IMG/VR virus record: IMGVR_UViG_3300045988_176358
Length of the DNA stretch: 50,565 nucleotides
Direction: 5' to 3' (one strand)
DNA from: a virus
Shown: piece by piece, positions 1 to 50,565 of the stretch
How the letters are laid out: each line of letters starts with the position of its first letter
Position numbering within the stretch: position 1 is the stretch's first letter
Position numbers and translations under genes: made by a program
Notes under the pieces: model-generated
Databases searched by the model: none
What the model saw: the letters and a program-made list of their open reading frames with translations, nothing else
Told to the model about the DNA's origin: nothing

Positions 1-50
1 GATTCGAACCAGCGGAATGCGGGAGTCAAAGTCCCGTGCCTTACCACTTG
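1..50. repeat. Terminal 50-nt direct repeat. 1..50 is identical to 50516..50565 (closed-circle or assembly overlap; unit length 50,515 bp).
   Basis: Read base by base: gattcgaaccagcggaatgcgggagtcaaagtcccgtgccttaccacttg occurs at both ends. The repeat lies inside a tRNA gene that is complete only when the ends are joined. Confidence 0.95.
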
Positions 51-61
51 GCGATATCCCA
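1..61 (-). tRNA. tRNA-Gln(UUG), 5' portion. The remainder of the same gene is 50504..50565, across the circular junction.
   Basis: The joined reverse complement reads TGGGATA TC GCCA AGTGGTA AGGC A CGGGA CTTTGAC TCCCG CATTCC GCTGG TTCGAAT CCAGC TATCCCA A CCA. It has a 7-bp acceptor stem with U1-A72 (a tRNA-Gln hallmark), anticodon loop CU-UUG-AC, a canonical T arm and an encoded CCA. It is close to the E. coli tRNA-Gln as I recall it. Confidence 0.85.
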
Positions 62-226
62 TTGGAGGCCTCCAGAAGCGGTGAGACTCCTGGAGGAATG
101 AGGCCACACTGGAGGTATGTCCAAATTGATGCCAAGCATTTAAATGCACTCACCTGCTTCGACTCTGCATTTACACGGGCTTGTCACCGTTTGTATATCA
201 AAACTGAATACAAGCTGCATTACATT

Positions 227-245
227 GGGGAGCAATATACTCCCC
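227..245 (-). terminator. Hairpin downstream of CDS 256..621 (weak terminator candidate, no U tract).
   Basis: On the minus strand: GGGGAG-TATATTG-CTCCCC, 11 nt after the stop codon. Confidence 0.3.
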
Positions 246-255
246 ATGGATGAAG

Positions 256-621
256 TTACGCGTCCTCGTACTCCTCATCGTCGTCCTCTTCCTCATCTTC
301 GTCTTCCTCAGGCTCAGGCTCGGGCTTGGCTTTCTTTGCCGTCTTCTTGACGGGCTTCTTGACCTCTTCTTTCTTGGACTTCTTGGAAGCTGCCTTTTTC
401 TTTTCAGGCTCCTTTTCCTCAGTCACGCGGGAAGCACAGCGCGGGGTCTTTGCATCCACTTGCTTGCCAGTTTCGCGGTCGAACTTGGTCGTGCGGCCGT
501 TCTTCTGAACGATGCTGATTGTCTTCTTGTCGCTTGCGGTGATTTCGAACTCGCCCAGATACATGCCAGTAAAAGCATACATATGGACGGTCTCGCCCTT
601 TTTACGAGTGATAGCTGCCAT
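256..621 (-). CDS. Hypothetical protein with a Lys/Glu-rich linker and a poly-acidic C-terminal tail.
   Basis: 121-aa ORF with RBS AAGGAGG 8 nt upstream of the ATG. The tail reads ...KKAKPEPEPEEDEDEEEDDDEEYEDA. Confidence 0.8.
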   Translation of the reverse strand: MAAITRKKGETVHMYAFTGMYLGEFEITASDKKTISIVQKNGRTTKFDRETGKQVDAKTPRCASRVTEEKEPEKKKAASKKSKKEEVKKPVKKTAKKAKPEPEPEEDEDEEEDDDEEYEDA

Positions 622-670
622 TGTTGTTTCCTCCTTGTTGTTTAGGGTGTTTTGTTTTCCCTGTGAATAT

Positions 671-699
671 AGTATACGGCAAATATTGCTCTAAGTAAA
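671..699 (-). promoter_or_regulatory. Sigma-A-like promoter upstream of CDS 256..621.
   Basis: Minus strand: TTTACT (694..699), 17 nt, TATACT (671..676). This matches the TTTACA-N17-TAYAMT family repeated in this genome. Confidence 0.5.
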
Positions 700-797
700 T
701 GCCAAAAAAGGCCAATTTTGGATGATTTATATTGCGAATAGGCTCTATTTTCTTTTGTTTTCTACTGTTTTCTTTGCTTTTCTAATTATTTTAAAGT

Positions 798-2501
798 TTA
801 ATGTGTTCCCCATGGTCCCCAACCAATATCAATATCAAGAGGAACTCTCAGCTCAACCCCGAAATCATCGAGGACTTGTGGGTGAAGCATAATTCTACGA
901 ATGACCGAATCAACGTAATCTTTGTCCTCTATACGACATTCACCAATGATAGAGTCATGTACAGTTGCACCAATCACAGCGATACCTTTGAGTTCTCGAT
1001 TTATCTGGGTCGCCGCCGATATCAGCAGGTCTGAGCCTGAACCCTGAACAGGAGTGTTAATTGCTCTTCTTGCAGCACTTGCTCTTTCCCAACGATTTTG
1101 TGAGTATATTAAAGGTAGTTTTCTAAATCGACCAAACAAATTGCTCACACCACCTTGCAACTCACACAGCTCCTCCTGTTCTTTATGCCAAGGCAAAAGC
1201 CTAGCATATTTTGCGAAAAACAATTGACGCACGTGTTCAGCTTCTTGAGCTGTAAAAGTTTGACCATAGCTATTTAGTGCATATGCTACGAATTTCTTTG
1301 CCATCATACCATACAGAAACCCGAAATTGACTGCTTTTGCTTTGCCACGTTCTTCCTTTGTAGGCTCTCTTCCACCAGTGAATAACTTCGCTGTCTCTGT
1401 ATGTATATCTCCACCCTCATGATATATTCTCAGCATAGTCTTTTCGTTGGCATAATGAGCCGCAATTCTAAGCTCCAGCTGTGAATAGTCAGCCTCAAAT
1501 AGAACCATTCCTGGTGCACCACTGAATAAACCACGAATGTCTTTTGTTCGAGGAACTTGCTGTAGATTTGGGTTATTGCAAGACGTACGACCTGAGACTA
1601 CATTTGTCAGATTGAAGCTCGGATGAATCCGGCTTTCATACGAGTCACCCTCCCATCTGTTAAGGAACATCTTGTTTCTTGTTGCAGCATCCTTATACTT
1701 CATGAGTATTGTTGGGATTTCGTACCCTTTCATAGCAAGTTTTCTGAGCGCTGATGCAGAAGTAGACGGAGCACCTTTCGGGGTTTTCTCAAACACTGGC
1801 ATATTTTCAAGGTCATAGAGCACATGTGAAACCTGAGCTGAGCTTGCCCAATTGATGTCGTAATGCTGCTTGAGCTGTGCTAAAAGTTCTTTTTCTTCGT
1901 TAAGGTATTTATTTTGTACAGGCTTTAATGCTTTCAAGTCTATAAATAGACCATTGCGCTCTACATCTCTATACATACAATAAGCTGGTCGCAGTAGCTG
2001 CTCATAGACTTTGAGTTGTTGCTCACTCACTACATGCATAAAGAAACAGAACAATTCCCATGTGTATTTGACGTCTTTTTTAAGATACGGAACAATACTT
2101 TTTGCACCTGAAGTTTTTTCCTTCTTTGAGATATCCCAATCTGGAACACCCAAATATTTCTTTGCCATATCTTTCAAGCCATGTTCTGCAGCAAGGTCAT
2201 ATGCTGTTGCTAGAAGCATTACATCCTCATGTATTGGAAGCCTGACATTGTATTTTACCTCAATGAACAGTGTATCAAATTTACCATTCTGAAAAACTGT
2301 TCGCACTTTTTTCTTTCGCAGCTTTTGGCAAAGCTCTTTGAATTTCACAACTTGGTCTGGCTTTTGTACATTAAAAATGTAACCTTTCTTTATTGGTAGA
2401 CCAATGTCCTCTGACAATCCAACTCCGATGAAAGTTATGCTGTCTTTGTATCTGTTAAGGCCAGTGGTCTCAATATCTATTGTAGCATACTTGAAAATCA
2501 T
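798..2501 (-). CDS. Family A DNA polymerase (Pol I-like) with an N-terminal 3'-5' exonuclease.
   Basis: 567 aa. Exo I motif IDIETTGL. Family A motifs: DYSQLELRIAAH, KAVNFGFLYGM, VHDSIIGE. Confidence 0.92.
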   Translation of the reverse strand: MIFKYATIDIETTGLNRYKDSITFIGVGLSEDIGLPIKKGYIFNVQKPDQVVKFKELCQKLRKKKVRTVFQNGKFDTLFIEVKYNVRLPIHEDVMLLATAYDLAAEHGLKDMAKKYLGVPDWDISKKEKTSGAKSIVPYLKKDVKYTWELFCFFMHVVSEQQLKVYEQLLRPAYCMYRDVERNGLFIDLKALKPVQNKYLNEEKELLAQLKQHYDINWASSAQVSHVLYDLENMPVFEKTPKGAPSTSASALRKLAMKGYEIPTILMKYKDAATRNKMFLNRWEGDSYESRIHPSFNLTNVVSGRTSCNNPNLQQVPRTKDIRGLFSGAPGMVLFEADYSQLELRIAAHYANEKTMLRIYHEGGDIHTETAKLFTGGREPTKEERGKAKAVNFGFLYGMMAKKFVAYALNSYGQTFTAQEAEHVRQLFFAKYARLLPWHKEQEELCELQGGVSNLFGRFRKLPLIYSQNRWERASAARRAINTPVQGSGSDLLISAATQINRELKGIAVIGATVHDSIIGECRIEDKDYVDSVIRRIMLHPQVLDDFGVELRVPLDIDIGWGPWGTH

Positions 2502-2756
2502 CTATTTCACCCCGTCTTCAAGTATAACATATCGAGAGCCAATTGTAAAGAGCCTGTTATCTGCATCAGGGTTTTCAATACATGCGAGAGAAAGCAATAC
2601 CAGCTCTTTATCAACAGCTTTGCCAAAGAAATTGCGATTTTTATCAAGGCCAAGTTTTCTCAGCATTCTACGTGGAGGAACTGCATCACCCTTATGAAAG
2701 TGTGCAACACAATACCCAATTATCTTTTCTTTTGTGAGCCTGTCAAGTATTGTCAT
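2502..2756 (-). CDS. Hypothetical protein.
   Basis: The ORF runs to 2795, but ATG 2756 overlaps the upstream stop (ATGA) and is preceded by GGAGGAGG. Confidence 0.65.
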   Translation of the reverse strand: MTILDRLTKEKIIGYCVAHFHKGDAVPPRRMLRKLGLDKNRNFFGKAVDKELVLLSLACIENPDADNRLFTIGSRYVILEDGVK

Positions 2757-3112
2757 AATCCAAATCCTCCTCCTTTTCTGCTGTGCTGTTGACATGTATC
2801 AAAAACATGTACCTCTTTGCCTCCACAAACACCAAACCAATCCGGTGTCTTGCCTTTGTTATTGAATTTTGTGCAAGTCCCACAAATGCCAAAGCTCTTA
2901 CAGCCTTTCATAGCAAAGTAGTCATCTATCATTTCTACTACTTGTATAGCTTCACTGTATCTCAAACGAGTTTCATTTTTCTTTCCCTTTGCAACAATGA
3001 CACCTGCTTTCGGGTTTTCATTTACCACACGTTGCAAAGCCTTTTTTGCCATATGTAGAGTCAGTTCGAGTTTACTCACTGTGGTTCCTTTTTGTTCATT
3101 AAGACTATCCAT
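2753..3112 (-). CDS. Hypothetical Cys-rich protein.
   Basis: 119-aa ORF with RBS GAGGG 7 nt upstream. Cysteine cluster: CKSFGICGTC...VCGG...C. Confidence 0.7.
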   Translation of the reverse strand: MDSLNEQKGTTVSKLELTLHMAKKALQRVVNENPKAGVIVAKGKKNETRLRYSEAIQVVEMIDDYFAMKGCKSFGICGTCTKFNNKGKTPDWFGVCGGKEVHVFDTCQQHSRKGGGFGL

Positions 3113-3114
3113 GG

Positions 3115-3339
3115 TTATACCCTCAGAATATCTGCCAAACGAATGATGGCTTTTTGATACTCTCTATTCGAAAGCGGAAGGACTTCAAGCTCTCGTTTGA
3201 AACTAGAATACACAATGTAGCTTCCCTTTGGTTTTGCCTTTTTGGCACGCTCAAACATAGAGTTTAGAATCGCTTCATGGGATTTCTCTTCTTTCTCCCT
3301 CAATTGCTTCAAGTGCAGCTCATAGAAATTGTCATTCAT
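3115..3339 (-). CDS. Hypothetical protein.
   Basis: The ORF extends to 3438, but ATG 3339 (MNDNFYEL...) has RBS GAAAGGAGGAAG and sits just after the upstream stop (3332). Confidence 0.65.
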   Translation of the reverse strand: MNDNFYELHLKQLREKEEKSHEAILNSMFERAKKAKPKGSYIVYSSFKRELEVLPLSNREYQKAIIRLADILRV

Positions 3340-3658
3340 CAGTCTTCCTCCTTTCTTTTGCATCCCCACAGTAGTACCATGGCTCTCTGTGAATCTTATC
3401 GAGCGCACAAAGGTATCGTGCTGTCTTTTTTGGAGCACCTTTTTTGCGAAATTTCCGGTAGTTTTCGCACTCTCGGCAGTGTACTATCTTTTCAAATTGA
3501 ATGCTGTCAAGCCCTGGAAAGCACCATCCTGTAACTCTATTTAAAGCATTATATGCTTCCTCACAGGATACCTGAGTTTCCCCAACAGCTATGCTTGAGC
3601 CTTTTGGTTGTTTTTTCAACAGCTCTAAGCAAGCTCTAAATGTGAGTTGTATATTCAT
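3332..3658 (-). CDS. Hypothetical Cys-containing protein.
   Basis: ORF with RBS TGGAGG upstream of tandem ATGs (3661 and 3658). Contains HCRECENY...C. Confidence 0.65.
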   Translation of the reverse strand: MNIQLTFRACLELLKKQPKGSSIAVGETQVSCEEAYNALNRVTGWCFPGLDSIQFEKIVHCRECENYRKFRKKGAPKKTARYLCALDKIHREPWYYCGDAKERRKTDE

Positions 3659-3858
3659 CATATACCTCCAAATGTTTTAGCAAGCAAGTCAGAAACAAAT
3701 ACTCTATTGCGTTGACCATTGTTTCGTAATTCAACCCTATACCCTATTGTTTCATCACCAACAGGTGTAAGTACATGGCCCTTGGCATTTCTTACTTTTC
3801 CAGATTTTGTTATCCAATACACGCCCTCATATCCTGGTATAGGGAACCAATTATCCAT
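3658..3858 (-). CDS. NUMOD4-motif protein (a stand-alone N-terminal module of HNH-type homing endonucleases).
   Basis: 66 aa, MDNWFPIPGYEGVYWITKSGKVRN...G..L. matches the NUMOD4 pattern as I recall it. No HNH domain follows. The start overlaps the upstream stop by 8 nt. Confidence 0.55.
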   Translation of the reverse strand: MDNWFPIPGYEGVYWITKSGKVRNAKGHVLTPVGDETIGYRVELRNNGQRNRVFVSDLLAKTFGGI

Positions 3859-5806
3859 TCCTCACACCACGCTTTCCGTATGACCTGAGTGTGATTCCTT
3901 TCCAACAGGCTTCTCTTGTCTTCGGGTTTCTGTATTCATTGAATCCAAGAGAGCGCATATTCCTCATGAATCCGTGCTTTTTGTGAGATTCGCGTCCACT
4001 ATCAATGCAGAATTGAGCATATGCTTCATATAATGCACCCTTTTCAATAAAGGCTTCGGGGTCTTTCTTACATTTCTTGACAAGGAATGCATGAATGCTA
4101 TCAGAGTCTTGACGCAACCCCTCGACCATACGATTGCTGCGGTCAGTTCTTGGAATGGAACTCACAGGAAGTAGGCTGAGCAGATATGGGATTATTTCTT
4201 GTGCACTCTCTTCACTGCAGAGGTCATTTACATATTCATTGTTAAGAAATAGCTCTTTGTTCATATACAGAATGCGCATACGCTTGTAAAAAGCATTTGA
4301 TTTTTCTTCAAGCTGTAAAGGTAACTGGTTGAACGAGAAAATCAATTTACAAAACGGTACAAAGAAGAATGGCTCCTTGCCCTTTTTCTCATGCATGATT
4401 TGGTCGCCGCCTGTTATTTTCTTCAGGTTTTCAATACTTGATAAAGGCAATGACCCGTTATCACCACAGGAGTTTAAAAGTGTATTGTATAATTGTGCTG
4501 GATAGAATCGCATGCTCAATTCATGCATGCTCAGAGACGATACGTTTTCTCTGCCAACAAGATTTTCAATGAATCTCAACAATACCGATTTGCCTGTATT
4601 TGATTGACCACATAGAATCATGAAAGTCTTCAGCCCATAATCGAGAGTCAAACAGTACGCCATGTATTTCAGAGCCATTTTGATATCTTCTTTTCCAAGC
4701 CCTGTTTTTACAAAAAACCTATACAAGCGAGTTTTAACAAACGGCGTATATTCACAAACCTCGTGTGGAATCTGCAGTGTCTGAAGATACTTGCTGTCGT
4801 GAGGAAGCAGCTTCTTTTGTTGAATGTCCCAAACACCGTTCTTAAAGTTGATAAGATTTCGGTCTTTGTTAAGGTCTCTTGGCTCTTTTTGTATTCGGGT
4901 ATCATCAACAATCAAACGGAAGCATTCCATAATTCTTGCTTGAGTAATCAGATTGTCAACCATTATCATGTCTTTGATTGTATTTCGAACAAAACTGCTG
5001 GCCTCTACGTACACACCCTCTCTGTATTGGTAGGCTTCTCCACCAAGTACAAAAATGTCTCCTCTATTTACAAAATAGTCACATATTGCACGGCTATTGA
5101 CATTCGTCGGGTTTCCTTTGCTATTATAGATGAGATATGGGTTGTCTCCTTGTTCACTTGCTTCATATTTGCGTGTGTTTTTAATAATCTTTTGTAGCTC
5201 ATCTTCAGCCATTGGCTGTGTAAATACAATCGTATTGATGACATATGCCATCTCTTCGATTTGTTCATCATCAGCGCCTCTATTTTTATAGGCCATGAGA
5301 TGTGCAAAGAGGGTGGCATTCCTACCATCACCCTCTTTAAGACCAAGCAATGAATCTTTCCGATTTGGCATCGGAGTGAACTCAAGTGGAAGCTCTGCAA
5401 CTTTTCTGCAGTTGTTAAACTTTCTGTTTTCTGTCCCCCATGGCAAAAGCACATAGCCTTTATTTGCACAGCGAAAGTCACATTTCAAACCACAGGGCAG
5501 AACCATGCCTATACGCTGAGGAAAGCCTTTTGTTGTCTTAAAGTATAAATGAAGCCCTTTCGGGGTTTTACACATGAGAGTCTTGAGCTTCATCTCCTTG
5601 ACAATCTTGAGGGCTTCCTCCTTGCCCTCGTCAATGTCTACAACAATGTATCCGGTGCGAACCCACCAACCAATTTGGCCACCATTGGACACATGTGCAT
5701 CTGCAGCTCTCTCTGATACAATAGCAGTATCAATGCGCTTTTTATCCATGCAGCGCACATAGCTGTCTTGCCCAATCAAGCTGTTGAAGTCAGAAAGCCT
5801 CATCAT
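3851..5806 (-). CDS. Bifunctional primase-polymerase / SF3 (D5/P4-type) replicative helicase.
   Basis: About 651 aa. N-terminal prim-pol-like motifs (VVDIDEGKE, GLHLYF). Walker A GQSNTGKS in the C-terminal half. RBS GAGGAG precedes ATG 5806; the ORF extends to 5821. Confidence 0.85.
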   Translation of the reverse strand: MMRLSDFNSLIGQDSYVRCMDKKRIDTAIVSERAADAHVSNGGQIGWWVRTGYIVVDIDEGKEEALKIVKEMKLKTLMCKTPKGLHLYFKTTKGFPQRIGMVLPCGLKCDFRCANKGYVLLPWGTENRKFNNCRKVAELPLEFTPMPNRKDSLLGLKEGDGRNATLFAHLMAYKNRGADDEQIEEMAYVINTIVFTQPMAEDELQKIIKNTRKYEASEQGDNPYLIYNSKGNPTNVNSRAICDYFVNRGDIFVLGGEAYQYREGVYVEASSFVRNTIKDMIMVDNLITQARIMECFRLIVDDTRIQKEPRDLNKDRNLINFKNGVWDIQQKKLLPHDSKYLQTLQIPHEVCEYTPFVKTRLYRFFVKTGLGKEDIKMALKYMAYCLTLDYGLKTFMILCGQSNTGKSVLLRFIENLVGRENVSSLSMHELSMRFYPAQLYNTLLNSCGDNGSLPLSSIENLKKITGGDQIMHEKKGKEPFFFVPFCKLIFSFNQLPLQLEEKSNAFYKRMRILYMNKELFLNNEYVNDLCSEESAQEIIPYLLSLLPVSSIPRTDRSNRMVEGLRQDSDSIHAFLVKKCKKDPEAFIEKGALYEAYAQFCIDSGRESHKKHGFMRNMRSLGFNEYRNPKTREACWKGITLRSYGKRGVRNG

Positions 5807-5807
5807 A

Positions 5808-6218
5808 TTACTCCTCAACAATAATGCGGTCTTCGGTTGTCACTTGCATGCTCTTGCTCTTGTATAACCAACGATTGAGGCGCTCAATTTTTGAGGTCTT
5901 TCTTCGTGATAGGTCTTCAGAGTCAATACCCAAGATTGCTTTGACATGCTTCAGAATGATTTCTACATCCGCAACTTCATCGAGTGCTTTCTCATAGAGT
6001 TCTGCTCTTGCTTTTTCTTCAGAATCATATCTTGGGTACTTTGCAAGTACACATGCCAGCTCGTTTAACTCTTCAATACTTACAAGAATCTGATTCCGAG
6101 CACCGTATGTTTTTCTTGCTGCTTCAAGGGTTTCATCTTCCCATTGTTCGCTTGTTAACACCAACACAATCACAGCCCCTTTATGTATTATTGTCCTCCG
6201 CAGTCCAAGACCATGCAT
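5808..6218 (-). CDS. MazG-like (all-alpha) nucleoside triphosphate pyrophosphohydrolase.
   Basis: Motifs IEELNELACV and DEVADVEIIL are typical of the MazG/dCTPase superfamily. The start is uncertain: the ORF ATG at 6218 overlaps the deaminase gene by 38 nt, and GTG 6167 has an AAGGGG RBS. Confidence 0.7.
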   Translation of the reverse strand: MHGLGLRRTIIHKGAVIVLVLTSEQWEDETLEAARKTYGARNQILVSIEELNELACVLAKYPRYDSEEKARAELYEKALDEVADVEIILKHVKAILGIDSEDLSRRKTSKIERLNRWLYKSKSMQVTTEDRIIVEE

Positions 6219-6660
6219 GAACCACTTCTACATTTGCTGACTCAAATATTCTCACAGTCTCTTCGCTGATGCTTTCGCTACGTCCATATACAACCCTGAG
6301 AATTCCTGCGGCAACAATAGCTCTCGCACATGCTTCACATGGATAGCGAGTTACATAGATGACTTTTGGAGCGTTGCAGGTACCAGAAACATGACAGATA
6401 GCATCAATTTCACTATGAAGTGCTCGGCAATCAGATGGGAGTCTATGAGCTTTTGCGTTGTCACCATATTTTTCAATACGCAAACAACCTCTGTAACGGC
6501 ATAAATCTGGAATAGCAGCATTTGCGCCAAAAGCAATGATGCTTCCATTAGAGCTTGTTATAATAGAGCCAACTTTGACTTTTGTACACCCAGAGAACTT
6601 CAATGCATATTCATGCGCAAGGTTAAGGTATTCTTCAGTGGTCATTCTTCTATTGCCCAT
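6181..6660 (-). CDS. dCMP / deoxycytidylate deaminase (zinc-dependent CDA fold).
   Basis: 159 aa with HSE (HAE-type) and PCEAC zinc-binding motifs at ComEB/dCMP deaminase spacing. Confidence 0.88.
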   Translation of the reverse strand: MGNRRMTTEEYLNLAHEYALKFSGCTKVKVGSIITSSNGSIIAFGANAAIPDLCRYRGCLRIEKYGDNAKAHRLPSDCRALHSEIDAICHVSGTCNAPKVIYVTRYPCEACARAIVAAGILRVVYGRSESISEETVRIFESANVEVVHAWSWTAEDNNT

Positions 6661-6826
6661 TGGTTTTGTTCTCCTTTGCTATCTTCTCATCACGACGTTT
6701 CTTCCGACATGCAGAGCAACGCTCAAAGGGCATGAGCCCTTTTTCTTTCAGCCAATTGAGTTCACCATCACTGATTGAAAAAGGCTTATGACATTCTTTA
6801 CAGACTTTTTGAATACGATTTTCCAT
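6650..6826 (-). CDS. Small zinc-ribbon protein (58 aa, below the ORF-track cutoff).
   Basis: My own translation: MENRIQKVCKECHKPFSISDGELNWLKEKGLMPFERCSACRKKRRDEKIAKENKTNGQ. RBS GAGGAG. Tightly packed between the stop at 6829 and the deaminase start. CxxC...CxxC. Confidence 0.6.
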   Translation of the reverse strand: MENRIQKVCKECHKPFSISDGELNWLKEKGLMPFERCSACRKKRRDEKIAKENKTNGQ

Positions 6827-6828
6827 TT

Positions 6829-7863
6829 TTATCTCTCCTCAGGTATTTTGTATTTGACTCGAGGACGACCAGTGCCCTCTATTGTCCTAATGTATTTGCT
6901 CAACTCACAGAAACAGTTCTCCAGGCTCATCACATTCATCTTTCTATCGTACCTTGGTAAATCCCTGAACAGTTCCTCTGGGCACCAAATAGGCCCACTG
7001 TAGTCTGTATTAGCAAGATGATTGATGAAATAGTCATCTATTCGGTCTCTAAGGTAGAACAAGGCTTCCTCATAGTTCAACCCATCGAAGTCATCGAAGA
7101 CATATTCGAGTCCTTTTTTGCATCCTGGGCCAGCCACAACAAATTCATTCTCTGAGAAAGGGAACTCTTCTATATAAGTAAGGTCTACAAAAACCTGGTA
7201 AGCCAAAAAATCAGCAAAGCCTCTTACAGACTTGATAACATTGAAAGCCTCCTGTTGGTCTACAGCATCTAAGAGTCTTCCTACAATGTTTCCCTCTTTG
7301 AGCCATGGTCCAATATGGAATACTCGTAAAGGGATATCAAGCTCTTTGTCTTTTCCAATTTCGTGCGGATACCTCCAGGATTGCTTTGTACCACCTTGAT
7401 TGTATGCTGACGACCACCATTTTCGTTCTGGGTCTTTCTTTAAAATACGACGATAGATTTCACGTGTGCATTCCTTTAATGCTGGGTCATAAATCATTTC
7501 GGCTGTCCATGGTCCACCAAAACTGTACATTGTTGACCAATTATTCCAGGCTCGAAATAGAAATGTATTGAGAATTTTTTCTTCAAGTGTAAGACGTTCA
7601 TTTGTGCTGATGTATTTAATGAGATACTGAGTTTGCTTGTCATGCTCTCTACGAATATTTGTAAACCTGTATTGTGAGATGACTTTGTCCTTTGTCCAAG
7701 GTCCAGGAAGATGCTTGATGTCTTTTCGCAAATGAACTCTGTATCGCTCAACAATAAAAGTGAGCAGATGTGACATATTCTTATCATTCAGTATTGGCTC
7801 AGCACAAAGGATTTTCTCTTCATCCACGCCACAGTACAATCTATCCCTTGATTTGGTTTTCAT
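6829..7863 (-). CDS. Putative DNA base-hypermodification enzyme, aGPT-Pplase-like (alpha-glutamyl/putrescinyl-thymine pyrophosphorylase family). Assigned at motif level only.
   Basis: 344 aa. GPWTKDKVISQYRFTNIRREHDKQT and GFADFLAYQVFVDLTY...GPGCKKGL resemble the PWT.D.IL..FCNV.RE.D..T and F.AYQ...DL signatures I associate with this family. It lies beside deaminase and MazG genes. Confidence 0.45.
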   Translation of the reverse strand: MKTKSRDRLYCGVDEEKILCAEPILNDKNMSHLLTFIVERYRVHLRKDIKHLPGPWTKDKVISQYRFTNIRREHDKQTQYLIKYISTNERLTLEEKILNTFLFRAWNNWSTMYSFGGPWTAEMIYDPALKECTREIYRRILKKDPERKWWSSAYNQGGTKQSWRYPHEIGKDKELDIPLRVFHIGPWLKEGNIVGRLLDAVDQQEAFNVIKSVRGFADFLAYQVFVDLTYIEEFPFSENEFVVAGPGCKKGLEYVFDDFDGLNYEEALFYLRDRIDDYFINHLANTDYSGPIWCPEELFRDLPRYDRKMNVMSLENCFCELSKYIRTIEGTGRPRVKYKIPEER

Positions 7864-8102
7864 TTACGATTTCCTTTCTTTGGGTTTACAGATTCATCAA
7901 TTTCCATCAAAAGGTACATTGCTATGTAGCATATCACTGGGATTGCCATCTCACCACCAAATGCCATATAGCCGCGTTCCATGAAAGCGTATCGGTCAAC
8001 CGCAATTGCAATGTATGGAGTGAAGAAGAATAGAAATACAATTAACGGTTTTGTAATAGCCCCAACTGCTTTCTTCAGACAATCAAAAAGAACATTCATC
8101 AT
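7860..8102 (-). CDS. Small membrane protein.
   Basis: ATG 8102 has RBS GGAGGG (the ORF extends to 8183). Two hydrophobic segments: PLIVFLFFFTPYIAIAV and AIPVICYIAMYLL. Confidence 0.6.
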   Translation of the reverse strand: MMNVLFDCLKKAVGAITKPLIVFLFFFTPYIAIAVDRYAFMERGYMAFGGEMAIPVICYIAMYLLMEIDESVNPKKGNRK

Positions 8103-8252
8103 AATACCCTCCACAGTATGTGTACCTATTATATATCCGTCCGACTTCAAACACAAGAGCCGGAACACGGGAAAAAAGTCCAAAAAATAAAAAGGCCACG
8201 AGCAGTCATTGGAAAAATCTTAACTATTCGTAGCCTTTCGTGCTTTTACACC

Positions 8253-8888
8253 TCAGATTTCCTTTTCGGAGAAACAGAATCTTTCAACGTCTTTGAGGGC
8301 CATCATCAGCTTTTCTGTGCCACGAGGCTTTTTACCATACGCACGAATAGCACCGCCACGGCCAATGATGAGTTCACGCTTGCGAATTGTTCCGTCCTTC
8401 GTGACAGCAACAGCTTTTACAATCATGAAACCATCCGTATTGATGGAGTACTTTGTACGAACACCATCACGCTTTGCGTTGTCCCATTTTGTGATAATCT
8501 GCTTGAGGTCAGCATATGTGGCAAGCTGCTTTTCAGTAGCAGTACCATCGTCATCACGCTTGACAGGCTTTTTCTCCTTTTCAGGCTCAGGCTCCTCAGC
8601 TGCCTTAGAGAAATCAACAGTCACCGTTTTATTTGCCGAATTTTCCTCTGTGTGGGCTTCTTCTTTCGTAGGAGTAATTTCACCCTCTGATTTTTCCACG
8701 ACCACCATGGGTTCAGCAGCTCCGCTGGATGTGACTCGCTTCGCGGTGAACTCATGAATATCCGTGCCGTTCTTTTGGCAGATATCCGCAGCAGCCTCTT
8801 CGGCCTTGATAGCGGTCTCAGCTTTTACAGAACCAAGAAGCTCAGTCTCAGAATAGATGTTGAAATAATACATACGAACGCGTGCCAT
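8253..8888 (-). CDS. Hypothetical protein with an acidic linker.
   Basis: ATG 8888 (MARVRMYYFNIY) has RBS TGGAGG 7 nt upstream and lies downstream of promoter 8929..8956. The ORF-track N-terminal extension to 8999 would cover that promoter. Confidence 0.75.
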   Translation of the reverse strand: MARVRMYYFNIYSETELLGSVKAETAIKAEEAAADICQKNGTDIHEFTAKRVTSSGAAEPMVVVEKSEGEITPTKEEAHTEENSANKTVTVDFSKAAEEPEPEKEKKPVKRDDDGTATEKQLATYADLKQIITKWDNAKRDGVRTKYSINTDGFMIVKAVAVTKDGTIRKRELIIGRGGAIRAYGKKPRGTEKLMMALKDVERFCFSEKEI

Positions 8889-8928
8889 TTTTATACCTCC
8901 AGTTTTAACAGGTTTCCCTACAATTATC

Positions 8929-8956
8929 ATTGTACCGATTTTACAATAAATGTAAA
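8929..8956 (-). promoter_or_regulatory. Early promoter of the conserved family.
   Basis: Minus strand: gTCTTTACA (-35 at 8951..8956), 16 nt, TACAAT (8929..8934), then gataaTTGTAGGG. Confidence 0.6.
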
Positions 8957-8968
8957 GACTTTTCAAAT

Positions 8969-9214
8969 TTATTTTTGCTCGATGTGAAGAATATCCCAAA
9001 TTTCTTTACGAAATCTGTAATGCAACCCAACGACTGACATCACCTGACTATGCAATGCGGGATTGAGTTTCTGTAAACGATACTTCATGTGCCAACCAAC
9101 AGTGCTCAGTGGGACATTGAACTTTTGAGCAACTTGTGAATAGCTTGCAAATTTCAGGATTAAATAATGCGCTTCTTGCTCTACAAATGTGTCGTCATAT
9201 TTTTGTCTCATCAT
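8969..9214 (-). CDS. SpoIIID-like helix-turn-helix DNA-binding protein.
   Basis: 81 aa from ATG 9214 (RBS AAAGGGG). VAQKFNVPLSTVGWHMKYRLQKLNPALHSQV aligns by eye with B. subtilis SpoIIID IAKEFGVSKSTVHKDLTERLPEINPDLANEV. Confidence 0.55.
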   Translation of the reverse strand: MMRQKYDDTFVEQEAHYLILKFASYSQVAQKFNVPLSTVGWHMKYRLQKLNPALHSQVMSVVGLHYRFRKEIWDILHIEQK

Positions 9215-9227
9215 TGTAATACCCCTT

Positions 9228-9884
9228 TCATGCACCAATGCTTCGCTTATCCATGCAGGATTTGCCATCGTATACACCCTGCTCATACACATCTTTACGG
9301 AGGAAGCCTTTTGTTGTCAAACCACCCTTATGGTTTTTCAGTGATGGAAACTGCTTAGAGAATTCTTGTTTAACATCTTCAGGAACAACAAGAACAAGTG
9401 CAGTACACTGAACATCCAGCTTCTGTCTAATGCCAGAAAGAAATCCGGAAACATAGCTATTGAACACATTCTTTGGGTCTTCACAATTTCGACGAGCCTG
9501 AGCAACACACCTATCACCCATTTTCTTTGCAAAATGATATGCGTATTCAAAAGCAGATTTTGCTACCTTGGCATCTTGAGCCCAACCGAAAAATGCAACC
9601 TGTTTATTTTCAAGAAGAATTGCCTTGCAACGGAAATTGCGAGCAATAATCGTAGCAAGCTGACAGCGGAATCCTTTGTCTCCTTTGTGAACGCAAGTCT
9701 CAAGACCATACGAAACTTTGTCTTGAACACCATCCACCATGCTTGTTTCGACACCATATTGTGCCATCAGTTCTTGAGCTTTAAGAAGTGCAGCCTGAGC
9801 TTCTTCTTCACTATTATTGCGAGCTTTGTCTGCGAGAGCCAAAAGTTTTTGAATTTTCTTGACGATTGCTTCATTCATTTCCAT
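9228..9884 (-). CDS. DUF2786-family protein.
   Basis: The N-terminus IVKKIQKLLALADKARNNSEEEAQAALLKAQELMAQYGV is the DUF2786 signature as I recall it. RBS AAAGGAG. Confidence 0.7.
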   Translation of the reverse strand: MEMNEAIVKKIQKLLALADKARNNSEEEAQAALLKAQELMAQYGVETSMVDGVQDKVSYGLETCVHKGDKGFRCQLATIIARNFRCKAILLENKQVAFFGWAQDAKVAKSAFEYAYHFAKKMGDRCVAQARRNCEDPKNVFNSYVSGFLSGIRQKLDVQCTALVLVVPEDVKQEFSKQFPSLKNHKGGLTTKGFLRKDVYEQGVYDGKSCMDKRSIGA

Positions 9885-9939
9885 GATACATTCTCCTTTG
9901 TGATGTCATTTTAAGAGCCATCCGCTCTTTACAATTATC

Positions 9940-9968
9940 ATTATACCGATGATATTGCGAATTGTAAA
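9940..9968 (-). promoter_or_regulatory. Early promoter of the conserved family, flanked by a 10-bp inverted repeat.
   Basis: Minus strand: TTTACA (9963..9968), 17 nt, TATAAT (9940..9945). CTTTACAATT (9927..9936) and AATTGTAAAG (9960..9969) are perfect inverted repeats. Confidence 0.65.
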
Positions 9969-10110
9969 GACCTTTTGCAAGATTTTTACAATTTATTTTT
10001 GTGGCTTCCCACGACCTTGCCTCACTGGCTGTGAGGTGGTTTCGGCTGGTTACCATCCAGCTCTCATCAGGCGGGTGTTTGGGTTTTCAAATCTGACAAC
10101 CAGTTTCAGC

Positions 10111-10263
10111 TCACTCAAAGAATGTGTTCTTCGGTTCTAATACATAGTCGTTCGGATTTTTCCAGTATTCATCTTCAATTCTTTTCAGCGCCTCATCATA
10201 GCTGTTCGCAACAACATCAACAACTGCTTTATGAATTTCTGTGATAGTGATTTTGTAGTTCAT
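10111..10263 (-). CDS. DpnD/PcfM-like small protein (paralog A).
   Basis: 50 aa from ATG 10263: MNYKITITEIHKAVVDVVANSYDEALKRIEDEYWKNPNDYVLEPKNTFFE. This is the Y.V.I.E......V.A.S.EEA pattern of the DpnD/PcfM family. It is a paralog of 41312..41464. Confidence 0.7.
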   Translation of the reverse strand: MNYKITITEIHKAVVDVVANSYDEALKRIEDEYWKNPNDYVLEPKNTFFE

Positions 10264-10306
10264 AGTATTTTCCTTTCTGCCCTCGTTACCTCCGGGGCGG
10301 GTGTTA

Positions 10307-10444
10307 TTAGCACGGGCTTTCAATGGTATAATTGCCTTCTCCGAACATTTCATCGCCGTATTCTTTCGCTTCTACATAGCTTTCAAAATCCTGCGGCATT
10401 TCATCAAGGTCATTCGGGAATACTGTACAAAACCATTCGTTCAT
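10307..10444 (-). CDS. Small acidic hypothetical protein (45 aa, my own translation).
   Basis: MNEWFCTVFPNDLDEMPQDFESYVEAKEYGDEMFGEGNYTIESPC. It is the first ORF after promoter 10530..10558. The RBS is weak. Confidence 0.4.
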   Translation of the reverse strand: MNEWFCTVFPNDLDEMPQDFESYVEAKEYGDEMFGEGNYTIESPC

Positions 10445-10529
10445 TTTCTTTTCTCTCTTTCTCCCCGTGTGGCCGATAGGACAGCCTTGTTTTTTATTTC
10501 TGAAGTTATCTCCTCTTCCTTACAATTAC

Positions 10530-10558
10530 ATTGTACTCCTATTGCAAGAAAATGTAAA
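10530..10558 (-). promoter_or_regulatory. Early promoter of the conserved family.
   Basis: Minus strand: TTTACA (10553..10558), 17 nt, TACAAT (10530..10535), then gtaaTTGTAAGG (10518..10529). Confidence 0.65.
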
Positions 10559-10603
10559 GACCTTTTGCAAAAAATTTTCAAGAAATTTTGCAAAAGGTCT
10601 TTT
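10556..10603. terminator. 17-bp perfect inverted repeat; candidate bidirectional terminator abutting the -35 box.
   Basis: AAAGACCTTTTGCAAAA (10556..10572), 14-nt loop, TTTTGCAAAAGGTCTTT (10587..10603). T-rich sequence follows on both strands. Confidence 0.55.
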
Positions 10604-10710
10604 GTGTATCGTTTAATAGCTTTTTTGTGTCCGTTCGTACTCAGATATGAGGTCTTCAAAGCAAGACACGGTCTGTGAATTTCATACCTGCGTAAACCTG
10701 TCGTTCAAAT

Positions 10711-10848
10711 TCACTCATGCTGTACGCCCTCCTTCGAAATTTCCCAATCCGATGGAATTTTTGTTTGCAACGTACAATTACCATTTTCATCTGCAAATCT
10801 ACATTTATCGCAAGTTAATTGCTTATCGCAATAACCTGCAATAATCAT
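10711..10848 (-). CDS. Small Cys-rich hypothetical protein (45 aa, my own translation).
   Basis: MIIAGYCDKQLTCDKCRFADENGNCTLQTKIPSDWEISKEGVQHE. It follows the stop of 10859..11224. The RBS is weak. Confidence 0.3.
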   Translation of the reverse strand: MIIAGYCDKQLTCDKCRFADENGNCTLQTKIPSDWEISKEGVQHE

Positions 10849-10858
10849 TGCTGCTTTT

Positions 10859-11224
10859 TCAGCTCTTGTCTTGTTTATCCAAAACATTCTGCATGCCCTC
10901 CCTCTTCCAACACTTCACAAATTCGCAATGCCCATCAAGTGGACAACCCGCACACCTATCATCGGTTAACGGGTATCCATGAATACCGCAGTCGTCGTCC
11001 ATAAGTGCGCCGCAGTTGGGGCAGTAATTATCAACAATTCTCACATGGCGGCAATGAGAGCAAGTACCAACCTCATGCCCGTTTTCTTCATGGAGTTCTA
11101 TCCACTCACCATGCACCACCGGAGCAGCGTCGATGGTGGGTTCTTGGCTCAACCTTTTGATGAGTATCTCGAAAATTTTATATACTGCGATTTCTTCTTT
11201 TTCTCCGGTTTTAATATCAAGCAT
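10859..11224 (-). CDS. Hypothetical zinc-ribbon protein.
   Basis: 121-aa ORF with CSHC...CPNC plus a further Cys/His cluster. Confidence 0.65.
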   Translation of the reverse strand: MLDIKTGEKEEIAVYKIFEILIKRLSQEPTIDAAPVVHGEWIELHEENGHEVGTCSHCRHVRIVDNYCPNCGALMDDDCGIHGYPLTDDRCAGCPLDGHCEFVKCWKREGMQNVLDKQDKS

Positions 11225-11254
11225 ATCCTGCCATTTTTCGACAGCGCATCCGCA

Positions 11255-11497
11255 TCAATCAACCTTGCCATTGTCTTCTCCTTTCAGCGGTCTGCCGCAC
11301 ATGGGGCAGTAGTTTGCTTCTGGAATCGCGTCATGCAATGCGGAAACAGCACTGAGGCAGTAACACCAATCGCAACCCTTCTCCCGGTCAATGCGCTCTT
11401 GGAGGGCGGAGATTGCAGCATCACATGCTTCCTTTGCTTGGGTCCCCACCATCATCTTCAAGCCTGTGAATATGGCAATCGCTTTATGGTCAGTCAT
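11255..11497 (-). CDS. Hypothetical zinc-ribbon protein.
   Basis: ATG 11497 (MTDHKAIAIF...) has RBS GGAGAG 7 nt upstream (the ORF extends to 11512). CDWC...CPMCG. Confidence 0.65.
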   Translation of the reverse strand: MTDHKAIAIFTGLKMMVGTQAKEACDAAISALQERIDREKGCDWCYCLSAVSALHDAIPEANYCPMCGRPLKGEDNGKVD

Positions 11498-11544
11498 TTT
11501 CATTCTCTCCATTCACAATCTTATCGAATCGTCCAACTCAGCCT

Positions 11545-11892
11545 TTACAGCTCATCTTTTACAGGCATAAACTCAATGTTATATTCCTTGAGCTTCTGCT
11601 GAAGAGCAAAGTCAGCAACTCCCTCTCCTGCTTCTGAGCTGTCGTTGCTTGCTACAAATTGTGCATACCATGGTTCTACAGTGTTGAGCAGCTCGTTTTG
11701 TACACGCATTATGGTCCTTACAGAAAGTCCAGCCTGCAGCATTGCCAAATACATTTTGTTTCGAGAGCGATTCACAATATCTGCAGTTTGTTTTCTTAAC
11801 TCTCGTATAGCTGTATCTTTGGCAATTGTTGTAAGTGTATCAAGTATTCGACTGTTCTGCTTTGCAATCACATGTTTCTGATTGCACTTCAT
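11545..11892 (-). CDS. Hypothetical protein.
   Basis: ATG 11892 has RBS AAGGAGG 9 nt upstream (the ORF extends to 11982). It overlaps the end of the upstream gene by about 50 nt. Confidence 0.55.
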   Translation of the reverse strand: MKCNQKHVIAKQNSRILDTLTTIAKDTAIRELRKQTADIVNRSRNKMYLAMLQAGLSVRTIMRVQNELLNTVEPWYAQFVASNDSSEAGEGVADFALQQKLKEYNIEFMPVKDEL

Positions 11893-12097
11893 TGTCTTCA
11901 TCCTCCTTAGAACATGGTACTGCTTCTTTACGAGCGCCAACAATGCACTGACAGCCACATCTAGGGCAATCAAAAGCATCATACAATGTAGCTGATGTAA
12001 AAGAAAATAGACCAGCTATTTCTCTTGCTGTGTATCGATTTACTGCCAATGCCTCAAACTCATTTCCACATACACTACACTTGATAAATTCTTTCAT
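11840..12097 (-). CDS. Hypothetical zinc-ribbon protein.
   Basis: 85 aa with CSVC...CPRCGC. RBS GGAGGG. ATGA overlap with the upstream stop. Confidence 0.65.
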   Translation of the reverse strand: MKEFIKCSVCGNEFEALAVNRYTAREIAGLFSFTSATLYDAFDCPRCGCQCIVGARKEAVPCSKEDEDNEVQSETCDCKAEQSNT

Positions 12098-12351
12098 TGC
12101 TTTTCACCCTCCATAATAAGTTGTTTTACATGTTCAAAATAGGTCTGTGAAATCTCTTTATACATTGAACTGCTACATTCATCACATTTAAAGTACCTGT
12201 ATGGAATTGTTGCATACTCTTCATGAGTCTGTAAATCAGATGCAAATACAACTTTTAAAAAATGTAAAGGCTCTCTGTTGATGTGCTCTATAATAAACAC
12301 ATCATATAATCTGTTGTTTAACAATAACATGCTGCCATGTGCTTTTGACAT
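12094..12351 (-). CDS. Hypothetical protein.
   Basis: 85-aa ORF with RBS GGAGG 7 nt upstream. Confidence 0.65.
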   Translation of the reverse strand: MSKAHGSMLLLNNRLYDVFIIEHINREPLHFLKVVFASDLQTHEEYATIPYRYFKCDECSSSMYKEISQTYFEHVKQLIMEGEKQ

Positions 12352-12364
12352 AATGATACCTCCA

Positions 12365-12958
12365 TCATTTCTTATTTTGTTTTCGGCTCGATGTGTACCT
12401 CACACAGCTATATTGTACTACTCCTTTCTCTGTTTGTAAAGAGGTTTTACAAAAATTTTTTACACTTTTAATGATTCTGCTCACATAGCTTTGGGACAAT
12501 CCACAGTATTTAGCAATATCAGCTTGGCGTTTTCCATTCATATACATGCATACAATGTTTTTATCACGTTCATTTTTGATGTGAGACAATGCTTGCTTCA
12601 TCAACATTCTTGTTTCAAGCTCAGAGATGCGGTCAGATGGGTCTCCTAGAATATCTTTAAATGCTGTATCGCCCTCTGTGGCTGGTACTGAGTCCTCAAA
12701 ATACAAACTGGGTTTTATTTTGTTTTTATTTCTGCGCCATTCTTGTTTCACTTCATTGAGCATCACAGTGTAAGCATATGTCATAAATGGGATGCCCTTT
12801 TCCTTTGTATAGCTTCTCGCTGCTTTGCACAATCCAATAGCAACAATATCGAAATAGTCTTCATCTAGATTCTGCTTTTGCATAAAATAGTATATGTATC
12901 TGTAATGCTGCTCTGCAAGTTCACGCTGAGCGTCTGTCAGTTTTTCCACGCATTTCAT
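12365..12958 (-). CDS. Phage-encoded sigma-70-family RNA polymerase sigma factor (regions 2 and 4).
   Basis: Region 2-like: DIVAIGLCKAARSYTKEKGIPFMTYAYTVMLNEV. Region 4 HTH: RQADIAKYCGLSQSYVSRIIKSV. The ORF reaches 13006, but promoter 12984..13012 lies inside that extension. The start is probably ATG 12958 or GTG 12949. Confidence 0.8.
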   Translation of the reverse strand: MKCVEKLTDAQRELAEQHYRYIYYFMQKQNLDEDYFDIVAIGLCKAARSYTKEKGIPFMTYAYTVMLNEVKQEWRRNKNKIKPSLYFEDSVPATEGDTAFKDILGDPSDRISELETRMLMKQALSHIKNERDKNIVCMYMNGKRQADIAKYCGLSQSYVSRIIKSVKNFCKTSLQTEKGVVQYSCVRYTSSRKQNKK

Positions 12959-12983
12959 CTCCTCAGTTTTATTACTTGAGCTT

Positions 12984-13012
12984 ATTATACTCTCTTGGAA
13001 ACTCATTGTAAA
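12984..13012 (-). promoter_or_regulatory. Promoter of the sigma-factor operon (left half of a divergent pair).
   Basis: Minus strand: TTTACA (13007..13012), 17 nt, TATAAT (12984..12989). Confidence 0.6.
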
Positions 13013-13044
13013 GAGGAAAAATTTTAAAATTTTTACAAAAAGTC

Positions 13045-13073
13045 TTTACATTTATGTTGCAAAAGAGTACAAT
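13045..13073 (+). promoter_or_regulatory. Promoter of the conserved family (right half of a divergent pair).
   Basis: gTCTTTACA (13045..13050), 17 nt, TACAAT (13068..13073), then ataaATGTAAGG. Confidence 0.65.
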
Positions 13074-13116
13074 ATAAATGTAAGGTCACTTACAAATAAA
13101 TTCTGGAGGTAACAAA

Positions 13117-13281
13117 ATGGAACTGATTGTAAGACAAGGAACAACAAAAAACGGAGAGGAATATAAGGTGAAAATGCTTTATGACCATTACATCCTATAC
13201 ATTGAAAACAGCTTCTATTGTACGGGTGATAACATGAGGGAGATTCTTGATGAGCTTGAATACTACGAAAATCAAAAGTGA
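13117..13281 (+). CDS. Small hypothetical protein (54 aa, below the ORF-track cutoff).
   Basis: MELIVRQGTTKNGEEYKVKMLYDHYILYIENSFYCTGDNMREILDELEYYENQK. RBS TGGAGG 7 nt upstream. It has its own promoter and terminator. Confidence 0.7.
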   Translation: MELIVRQGTTKNGEEYKVKMLYDHYILYIENSFYCTGDNMREILDELEYYENQK

Positions 13282-13286
13282 AAAAC

Positions 13287-13317
13287 GAGGCCTCTCTTCG
13301 GAGAGGTCTTTATTTTT
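13287..13317 (+). terminator. Rho-independent terminator.
   Basis: GAGGCCTCTC-TTCG-GAGAGGTCTT followed by TATTTTT. Confidence 0.8.
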
Positions 13318-13900
13318 AGAAAATCGTCAAAAATCGGCGTAAAATTGGAGATGAAATCGTCAAAAATCGGTGAATTATTGCAACCTATTTTACAAAAAAA
13401 TCGGCGTTGTAAACGCAAGGAATTTATTGTAAAGATTTACGCCGATTTTTTTCTCGTGCTCGCGTCTATAAACGGATTCTAAAAAATCCTCAGAACCTTT
13501 TCTGAAAAATCGGTGAAAAAGGGTTTAAAAATCGGCGTAAAATTGCGAACGAATTTTCAAAAATCGGCGTTTTATTGCAACCTATTTTACAAAAAAATCG
13601 GCGCGAAAAAATTGCTGTTTTACAATAAAAAGTTACGCCGATTTTTTTATTATACTATTATTTATAAATAGAATAAATAAAATAATAAATAAAAATAGAA
13701 TAATATAAATACGTATATATAAAAAAGTGGACGAAAAAAATCGGCGTAAAAATTTCGCAATTTCATGCCAAAAATCTACGCCGATTTTTTTGTAACAGTC
13801 CCTCCAATAAAATACCGATTTTTGAGGTTTTTCCTTGTAAATAAAATCGGCGTAAAATTGCGAGTTACACCGAATTTTAAAAATACCCCTCAGAATTTAT
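13318..13900. repeat. Iteron-like array of the AAATCGGCG motif in both orientations around an AT-rich core. Candidate replication origin; a packaging site is the alternative.
   Basis: - Seven perfect forward AAATCGGCG copies: 13331, 13398, 13529, 13561, 13595, 13738, 13844.
- Three perfect reverse CGCCGATTT copies: 13440, 13636, 13779.
- Degenerate copies (AAATCGGTG, AAATCGTC) are also present.
- One 32-bp perfect direct repeat: 13375..13406 and 13572..13603.
- A nearly pure A/T stretch spans 13645..13730. Confidence 0.75.
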
Positions 13901-14200
13901 TGGAGAAAATTTCTGAAAAAACGACGATTTCAGAAAAATCACGTTAAATTTTGAGCGAAAATAACTTCAGTTTATATTTCATCAAAATTATACTAATAGT
14001 AGTATTCTGTGACGACAGGACTTTCTGGCTCACGCCTTTTTACGGACGTGCGTCCTGTGCTGATGTCTTTCGACATGTGTGGACTTTTTGGCTTCTCTGG
14101 GTATAATTACTATTCTGGGCTACACATCGTCTGTGGGATGAATTTTGGATGCCTTAAAGAGAAGTATCTCTAAAGTATCATTTTTCGGTAAAAAATGGTC

Positions 14201-14229
14201 TTTACACTTGTCGGGTTATAGAATATACT
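14201..14229 (+). promoter_or_regulatory. Promoter of the packaging/structural operon.
   Basis: gTCTTTACA (14201..14206), 17 nt, TATACT (14224..14229), 44 nt upstream of the terS ATG. Confidence 0.6.
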
Positions 14230-14251
14230 ATCTCTTAAAGAGATAGTATAT
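14223..14251. promoter_or_regulatory. 29-bp perfect palindrome overlapping the -10 box (operator or 5'-leader hairpin).
   Basis: ATATACTATCTCTT-A-AAGAGATAGTATAT: 14-bp arms around a single central base. Confidence 0.7.
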
Positions 14252-14272
14252 TTAAAAGAGAGGAGGGCTGTG

Positions 14273-14986
14273 ATGAGTGCTTTCAAAAAGATTGTCGGTC
14301 GTAAGGTTTTCATAGATTTCACTGGCATTCCTGACAAAGAGCTTGACGGTTATACAAGAAACATGCTTGAGAACTGTAGAAAAGCTCACATGCGTGAAAA
14401 AGCTCTCAAAGCAATCTTCCCGTATCAGCATATTCTGGGTAAACGACGAATTGTAGAAGACCCTGCACAGATGCAAGAGCTGATTGATGAGTATTGGAAC
14501 TCCTGTGAGGGACCACTCATTGACAAGTACGGACAAGTTGTACGTGATGACGATGGGCATATCATTTATGTACAGACAAAGCCTTATACACTTTCCGGGT
14601 TGGCTTCTGCAATTGGGATGAGTACTCATGTATTGCGAAACTACAATTGGAAGAGTCTTGCTGGAACTGTACATCCAGAGTTTTCTGAAGTAATTATGCG
14701 TGCTCGGCAAAAGGTTCAGCAATATACAGAAGAGCGATTGTTCGACCAGAATGGACAACGTGGTGCTCAATTTATGCTTCAGGCAGGGTTCGCATGGAAC
14801 ACCAAACGGGAGCAATCAGAAATTGCACGGAACATTGCTTCCATCAAGAAAATGCAACAAGATTTTGAACTGCAAAAGAGACAATTGAAGCTCAAAGAGA
14901 AATTGCTTGAAGCTGGGGAACTGGAAGACAATCAAGTGACAATAAACATCGTTAGAGCAACAAAGAAAAACAAAGACGAAGAGTAG
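14273..14986 (+). CDS. terS: Terminase small subunit.
   Basis: KPYTLSGLASAIGMSTHVLRNY (HTH) and ...RARQKVQQYTEERLFDQNGQRGAQFMLQAGFAWN match the Terminase_2-type TerS pattern. RBS AGGAGGG. Confidence 0.8.
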   Translation: MSAFKKIVGRKVFIDFTGIPDKELDGYTRNMLENCRKAHMREKALKAIFPYQHILGKRRIVEDPAQMQELIDEYWNSCEGPLIDKYGQVVRDDDGHIIYVQTKPYTLSGLASAIGMSTHVLRNYNWKSLAGTVHPEFSEVIMRARQKVQQYTEERLFDQNGQRGAQFMLQAGFAWNTKREQSEIARNIASIKKMQQDFELQKRQLKLKEKLLEAGELEDNQVTINIVRATKKNKDEE

Positions 14987-15005
14987 AGAAAGCAGGGTGA
15001 ACGCA

Positions 15006-15119
15006 ATGACAATTGGTGATGTATTCTTTAAGATGCTCTGGGAAACAGCATTCATCCTATTGGCAACAGTCGCAATCTCTTGGCTCGGGTTATACCTATA
15101 CGAAAGAAATAGAAAGTGA
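15006..15119 (+). CDS. Small membrane protein (37 aa, my own translation).
   Basis: MTIGDVFFKMLWETAFILLATVAISWLGLYLYERNRK. One TM segment; modest RBS. Confidence 0.4.
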   Translation: MTIGDVFFKMLWETAFILLATVAISWLGLYLYERNRK

Positions 15120-15127
15120 GGGGCAAT

Positions 15128-17410
15128 ATGCACAAAATTGTTCTCGATGGGCAAACACTCCGTTGGTACGGTGCTGAGCCTATCATTGTAAGTGACTCAA
15201 TCAATCAAGTCAGATTTGAGTTCATTCGTCTTAATGGCTGGGAGAATGTAGTGCTTACAGCACAGTTTACTCAATCTGGCACAACCTATTCTGTCGCTAC
15301 TCAAAATGATACTGTAGCACTTCCTGCTGAAATCACTGCTGGTGCTTTGGAAATCTCTGTTTTTGGGTCTGAATCAAGTCAGATAAGCCGTTTCACGGTT
15401 GAGCCACTTTCGCTTATTATACGAGCATCTGGATTCGTACCAGATGGAGTCTCACCAATCCCTCCTACACCGGATTTGTATGCACAATGGGTTGAAACAG
15501 TTGAAGAAGAGCGAAAAAAGGCTGAGACCGCCGCTTTGCACGCTACTGAGGCATCTAGTGAGGCTGAAAAAGCTAAACAAGCTGCAGAAGCCGCCGCTCA
15601 AGGTGTGATGAATATCTCAGTGAGTCCTCCTCGCCCCGGTGCTCAGGGAACGTGGGAAGTCTTTGATGTTTCTTCTGGGGTATACACAGATACAGGCATT
15701 CCGCTGACTGGGCCTCAAGGGCCTGAGGGCAAACAAGGACAGCCAGGTGCGGATGGTAAAGACGGCGCTCCTGGTCCCAAAGGTGACCCTGGTGCTCCTG
15801 GTGAGCCTGGTGTTCAAGGTCCGCAAGGCGTTCCTGGTAAAGATGGAGCACCCGGTGAGGGCATTCCTGCTGGTGGTACTGAGGGGCAAGTACTCGCAAA
15901 GACAGCACAGGGTACTGCATGGAAAGACCTCCCGCAAGGTGGTGTACAATCTGATTGGAATCAAAATGATTCTGCAGAGCTAGATTTCATTAAAAACAGG
16001 CCATTTTATACAGAAACAAATGAAACGGTATTTCTTCCAAGTGGGCAATACACAATTGTTACTGCACAAACAAGAGCAAATGTAGCAGCTGTTGAAGCAA
16101 TTATTGCAAATTTTACAAGTGCTCCTACAGATGGACAACAGTGCCGAATCACTTTCGATAGCAACACATACACTGAAACTGCAATAGACTCAAGAGGAGA
16201 AATCACACTTGGGTACAGCAATTATGATGGAACCAAGCCGTATTTTGTTTTCTATGAAGAGGCAGATGGAAGCAGTGTTATCCTCTGTGGAGTACCTGAA
16301 AGTGATGTAGGTGTTCATACAATAGAAATTGTAGGAATGCAGCAGACAATACATAAAATCCCAGAGCAATACTTGCCAAAAGCTCAAACTATTCAGAGTG
16401 ATTTCGCTGAAATATACACAGAGTCACCAAGCTTCATTTCTAGAAGACCTTTTTACAAAACAGCATATCCTGAAGCAACTCCTGTGTTTAGTGATGACAT
16501 GGTGAAAACAACGTGTTTTTCAGGTGATGTTGAATTTATGGATATGAGCAATCCAGACTATCCGGTGCAAGTTGCTTTCTATCCATTGATTCCTGGGCAA
16601 ACCTATAAAGTCACTGTCACAGGCATAGATGACCCTACTATTCAAAAGACCTATAATCTTGTAGACAATGAAGCCACTGGCTATAAGAGAGTACAACTGA
16701 TTGATAGTTCCCAAGAAATTGGAATTCTGCAATCTTATGAACAGTTTGAGGGATTGACTTTATCTATTGGAACAATGGCTTTGTCTTATGGAAAGTATCA
16801 CGTAGAAATCTATGGATACACATATGTTACAAAGTTTTTATCCCCTGACTATTTGCCAAAATCTGCTCAGCCTGATTGGAACGAAACAGACCAGCTTACA
16901 TTTAGCCATATCAAAAATAGACCATTCTATCACTATGAATCAAACTTTGAAAAATTCATTGATAACATTGTAAAACTTTCTAGCGTTGGAAGTACTGCAA
17001 AGCTCACATCAATTTTGTTTGATGGTCGTTCTCCTGCTCCTATAATTGGAGAATTGTATCAAGTCTCTGTGAAACCATTAAACAGCTCATTGAGCTTTTA
17101 TAATCTCAGATTTGTAAATGATAGTGAGGGCAATCCTTATTGTGAAGTTACTGACTCTACTGCAAACTCCGGTGATTCTAATCGTTGGAAAATTACATAT
17201 AAACGGTATGAAGAATCCTACTACATTGAGTACACAGGTGGACCGGGTGCTTCTCAAATGATGGTAAGTATTTCAGGAGCAATAAATTACAATTTCAAGA
17301 TTGACCCAAGCTATCTTTTCCCGCCTGTTTTAAGTTCTCCTGATGGTAGTCAATTCAGGCTCACTGTTGCAAATGACGGAACACTCTCTGCTGTTGCAAT
17401 AGGCAAATAG
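15128..17410 (+). CDS. Collagen-like-repeat fiber protein (tail- or head-fiber-like) located between terS and terL.
   Basis: About 760 aa. An uninterrupted run of 16 G-X-Y triplets, GPQGPEGKQGQPGADGKDGAPGPKGDPGAPGEPGVQGPQGVPGKDGAPGEG, spans 15710..15859. An Ala/Glu coiled coil precedes it. Three DWN..D....IKNRPFY-type repeats are present. RBS GAGGGG precedes ATG 15128. Confidence 0.8.
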   Translation: MHKIVLDGQTLRWYGAEPIIVSDSINQVRFEFIRLNGWENVVLTAQFTQSGTTYSVATQNDTVALPAEITAGALEISVFGSESSQISRFTVEPLSLIIRASGFVPDGVSPIPPTPDLYAQWVETVEEERKKAETAALHATEASSEAEKAKQAAEAAAQGVMNISVSPPRPGAQGTWEVFDVSSGVYTDTGIPLTGPQGPEGKQGQPGADGKDGAPGPKGDPGAPGEPGVQGPQGVPGKDGAPGEGIPAGGTEGQVLAKTAQGTAWKDLPQGGVQSDWNQNDSAELDFIKNRPFYTETNETVFLPSGQYTIVTAQTRANVAAVEAIIANFTSAPTDGQQCRITFDSNTYTETAIDSRGEITLGYSNYDGTKPYFVFYEEADGSSVILCGVPESDVGVHTIEIVGMQQTIHKIPEQYLPKAQTIQSDFAEIYTESPSFISRRPFYKTAYPEATPVFSDDMVKTTCFSGDVEFMDMSNPDYPVQVAFYPLIPGQTYKVTVTGIDDPTIQKTYNLVDNEATGYKRVQLIDSSQEIGILQSYEQFEGLTLSIGTMALSYGKYHVEIYGYTYVTKFLSPDYLPKSAQPDWNETDQLTFSHIKNRPFYHYESNFEKFIDNIVKLSSVGSTAKLTSILFDGRSPAPIIGELYQVSVKPLNSSLSFYNLRFVNDSEGNPYCEVTDSTANSGDSNRWKITYKRYEESYYIEYTGGPGASQMMVSISGAINYNFKIDPSYLFPPVLSSPDGSQFRLTVANDGTLSAVAIGK

Positions 17411-17438
17411 TCTTACAAACTGACAAGGAGGTGAATGT

Positions 17439-18818
17439 ATGGTAATTAACAAGGAAGTGAATCCCCGCTTTGAGGATTTTGTCTTTGACTGGGATTATCG
17501 TACATACTTCCTCGTCGGTGGCTATGGGTCATCTAAGAGCTATCATATTGCTCTAAAGCTCATTCTAAAATGCTTTGCCGAAGTTCGTAAAGTCCTTGTT
17601 GTTCGTGAGGTATATGACACCATTCGTGAATCTTGCTTTGACCTATTTCTTGAGATTCTTACAGAACTTGATTTGCTTGCTGAAAAGCCAAATGAGCGCA
17701 AGCACAAAGTTGTCTATAAGACAAGCCCTATGTCGCTCACTTTTCCAAATGGTAGCAAAGTCATATTCAAGGGTATGGACAAACCAGCAAAGCTGAAATC
17801 AATCAACAACGTTTCAATCATATGGATGGAAGAATGCAGTGAGCTTAAATATGAGGGCTTTAAGGAGTTGCTGGGTCGTGCACGTCATCCGTCGTTAAGC
17901 ATTCATTTTATTCTCTCAACAAACCCTGTTGGTGTTGAAAACTGGACATATACACACTTTTTCAAGCGTGTTGATACTGAGGGCAATGAAGTTGTTGTTC
18001 TTGATGACCAAAAGCTCTATGCCAAGCATACAATCGTGAAAAATGGTGTCTACTACCATCACAGCACTGTTGATGACAACCTCTTCATGCCAAAGAGCTA
18101 CATAAGAACACTTGACGATATGAGAACATATGACCCTGACCTGTACAGAATTGCTCGTCTGGGTAGATTTGGTCTCAACGGCATACGGGTATTGCCACAA
18201 TTCCAGGTCGCAGAGAGTCACGAATTCGTTATGGCTGCTGTACAAGGAATTCCAGCACGTCATCGGTTCAATGGGTTTGACCTAGGATTTGAAACTTCCT
18301 ACAATGCGGTTGTTCGTATGGCTGTAGACGATAGCAAAAAATATTTGTACATCTATGGTGAATATTATAAAAACCATATGACCGACCCTGAGACTGCAAA
18401 AGACCTTGAAAAACTCGGTTACAAACCTGAATGGTCAGTTACTTCAAATGGTAAAATGGTACTCACAAAAGAGGGTGTTCCATTGATTGCTGATTGTGCT
18501 GAGCCAAAAGCGATTCAATACTTCCGCAATGAGGGGTTTCAAATTCGGCCTTGTAAGAAATTTGCAGGCAGTCGCCTTGAGAACACAAGAAAAGTCAAAC
18601 GTTTCCGAAAAATTATTTGCTCACCAGAGTGCAGAAATGTAATCAGAGAACTCAGCACGCTGACATACGCAAAAGACTCAAATGGAAATCTCATCTATGA
18701 TGAGTTTAATATAGACCCGCATACATTTTCCGCTATCTGGTATGGCCTTGATAGTTACAACGTTGCGAATATCAAAGAAATCAAACGCGCAACAAGAAAG
18801 GGAGGCAATGCAGCATGA
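17439..18818 (+). CDS. terL: Terminase large subunit (PBSX/Terminase_3 type).
   Basis: Walker [10 protein letters not shown] and Walker B IIWMEE. 459 aa. RBS AAGGAGG. Confidence 0.9.
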
Positions 18819-20431
18819 GTGTGCTGAGCACAATTCGAGTTGGCATCGATTCTACAGTACAAAAAATCCGTTCCCTCACAGACATTCCATATTTCATCTA
18901 CAACAATGAGCTTTCTGGGTTGTATGGGTCAGCAGTACTGAGGGAACTCGGAGAACTCATAAAATATTATAATATCTATGAGAGCGGCGCGGATTTTACC
19001 ACAGAGGGTAGTAGCGGAGACTACATTCCCAGCCAAATGCGGTACAAACAAATTCGTACACTCATTGACAAAGAGGCTCGATTCATGTTTGCAAAGCCTC
19101 CTGACTTCTGGGTTGATGTAAGCATCAAATCCACAATGTCTGAGCAGCAGAAGACAGAACTCAAACAAGCACAAGGAGCTCTCCAATCTTTTGTTGATGC
19201 AGTCATTAAGAAAAACAATTTCAACGCAAAACTGCTTCCTGCTGCAAAAGACTGTTTCATTGCCAAGCGTGTTGCACTTATCGTCAATTTTAACGAAGAT
19301 GGCATCAAGCTCTCATTTGCTCCGGCACTTGAGTTTGTGTTTGAGACAAGTACAAACGATGTTGATGTTTTGACCAAACTTGTAACATTCTACAACACAG
19401 TCGAAAGTGCTGACAGAGCACAACAGCGCACTTACAAAAAGAAATACTACATGGCCGAGGACGGAAAGTGTCATATCATCGAGGAGCTGTATGATGGCCT
19501 CGGAAATGTCGTGGAGACGATATCTCCGGATTTCCAAACAGAATTCTCCTATATCCCGGCTTTCATTATCTTGAACGACGGTCTAACTGGAGATATCCAG
19601 GGCGTCTCTGAAGTGAACCAGCTCGATGAATACGAGAGTTCCTACTCCCGCCTCGCGAACGCTGACCAGGATGCTGAACGAAAGGGCATGAATCCGGTCC
19701 GATACGCTATTGATATGAATCCTCGTACAACGAATGGTCTTTCCACAGCGGCTGGTGCTTTCTGGGATTTGGCTTCTGATGACCAAGCACCCGACAGTCG
19801 TCAGGGTACAGTTGGAGTATTGACAGCCCCGATGGAATACAGCGGCGCATTGACCACGACTCTTGACAGAATCAAGAATACAATGTACGAGCAGATTGAT
19901 ATGCCAAATGTCAGTCCTGAAGCTCTCAAGGGCGTTGTATCTAGTGGAAAAACACTCAAAGCCATCTATTGGGGGCTGAGCGTGCGCTGTGACGAAAAGA
20001 TGCTTACATGGCGCCCAGCCCTTGAAAATATGGTAAAGACCATCATCGATGGCGCGAAACTTTATCCTGAAATTGCAAAGTTATACACAAACGGTGAGGA
20101 TATCCCTGACATAGAGTACACTATCCGGGTTGATAATCAATATCCGCTGCCAGAAGATGAGCAAGAAGAAAAAACCATCGATTTGGCTGAAGTACAGGCA
20201 CAAACCATGAGCAAAAAGGCATACATGGTTAAATGGCGTGGTCTTACAGACGATGAGGCCATTGAAGAGCTAAAACAGATTGCACTGGAGCGGGAACTCC
20301 TTGAAGATAGTTACACGTCACCCCAACCTGCAACTCAACCGGGAGTTTCCGGAAATTTTGGCAGCACTGAGGATGATGAAGCTACAAAGGGAGTCAATCC
20401 AGATGACGACCCAACGCCTGTGGGGATTTAA
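18815..20431 (+). CDS. Portal protein (SPP1 gp6-like).
   Basis: 538 aa directly after terL (ATGA overlap), with an acidic C-terminus. Size and position are typical. Confidence 0.8.
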
Positions 20432-20459
20432 TAGCAGGAAAAGGAGGTGACCACCAGTC

Positions 20460-21431
20460 ATGGCGAGTATTGATTTTGAGAGTGGCAATGTTGAGAAAGG
20501 TATGACTGGTGGCACTGGCCTCCTTGATTTAAAGAATGCCGAAGAGATTCGTTTGAACACAACAATTGAGCAGCAGAAAAACATTCAGCGCTTATACAAG
20601 AAGTTAGCAAAAGAAGCTCGAAGACAGGCAAATGCACTGAAAGGCAAATCTAATGTCAGTGACGCATTGCGAAAGAGTTATTTAAACAATCTTTCAAAGC
20701 AACTTACACAAGCAAGCGATTCAATTGGTAAAGAGATTGAAGCCAGCATCAGGGGTGCAATAGAAACAACAGCACAGGGTGTTGTCACTGACCAAAGAGC
20801 TTTTCTAAAAAAGATTGGGATGCCAAATATATCATCTGCTTTTTCACATGTTCCAAGAGATATTGTTGAAGCTGTTGCAAATGGAGGTATCTACAAAGGT
20901 GATTGGTCACTTTCTAAAGCAATTTGGGGGATGTCCAAAAAGACTTCCGATGACATCAACACCATAATTGCTGAGGGTATTGCTCAAAACAAGAGTACCT
21001 ATGATATTGCAAAAGACCTAGAAAAGTATGTAAGCCCGACAGCAAAAAAGCCCTTTGATTGGGGAAAAGTTTATCCGGGTACAGCTAAACAGATTGACTA
21101 CAATGCCCAAAGACTTTCTAGAACTTTGGTTTCTCATGCATATCAGCAATCTCTTGTAAATACTTGTAGCAAAAACCCATTCGTCACAGGATTCAAGTGG
21201 CGCTCTGCACATACACACAGGACTTGTGAAATTTGTAATGAGCGCGACGGAACTGTGTATCCAAAAGACGATTTGCCTCTTGACCATCCAAATGGGATGT
21301 GCACTTTTATCGCTGTAATTCCAAAGAGTTCAGATGATATCGTTGACCGCCTTGCTTCTTGGGTCAACGGGGCTTCAGATTCCGCATTAGATAGATATGC
21401 GGTAGATATATTTCAAAGACACATGAAATAA
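20460..21431 (+). CDS. Minor head / head-morphogenesis protein (SPP1 gp7 / Mu F-like).
   Basis: The C-terminal RTCEICNERDGTVYPKDDLPLDHPNGMCTF matches the Phage_Mu_F signature. Confidence 0.8.
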   Translation: MASIDFESGNVEKGMTGGTGLLDLKNAEEIRLNTTIEQQKNIQRLYKKLAKEARRQANALKGKSNVSDALRKSYLNNLSKQLTQASDSIGKEIEASIRGAIETTAQGVVTDQRAFLKKIGMPNISSAFSHVPRDIVEAVANGGIYKGDWSLSKAIWGMSKKTSDDINTIIAEGIAQNKSTYDIAKDLEKYVSPTAKKPFDWGKVYPGTAKQIDYNAQRLSRTLVSHAYQQSLVNTCSKNPFVTGFKWRSAHTHRTCEICNERDGTVYPKDDLPLDHPNGMCTFIAVIPKSSDDIVDRLASWVNGASDSALDRYAVDIFQRHMK

Positions 21432-21434
21432 CTC

Positions 21435-21463
21435 TTTACTTTTGTGTGTAATCGTAGTATAAT
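21435..21463 (+). promoter_or_regulatory. Internal promoter inside the head module.
   Basis: cTCTTTACT (21435..21440), 17 nt, TATAAT (21458..21463). Confidence 0.55.
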
Positions 21464-21492
21464 AAAATAGAGCATATCTTTGGAGGTCTGTA

Positions 21493-21675
21493 ATGAATAG
21501 ATGTGGTCACCAGGACTGTTTTACATGCCCATTTCCCGATTGCAAGGAAAACACGTCCAGAGGGATACACAGTATTCCCCAAGGAAAAGAATCTGAGGGT
21601 GTACGGAAAAAGAAAGAGCCTAAACAGGCTCGAGGCGTGATTCATACCCGCCAAGGGTTTAAAAGGATGGGATAA
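21493..21675 (+). CDS. Small Cys-rich basic protein.
   Basis: 60 aa with RBS GGAGG 6 nt upstream. CGHQDCFTCPFPDC, then a Lys/Arg-rich tail. Confidence 0.6.
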   Translation: MNRCGHQDCFTCPFPDCKENTSRGIHSIPQGKESEGVRKKKEPKQARGVIHTRQGFKRMG

Positions 21676-21676
21676 T

Positions 21677-22099
21677 ATGAATGAAATACTTGCAACGTGT
21701 CGAAACTGTGGAAAAACAAGCCCTTGTCTTGAGAAAGACATGGAAGAAAACCTTGTTACAATGCCTGATTTCAATCGTATTGTGCTGACACAATGGATTT
21801 GTCCCAAATGCTTGTATGTCCATACAGTTCAGCTTGACGATGATTCCACGAAAAAACTTTTTGAGCAATTCAAGCTGAGAATGTCTCGTTTTCGTCGTAA
21901 CACATCTATGGGCAAGGGCATCTCTTTGAGTGATGTGAATGCTATGGATGCGCTCCAAAAGAGTCTTGATGATGCACGTTCCGCGCTCAATGCGCGTTAT
22001 GTTGGTTCGGTTTACCAGTTGGGCGAACAGAAATTCAAACTGGAATTATGCCCACCGGATGCAAGAATTTCCGGAGAAAAGGAGAGCCAAAAATGCTGA
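21677..22099 (+). CDS. Zinc-ribbon protein.
   Basis: 140 aa with CRNC...CPKC. Confidence 0.6.
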   Translation: MNEILATCRNCGKTSPCLEKDMEENLVTMPDFNRIVLTQWICPKCLYVHTVQLDDDSTKKLFEQFKLRMSRFRRNTSMGKGISLSDVNAMDALQKSLDDARSALNARYVGSVYQLGEQKFKLELCPPDARISGEKESQKC

Positions 22100-22809
22100 A
22101 ATCCAAATTTCTGAGAGCACTTACAAAAGGTCTGCTGTTTCCAATGTGTTTCATGCTGGGTGTACCTGATGGGGGCACTGGTGGAGAGGGCAATCCTGCT
22201 GAAAGCGCAAACAACAATGACGGTCAAGGCTCAGGGGATGGGAATCCCGCTGCGGGTGAGGGTACAAAAACCTTTACACAGGAAGACCTGAATCGCATTG
22301 GTGCACGCGAAAAGGCAGAGGGTCGCCGCGCTCTCTTGAAAGAGCTTGGTATCGAGGACACGGAAGATGCACGTCAGGCAGTCCAAAACTTCCTGAAGCA
22401 GCAAGAATCACAAAAATCGGAAGCACAAAAAGCTGCAGAGCGTGCGGCGAAAGCTGAAAAGGAAAAGGCAGATGCGGAAGCCAAGGCCTCTGAATCGCAG
22501 CAAAAGCTCGAAGCTCTGATGGCCAAAGCAAATCCCGATACACTTGATGACCTGATTGTCTTGACTCGCGCAAAAGTCAATGACAAGACGGATTTCAAGG
22601 CCGCTCTTGGGATTGTGAAAGCTACCTACCCAGCTTTCTTTGCTGATGCACAAGCCAATGAGGGTACTCAGAAAAAGACCATAGGCACAGGAGGCTCTAC
22701 AAACCCACCGAAAGGCGCAGCAAGTAAAATGAGCATGGGTGAACGCCTTGCGAAAAACAAGCTCGAAGCTGCTCCTAAGGAAAATCCGTTCTTCAACAAA
22801 AATTTTTAA
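22093..22809 (+). CDS. Capsid scaffolding protein (DUF4355-like).
   Basis: ATG 22093 has RBS AAGGAGAG. FTQEDLNRIGAREKAEGRRALLKELGI plus an Ala/Lys/Glu coiled coil. It sits upstream of the capsid genes. Confidence 0.7.
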   Translation: MLKSKFLRALTKGLLFPMCFMLGVPDGGTGGEGNPAESANNNDGQGSGDGNPAAGEGTKTFTQEDLNRIGAREKAEGRRALLKELGIEDTEDARQAVQNFLKQQESQKSEAQKAAERAAKAEKEKADAEAKASESQQKLEALMAKANPDTLDDLIVLTRAKVNDKTDFKAALGIVKATYPAFFADAQANEGTQKKTIGTGGSTNPPKGAASKMSMGERLAKNKLEAAPKENPFFNKNF

Positions 22810-22821
22810 GGAGGAAACACA

Positions 22822-23217
22822 ATGTTGAATCAATCTGGCGTCACGACTGTGAACGCAACGACTCCCAAAAGCATCCTTTGGGCTCCGGAAACTGCTGTTG
22901 CAGTACCCTGTGTTGTTGACAATACGGGTGTATCTGCTGGCAGTGATGGCAAGAAGATGCTGATGGCAGGTACTCCGTTGTCGGGTGACCTGACCGCTCG
23001 AAATACCGCTTTTAAGAAAGCTGCTACCTCTGGCGAGCCTGCTGCTTCCAACGCTGTCGGTCTGCTTCTGCACACGGTTGATGTAACCAATGGCAAACAG
23101 AATGCTACAGTCCTGGTTTCTGGTCTGGTAGACCTTAACAAGTTGGACAGTGCGACGGCGGCACTCATTACAGCAGAAGTCAAAGCCGCTCTGCCCCGCA
23201 TCACGTTTGTGAAATAA
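22822..23217 (+). CDS. Head decoration protein (lambda gpD-like position).
   Basis: 131 aa between the scaffold and an E-family major capsid gene. RBS AAGGAGG. Confidence 0.55.
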   Translation: MLNQSGVTTVNATTPKSILWAPETAVAVPCVVDNTGVSAGSDGKKMLMAGTPLSGDLTARNTAFKKAATSGEPAASNAVGLLLHTVDVTNGKQNATVLVSGLVDLNKLDSATAALITAEVKAALPRITFVK

Positions 23218-23238
23218 TTACAAGAGGAGGAAACAGAT

Positions 23239-24285
23239 ATGTCGATTTTTGACCTTGTCAAAGCCAGTGAACTGGTTGCATACTGGACTACACTGGCCAA
23301 TCAGCGTGCCCCGTATTTGGGTGAATCCCTGTTCCCCAGCAAGAAAAAGCGCGGCCTGAATCTGAAATGGATTAAAGGCTCCAAGGGCTTGCCCGTTGTA
23401 CTAGCTCCTAGCTCTTACGACGCAAAAGCCAAAGTCCGCGACCGTATTGGGTTCAGCACGGTTTCGGCAAATATGCCGTTCTTCAAGGAAAGTACCTACA
23501 TTGACGAGGAGATGCGTCAAGAGCTAAACATGGTTCTTGAAACAAATAACCCGGCCTATGTTGAATCCGTCATGAATAACGTTTTCGATGACGAAGTTCG
23601 ACTGCTGGAGGGTGCTCGTGCTCAGCGTGAGCGCATGCGCATGCAGTTGCTGACAACTGGTACGATTGCTATCAGTGCGAACGGCCAGGAGTACAACTAT
23701 GACTATGGCGTGCCGTCCAATCACAAGGTTGATGCCTCTGCTGCCTGGACGACTACAACGACCGATATCATCGGTGATATTAAACAATGGCAAGACCTCA
23801 TCGAAGACGAGTATGGTGTACGGCCTACCCGCGCCATCTGCGACCGTGCTACGTTCAACTGCTTCCTGAAGAATGACGCCATTATCAAGAGCAATTTCGT
23901 GCTGTCCAACGGCCAAGCTGCTCTGACCGAAAACATGGTGCGCCGCTATCTGATGGAGACTCTGGGGCTGACGGTTGAAGTCAACACCAAGAAATACGTC
24001 AACGAGGCTGGGGCCACTTCCCCGTTCGTTCCTGCAAACACTTTTGTTCTGATTCCTGAGGGTGACCTCGGCAGCACATGGTTCGGCACCACTCCGGAGG
24101 AGTCTGACCTGATGGCTGGCCAGATTGGCAACAACATTGAAGTGGCAATCACTGATGTGGGTGTTGCAGTTGCTACTCACGGCACGTATGACCCCGTCAA
24201 TGTGCAGACCAAGGTGTCCATGATTTGCCTGCCCAGCTTTGAGGCTGCGGACCAAATCGTCATTGCCGACGTTTCTGGTTCCTGA
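23239..24285 (+). CDS. Major capsid protein (Phage_cap_E family).
   Basis: 348 aa. The N-terminus ...YLGESLFPSKKKRGLNLKWIKGSKGLPVVL is typical of capsid protein E. Confidence 0.85.
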   Translation: MSIFDLVKASELVAYWTTLANQRAPYLGESLFPSKKKRGLNLKWIKGSKGLPVVLAPSSYDAKAKVRDRIGFSTVSANMPFFKESTYIDEEMRQELNMVLETNNPAYVESVMNNVFDDEVRLLEGARAQRERMRMQLLTTGTIAISANGQEYNYDYGVPSNHKVDASAAWTTTTTDIIGDIKQWQDLIEDEYGVRPTRAICDRATFNCFLKNDAIIKSNFVLSNGQAALTENMVRRYLMETLGLTVEVNTKKYVNEAGATSPFVPANTFVLIPEGDLGSTWFGTTPEESDLMAGQIGNNIEVAITDVGVAVATHGTYDPVNVQTKVSMICLPSFEAADQIVIADVSGS

Positions 24286-24302
24286 GTAAAGGAGGAACTC
24301 GC

Positions 24303-24677
24303 ATGATTGTTATCAGAAAAGGCGAACTCACAAACAGGGTTTCGTGGGGCTGCTTTAAAGCAATCTTCGAGGGTCAGGGTTGGGAAATCTGCGAGGACGA
24401 GGGTTTTATGCCCAGAAAACGCGATAACGGTGCCTTGATGCACTTACCTGACCCCGACCAAGAAGAGGACACACAGGACGAATCTGACCAAGAAGATGAG
24501 GATGAATCCGAGGATGAGGAATCTGAGGAGGAAGACGACATCACAGAAAAGCCCTTGAGCGCCCTTGACCTTGGCGAACTGAAACAGTTGGCTGAGATGC
24601 GTGGTGTAAATATCGAGGGTCTCCGTAGCAAACGGGATATTCGTACTGCTATTCGGGAGGCTGAAGAGGAGGGCTGA
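24303..24677 (+). CDS. Acidic protein with a C-terminal Rho-N / HeH (SAP-like) motif.
   Basis: A poly-Asp/Glu tract followed by LSALDLGELKQLAEMRGVNIEGLRSKRDIRTAI. Confidence 0.6.
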   Translation: MIVIRKGELTNRVSWGCFKAIFEGQGWEICEDEGFMPRKRDNGALMHLPDPDQEEDTQDESDQEDEDESEDEESEEEDDITEKPLSALDLGELKQLAEMRGVNIEGLRSKRDIRTAIREAEEEG

Positions 24678-24679
24678 GC

Positions 24680-24937
24680 ATGACTGCCTTGGAAGAGTTG
24701 AAGGTGATTTGTCGTGAAGACGACATACCATTTTTCACCGATGCACAGCTCAGTTATTACCTCGAGAAAGCTGAGGGCGATATTGAGAATGCGGCATATG
24801 TGTGCCTCTGCATAAAGGCTGAGGACACAACCTTGAGTGTGAGTGGCCTTAACACTGCTGACACTAGCAAGTACTTCAGGCGACTTGCCTCAAGGTATCG
24901 CCCCAGCAACAGCGGTATCCTGAAAGGGGAATACTGA
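24680..24937 (+). CDS. Head-tail connector / adaptor candidate.
   Basis: 85 aa. Position in the module; RBS GAGGAGGG. Confidence 0.5.
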   Translation: MTALEELKVICREDDIPFFTDAQLSYYLEKAEGDIENAAYVCLCIKAEDTTLSVSGLNTADTSKYFRRLASRYRPSNSGILKGEY

Positions 24938-24938
24938 T

Positions 24939-25325
24939 ATGTCTCAAAAAGCATTTGAAATCAACAAACTCCGCAGACTACTAAGAACCAGTGGAAAACT
25001 TTATGAATTCAAACGAAAAGGCACCAATGCTTACAATGAGCCCACTGAAGAAGAAACCACTGTTGCAGTAATTCGTGGGGTCTATCATGAGACATATGCA
25101 CGTGTAACTGTTGTTCTCCAGGAGAGCTCAAAAATTCGCTCAATGCCACAGCCAACAATACTGTGCTTGTGGGATGACTATGTGGCCAGTAGATTGGCTG
25201 TTGGCGATGAGCTTACAATTGGGCCAAACAAATATACACTGCAAGGTGCAGTAAATGTGCAAAAGATGGATGTTGCTGCTGACATCACTCTTGAGCTGGT
25301 ACAAGACAATGGGACTAAATTTTGA
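24939..25325 (+). CDS. Head closure / head-tail joining candidate.
   Basis: 128 aa. Assigned by position only. Confidence 0.5.
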   Translation: MSQKAFEINKLRRLLRTSGKLYEFKRKGTNAYNEPTEEETTVAVIRGVYHETYARVTVVLQESSKIRSMPQPTILCLWDDYVASRLAVGDELTIGPNKYTLQGAVNVQKMDVAADITLELVQDNGTKF

Positions 25326-25659
25326 CATAAGCGATATGCTGAACGGCATCACGGAGACTGAATCAAAACTCGATATTGCCGTTGGCATGCTTTGTGAAAC
25401 AGCTGCAAAGAATCTTGAGGGAGACGCAAAGGAACAAGCAAAGTGGACAGACAGAACAGGTGCTGCACGTCAGCGGCTACAGGGTTATACATACCGGACC
25501 ACCACTGGTTGGCGTATTGTATTGGCTCATGGGGTTGATTATGGTATCTGGCTAGAACTTGCAAATGAAAAGCGATTCGCAATTGTCGGTCCACTCATTG
25601 ACCTTGCAAGTCCATACATTCTAAAGGATTTCGAAAACCTAATGAGCAAAATCAAGTAG
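25309..25659 (+). CDS. Tail-completion / neck protein candidate (HK97 gp10-like position).
   Basis: ATG 25309 (MGLNFDISD...). The ORF track starts at 25255. Confidence 0.5.
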   Translation: MGLNFDISDMLNGITETESKLDIAVGMLCETAAKNLEGDAKEQAKWTDRTGAARQRLQGYTYRTTTGWRIVLAHGVDYGIWLELANEKRFAIVGPLIDLASPYILKDFENLMSKIK

Positions 25660-25674
25660 CTTGGGGGTGAGCTG

Positions 25675-26040
25675 ATGGCTGAAAAAAGCGTATGGCAATT
25701 GATTTTTGACCATCTTAAAGACGATGGGTTTGATGTATTTTCTCCAGGTCAGCATATTGGGGAATGTCTCTCGAAATACGTTGTCTTAAAAGATGCTGGC
25801 TCCAGCCGATACAATACCTACTCTACAGACACTTACCTTTACGATGTCATGTGCTATGTTCCAGCAAACACATTCTCAAGCCTTGAGCCATTTGTTGCAG
25901 CAGTAGAAAGTTCTCTCAAGAAGATGTTCCCTCTCATCAAGCCAACAGGGTATCACACCCCGTCTTTTCTTGATGATACAAACAAATCCTATATGGTCTC
26001 TCTGCAGTACTCAAACTACAGAAAGGTCTTTTATAACTGA
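25675..26040 (+). CDS. Tail terminator / completion candidate.
   Basis: 121 aa. Assigned by position only. Confidence 0.5.
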   Translation: MAEKSVWQLIFDHLKDDGFDVFSPGQHIGECLSKYVVLKDAGSSRYNTYSTDTYLYDVMCYVPANTFSSLEPFVAAVESSLKKMFPLIKPTGYHTPSFLDDTNKSYMVSLQYSNYRKVFYN

Positions 26041-26054
26041 AAGGAGTGAACAAA

Positions 26055-26651
26055 ATGGCAGTCAAACGCGGGACTGAAATCCCCACAATTGACGTTGTTC
26101 TGGTGACCTACAAGCCCAGTGGCAGCGAAGATGAGATTGCAATGGATACGGCATCTAAAATTGCCGTGACTCCACAAACAGAGACTACTGATGCTGTCAA
26201 GCTCATTATCAAAGGTGTACTCAAAGCACAGAAGCCTCAAAAAGTCACAATCACTGGTAACACCATTGTTCTGACGGACAACGTATTCACGCCGGAGCTG
26301 GTGAAAGCTCTTCAGGGTGGTGTTATCAAATGGTGGACCAGTGCTGAAAAAACCACGGAGGGTACTGAGCCCACTGAGTTCGGAATTTCTTCTTATACAC
26401 CGCCTGTCGCGGGTAGTACTGAACAAATTCCTGCAGGCACCCTGTGTGCCTACTCTGCGCAGTATAACGCTGCAGGCCTGATTGTTCAGTACGAAAAAAT
26501 CGAGTATCCAAACTGCCAGGGCACCCCGATTGCATTGAGCAGTGAAGATGATGTGTTCCGTGCTCCGGAATACACAATTAACTCCATGCCCAATACAGAT
26601 GAGCCGCCCTACAAAATCAACTATGTAAAGACGCTGCCCAGCGTCTCCTGA
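26055..26651 (+). CDS. Major tail protein.
   Basis: About 198 aa directly upstream of the chaperone pair and tape measure. RBS AAGGAG 8 nt before ATG 26055. Confidence 0.7.
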   Translation: MAVKRGTEIPTIDVVLVTYKPSGSEDEIAMDTASKIAVTPQTETTDAVKLIIKGVLKAQKPQKVTITGNTIVLTDNVFTPELVKALQGGVIKWWTSAEKTTEGTEPTEFGISSYTPPVAGSTEQIPAGTLCAYSAQYNAAGLIVQYEKIEYPNCQGTPIALSSEDDVFRAPEYTINSMPNTDEPPYKINYVKTLPSVS

Positions 26652-26662
26652 GGAGGATAAAA

Positions 26663-27055
26663 ATGGCAGAAGCACTGCAAATCACAAATTTTGCTGACCT
26701 TGAAACATACTCTAAAGGTCAGCTCGTTGAGCTGCCTGCTTTTGCTGAGGGCCAGCCGTTTGTTGCTCGGATTAAACGTCCGAGCATGCTGGCTCTTATC
26801 AAAAGTGGTAAAATCCCGAACAGTCTTATAAAAACGGCAAGTCAGCTTTTTGCCGAGGGTATGCCGGATACGGAAGCCGATGACAAAGCGATGACCAATC
26901 TTTTTGACATCCTGGACCGTGTAGCTGAGGCTTGCCTTGTTGAGCCGACGTATCAACAAATCAAAGAAGCGGGTATGGAACTGAGTGATGACCAATACAT
27001 GTTCATCTTCAATTATACCCAACGGGGTGTCAAGGCACTCGAATCGTTTCGTTAA
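26663..27055 (+). CDS. Tail assembly chaperone (gpG-like).
   Basis: 130 aa between the major tail and tape measure genes. RBS GAGGAGG. Confidence 0.7.
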   Translation: MAEALQITNFADLETYSKGQLVELPAFAEGQPFVARIKRPSMLALIKSGKIPNSLIKTASQLFAEGMPDTEADDKAMTNLFDILDRVAEACLVEPTYQQIKEAGMELSDDQYMFIFNYTQRGVKALESFR

Positions 27056-27278
27056 ATCCCCAGAGATTGTTGGGTTTGTTGCGATGTGTAAAATGTATCG
27101 CAAAATGCCAAGCGAAATTTTGGGACTTGAAGATACTTATACAGCGTATTGTCTAAATGAGGCTTGCGCTTACATCATGCAGCAGCTCAATCAGAAAAAA
27201 GAGCCACGTTTTCGCGTGGAGTACAAGACTTTTTCTGAGCTTTATAGCCAATATGAGAATGGGGGTGGAGCAACTTGA
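26985..27278 (+). CDS. gpT-like overlapping ORF, either a possible frameshift extension of the chaperone or an independent small gene.
   Basis: The ORF overlaps the 3' end of 26663..27055 in the +1 (= -2) frame and ends at the tape measure start. It contains ...EILGLEDTYTAYCLNEACAYI. Confidence 0.4.
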   Translation: MMTNTCSSSIIPNGVSRHSNRFVKSPEIVGFVAMCKMYRKMPSEILGLEDTYTAYCLNEACAYIMQQLNQKKEPRFRVEYKTFSELYSQYENGGGAT

Positions 27279-29575
27279 GTGTAGATGTTGGCAAGGCAAT
27301 AGGATATCTTGACCTTGATACATCAGGCTTCAAAAAGGGTTTTAAATCTGCCCTTGATGATTTAAATGTCTTCAAAGACAAAGCTGCAACAGCCTCAGAC
27401 AAACTTCTTGGCCTTGGAAACGCAATGACAAGCGTGGGTTCGTCTATGACGAAAAATGTAACATTGCCTATTGTTGGTGCTGGCACTGCTATTATGGCAG
27501 TGGGTAATAAATTTGAAGCACAAATGTCTCGTGTCCAGGGTATCGCAGGTGCTACAGAAGAAGACCTCAAAGCCCTCACTGACCAAGCCATAGACCTCGG
27601 TGCTAAAACATCGTTCTCTGCAACAGAAGCTGCCTTGGGTATGGAAAATCTTGCCAGTGCGGGCTTTAATACAAAAGAAATTATGTCGGCAATGCCTGGT
27701 CTACTTGACTTGGCTGCTTCCTCTGGTGCTGACCTAGCAGTTGCCTCAGAAATTGCTGCTTCTGCAGTTAGAGGCTTTGGCCTTGAGGCAAAAGACACAG
27801 CCCATGTGGCTGATGTTTTTGCAGAAGCTGCTGCGCGCACAAATGCACAGACTGAGGACATGGGCGAGGCAATGAAGTATATTGCTCCTGTCGCAAATGC
27901 AATGGGTCAATCGTTGGAGATGACTGCTGCTGCGGTTGGTATTATGTCAGACGCAGGTATTAAAGGCAGTCAAGCAGGCACATCACTTCGTGGTGCTTTA
28001 TCTCGACTAGCAAAACCCACGGATGCAATGACTGACAAAATGAATGAACTTGGGCTGACATTCTATGATGCCGAGGGAAATATGCTCCCACTTACAGGGA
28101 TTGTAGAGCAGCTTGAAACTGGATTCGAGGGTTTAACTCAAGAGCAGCGAAATAATGCTCTTGTCACTCTGTTTGGTCAGGAGTCTTTGTCTGGTATGCT
28201 AGCTCTTATGCAGCGTGGCCCAGATGAATTACAAGCCATGACAGATGGTTTCGTAAATTGTAGCGGAGCCGCTGGTGATATGGCTGATGTAATGTTAGAC
28301 AATACCAGTGGTGCTATCGAAGAAATGATGGGTTCTATTGAAACACTGGCAATCAAACTTCAGCAAGTTCTTGCACCCACGGTAACTTCTGTTGTAAAAA
28401 GTATCACAGACTTTGTAAATAAACTCAGTTCTGCTAATGAGAACACGCTTAAACTTGTAACAAATATTGCATTAGTTCTTGCAGCAATTGGTCCTGTGCT
28501 GTTGATTGTAGGAAAGGTCACAAAGGGTATAGGGTCAATAATTCATGTGGTTTCTACTCTAAAGACAACTTTCTTAGCAGTAAAAGGCTTTATGATAGCA
28601 GCAGGAGCCTCATTGAGCAGTATACTCATCCCAATAGCTGCTATAATAGCTGCTGTACTACTTTTAAAAGTTGCATGGGACAATAACCTTGGTGGCATGC
28701 AAGAAAAGGTAGCAGAGCTATGGGCACGCTTGCAAGAAGCATTCACAGCAATCATTGGTGTCCTGCAGTGGTTTGTAGAGCTTTTCTCTCAGATGTGGGA
28801 AAGCAACTGGATGGGCATACAAGACTATTTTAACTATGTTGTAGATAATATAGCAACAGTATTCAATGCTGTACTCGACCTCATTTTAGAAATATTTGAT
28901 TTCTTTAAGAATGTTTTCTCAGGTGATTGGGAAGCAGCTTGGGAAAATATAAAAAATATGTTTAAGATTGTTTGGGACGCAATATTCCACATACTTGGTA
29001 ATGTATTAAATATGCTTGTTGATACCCTTATAAGAGTTGGTGTTCGTCTCTTCGAGGCTGGTAAGCAAGCATTTGAAAACATTAAAAACGCCTTTACAGA
29101 CCGTTGGAACGCTATCAAAGAATGGTGGAGCAAAGCCTGTGAAGACCCAATTGGAACTCTACTGGACCTGAAAGATGCGTTCTTTGACGCTGGTTCAAAA
29201 ATATTCACATCCCTCTGGGATGGTTTGCGGTCAATTTGGGACAGTATTGTTGGCTGGGTTAACGATGCTATTGATTGGATAAAAGAAAAAGTTGCTTTCT
29301 GGCAAAGTGAAAGTGCAAAAGTCAGCACTGGAAACCCAAGAGCGGGTGGAGGCAGCTTCTCTCATGCTTCTGGCCTTGATTATGTGCCATACGACGGATA
29401 TCCGGCAATTCTTCATGAGGGTGAAGCAGTCCTTACAAAGCAAGAAAACAAAGAGGGTAAAAGGTCGAGTTCAGGCGGCGACATTTTCAATTTCTACAGC
29501 CCTGAAAGCATTGATGCTGTGACAGCGGCCAGAGAATTCAAAAAGGTTAAACAAGAATTGGCAGAGGGTATATAG
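27275..29575 (+). CDS. Tail tape measure protein.
   Basis: 766 aa. TP901-type core (AQMSRVQGIAGATEEDLKALTDQAIDLGAKTSFSATEAALGMENLASAGF), hydrophobic central segments and W-rich C-terminal repeats. TTG start after GGGGGTGGAG. Confidence 0.9.
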   Translation: MSVDVGKAIGYLDLDTSGFKKGFKSALDDLNVFKDKAATASDKLLGLGNAMTSVGSSMTKNVTLPIVGAGTAIMAVGNKFEAQMSRVQGIAGATEEDLKALTDQAIDLGAKTSFSATEAALGMENLASAGFNTKEIMSAMPGLLDLAASSGADLAVASEIAASAVRGFGLEAKDTAHVADVFAEAAARTNAQTEDMGEAMKYIAPVANAMGQSLEMTAAAVGIMSDAGIKGSQAGTSLRGALSRLAKPTDAMTDKMNELGLTFYDAEGNMLPLTGIVEQLETGFEGLTQEQRNNALVTLFGQESLSGMLALMQRGPDELQAMTDGFVNCSGAAGDMADVMLDNTSGAIEEMMGSIETLAIKLQQVLAPTVTSVVKSITDFVNKLSSANENTLKLVTNIALVLAAIGPVLLIVGKVTKGIGSIIHVVSTLKTTFLAVKGFMIAAGASLSSILIPIAAIIAAVLLLKVAWDNNLGGMQEKVAELWARLQEAFTAIIGVLQWFVELFSQMWESNWMGIQDYFNYVVDNIATVFNAVLDLILEIFDFFKNVFSGDWEAAWENIKNMFKIVWDAIFHILGNVLNMLVDTLIRVGVRLFEAGKQAFENIKNAFTDRWNAIKEWWSKACEDPIGTLLDLKDAFFDAGSKIFTSLWDGLRSIWDSIVGWVNDAIDWIKEKVAFWQSESAKVSTGNPRAGGGSFSHASGLDYVPYDGYPAILHEGEAVLTKQENKEGKRSSSGGDIFNFYSPESIDAVTAAREFKKVKQELAEGI

Positions 29576-29585
29576 GAGGTGCCAT

Positions 29586-31328
29586 ATGGTTGAAAGTATT
29601 GTATTGGTGAACAAGAGCCTTGGCACCTCTTTGCCAATTAACATGGCAACAAGAGACTATGTGCTCGAAAACGTTGATTGGGGAGCAATAGAAAGCTCCA
29701 ACAAATCCTACAAATTTATCAATCAAGTCGGTGTGTATGTAACAGGGACAACTCTTGAATCACGAACAATTTCAATTCTGGGTTGGGTTGTTGCTGACAC
29801 TATTGAAGACATGAAGAGGAGAAAAAAATTCCTCAACTCTTTTGTAAATCCGCTTCAAAGAATAGATTTACAGTACAATGAATATCGAATTGAGGGCATA
29901 CCAGAAACCTCTATAAAGTATGGCAGTGAAATGCCGGAAAACAATGAGGTCATGTGCAAATTCCTTATCAATTTGTTCTGTCCTGACCCAATGTTTTACA
30001 CACAAAATGGTTCCTATGTATCAGTTGCAAACTGGGCACCAAAGTTTAAGTTCCCTCTCATCATTCCCTCAGGGAATTATGTAACCTATGGAGACACTCC
30101 ACAAGGAGGAACTCTTGAAAATCCTGTAGAACTCACTGGTGTCTCTCAGTTTACAGTAAAAAATCAGCTGTATCAGCCGAAACTGGTCAGGCCGCTACGT
30201 CGTGTTGACCAAGTGAAAGACGAGTTGCAGACATGTTTTAAGAGCGTCTACGACAAGAGGATTGTGTTGGATGGAACGGAGAGCTGGAAACTAAGTGGCG
30301 CGGGTGTTACTTATTTGATATTAGTTAACGGTATAGCGGCAGGAGACCATATCGCGTCCAGCTATCTCAAAGCTTATGAAAATGACAAGTTGTATGGGAA
30401 GAAGGTGGGCATCGCTGCGTCCTCGCGTAGCGGGACAATCCGAGTATATCTACCCGATAACGCCAACCCTAGTGAATATTTTGAAACGAAGCCTCTTACA
30501 GTATACTATCAGAGCACCGCCTACGACGGCACCAACGGATTATATATTCAGCAGACCACCTACAATGTGGGCTTTGTGGAGCTGGATGGGACGGAGGATG
30601 TCGTATTTGATACCTACGGAAATACTCAGAAACGGATACGCTTTGATTTAGACAGAAATGCAATTGCGCGGTATGCATTGAAATTTTCACATGGTAACCC
30701 CGGGGATACTCCGACCGTTACAGGGGGGATATCTGCAAGTTTCAACCGTGACATGCTGAATCGCTTGCAAATCATTTGTAGCCCCGACACATGGACAGCA
30801 TTAGGTGTTACAGATACGGCGACTGCAAAAACATGGCTTGCTGCACAAAAAGCAGCAGGCACGCCCGTCCAAGTAGCCTACCAGCTCGCCACACCGGAAG
30901 TGTACGCCACCGACCCTATAAAAATAGGTGGCCACGGTATCATTATGGGTCTTAGAAGCCCATCTACAATTGCAACAATAACAAATACAGGCGCCTTGCC
31001 TTGTGGGTTTATCATCACATTTCAGGCTTCTGGAACTGTTGAGAATCCAAAAATTATTGACATCAATACACAAGAGTACATTCGTTTGAGCCATACAATG
31101 CAAGCAGGTGAAGTCATTCGAATAAGTACTCTCGACAACAATAAGACAGTTCGTCAGATTATTGGTGAAGATTCAATAAATGCATTCAATTTCCTTGATT
31201 TTGCAAATTCAACATTTTTACAGCTTGCTGTTGGCATAAACTATCTACGCTACGATGCAGATTCTGGTCTTGACAACCTTTCTGTAGAATTTAAGTTTGA
31301 CCCAAGATATCTGGAGGTGCAAGAGTAA
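29586..31328 (+). CDS. Distal tail protein (Dit, Sipho_tail family) with a large internal insertion.
   Basis: 580 aa. The N- and C-terminal parts resemble the siphovirus tail component (...NTGALPCGFIITFQASGTVENPKIIDINT). About 290 aa of higher-GC sequence is inserted at roughly 30080..30950. Confidence 0.7.
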   Translation: MVESIVLVNKSLGTSLPINMATRDYVLENVDWGAIESSNKSYKFINQVGVYVTGTTLESRTISILGWVVADTIEDMKRRKKFLNSFVNPLQRIDLQYNEYRIEGIPETSIKYGSEMPENNEVMCKFLINLFCPDPMFYTQNGSYVSVANWAPKFKFPLIIPSGNYVTYGDTPQGGTLENPVELTGVSQFTVKNQLYQPKLVRPLRRVDQVKDELQTCFKSVYDKRIVLDGTESWKLSGAGVTYLILVNGIAAGDHIASSYLKAYENDKLYGKKVGIAASSRSGTIRVYLPDNANPSEYFETKPLTVYYQSTAYDGTNGLYIQQTTYNVGFVELDGTEDVVFDTYGNTQKRIRFDLDRNAIARYALKFSHGNPGDTPTVTGGISASFNRDMLNRLQIICSPDTWTALGVTDTATAKTWLAAQKAAGTPVQVAYQLATPEVYATDPIKIGGHGIIMGLRSPSTIATITNTGALPCGFIITFQASGTVENPKIIDINTQEYIRLSHTMQAGEVIRISTLDNNKTVRQIIGEDSINAFNFLDFANSTFLQLAVGINYLRYDADSGLDNLSVEFKFDPRYLEVQE

Positions 31329-32431
31329 TGGATTTCTATATCTTTACTCAAGACTATGTTCCTCTGGGTATTGTATCAACTCCAACAGCAGTGACTTATA
31401 CAGAAAAATTTCAATCAAGAGGCTCATTTGAACTCTATCTTCCCCTTAACACAGACAATATCTTGCTTATGAAAAAAGAACGAGTGGTGCTGCTTGATGC
31501 TGCAAGAAAACTTGCTGGTGTTATTGGGATTGTGAAAAAAGAAAAAGCCTCAAAGGATACAAATCAGCTTGTTGTAAAAGGCAATCTCTGTGAGGAGTAT
31601 CTTTATAGAAGAATCTGTTGGGGATTGTACGACAAAACTGGAAAAGCAAGTGCTGTAATCAAAGACATGGTTACAACTCAAGTCATCTCCCCAACAGATA
31701 CAAATAGGGCAATTGCAGATATTGTAATTGACTCAACAAGAGCTGATGTTGGTGATTCAATTGTGTTTCAAAGCACAGGTGGTAATGTTGGTGAAAACAT
31801 AGAGGGTATTTGTGGAGCAAATTCTCTTGGCTTCAGATTAGAGTATGATGCTCCAAATAAGCAGATGCCCTTTTATGTGTATGAGGGTACAGACAGAACA
31901 ATTGAGCAATCTGATGTTCCTCCTTGCATCTTCTCTTCAAACTATGAAAACATACTGAGTTCGAGTTACACCCTAAACGCTCAGGATTCAAAGAATGTTG
32001 GTCTTGTAGCAGGTGAGGGTGAGGGCTTGGCAAGAAAAACTGTATCTGTTGGAACTGCTTCTGGTAAATCAAGAAAGGAAGTTTTCATAGATGCCCGAGA
32101 TTTACAGAGTACAAACTCTGATGGCATGACAATTCCTGAGGCTGAATATCTGCAACTGCTGAAACAAAGAGGCAATGAAAAGATGGCTGACCTCAAGGAG
32201 ACAGAAAGTTTTGATTGTGTTGTGAATACCTATGGCAACATCCGATACAATGAAGATTATTTTCTAGGAGATAAAGTTACAATATTTGATGCTGAGCTCG
32301 AAATCCAACTAAATGCAGTTATTACAGAAGTAGAACATGCATTTGATTCAATTGGTGAAACAATTTATATCACATTCGGGTTTGGACCCCTCACACTAGC
32401 ACAAAAGCTCAAAGCAAAGGTGGTGCAATAA
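31328..32431 (+). CDS. Siphovirus Gp37-like baseplate/tail protein.
   Basis: The N-terminus MDFYIFTQDYVPLGIV...SFELYLP is typical of the ReqiPepy6 Gp37-like family as I recall it. Confidence 0.55.
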   Translation: MDFYIFTQDYVPLGIVSTPTAVTYTEKFQSRGSFELYLPLNTDNILLMKKERVVLLDAARKLAGVIGIVKKEKASKDTNQLVVKGNLCEEYLYRRICWGLYDKTGKASAVIKDMVTTQVISPTDTNRAIADIVIDSTRADVGDSIVFQSTGGNVGENIEGICGANSLGFRLEYDAPNKQMPFYVYEGTDRTIEQSDVPPCIFSSNYENILSSSYTLNAQDSKNVGLVAGEGEGLARKTVSVGTASGKSRKEVFIDARDLQSTNSDGMTIPEAEYLQLLKQRGNEKMADLKETESFDCVVNTYGNIRYNEDYFLGDKVTIFDAELEIQLNAVITEVEHAFDSIGETIYITFGFGPLTLAQKLKAKVVQ

Positions 32432-33492
32432 TGGAAAAAAGTTCATTTTTCAATGCCCAAATGGATGCATCTGGAGAATACGACAGAGAGTATCTGGCTG
32501 AGGACTTTGCCAGTTATTTCTCCAAGTTCATCTCAAACGGTGTATTTCCAAATCCAAGCACAGGGCTGCAAGTTATTGCAGCTGATACTCCAAACATGAC
32601 AGTCACGCTTTCTGTTGGATATGGGTACATCAATGGTTACAAATACGAAAACACTACTCCATTGACATTCAGCATTGGTGTTGCTGATGGCGTGCTGAAT
32701 CGTAAAGATGCAATCTTTATTAGATACAGTAAACTGGGTAGGGCTATCAAAGCATATAAAATCGCTGGCACTCCTGGTGCATCTGCTGTTGCGCCATCTG
32801 TTGTTAGAACTGAGGACTACTACGATTTGTGTGTAGCAATTATCAGTGTTAATGCGGGTATCACAGCAATTCCTCAATCACTCATTGAGGATACTCGGTT
32901 GAACACTTCCCTCTGTGGTATTGTCACAGGTCTCGTTGAGCAAGTTGATACAACTACCCTTTACAATCAAATTCAATCTGATTTATCCCAATTTAAAACA
33001 GTAAGCCAAGCAGAATTTGATGCTTGGTTTGAAGATATCAATGCAAAGCTGGGTACAGAGCCTGCAACAGCTCTTCAACAGCAAGTAGATGCTCTTGATG
33101 CTGCTAAAATGGATAAAACTACTTATGACTCAAATGGCGACGGTGTAGTGGATGAAGCCGAAAAAGTGTCAAATGCTCTCACCCTGAAAAATGCCGCGGG
33201 AGAAGTTGTAGCCACGTTTGATGGAAGCGAAGCGGCCATCTTGCAGCTTACTGCCGCCCTTGTGGGGGCCTTGGGGAAAACAGAGAAAGCGGCTGATTCG
33301 TCAAAACTCGCGGGACTTTCGCCTGTTATAGACAACCCCGGCCCGAGCAATCGAAATAGCTGGTATTTCCCATTTACCGGGACGAACAACAAAGACGGCA
33401 CGCGGAAATATTACGCATGTATTTACGCTGATCGTGCAACAAATCTTTCCATGAGTTTGAGCGGCACCACGCTGACAATCAACTATTCGTGA
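32431..33492 (+). CDS. Tail fiber / receptor-binding protein.
   Basis: 353 aa. The N-terminus FFNAQMDASGEYDREYLAEDFASYFSKFISNGVF is typical of Firmicutes phage fiber proteins. A coiled-coil middle follows. The C-terminal third shifts to higher GC. Confidence 0.65.
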   Translation: MEKSSFFNAQMDASGEYDREYLAEDFASYFSKFISNGVFPNPSTGLQVIAADTPNMTVTLSVGYGYINGYKYENTTPLTFSIGVADGVLNRKDAIFIRYSKLGRAIKAYKIAGTPGASAVAPSVVRTEDYYDLCVAIISVNAGITAIPQSLIEDTRLNTSLCGIVTGLVEQVDTTTLYNQIQSDLSQFKTVSQAEFDAWFEDINAKLGTEPATALQQQVDALDAAKMDKTTYDSNGDGVVDEAEKVSNALTLKNAAGEVVATFDGSEAAILQLTAALVGALGKTEKAADSSKLAGLSPVIDNPGPSNRNSWYFPFTGTNNKDGTRKYYACIYADRATNLSMSLSGTTLTINYS

Positions 33493-33504
33493 GGCGGTGA
33501 GGGC

Positions 33505-34056
33505 ATGGCTTTGGTTTTCAACAATGTTACAGTGCCGCAGAGCGGAGAGGTGCGTTTCAATAACACAGCGCTTTCCTCTGTTAAGATGGGCAGCACGGAA
33601 GTTTGGAAACGACAAAAAACGGTCTACCCCGGCGTATCGGTTGCCAATACGCAGAACCTCGGGTATGCCGCATATTTTACCGTTACAAATAGTGGATCAG
33701 ATATTAAAGTTGACGCATTCGGAGGCACTGAACGCGGATACGGCCGTGTAATGCTTGGCGGATTTAGCACGATAGGATATTCTAAACTTTTCTTTGCAAA
33801 TCTTAGTATATCACTGTCTAACTCTTTCTCTCATGCCAAAGTAGCGCTTAGTGATGTTAATGGGAATGTGGTGCAGCAGCTTATTTTCCATGAAACAGGA
33901 GAGGCTGGCGGCTTCTCTATAACCTACGCATCCAGCGATATATTTACAATCAATGCAGAAAACGGAAACTATTATTTGATGCTCGAAGTGGCTTCCGGCG
34001 CTACGGGCGGTGGTTTACATGCGACCATTCAAATGAACGGATGCTATTTGATTTAA
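33505..34056 (+). CDS. Hypothetical tail-distal protein.
   Basis: 183-aa ORF in the higher-GC segment. Confidence 0.6.
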   Translation: MALVFNNVTVPQSGEVRFNNTALSSVKMGSTEVWKRQKTVYPGVSVANTQNLGYAAYFTVTNSGSDIKVDAFGGTERGYGRVMLGGFSTIGYSKLFFANLSISLSNSFSHAKVALSDVNGNVVQQLIFHETGEAGGFSITYASSDIFTINAENGNYYLMLEVASGATGGGLHATIQMNGCYLI

Positions 34057-34074
34057 AATAAGGAGGAACAAAAA

Positions 34075-34458
34075 ATGCTGAAAGTCACACTGAAAAACGG
34101 CAATGAATACGAACTGTTGGAAGATACAACAGTATACCCCAGCGGCAGCCCGAACGCACGCAGCCGTATGGAAATCCACATGGGCGAGGATGCCATGACG
34201 GCGGCAGAGTTTGAAACAGCTTTTATGGATGAGGCTGCAACGGCGGAAATCCGATTGACAAAAACGACCGACGAGGACGACCCGAAAATCGTGTTTGACA
34301 CGGTGTACCAGCACTATTGCCTTGTGGCGAGCATCGGCAAAAAGCGCGTGAGCAAAACAGACATTGCCACCGGGCAGGTCGTTGAAGAAATGCACCTTGT
34401 GGCCGAGCTGGAGCAGCGCACCTACATCGAACAGCAGCTTGCCGCGCTGGGGCTATAA
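34075..34458 (+). CDS. Hypothetical protein.
   Basis: 127-aa ORF with RBS AAGGAGG. Confidence 0.65.
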   Translation: MLKVTLKNGNEYELLEDTTVYPSGSPNARSRMEIHMGEDAMTAAEFETAFMDEAATAEIRLTKTTDEDDPKIVFDTVYQHYCLVASIGKKRVSKTDIATGQVVEEMHLVAELEQRTYIEQQLAALGL

Positions 34459-34471
34459 AGGAGGGTAAGCT

Positions 34472-35398
34472 ATGGAACGAGCAAGATTTCCTATGGAATT
34501 CTTGAGGGTGACTCAAGGGCCAAATACCGGGAGCCATGCAGGTAGTAAGGCGATGGACTTCGGCGGCAAGGACACCGGGTGCGATGTAGTCTATGCGCCT
34601 TTTACCGGGCGTGTAGCGCGTGTGCGCACGAATTCCAGCCATGAGACCTATTTTGAAAGTCTGGAACCTGTGGAGTTTGCCGATGGAACCGTGGACTACA
34701 TGACCGTGACGCTGATGCATGATAATGTATTGGACGTTCGTACCGGGCAGGTGCTGCACCAAGGCGAGAAGATAGGCGACGAGGGCGGCTTTGGTGGCGG
34801 TCGTCCGAACCGTTTTGGCGCGCATCTGCACCTTGAAGTGAGCCGGGGGCGAAATATCGCCTACCAAGTGCGAAACGCACAGGGCACATACTGCACGCCA
34901 CAACAGGTAGATATTTGGTCTGCGCTGTGGCTGGGGACGGATGTTCAAGTGCTTGATGGTGCTGGGTATTCGTGGAAAAGAGATACAAAGGAGGATGATG
35001 ACATGAAATTCCTGAAAGTAACAAATGGCAAATGTGAAGTATTCACAACCACGGATGTGAATGCAGTAGACAAGTCCTACAACAGTGGAAAGCTGACCGA
35101 GGGTGTGTGCTACCCGGTACAGGCCGAGGTGGGCAGCTCTGGCGGGTACAACTGGGTGCGCATCTTCGTGGCGGGAGAAAAACGTTACGCTGTTGTATTG
35201 TCCGACCGTTGCCAGCTTGTAACACTGTCTCCTGGAGATGCTTTTAATGCTTGTGTAGCTCAAGCTAAACCACAAGCAGCAGACCCTGAGATTGAAAAGA
35301 AACTGGCTGCTGAAACGCTTCGTGCTGACACAGCAGAACGGGAAAGAGATGCTGCAAACAAAAAAATCAATGAAGCCAAAAAGGCTCTTGGAGCCTAA
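34472..35398 (+). CDS. Endolysin: M23 (LytM-type) peptidase with C-terminal binding and coiled-coil regions.
   Basis: GSHAGSKAMDFG (H...D) and GAHLHLEV (HxH) are M23 motifs. The gene is directly upstream of the holin. Confidence 0.75.
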   Translation: MERARFPMEFLRVTQGPNTGSHAGSKAMDFGGKDTGCDVVYAPFTGRVARVRTNSSHETYFESLEPVEFADGTVDYMTVTLMHDNVLDVRTGQVLHQGEKIGDEGGFGGGRPNRFGAHLHLEVSRGRNIAYQVRNAQGTYCTPQQVDIWSALWLGTDVQVLDGAGYSWKRDTKEDDDMKFLKVTNGKCEVFTTTDVNAVDKSYNSGKLTEGVCYPVQAEVGSSGGYNWVRIFVAGEKRYAVVLSDRCQLVTLSPGDAFNACVAQAKPQAADPEIEKKLAAETLRADTAERERDAANKKINEAKKALGA

Positions 35399-35413
35399 AA
35401 GGAGGAACTGACT

Positions 35414-35677
35414 ATGAGATTCAAAATCAACATTCCTGTCCGCATGAAAAATCCGTGGTTCTGGGTTGGCCTTGCAGGTGTTATCCTTACTGCAATGGGG
35501 GTTTCCCCTGAAACGCTGACCAGCTGGGGTGCTGTTGTTGAGGCATTCAAGAGCTTCATCATGAATCCGTTTATGCTCGGAAGTGTTGCTCTTGCAGTCT
35601 TGGGTGTATTTATTGACCCGACGACAAAGAGCCTTGGTGACTCTGCAAATGCATTGACTTATACTTCTCCGAATTGA
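35414..35677 (+). CDS. Holin (phiLC3 / LL-H family).
   Basis: 87 aa. KNPWFWVGLAGVILTAMGVSPETLTSWGAV...IDPTTKSLGDSANALTYTSP matches the family pattern. Two TM segments. Confidence 0.85.
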   Translation: MRFKINIPVRMKNPWFWVGLAGVILTAMGVSPETLTSWGAVVEAFKSFIMNPFMLGSVALAVLGVFIDPTTKSLGDSANALTYTSPN

Positions 35678-35729
35678 GTCTTTACTTTTGCTCCAATATG
35701 GAGTACGATAGACTTGGAAAGGAGGAACC

Positions 35730-36026
35730 ATGAGTGACTGCCAAAATTGTCCATTGGTGGAAAAAATAAAAAACCTGGAAGAGGACAGTCGCAGAAACCA
35801 AGAAACCCATAAAGAATTTTATAATCGCTTTGAAAACCAAACAATGGCGCAAGCTGTGACGGATGAGCGATACAAAACAATTCTAAACACCCTCACAACC
35901 CTGACGGGAAAAGTTGATGCCCTCAGTGCAGACCCAGGGAATAAGTGGAAAACCCTGACAAGCTCAGTGATTTCAGGGTTTGGCGGTGGGCTTATTGGGT
36001 TTATTGCCTCGATGTTCTTGAAATAG
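35730..36026 (+). CDS. xhlA: XhlA-like (hemolysin XhlA family) lysis-associated membrane protein.
   Basis: 98 aa. N-terminal coiled coil plus a C-terminal TM segment (VISGFGGGLIGFIASMFL). Located in the lysis cassette. Confidence 0.6.
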   Translation: MSDCQNCPLVEKIKNLEEDSRRNQETHKEFYNRFENQTMAQAVTDERYKTILNTLTTLTGKVDALSADPGNKWKTLTSSVISGFGGGLIGFIASMFLK

Positions 36027-36049
36027 GTATACACAATGGAGGTATAACT

Positions 36050-36430
36050 TTGGAAATCGACACTGAACAGCTCAAGCTCGAAAAGGATGCACTAGACCAG
36101 AGCCTTGCCCTTAACAAAGTTGTTGTTTCTCTTTTGGAAGAGCGCAAAAAAGAAATGGGACACATCTGGATGGTACTGCTTACAATTTGCATCATATTCG
36201 CAATTGCAATTTCGGTGTTTGCGTATTTCAATTACACTGATAAGCAAATGCTGATGGAGCAACTCGAGAATACACGGGTTGACTTCATGGAGTATCTTGA
36301 TACAATTGAGTATACTACAACAGAGACAACGACTGAAACAACAATTACACAAGATACTGGTGAGGGCAGTGGTAATAATGTATATCAAGCTAGCTCTGAT
36401 GCTGTATACAATGAGGCTGGAGGTGAATAA
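36050..36430 (+). CDS. Membrane protein with a Thr/Glu-rich tail.
   Basis: TTG 36050 has RBS GGAGG 6 nt upstream. TM segment IWMVLLTICIIFAIAISVFAYF. The ORF track extends to 35945 without a plausible start. Confidence 0.5.
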   Translation: MEIDTEQLKLEKDALDQSLALNKVVVSLLEERKKEMGHIWMVLLTICIIFAIAISVFAYFNYTDKQMLMEQLENTRVDFMEYLDTIEYTTTETTTETTITQDTGEGSGNNVYQASSDAVYNEAGGE

Positions 36431-36568
36431 TCTTGCCAAAGCAAACTGTTACAGTCGTGACTACGACACGTACAACGACAAGGTCTTCCGCAAAACCAAA
36501 GAGTGGAAATACACAAAGCAGGTGCCCGACATGTGGTAAATATATGCGCAGAAAATAAGGTGATGTAG

Positions 36569-36799
36569 ATGACTGAGCACGTACAAACTCGTGCAAAGGT
36601 ACGACAAATTCCTCGTGTCAGTACATTTAATGCCTTGCTCGAAGAATGTACCATATCTCAAGAAGAGAAAGAACTCATGAGACTACATTATCTTGAGAAT
36701 AAAGACTTCTGTTACATTGGAGACCAGCTGGGCTACTCTGAAATAACTATGAAGCGATGGCACAAAAAGATTCTACGCAAACTGAATAAAGTCCTGTAA
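36569..36799 (+). CDS. Small sigma-70 region-4-like HTH regulator.
   Basis: 76 aa. EKELMRLHYLENKDFCYIGDQLGYSEITMKRWHKKILRKL. Confidence 0.55.
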   Translation: MTEHVQTRAKVRQIPRVSTFNALLEECTISQEEKELMRLHYLENKDFCYIGDQLGYSEITMKRWHKKILRKLNKVL

Positions 36800-36815
36800 T
36801 TTCAGGGATACTTTT

Positions 36816-36856
36816 AAGACCGTTCACGGATACTCCGTGGGCGGTCTTTTGATTTA
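36816..36856 (+). terminator. Rho-independent terminator.
   Basis: AAGACCG..CACGG-ATACT-CCGTG..CGGTCTT followed by TTGATTT. Confidence 0.75.
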
Positions 36857-36880
36857 TACTTAAATCAAAGGGTGATGTAT

Positions 36881-37060
36881 ATGGAATCTAGAGAAACCCT
36901 GGTTCTTGAGCTGGTGTGGGAATATAACTATACACCAGAAGAAGCAGAGGAAGTTGTAAGCAGTTATCTTGACAGCGGAAATTATGCTCTGCTGTATGAT
37001 ATATTGAAGCACAAATCTGTTAACAAAATACTTGCTTACAAGGAGGCTCAAAATGTATAG
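36881..37060 (+). CDS. Small acidic hypothetical protein.
   Basis: ORF 36872..37060. ATG 36881 lies 7 nt after AGGGTG. Confidence 0.5.
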   Translation: MESRETLVLELVWEYNYTPEEAEEVVSSYLDSGNYALLYDILKHKSVNKILAYKEAQNV

Positions 37061-37586
37061 CCCGATGTATTCACAAATGCCATACAACCCGATGGCTCCA
37101 GCTCAACAAAGACTTGCTCAAATGGAGCAACAGTATCCTCAGTTTGCTCAGCAACAGATGAATCAAATGGGTCAGGGATACGGACAACCCCAGCAACAGC
37201 AGCCAATGTATATTAAATGCAGGGCAGTCACATCTTTTGATGAAGCCAAGGCCGCTATGATTGATTTGGATGGCAGCTTACACGTTTTTACAGACACAGC
37301 AAATAAACGAATCTATACAAAACAAATCAATCTTGATGGGACTGCTACTTTAAATACTTATGTGCTGGATGAGCCTGTTCAGCCCACAGTCGTCAAGTCT
37401 GCAAACGAATCTCCTGTCAGTCAAGCTGTTTTCATTCAGACCGTAAATTCCCTCCAGAGCGAGATAGAGGAATTAAAGGCGAAATTTGAACAAAGGAGTG
37501 ATACGAGTGTTCAATCCGATGCAAATGTTTCAAGGAATGGGAAACGGACAAAATCCAATGATGCAGATGATGCAGCAAATAGGTAG
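37053..37586 (+). CDS. Hypothetical protein with a Gln/Met/Pro-rich N-terminus.
   Basis: ATG 37053 has RBS AGGAGG. MYSPMYSQMPYNPMAPAQQRLAQMEQQYPQFAQQQMNQMGQGYGQPQQQQP... is followed by a globular region and a coiled coil. Confidence 0.65.
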   Translation: MYSPMYSQMPYNPMAPAQQRLAQMEQQYPQFAQQQMNQMGQGYGQPQQQQPMYIKCRAVTSFDEAKAAMIDLDGSLHVFTDTANKRIYTKQINLDGTATLNTYVLDEPVQPTVVKSANESPVSQAVFIQTVNSLQSEIEELKAKFEQRSDTSVQSDANVSRNGKRTKSNDADDAANR

Positions 37587-37788
37587 AGGTGGAAATCCTG
37601 CCCAAATGATGCAGAGTATGATGCAGTCTCAACTGCAAAATAACCCGCTTTTTCAACGTGCTCAGGAAATGGCCAAAGGCAAAAGCCCTGATGAACTCAA
37701 ACAGATTGCTCAAAATCTATGTAAACAGCGTGGTATTGATATTGACCAAGCCATGGAGCAATTCAAGTCTCAGATGGGCTCAAAGTAG
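37507..37788 (+). CDS. Met/Gln-rich small protein.
   Basis: GTG 37507 lies 8 nt after AAGGAG (the ORF track starts at 37486). NPMQMFQGMGNGQNPMMQMMQQIGRGGNPAQMMQSMMQSQLQ. It overlaps the previous gene by 80 nt in another frame. Confidence 0.5.
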   Translation: MFNPMQMFQGMGNGQNPMMQMMQQIGRGGNPAQMMQSMMQSQLQNNPLFQRAQEMAKGKSPDELKQIAQNLCKQRGIDIDQAMEQFKSQMGSK

Positions 37789-37839
37789 GCAAATGTGTGC
37801 CCAGCACATTTGACATATATTTAAGGAGGTTTGTATTTT

Positions 37840-38517
37840 ATGGGTATGGAAGGAACTGGCCTCAGCGTTGCCGACGCGCTGGCTCTTCAAGACCGTCGTG
37901 GTGACGGAATGTTCGGTGATGGCAATGGTATGTGGGTGTTTTTCCTGTTCTTCCTGCTGGCGTGGGGTGGCAACGGCATGTTCGGTGGCAATAATGCTGC
38001 TGCGCAGGGTGCTCTCACTCGTGCTGACTTGTGCGAGGGCTTCAATTTCAACGACCTGCAGCGTCAAGTCCAGGGCGTTCAGAACGGTCTGTGTGACGGA
38101 TTCTACGCACAAAATACCACAATGCTGCAAGGGTTCCATGGCGTTGACACCGCTCTCTGCAATGGTTTCAACAATGTGAACAACAACATCACCCAAGCCC
38201 GGTTTGATGCTCAGCAGTGCTGCTGCGAGACCAACCGTAACATCGACGCTGTGCGCTATGAGAATGCGCGCAACACATGTGACATTGTCAATGCTATCAA
38301 AGCTGATGGCGATGCCACTCGCTCTCTGATGACGCAAAATACGATTCAGGCTCTGCGTGATGAGCTGCAATCTGCTCAGCTTGCTCTGCAGAACAATGCT
38401 CAGACTCAGACCCTTATCAATCAGCTGCGTCCGTGCCCCATCCCTGCCTATCCGTCCTGCAGCCCGTATCAAACATACAGTGGCTGGAACGGCTGTGGCT
38501 GTGCTTGCAACGGCTAA
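37840..38517 (+). CDS. Membrane-anchored Asn/Gln- and Cys-rich protein of unknown function.
   Basis: RBS AAGGAGG. TM segment MWVFFLFFLLAWGG flanked by Gly-rich GDGMFGDGNG and GNGMFGGNN. Repeated LC.GF motifs, QQCCCETNRNID, a coiled coil, and the C-terminus CPIPAYPSCSPYQTYSGWNGCGCACNG. Confidence 0.7.
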   Translation: MGMEGTGLSVADALALQDRRGDGMFGDGNGMWVFFLFFLLAWGGNGMFGGNNAAAQGALTRADLCEGFNFNDLQRQVQGVQNGLCDGFYAQNTTMLQGFHGVDTALCNGFNNVNNNITQARFDAQQCCCETNRNIDAVRYENARNTCDIVNAIKADGDATRSLMTQNTIQALRDELQSAQLALQNNAQTQTLINQLRPCPIPAYPSCSPYQTYSGWNGCGCACNG

Positions 38518-38570
38518 TCTACAAACAAATAGGATAGTTCGGCTTTGACCGTTCCCTAATACGACCAATG

Positions 38571-38599
38571 GGGGTGGGCAGATGTCCACCCCTTATTTT
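38571..38599 (+). terminator. Rho-independent terminator.
   Basis: GGGGTGG-GCAGATGT-CCACCCC followed by TTATTTT. Confidence 0.8.
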
Positions 38600-38615
38600 G
38601 AAAGGAGAAATAACA

Positions 38616-39011
38616 ATGATTGATGCTGTAAACGTTGCATCTCAAAGTGTTGCTGTAAATTCCCCTGTTCTTTTTGGTGCTACACGAATCAAGACTGGGT
38701 GCTCTGTACGACATGAGCAAGGCTCTGGCAGATTTGTTCTGCTCAAGCCAGGTATCTATCGAGTATCTTTCAATGCCAGTCTATCTGCTGCAGCTGCTAC
38801 CACAGCAGTTTTAAATATCACCCAGGATGGTGAACAAATTGCTGGTGCAAACATCACTTCCGGAGTTGACCCAACAAGCATTGAAAGTGTTTCTGTGACA
38901 ACTCTACTTCGGGTTTACTGTAGCGATGTCAGCTCTGTCTCTATCACAAACATTGGTACAACTGCTATCAACGTTGCTCAAGCCAATTTTGTCATTGAAA
39001 GGGTCTGCTGA
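38616..39011 (+). CDS. BclA C-terminal-domain-like (C1q/TNF-like jelly-roll) protein.
   Basis: 131 aa from ATG 38616 (RBS AAAGGAG). The pattern ...FVLLKPGIYRVSFNASLSAAAATTAVLNITQDGEQIAGA...SVTTLLRV...ITNIGTTAINVAQANFVIERV resembles exosporium BclA/BclB C-terminal domains. No collagen stalk is present. Confidence 0.5.
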   Translation: MIDAVNVASQSVAVNSPVLFGATRIKTGCSVRHEQGSGRFVLLKPGIYRVSFNASLSAAAATTAVLNITQDGEQIAGANITSGVDPTSIESVSVTTLLRVYCSDVSSVSITNIGTTAINVAQANFVIERVC

Positions 39012-39013
39012 AT

Positions 39014-39214
39014 GTGGACAGAAATGACGAGCTGTTCTTCATAATTGCGACGTTCAATACCTGTTTAGGTATGGTCAATATGCAAAAGAATGACGCACAG
39101 AAAGACCATCAAGAGATTCTTGATGAAAAGCTCGACAGAATACTTTCAAAAATTGACAACATAGAAAGGAGGCTTGGTGATGGCAAACTACACAATGGAG
39201 AAAACAGAACGTGA
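39014..39214 (+). CDS. Uncertain small coiled-coil ORF.
   Basis: GTG-initiated track ORF. Internal ATG 39071 is possible. The RBS is poor, and it overlaps the next gene by 35 nt. Confidence 0.3.
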   Translation: MDRNDELFFIIATFNTCLGMVNMQKNDAQKDHQEILDEKLDRILSKIDNIERRLGDGKLHNGENRT

Positions 39215-39788
39215 CTGGGATATCTGCTATAATGCATTTAAAAAGATAAACCAACGACAAATCACAGCACTCATGTTTCATGACCAAATGGCTGACTTGT
39301 TTGACTTTCTAGGTTTGATGGGTTTCAAGCGAATGCACGAGTATCAGTATTTCGCAGAATCTGCTGAGCATAGGACAACAAAAAGATACTTTATCAATCA
39401 TCACAATAGGCTGTTGCCTGAAGATGGGGTGGAAGAGATTGAAACCATTCCGGACAGTTGGTATAAGTATACTAGATTTGAGGTCAGTGCTCAGGTACGA
39501 AGACAAGCAGTTGAAACTGCATTTGAGAAATACAACGAATGGGAAAGTGAAACAAAAGAATGCTACGAAAAAGCTGCAAAAGAACTTCTTGATGCCGGAT
39601 ATATGGCTGACTACAATAAAGTCAACTGTTTGATTGAAGATGTTGACATGGAATTGAAGCACATTGATAGACTTATTATATGCCTCAAATCTGTTGCATA
39701 TAACGATGTTTATGTCGCAACAATTCAGGATGAGTTACATGAAAAATATCGTGCAATGACGAAAGAAATTGGTGTAAACATCTGTTAA
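39180..39788 (+). CDS. Hypothetical helical protein.
   Basis: ATG 39180 lies 7 nt after AAGGAGG. 202 aa, followed by a terminator. Confidence 0.7.
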   Translation: MANYTMEKTERDWDICYNAFKKINQRQITALMFHDQMADLFDFLGLMGFKRMHEYQYFAESAEHRTTKRYFINHHNRLLPEDGVEEIETIPDSWYKYTRFEVSAQVRRQAVETAFEKYNEWESETKECYEKAAKELLDAGYMADYNKVNCLIEDVDMELKHIDRLIICLKSVAYNDVYVATIQDELHEKYRAMTKEIGVNIC

Positions 39789-39793
39789 ACACT

Positions 39794-39825
39794 TGCCCCT
39801 TGCTTCGGTGAGGGGCATTTTTATG
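39794..39825 (+). terminator. Rho-independent terminator.
   Basis: TGCCCCT-TGCTTCGGTG-AGGGGCA followed by TTTTTA. Confidence 0.8.
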
Positions 39826-39833
39826 GAGGAACC

Positions 39834-39971
39834 ATGAAAAGTTTAGGCTTTGAGAGGGTACAGCTTTATGCTAAAACATTCAAGGGATTTGTTCCTGTAC
39901 CATACCCAATGGAGGGAAGGCAACTCTATTACTTTGATAAAGAGCAAAACAAATTCATAAGAATCCAATAA
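39834..39971 (+). CDS. Small hypothetical protein (45 aa, my own translation).
   Basis: MKSLGFERVQLYAKTFKGFVPVPYPMEGRQLYYFDKEQNKFIRIQ. RBS GGAGGA 3-4 nt upstream. It sits between a terminator and a promoter. Confidence 0.4.
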   Translation: MKSLGFERVQLYAKTFKGFVPVPYPMEGRQLYYFDKEQNKFIRIQ

Positions 39972-39987
39972 ATTTTGAAAAAACCTC

Positions 39988-40016
39988 TTTACATTTTCTT
40001 GCAATAGGAGTACAAT
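39988..40016 (+). promoter_or_regulatory. Early promoter of the conserved family.
   Basis: cTCTTTACA (39988..39993), 17 nt, TACAAT (40011..40016), then gtaaTTGTAAGG. Confidence 0.7.
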
Positions 40017-40050
40017 GTAATTGTAAGGAAAACAAACGGAGGTAAACATT

Positions 40051-41208
40051 ATGAAGTATTCAATTCCTGAATCCAATATGGATAAACTTACAAAACGCCT
40101 TGTAACAATTGGTAACAAGTGTAATAAGTTTGGCTGCACTTTCAGTTTTGAAATCATTGGCGAGCATTATGAAAAGCAATTCGATGATGCTCATGTTTAT
40201 ACTGGGGATATTAAATACATCGATGTAGAAGTCTCCGGCAAAGCCATTATCAACAATTGGGTTTTTGTTGCTACACTTGAGCACACTGATAAAGGAAACA
40301 TTGTTCGAGCTTATGATGGGCAAGAAGTTCCTCAATGGGCATACACTGTTGAAGCTAAATGTGACCACTGTAAAACAAAGCATACCCGCAAAGACACCTA
40401 CATTGTTCGCAATACTGAAACTGGTGAATTTAAACAAGTTGGCCGCAGCTGTCTGAAGGACTTCACAAACGGTCTAAGTGCTGAGATGGTTGCTGCTTAT
40501 CTTTCCTATTTAGATACCATTGAGAAGTCTTCTGTTGAGTTCACTCATAGCAAACCCTATTATGATGTCAAAGAATATCTGCTCTACGTTGCGGAAACAG
40601 TCAAGCATTTTGGCTATCTTAGCAAAGCCAATGCTGGCTATAATGCCACTCCAACCTCTTCTCGAGCATTTGGGTATATGGTTCGTCCGAATGCTCAGGA
40701 ACGCAAGGAAATGGAATCTGTAAGATTTGAAGCTTGCACCGAAGAAAATGAGAACACCATTGCTACTGCTCTTGATTGGATAAATGCTCAAGAAGATGAC
40801 TTTGGGTATATCCATAACCTCAAAGTTACATGCTCTCGTGAATACTGTGAATATCGTGACCTTGGTATCATTGCTTCCTTGATTCCTGCGCACTTCAAGG
40901 CTATGGAAAAGGAAGCCGCACGTTTGGCTCGTGAAGCTGCAAAAGCAAATAAGCCCAATTCAAATTGGGTTGGTGAAATTGGTCAGCGTGTTGAGATTGC
41001 TGCTAATTGTAAATGTGTTGCTTCTTGGTACAGTGATTTTGGTCCTGGATACCTTTACAAATTTACAACTGATGACGGAAATATATTCACCTGGAAGACT
41101 GGGAAAGCCATTGATGATGGCAAAGTTACTATCAAAGGAACAATCAAGGCACATACTGAGTTTAATACTGAAAAACAGACTGAGTTGACTCGTTGCAAAA
41201 TCTCTTAA
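40051..41208 (+). CDS. Hypothetical early protein with a CxxC zinc-knuckle region.
   Basis: 385 aa with RBS GGAGG. KCDHCKTKHTRKDTYIVRNTETGEFKQVGRSCLKDF. It has its own conserved-family promoter. Confidence 0.75.
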   Translation: MKYSIPESNMDKLTKRLVTIGNKCNKFGCTFSFEIIGEHYEKQFDDAHVYTGDIKYIDVEVSGKAIINNWVFVATLEHTDKGNIVRAYDGQEVPQWAYTVEAKCDHCKTKHTRKDTYIVRNTETGEFKQVGRSCLKDFTNGLSAEMVAAYLSYLDTIEKSSVEFTHSKPYYDVKEYLLYVAETVKHFGYLSKANAGYNATPTSSRAFGYMVRPNAQERKEMESVRFEACTEENENTIATALDWINAQEDDFGYIHNLKVTCSREYCEYRDLGIIASLIPAHFKAMEKEAARLAREAAKANKPNSNWVGEIGQRVEIAANCKCVASWYSDFGPGYLYKFTTDDGNIFTWKTGKAIDDGKVTIKGTIKAHTEFNTEKQTELTRCKIS

Positions 41209-41225
41209 AATATTACAAAACCCTC

Positions 41226-41254
41226 TTTACATTTATGCATCTTATCGGTATACT
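41226..41254 (+). promoter_or_regulatory. Early promoter of the conserved family.
   Basis: cTCTTTACA (41226..41231), 17 nt, TATACT (41249..41254), then aatgcTTGTAAGG. Confidence 0.65.
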
Positions 41255-41311
41255 AATGCTTGTAAGGAAGAACAAACCTTACAAAATATGACATGATAGG
41301 AGCAAGGAAGA

Positions 41312-49231: not shown

Positions 49232-50215
49232 TTACTCCTCTCCTATCACTACAACATCATCTCGTGGATGAACTTCATAGTCATGTTCAATAAGATGCTT
49301 TAAATCCCCCTGAGTTAACTCAGTGAAGCAGATGTCCCTGTATGAACAAAACTTGCAATCAGGAGTCATATTCTTTGTCTTATTTTTATGCCCTTGCCGA
49401 ACGATATCCCGACAAGTATAGACAAACCCCTCCCAAACATTTTCAACCATATAGGGTACAATATCAAGCTCGCATCGGAAGAAAAAATTGCTCACATTTG
49501 CTGCATAATCATTTCCCTCTTGCAGAACTTTTATGTCCTTTATTCCTCGGAGTTCACAAGCTCTTCTCCAAGAAAAAGGTGTGATATTGTTGCTTTTTGC
49601 TTTGCTGAATCGGTTAGATTTCGGTAGCCAAATTGGCATTGAAGCAGGAGTAGAATGGATGTAATCCCATATCACAGACTTTGGTAATACTCCTGTCATC
49701 ATCTGAACAGCCTTTGCGTATAAGCTTTTTTGAGTGTTCATTACAAGAACATTTTGGTCTGGCTTTCTGTTGAAAGTTTTATGCTCACCAAGTTTACACA
49801 TCTTTTCGCCTTTATGGCGATATTTGTAAAGCTCATCAATAACTCCGTTGAATATGACTGGCTCGCCTTTTACATTACAGATTTCAAGTTCAAAAGGACG
49901 CTCTGTTTGTGTTGGCTGTGGAGCATCTTTATAGATTTCCATGTAGTCTGAAAAGATACACTGAAGCTCAAATAGATAGTCTTCACCGAGTTCTTCTTGC
50001 CATTGTGGCTTCAATTCATAGTACTGCTCACCAATGGTCTTCTGTGCTTCAGCAAGTTTCTCAGGGTCATTGCGGAGTTCCAAAAGTTTGTGAAAATCTG
50101 TGCCAAAGTATAGGGGCCTCACAGGCTTTTTTGCTCTAAGGCATTCATAGTACCCAAGATAATGTCTGTATGGACAGCGCAAATATGAAGAAAATCTAGA
50201 ATATGAAATCTTCAT
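49232..50215 (-). CDS. PD-(D/E)XK Cas4/RecB-like exonuclease with a 4-Cys cluster.
   Basis: 327 aa. N-terminal C (YLRCPYRHY) plus C-terminal CKFCSYRDIC. Core GVIDELYKY...GEHKTF. RBS AAGGAG. Confidence 0.8.
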   Translation of the reverse strand: MKISYSRFSSYLRCPYRHYLGYYECLRAKKPVRPLYFGTDFHKLLELRNDPEKLAEAQKTIGEQYYELKPQWQEELGEDYLFELQCIFSDYMEIYKDAPQPTQTERPFELEICNVKGEPVIFNGVIDELYKYRHKGEKMCKLGEHKTFNRKPDQNVLVMNTQKSLYAKAVQMMTGVLPKSVIWDYIHSTPASMPIWLPKSNRFSKAKSNNITPFSWRRACELRGIKDIKVLQEGNDYAANVSNFFFRCELDIVPYMVENVWEGFVYTCRDIVRQGHKNKTKNMTPDCKFCSYRDICFTELTQGDLKHLIEHDYEVHPRDDVVVIGEE

Positions 50216-50224
50216 GCTGTTCTC

Positions 50225-50304
50225 CTTATAAGTAATACATTGTTATGGTCCAAGCGGTTGGAATCGAACCAACGACCTCTCAGTGTTTCGCATGCTGAGC
50301 GCCC
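50225..50304 (-). tRNA. tRNA-like gene A: canonical cloverleaf arms but an 11-nt anticodon loop. Isotype undetermined.
   Basis: Reverse complement: CCAAGTG TG GCAC AGTAGGTA GGGC G CTCAG CATGCGAAACA CTGAG AGGTC GTTGG TTCGATT CCAAC CGCTTGG A CCA. Perfect 5-bp anticodon stem, standard variable loop and T arm, encoded CCA. Confidence 0.7.
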
Positions 50305-50311
50305 TACCTAC

Positions 50312-50391
50312 TGTGCCACACTTGGAAATGTTTGGAGGAGGTCAGATTCGAACTGACAACAACCCTGAATCGTTGTGGAGCTCCGGGGCTT
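50312..50391 (-). tRNA. tRNA-like gene B: canonical acceptor, D and T arms with a non-canonical anticodon region. Isotype undetermined.
   Basis: Reverse complement: GGAGGAG TA GCTT AATTGGAA AAGC C CCGGA G-CTCCACAACGA-T TCAGG GTTGTT GTCAG TTCGAAT CTGAC CTCCTCC A. The alternative fold ACAAC-GATTCAGG-GTTGT has an 8-nt loop resembling a Leu(CAG) loop. Confidence 0.55.
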
Positions 50392-50503
50392 TTCCAATTA
50401 AGCTACTCCTCCAAGAAGTCGCCCCGATGACGGGTCGAGGCGGCTCTGTTTTGTGCCCACCATCTGGGATGTGAGCTATTCAATTTTTACCCTCTCGGGC
50501 TGG

Positions 50504-50565
50504 TTGGGATAGCTGGATTCGAACCAGCGGAATGCGGGAGTCAAAGTCCCGTGCCTTACCACTTG
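50504..50565 (-). tRNA. tRNA-Gln(UUG), 3' portion (continues at 51..61 after circularisation). An encoded CCA lies at 50501..50503.
   Basis: See feature 1..61. The T arm GCTGG TTCGAAT CCAGC and the acceptor 3' strand TATCCCA are read here. Confidence 0.85.

What the first reader, a model, noticed from the sequence alone, without database searches (positions are those of the whole stretch)
50225..50391. Two adjacent tRNA-like genes with canonical arms but expanded (about 11-nt) anticodon loops
**What the sequence shows:**
- Gene A folds into a textbook cloverleaf: 7-bp acceptor, D arm with AGTAGGTA loop, AGGTC variable loop, GTTGG-TTCGATT-CCAAC T arm and encoded CCA. Its perfect 5-bp anticodon stem CTCAG/CTGAG, however, encloses CATGCGAAACA, which is 11 nt instead of 7.
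- Gene B lies 7 nt away and likewise has clean acceptor, D and T arms. The best canonical-position anticodon stem (CCGGA/TCAGG, one G.A mismatch, extendable by one G.U pair) encloses CTCCACAACGA, again 11 nt.
- Gene B has an alternative hairpin, ACAAC/GTTGT, with an 8-nt loop GAUUCAGG resembling a Leu(CAG) loop.
- The neighbouring tRNA-Gln(UUG) is normal, so this is not generally sloppy sequence.

**Established knowledge:** functional tRNAs almost always have 7-nt loops. Loops of 8-9 nt occur in frameshift-suppressor tRNAs. Phage tRNAs with altered anticodon loops have been reported to escape host anticodon nucleases.

**Inference:** these could be decoys or inhibitors for anticodon-loop-targeting defence nucleases, unusual decoders, processing elements, or decayed pseudogenes. 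I folded them by hand, so the loop sizes need software confirmation.
Basis: seen in the sequence. Interest (0 to 1): 0.65.

Follow-up and report, generated by a model that had tools for sequence, protein, structure and literature searches.

The report
Two degenerate tRNA genes in a gut phage
Two neighbouring phage genes still fold like the upper half of a tRNA but have oversized, non-standard anticodon arms, so they are most likely broken tRNA genes that no longer read codons; this is of modest interest, not a new kind of system.

Summary
On the minus strand, gene A (50325..50246) and gene B (50412..50333) are real tRNA-like genes (Rfam tRNA 45.9 and 46.4 bits). Their acceptor, D and T arms and tertiary-core bases are intact. 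Neither has a proper 7-nt anticodon loop: A has a perfect 5-bp stem around 11 nt, and B has 11-13 nt in the canonical register or, more stably, a displaced hairpin with an 8-nt loop.

They lie in a non-coding RNA island (twister ribozyme, tRNA-Gln, B, A) inside the replication operon of a circular ~50.5-kb human-gut phage.

- Neither gene occurs outside this phage species and one sister lineage.
- B is present in all 14 genomes examined. In the sister lineage it has a compensatory T-stem change.
- A is missing from 3 of 13 near-identical genomes and reduced to a stub in the sister lineage.
- B's body resembles the family's tRNA-Gly(UCC); A's resembles tRNA-Pro/Phe.
- Relatives carry normal tRNAs, or other malformed ones, at this locus.

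Best reading: these are descendants of ordinary tRNA genes that no longer decode. B is kept for its tRNA-shaped top half, probably as an RNase P/Z processing signal. A is being lost. Nothing supports a decoy or an unusual decoder.

The parts
50246..50325 (-). Gene A: an 80-nt tRNA-like gene with encoded CCA. It has a 7-bp acceptor stem (C1-G72, A73), a D arm with one A12.G23 mismatch, variable loop AGGUC and T arm GUUGG-UUCGAUU-CCAAC.
   Evidence: RF00005 45.9 bits; ARAGORN. Tertiary-core bases U8, A14, G15:C48, G18G19, A21 and the GTTCGA T-loop were read from the sequence.
50279..50299 (-). Gene A anticodon arm: perfect 5-bp stem CUCAG/CUGAG around the 11-nt loop CAUGCGAAACA (loop = 50284..50294). 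It contains the palindrome GCAUGC.
   Evidence: Pairing probability 0.85. The loop was located. There is one population variant, C10->U, in L099.
50326..50332 (-). 7-nt spacer AACAUUU between gene B and gene A.
50333..50412 (-). Gene B: an 80-nt tRNA-like gene ending at discriminator A, with no encoded CCA. It has a perfect 7-bp acceptor stem, a D arm GCUU-AAUUGGAA-AAGC and a T arm GUCAG-UUCGAAU-CUGAC.
   Evidence: RF00005 46.4 bits; ARAGORN. It is present in all 13 near-identical genomes and in sister lineage L102.
50364..50386 (-). Gene B anticodon arm in the canonical register: CCGGA/UCAGG with a G.A mismatch, around a 13-nt loop (11 nt if the G.U pair closes it). Loop = 50369..50381. It contains the palindrome GGAGCUCC.
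   Evidence: Infernal alignment. Ensemble probability about 0.05. This arm aligns with the anticodon arm CCUGC-CUUCCAA-GCAGG of the family's tRNA-Gly(UCC).
50359..50376 (-). Gene B alternative hairpin ACAAC-GAUUCAGG-GUUGU. It is formed by the inserted bases pairing with the former variable loop.
   Evidence: Present in the minimum-free-energy structure. Probability about 0.75.
50501..50565 (-). 3' part of the canonical tRNA-Gln(UUG). Its 5' end continues at window 61..51, because the window ends repeat 50 nt.
   Evidence: 50-nt terminal repeat.
157..226 (-). Twister-P1 self-cleaving ribozyme candidate at the head of the RNA island. A GC-rich hairpin lies immediately 5' of it at 227..245.
   Evidence: RF03160 56.1 bits, E 8.6e-12, below the gathering score of 67.2. 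It sits at the same place in relatives. Six stem pairs show compensatory changes across 7 lineages.
49232..50215 (-). PD-(D/E)XK nuclease gene whose start codon lies 30 nt downstream of gene A. It was used as the anchor for all comparisons.
   Evidence: Pfam PF12705, E 1e-18.

Best explanation
Genes A and B are descendants of ordinary phage tRNA genes whose anticodon arms were remodelled by small insertions and substitutions, so they can no longer pair with a codon in the normal way. B's body resembles the family's tRNA-Gly(UCC). A's body resembles tRNA-Pro(UGG)/tRNA-Phe(GAA). Both keep an intact acceptor/T-arm minihelix and D/T elbow.

Inferred mechanism: they are transcribed as part of the long minus-strand replication operon (DNA polymerase A, 121-aa ORF, twister, tRNA-Gln, B, A, nuclease and onward). 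The tRNA-shaped top half is still recognised by RNase P at the 5' end and by RNase Z (B, no CCA) or 3' trimming (A, CCA encoded). They are therefore excised like tRNAs and cut the transcript just upstream of the nuclease mRNA.

B is maintained for this decoding-independent, tRNA-shape-dependent role. A is dispensable and is being lost.
For: Shown:
- Both are significant tRNA matches whose only gross defect is the anticodon arm. All tertiary-core positions are canonical (read).
- With a model built from B, the best hit other than B itself is the family's tRNA-Gly(UCC) in L008 (48.7 bits; next best 42.3). The arm CCUGC-CUUCCAA-GCAGG aligns to B's CCGGA-...CUCCA...-UCAGG.
- With a model built from A, the top hits are phage tRNA-Phe (60.5, 57.3 bits) and the tRNA-Pro(UGG) that occupies the same position in 78%-identity relatives (55.9 bits). 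That tRNA-Pro shares C1-G72, A73 and CCA with A.
- Within the species the tRNA-like genes are far more conserved than the spacers. Polymorphic sites: B 2.5%, A 1.3%, tRNA-Gln 1.3%, the Gln-B spacer 32%.
- In sister lineage L102 the three substitutions outside B's D loop all fall in the T stem and keep it paired (U-A to C-G; G-C to G.U). A simulation of three random substitutions gives such an outcome with probability about 0.005. The odd loop is identical in both lineages, so this selection acted after the loop was remodelled.
- A is absent from L001, L097 and L116, and reduced to about 13 nt in L102.
- The region has no sigma-70-like promoter or same-strand terminator and no credible ORF. A twister ribozyme lies at its head, which fits a processed polycistronic RNA.

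Inferred, not shown: transcription, RNase P/Z cleavage, and any benefit of that cleavage.
Against: - There are no expression data.
- Many relatives have no tRNA-like element in front of the nuclease gene (L009-L018, L025-L032). Punctuation there is therefore not essential for the family.
- B's central 30 nt are invariant in every copy. Pure top-half selection would not predict that, although recombination between lineages (the L098 haplotype shares L102's spacer) may make B younger than the 79% protein identity suggests.
- The shuffle control on the 4-sequence alignment has little power: 110 of 500 shuffles reach the observed covariation.
- B's most stable fold sequesters the variable loop and competes with the D stem, so the L-shape is not assured.
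Confidence: 0.5

Rival explanations
1. Both genes are plain pseudogenes with no remaining function. They are recent casualties of the rapid birth and death of tRNA genes at this locus, not yet deleted.
For: - Gene A is present or absent among near-identical genomes and is a stub in L102.
- A's D stem carries a double change that breaks a pair (A12.G23) relative to the tRNA-Phe/Pro bodies.
- About a quarter of the distinct tRNA-like genes at this locus in relatives are malformed. Examples: 6-nt loops in L102 tRNA-Gln, L020 and L104; a 26-nt insert in L108; a D-loop insert in L122.
- No homologue exists outside the lineage.
Against: - B is retained in 14 of 14 genomes, with pair-preserving T-stem substitutions that arose after the loop was remodelled (p about 0.005).
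- Both bodies keep every tertiary-core base.
- Both are 10-25 times less polymorphic than the adjacent Gln-B spacer.
Confidence: 0.27
2. They are tRNA mimics that act as decoys or sponges for host tRNA-targeting defence nucleases or toxins. They bind the effector through the tRNA body and cannot disturb translation because they cannot decode.
For: - The body is intact while the anticodon arm is disabled, and B is conserved.
- Phage tRNAs are known to counter anticodon nucleases (PMC10264068, PMC11555353, PMC11464382).
Against: - The published cases are functional tRNAs with point changes, not enlarged loops. The eLife paper has no mention of 'decoy', 'insertion' or 'loop size'.
- Loops of 11-13 nt resemble no target anticodon loop.
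- The genes are confined to one phage species and its sister lineage, and A is dispensable.
- No associated anti-defence gene was identified.
Confidence: 0.1
3. They are functional decoders with non-standard reading (multi-base codons or frameshifting), or they are trimmed or spliced to a normal 7-nt loop after transcription.
For: - Loops of 8 nt occur in natural tRNAs, for example yeast mitochondrial tRNA-Thr1 (PMC4267643).
- B's alternative hairpin has an 8-nt loop. A shifted register gives a canonical-looking AACGA-UUCAGGG-UUGUU arm.
Against: - A's 11-nt loop has no U at the U33 position in any register.
- B's alternative arms leave 0-1 nt of variable region and 11-13 nt between the D and anticodon arms.
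- The phage's ORFs are long and uninterrupted in the standard code.
- The inserts of 4-6 nt have no bulge-helix-bulge motif and are far too small for a group I intron.
- No RNA ligase or splicing endonuclease was found among the ORFs tested.
Confidence: 0.05

Closest known systems
Pseudo-tRNA or 'undetermined' tRNA genes in phage tRNA clusters, and the stable tRNA-like RNAs (species 1 and 2, rnaC/rnaD) in the phage T4 tRNA cluster (from my own knowledge, not checked here)
   Same: They sit in a phage tRNA cluster and are co-oriented with it. They have tRNA-like acceptor/T features but no usable anticodon, and their function is unknown.
   Different: Here the whole tertiary core is intact and only the anticodon arm is enlarged. 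One copy (B) shows pair-preserving evolution after the defect arose.
Phage tRNAs that evade anticodon nucleases through anticodon-loop mutations (PMC10264068; PMC11555353; PMC11464382)
   Same: These are phage-encoded tRNAs whose anticodon loop differs from the host norm.
   Different: The published tRNAs keep a 7-nt loop and still decode. A and B have loops of 11-13 (or 8) nt and cannot be assigned an anticodon.
Expanded-anticodon-loop tRNAs: frameshift suppressors with 8-nt loops and yeast mitochondrial tRNA-Thr1 (PMC4267643)
   Same: The anticodon loop is larger than 7 nt on an otherwise normal tRNA body.
   Different: Those loops have 8 (at most 9-10 in engineered cases, from my own knowledge) nucleotides and retain U33. 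A has 11 nt without U33.
tRNA punctuation of polycistronic transcripts (mitochondria; bacterial mixed tRNA-mRNA operons such as thrU-tufB; from my own knowledge)
   Same: tRNA-shaped elements embedded between coding regions on one strand, positioned so that RNase P/Z cleavage would separate the mRNAs.
   Different: Processing was not shown here, and many relatives manage without such an element at this site.
Self-cleaving ribozymes next to phage tRNAs (HDV-like theta ribozymes, PMC10879173)
   Same: A small self-cleaving ribozyme sits in the same non-coding island as gut-phage tRNA genes.
   Different: The ribozyme here is a twister-P1 type lying upstream of the tRNAs. That paper does not mention twister, and this phage shows no stop-codon recoding.

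Membership tests
tRNA (Rfam RF00005) | Cloverleaf with a 7-bp acceptor stem, D arm with G18G19, T arm with the GTTCRA loop, and a score above the gathering threshold (29 bits) | tested here: met
   A 45.9 bits, B 46.4 bits; ARAGORN cloverleaves.
tRNA (functional decoder) | A 5-bp anticodon stem closing a 7-nt loop with U33 and a purine at position 37 | tested here: not met
   A has an 11-nt loop; its only 7-nt register needs two mismatches and lacks U33. B has 11-13 nt in register, or a displaced 8- or 7-nt loop with 0-1 nt of variable region.
tRNA (functional decoder) | Aminoacylation and use on the ribosome | not testable with these tools
   Needs charging assays or tRNA-seq.
Quadruplet or frameshift-suppressor tRNAs | An 8-9-nt anticodon loop with a U33 equivalent, and matching codon contexts in the genome | tested here: not met
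   Loop sizes are 11 and 11-13. The ORFs are uninterrupted in the standard code. B's 8-nt alternative loop is inconclusive on its own.
Intron-containing tRNA genes | A group I intron (over 200 nt), or a bulge-helix-bulge intron at position 37/38 | tested here: not met
   The extra sequence is only 4-6 nt. No splicing endonuclease or ligase domain was found among the ORFs tested.
Anticodon-nuclease-evading phage tRNAs | A canonical, decoding tRNA carrying loop or stem substitutions that block cleavage | tested here: not met
   The loop is not canonical. Resistance to a nuclease cannot be tested here.
tRNA pseudogene | Clear tRNA ancestry plus loss of an essential element | tested here: met
   Ancestry. 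Defective anticodon arm.
tRNA pseudogene | No remaining selective constraint (free decay, frequent loss) | tested here: inconclusive
   Met for A: lost in 3 of 13 genomes and in L102, with a broken D-stem pair. Not met for B: always present, with a compensatory T-stem change, p about 0.005. The shuffle control has low power.
Twister-P1 ribozyme (RF03160), context element | Conserved core (AAUGC.GC ... ACGGU.ACAAGCCCGU.UAAA.GCAGAG) with covarying stems | tested here: met
   56.1 bits, E 8.6e-12, below the gathering score of 67.2. Six covarying pairs across 7 lineages. Self-cleavage was not tested.

The most novel reading that the evidence does not exclude
Gene B, and perhaps gene A while it lasts, is a deliberately maintained non-decoding tRNA mimic. 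It would keep a tRNA body and carry a disabled anticodon arm so that it can engage tRNA-binding machinery without entering translation. The partner could be RNase P/Z for operon punctuation together with the twister ribozyme, or a host tRNA-targeting defence effector for which it acts as a sponge. The recurrent malformed tRNAs at this locus in related phages would then be the same strategy evolving repeatedly.
Probability: 0.12. Interest if true: 0.7.

Novelty: new member of a known kind. Interest (0 to 1): 0.3.

Why it matters
If these are only degenerate tRNA genes, the main value is practical. ARAGORN labels them tRNA-Ser(CGA) and tRNA-Cys(ACA), and those labels are meaningless, so they should not enter codon-usage or host-range arguments.

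The locus also illustrates how fast tRNA genes are gained, damaged and lost in a widespread family of human-gut phages.

If B is truly maintained for its shape, it would be a natural example of a tRNA body reused as a processing or binding module. Together with a twister ribozyme in the same operon, this could be tested with metatranscriptomes or a simple RNase P assay.

Tried and rejected
- **Homologues with the same loops elsewhere.** Pattern scans of IMG/VR for each loop plus the T-loop returned only the same two contigs; the other hits lie in non-tRNA sequence contexts. A 20-mer from B's centre found only this phage species in JGI metagenomes and nothing in GTDB genomes. D-arm patterns found only unrelated tRNA-Arg genes or coding sequence. 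INPHARED blastn gave only weak generic tRNA matches.
- **Loop base-pairing targets in the phage genome.** There is no complement to either loop beyond chance.
- **attP or integration site.** No integrase was found among the ORFs tested and there is no bacterial copy.
- **Hidden protein gene explaining the conservation.** There are only short chance ORFs, and the longest would be destroyed in the genomes that lack A.
- **B as a homologue of the insert-bearing tRNA-like genes of L108 or L104.** A pairwise alignment looked suggestive. The B model, however, scores them at 25.6 and 24.2 bits, below ordinary tRNAs. L104's element aligns better with tRNA-Gln.
- **B as a former tRNA-Leu(CAG).** This was rejected in favour of tRNA-Gly(UCC) ancestry.
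- **tRNA-repair or modification enzymes in the phage.** None was found among 40 ORFs.
- **A conserved structure in the spacer between twister and tRNA-Gln.** This was inconclusive with only 3 sequences.
- **The nearest deposited relative, bajarodcaudo virus 5.** It has no tRNA or twister between the polymerase and nuclease genes.
- **Pope et al. 2014 on unusual mycobacteriophage tRNAs.** The paper is not held in the library.

Full report
**1. Observation**

The two genes are on the minus strand. Gene A runs 50325..50246 (CCA included) and gene B runs 50412..50333.

- Rfam's tRNA model scores them 45.9 and 46.4 bits against a gathering score of 29. E is about 1e-6 over the whole 50.6-kb window. 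ARAGORN finds both.
- In A, Infernal pairs all five anticodon-stem pairs (CUCAG/CUGAG) and leaves an oversized loop. The loop is CAUGCGAAACA, 11 nt (50294..50284).
- ARAGORN's label for A, 'tRNA-Ser(cga)', comes from a forced 7-nt register (UGCGAAA) with two adjacent mismatches and no U33.
- In B, Infernal pairs only the outer CC/GG and treats 20 nt as an insertion. ARAGORN's 'tRNA-Cys(aca)' is the centre of a 13-nt loop.
- In the partition function, A's stem has probability 0.85. B's canonical-register stem CCGGA/UCAGG has only about 0.05. The alternative hairpin ACAAC-GAUUCAGG-GUUGU has about 0.75. A shifted arm AACGA-UUCAGGG-UUGUU has about 0.16.
- Outside the anticodon arm both genes are canonical: U8, A14, G18G19, A21, the 15:48 Levitt pair (G:C in A, A:U in B), the GTTCGA T-loop and perfect 7-bp acceptor stems (sequence).
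- A has one D-stem mismatch (A12.G23) and encodes CCA. B does not encode CCA.

**2. Context**

- The window ends repeat 50 nt, so this is a circular assembly of about 50.5 kb.
- It is a tailed phage with terminase, DNA polymerase A, primase-helicase, a sigma factor and a set of thymidine-hypermodification genes.
- No integrase was found among the ORFs tested.
- The same nuclease protein is indexed in 176 blocks of the public-assembly collection, and one of the records shown is labelled a human gut metagenome.
- The nearest cultured relatives by polymerase are Clostridium perfringens phages, at 37% identity.
- A and B lie in a 555-nt non-coding island inside a long minus-strand gene block. The order is: polymerase, 121-aa ORF, GC hairpin, twister-P1 ribozyme (226..157; 56.1 bits, E 8.6e-12), spacer, tRNA-Gln(UUG), spacer, B, 7 nt, A, 30 nt, PD-(D/E)XK nuclease gene.
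- The twister recurs at this place in seven lineages, with six covarying pairs.
- The island has no sigma-70-like promoter, no same-strand terminator and no credible ORF.

**3. Comparative evidence**

- In 13 near-identical genomes from independent assemblies, B is always present. Its two variable sites are both in the D loop.
- A is present in 10 of the 13, cleanly absent in 3, and has one loop variant.
- Polymorphic sites per segment: the Gln-B spacer 32%, B 2.5%, A 1.3%, tRNA-Gln 1.3%.
- A sister lineage (L102, nuclease 79% identical) has B with an identical 30-nt centre. Besides one D-loop difference, it has three substitutions, all in the T stem and all pair-preserving (U-A to C-G; G-C to G.U).
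- Three random substitutions give a compensated pair with every pair still standard only 0.5% of the time.
- The tool's shuffle control has little power with four sequences. Recombination between these lineages is also evident, because the L098 haplotype carries L102's spacer.
- L102 retains only about 13 nt of A's 5' end. A has therefore been lost at least twice.
- Neither gene, nor its loop, occurs anywhere else in IMG/VR, JGI metagenomes, GTDB genomes or INPHARED.
- Relatives at 78-79% identity have ordinary tRNA-Thr(UGU) and tRNA-Pro(UGG) at this locus. Many more distant relatives have none.
- Several relatives have other malformed tRNAs. Examples: 6-nt loops (L102 tRNA-Gln, L020, L104), a 26-nt insert in the loop (L108) and a D-loop insert (L122).
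- By my count, roughly a quarter of the distinct tRNA-like genes seen at this locus are defective.

**4. Ancestry**

- A covariance model of B finds the family's tRNA-Gly(UCC) as its best hit other than B itself (48.7 bits; next 42.3). Gly's arm CCUGC-CUUCCAA-GCAGG lies under B's CCGGA-G CUCCA CAACGAU-UCAGG.
- The 'Leu-like' UUCAGG is therefore the end of the insert plus the old 3' stem strand.
- A model of A scores phage tRNA-Phe genes at 60.5 and 57.3 bits. It scores the positionally equivalent tRNA-Pro(UGG) at 55.9 bits.
- A shares its variable loop and T arm exactly with a tRNA-Phe. It shares C1-G72/A73/CCA and its position with the tRNA-Pro. The origin of A is not resolved.
- Both remodelled loops create perfect palindromes: GCAUGC in A and GGAGCUCC in B. 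B's inserted ACAAC is the reverse complement of its own variable-loop GUUGU.
- By my rough estimate the two palindromes would coincide by chance about 2% of the time. The pattern is what template-switch (quasi-palindrome) mutation produces, so each odd loop may stem from one or two complex events. This is inference only.

**5. Mechanism**

- Shown: these are tRNA-derived genes with a disabled anticodon arm and an intact top half. B remained under structural constraint after the defect arose. A is dispensable.
- Inferred: they are co-transcribed with the flanking genes and excised by RNase P and RNase Z or 3' trimming. Those enzymes need only the acceptor/T minihelix and elbow (established knowledge of the enzymes). 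Excision would cut the operon RNA just upstream of the nuclease mRNA, downstream of the twister cut.
- I put 0.5 on this 'non-decoding relics, B kept as a tRNA-shaped processing module' reading.
- The rivals score as follows: both being inert pseudogenes 0.27, a decoy or sponge role 0.1, and unusual decoding or post-transcriptional repair 0.05.
- Against punctuation: many relatives lack any such element, and B's invariant centre is unexplained.

**6. Comparison with known systems**

- The genes pass the structural definition of the tRNA family but fail the anticodon-loop criterion for a decoder.
- They fail the criteria for frameshift-suppressor tRNAs, intron-bearing tRNAs and nuclease-evading phage tRNAs (PMC10264068, PMC11555353, PMC11464382), all of which keep a working loop.
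- The closest known things are pseudo- or undetermined tRNAs in phage clusters and the stable tRNA-like RNAs of the T4 tRNA cluster (from my own knowledge).
- The ribozyme-tRNA neighbourhood recalls the theta ribozymes of gut phages (PMC10879173), but with a different ribozyme class and position.

**7. Verdict**

It is a new member of a known kind, with interest 0.3. The most novel reading still open is a maintained non-decoding tRNA mimic, with probability about 0.12.

Noticed in passing
window 157..226 (-), with a GC hairpin at 227..245 (-): Twister-P1 self-cleaving ribozyme candidate (56.1 bits, E 8.6e-12, below Rfam's gathering score). It lies just after the stop codon of the 121-aa ORF and upstream of the tRNA cluster. 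It is conserved at this place in at least seven related phage lineages, with covarying stems. A GC-rich hairpin always precedes it; after cleavage this hairpin would form the 3' end of the upstream mRNA.
   Followed up: partly
window 6829..7863, 6181..6660, 44346..45251, 45254..45679, 45714..46916, 46705..47703 (all -): A gene set for hypermodified thymidine or other pyrimidines in DNA: 5-hmdU DNA kinase, dCMP deaminase, a thymidylate-synthase homologue, a nucleotide kinase, a radical SAM/SPASM enzyme and a TET-associated glycosyltransferase.
   Followed up: no
window 1..50 and 50516..50565: An exact 50-nt repeat at the window ends, consistent with a circular assembly of about 50,515 bp. The tRNA-Gln(UUG) gene spans this junction.
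   Followed up: yes
window 62..156 (-): The spacer between twister and tRNA-Gln keeps conserved blocks across lineages (UACCUCCA ... GUCUCACC ... GGCCUCCAAUGG) around a hairpin whose stem differs between lineages. In the 78% relatives the UACCUCCA...GGCC motif occurs again after tRNA-Thr. This may be another structured RNA element.
   Followed up: partly
window 50413..50500 (-): The spacer between tRNA-Gln and gene B exists as two very different alleles within one phage species (32% of sites differ). Each allele can form a small hairpin at the same place (CCCA-GAUGG-UGGG versus UGACC-CAGAC-GGUCA). One allele matches sister lineage L102, which indicates recombination.
   Followed up: partly
L102 1220..1293; L020 2541..2610; L104 1147..1234; L108 884..985; L037 306..396; L122 about 27..131; L021 1279..1352: Related phages carry other malformed tRNA-like genes at the same locus. 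These include 6-nt anticodon loops (among them an otherwise good tRNA-Gln), a 26-nt insert in the anticodon loop, a D-loop insert in a tRNA-Ser, and a tRNA-Pro with an 8-bp acceptor stem and a 6-bp anticodon stem.
   Followed up: partly
L004 2906..2980 and L114 1406..1480: The tRNA-Pro(UGG) of two relatives has C instead of the near-universal U at position 33 (loop UCUGGGA versus UUUGGGA in L003).
   Followed up: no
window 12365..13006 (-) and 8969..9292 (-): A phage-encoded sigma-70-family factor and a SpoIIID-like HTH protein. Together with the polymerase similarity to Clostridium perfringens phages, these point to a Firmicutes host.
   Followed up: no
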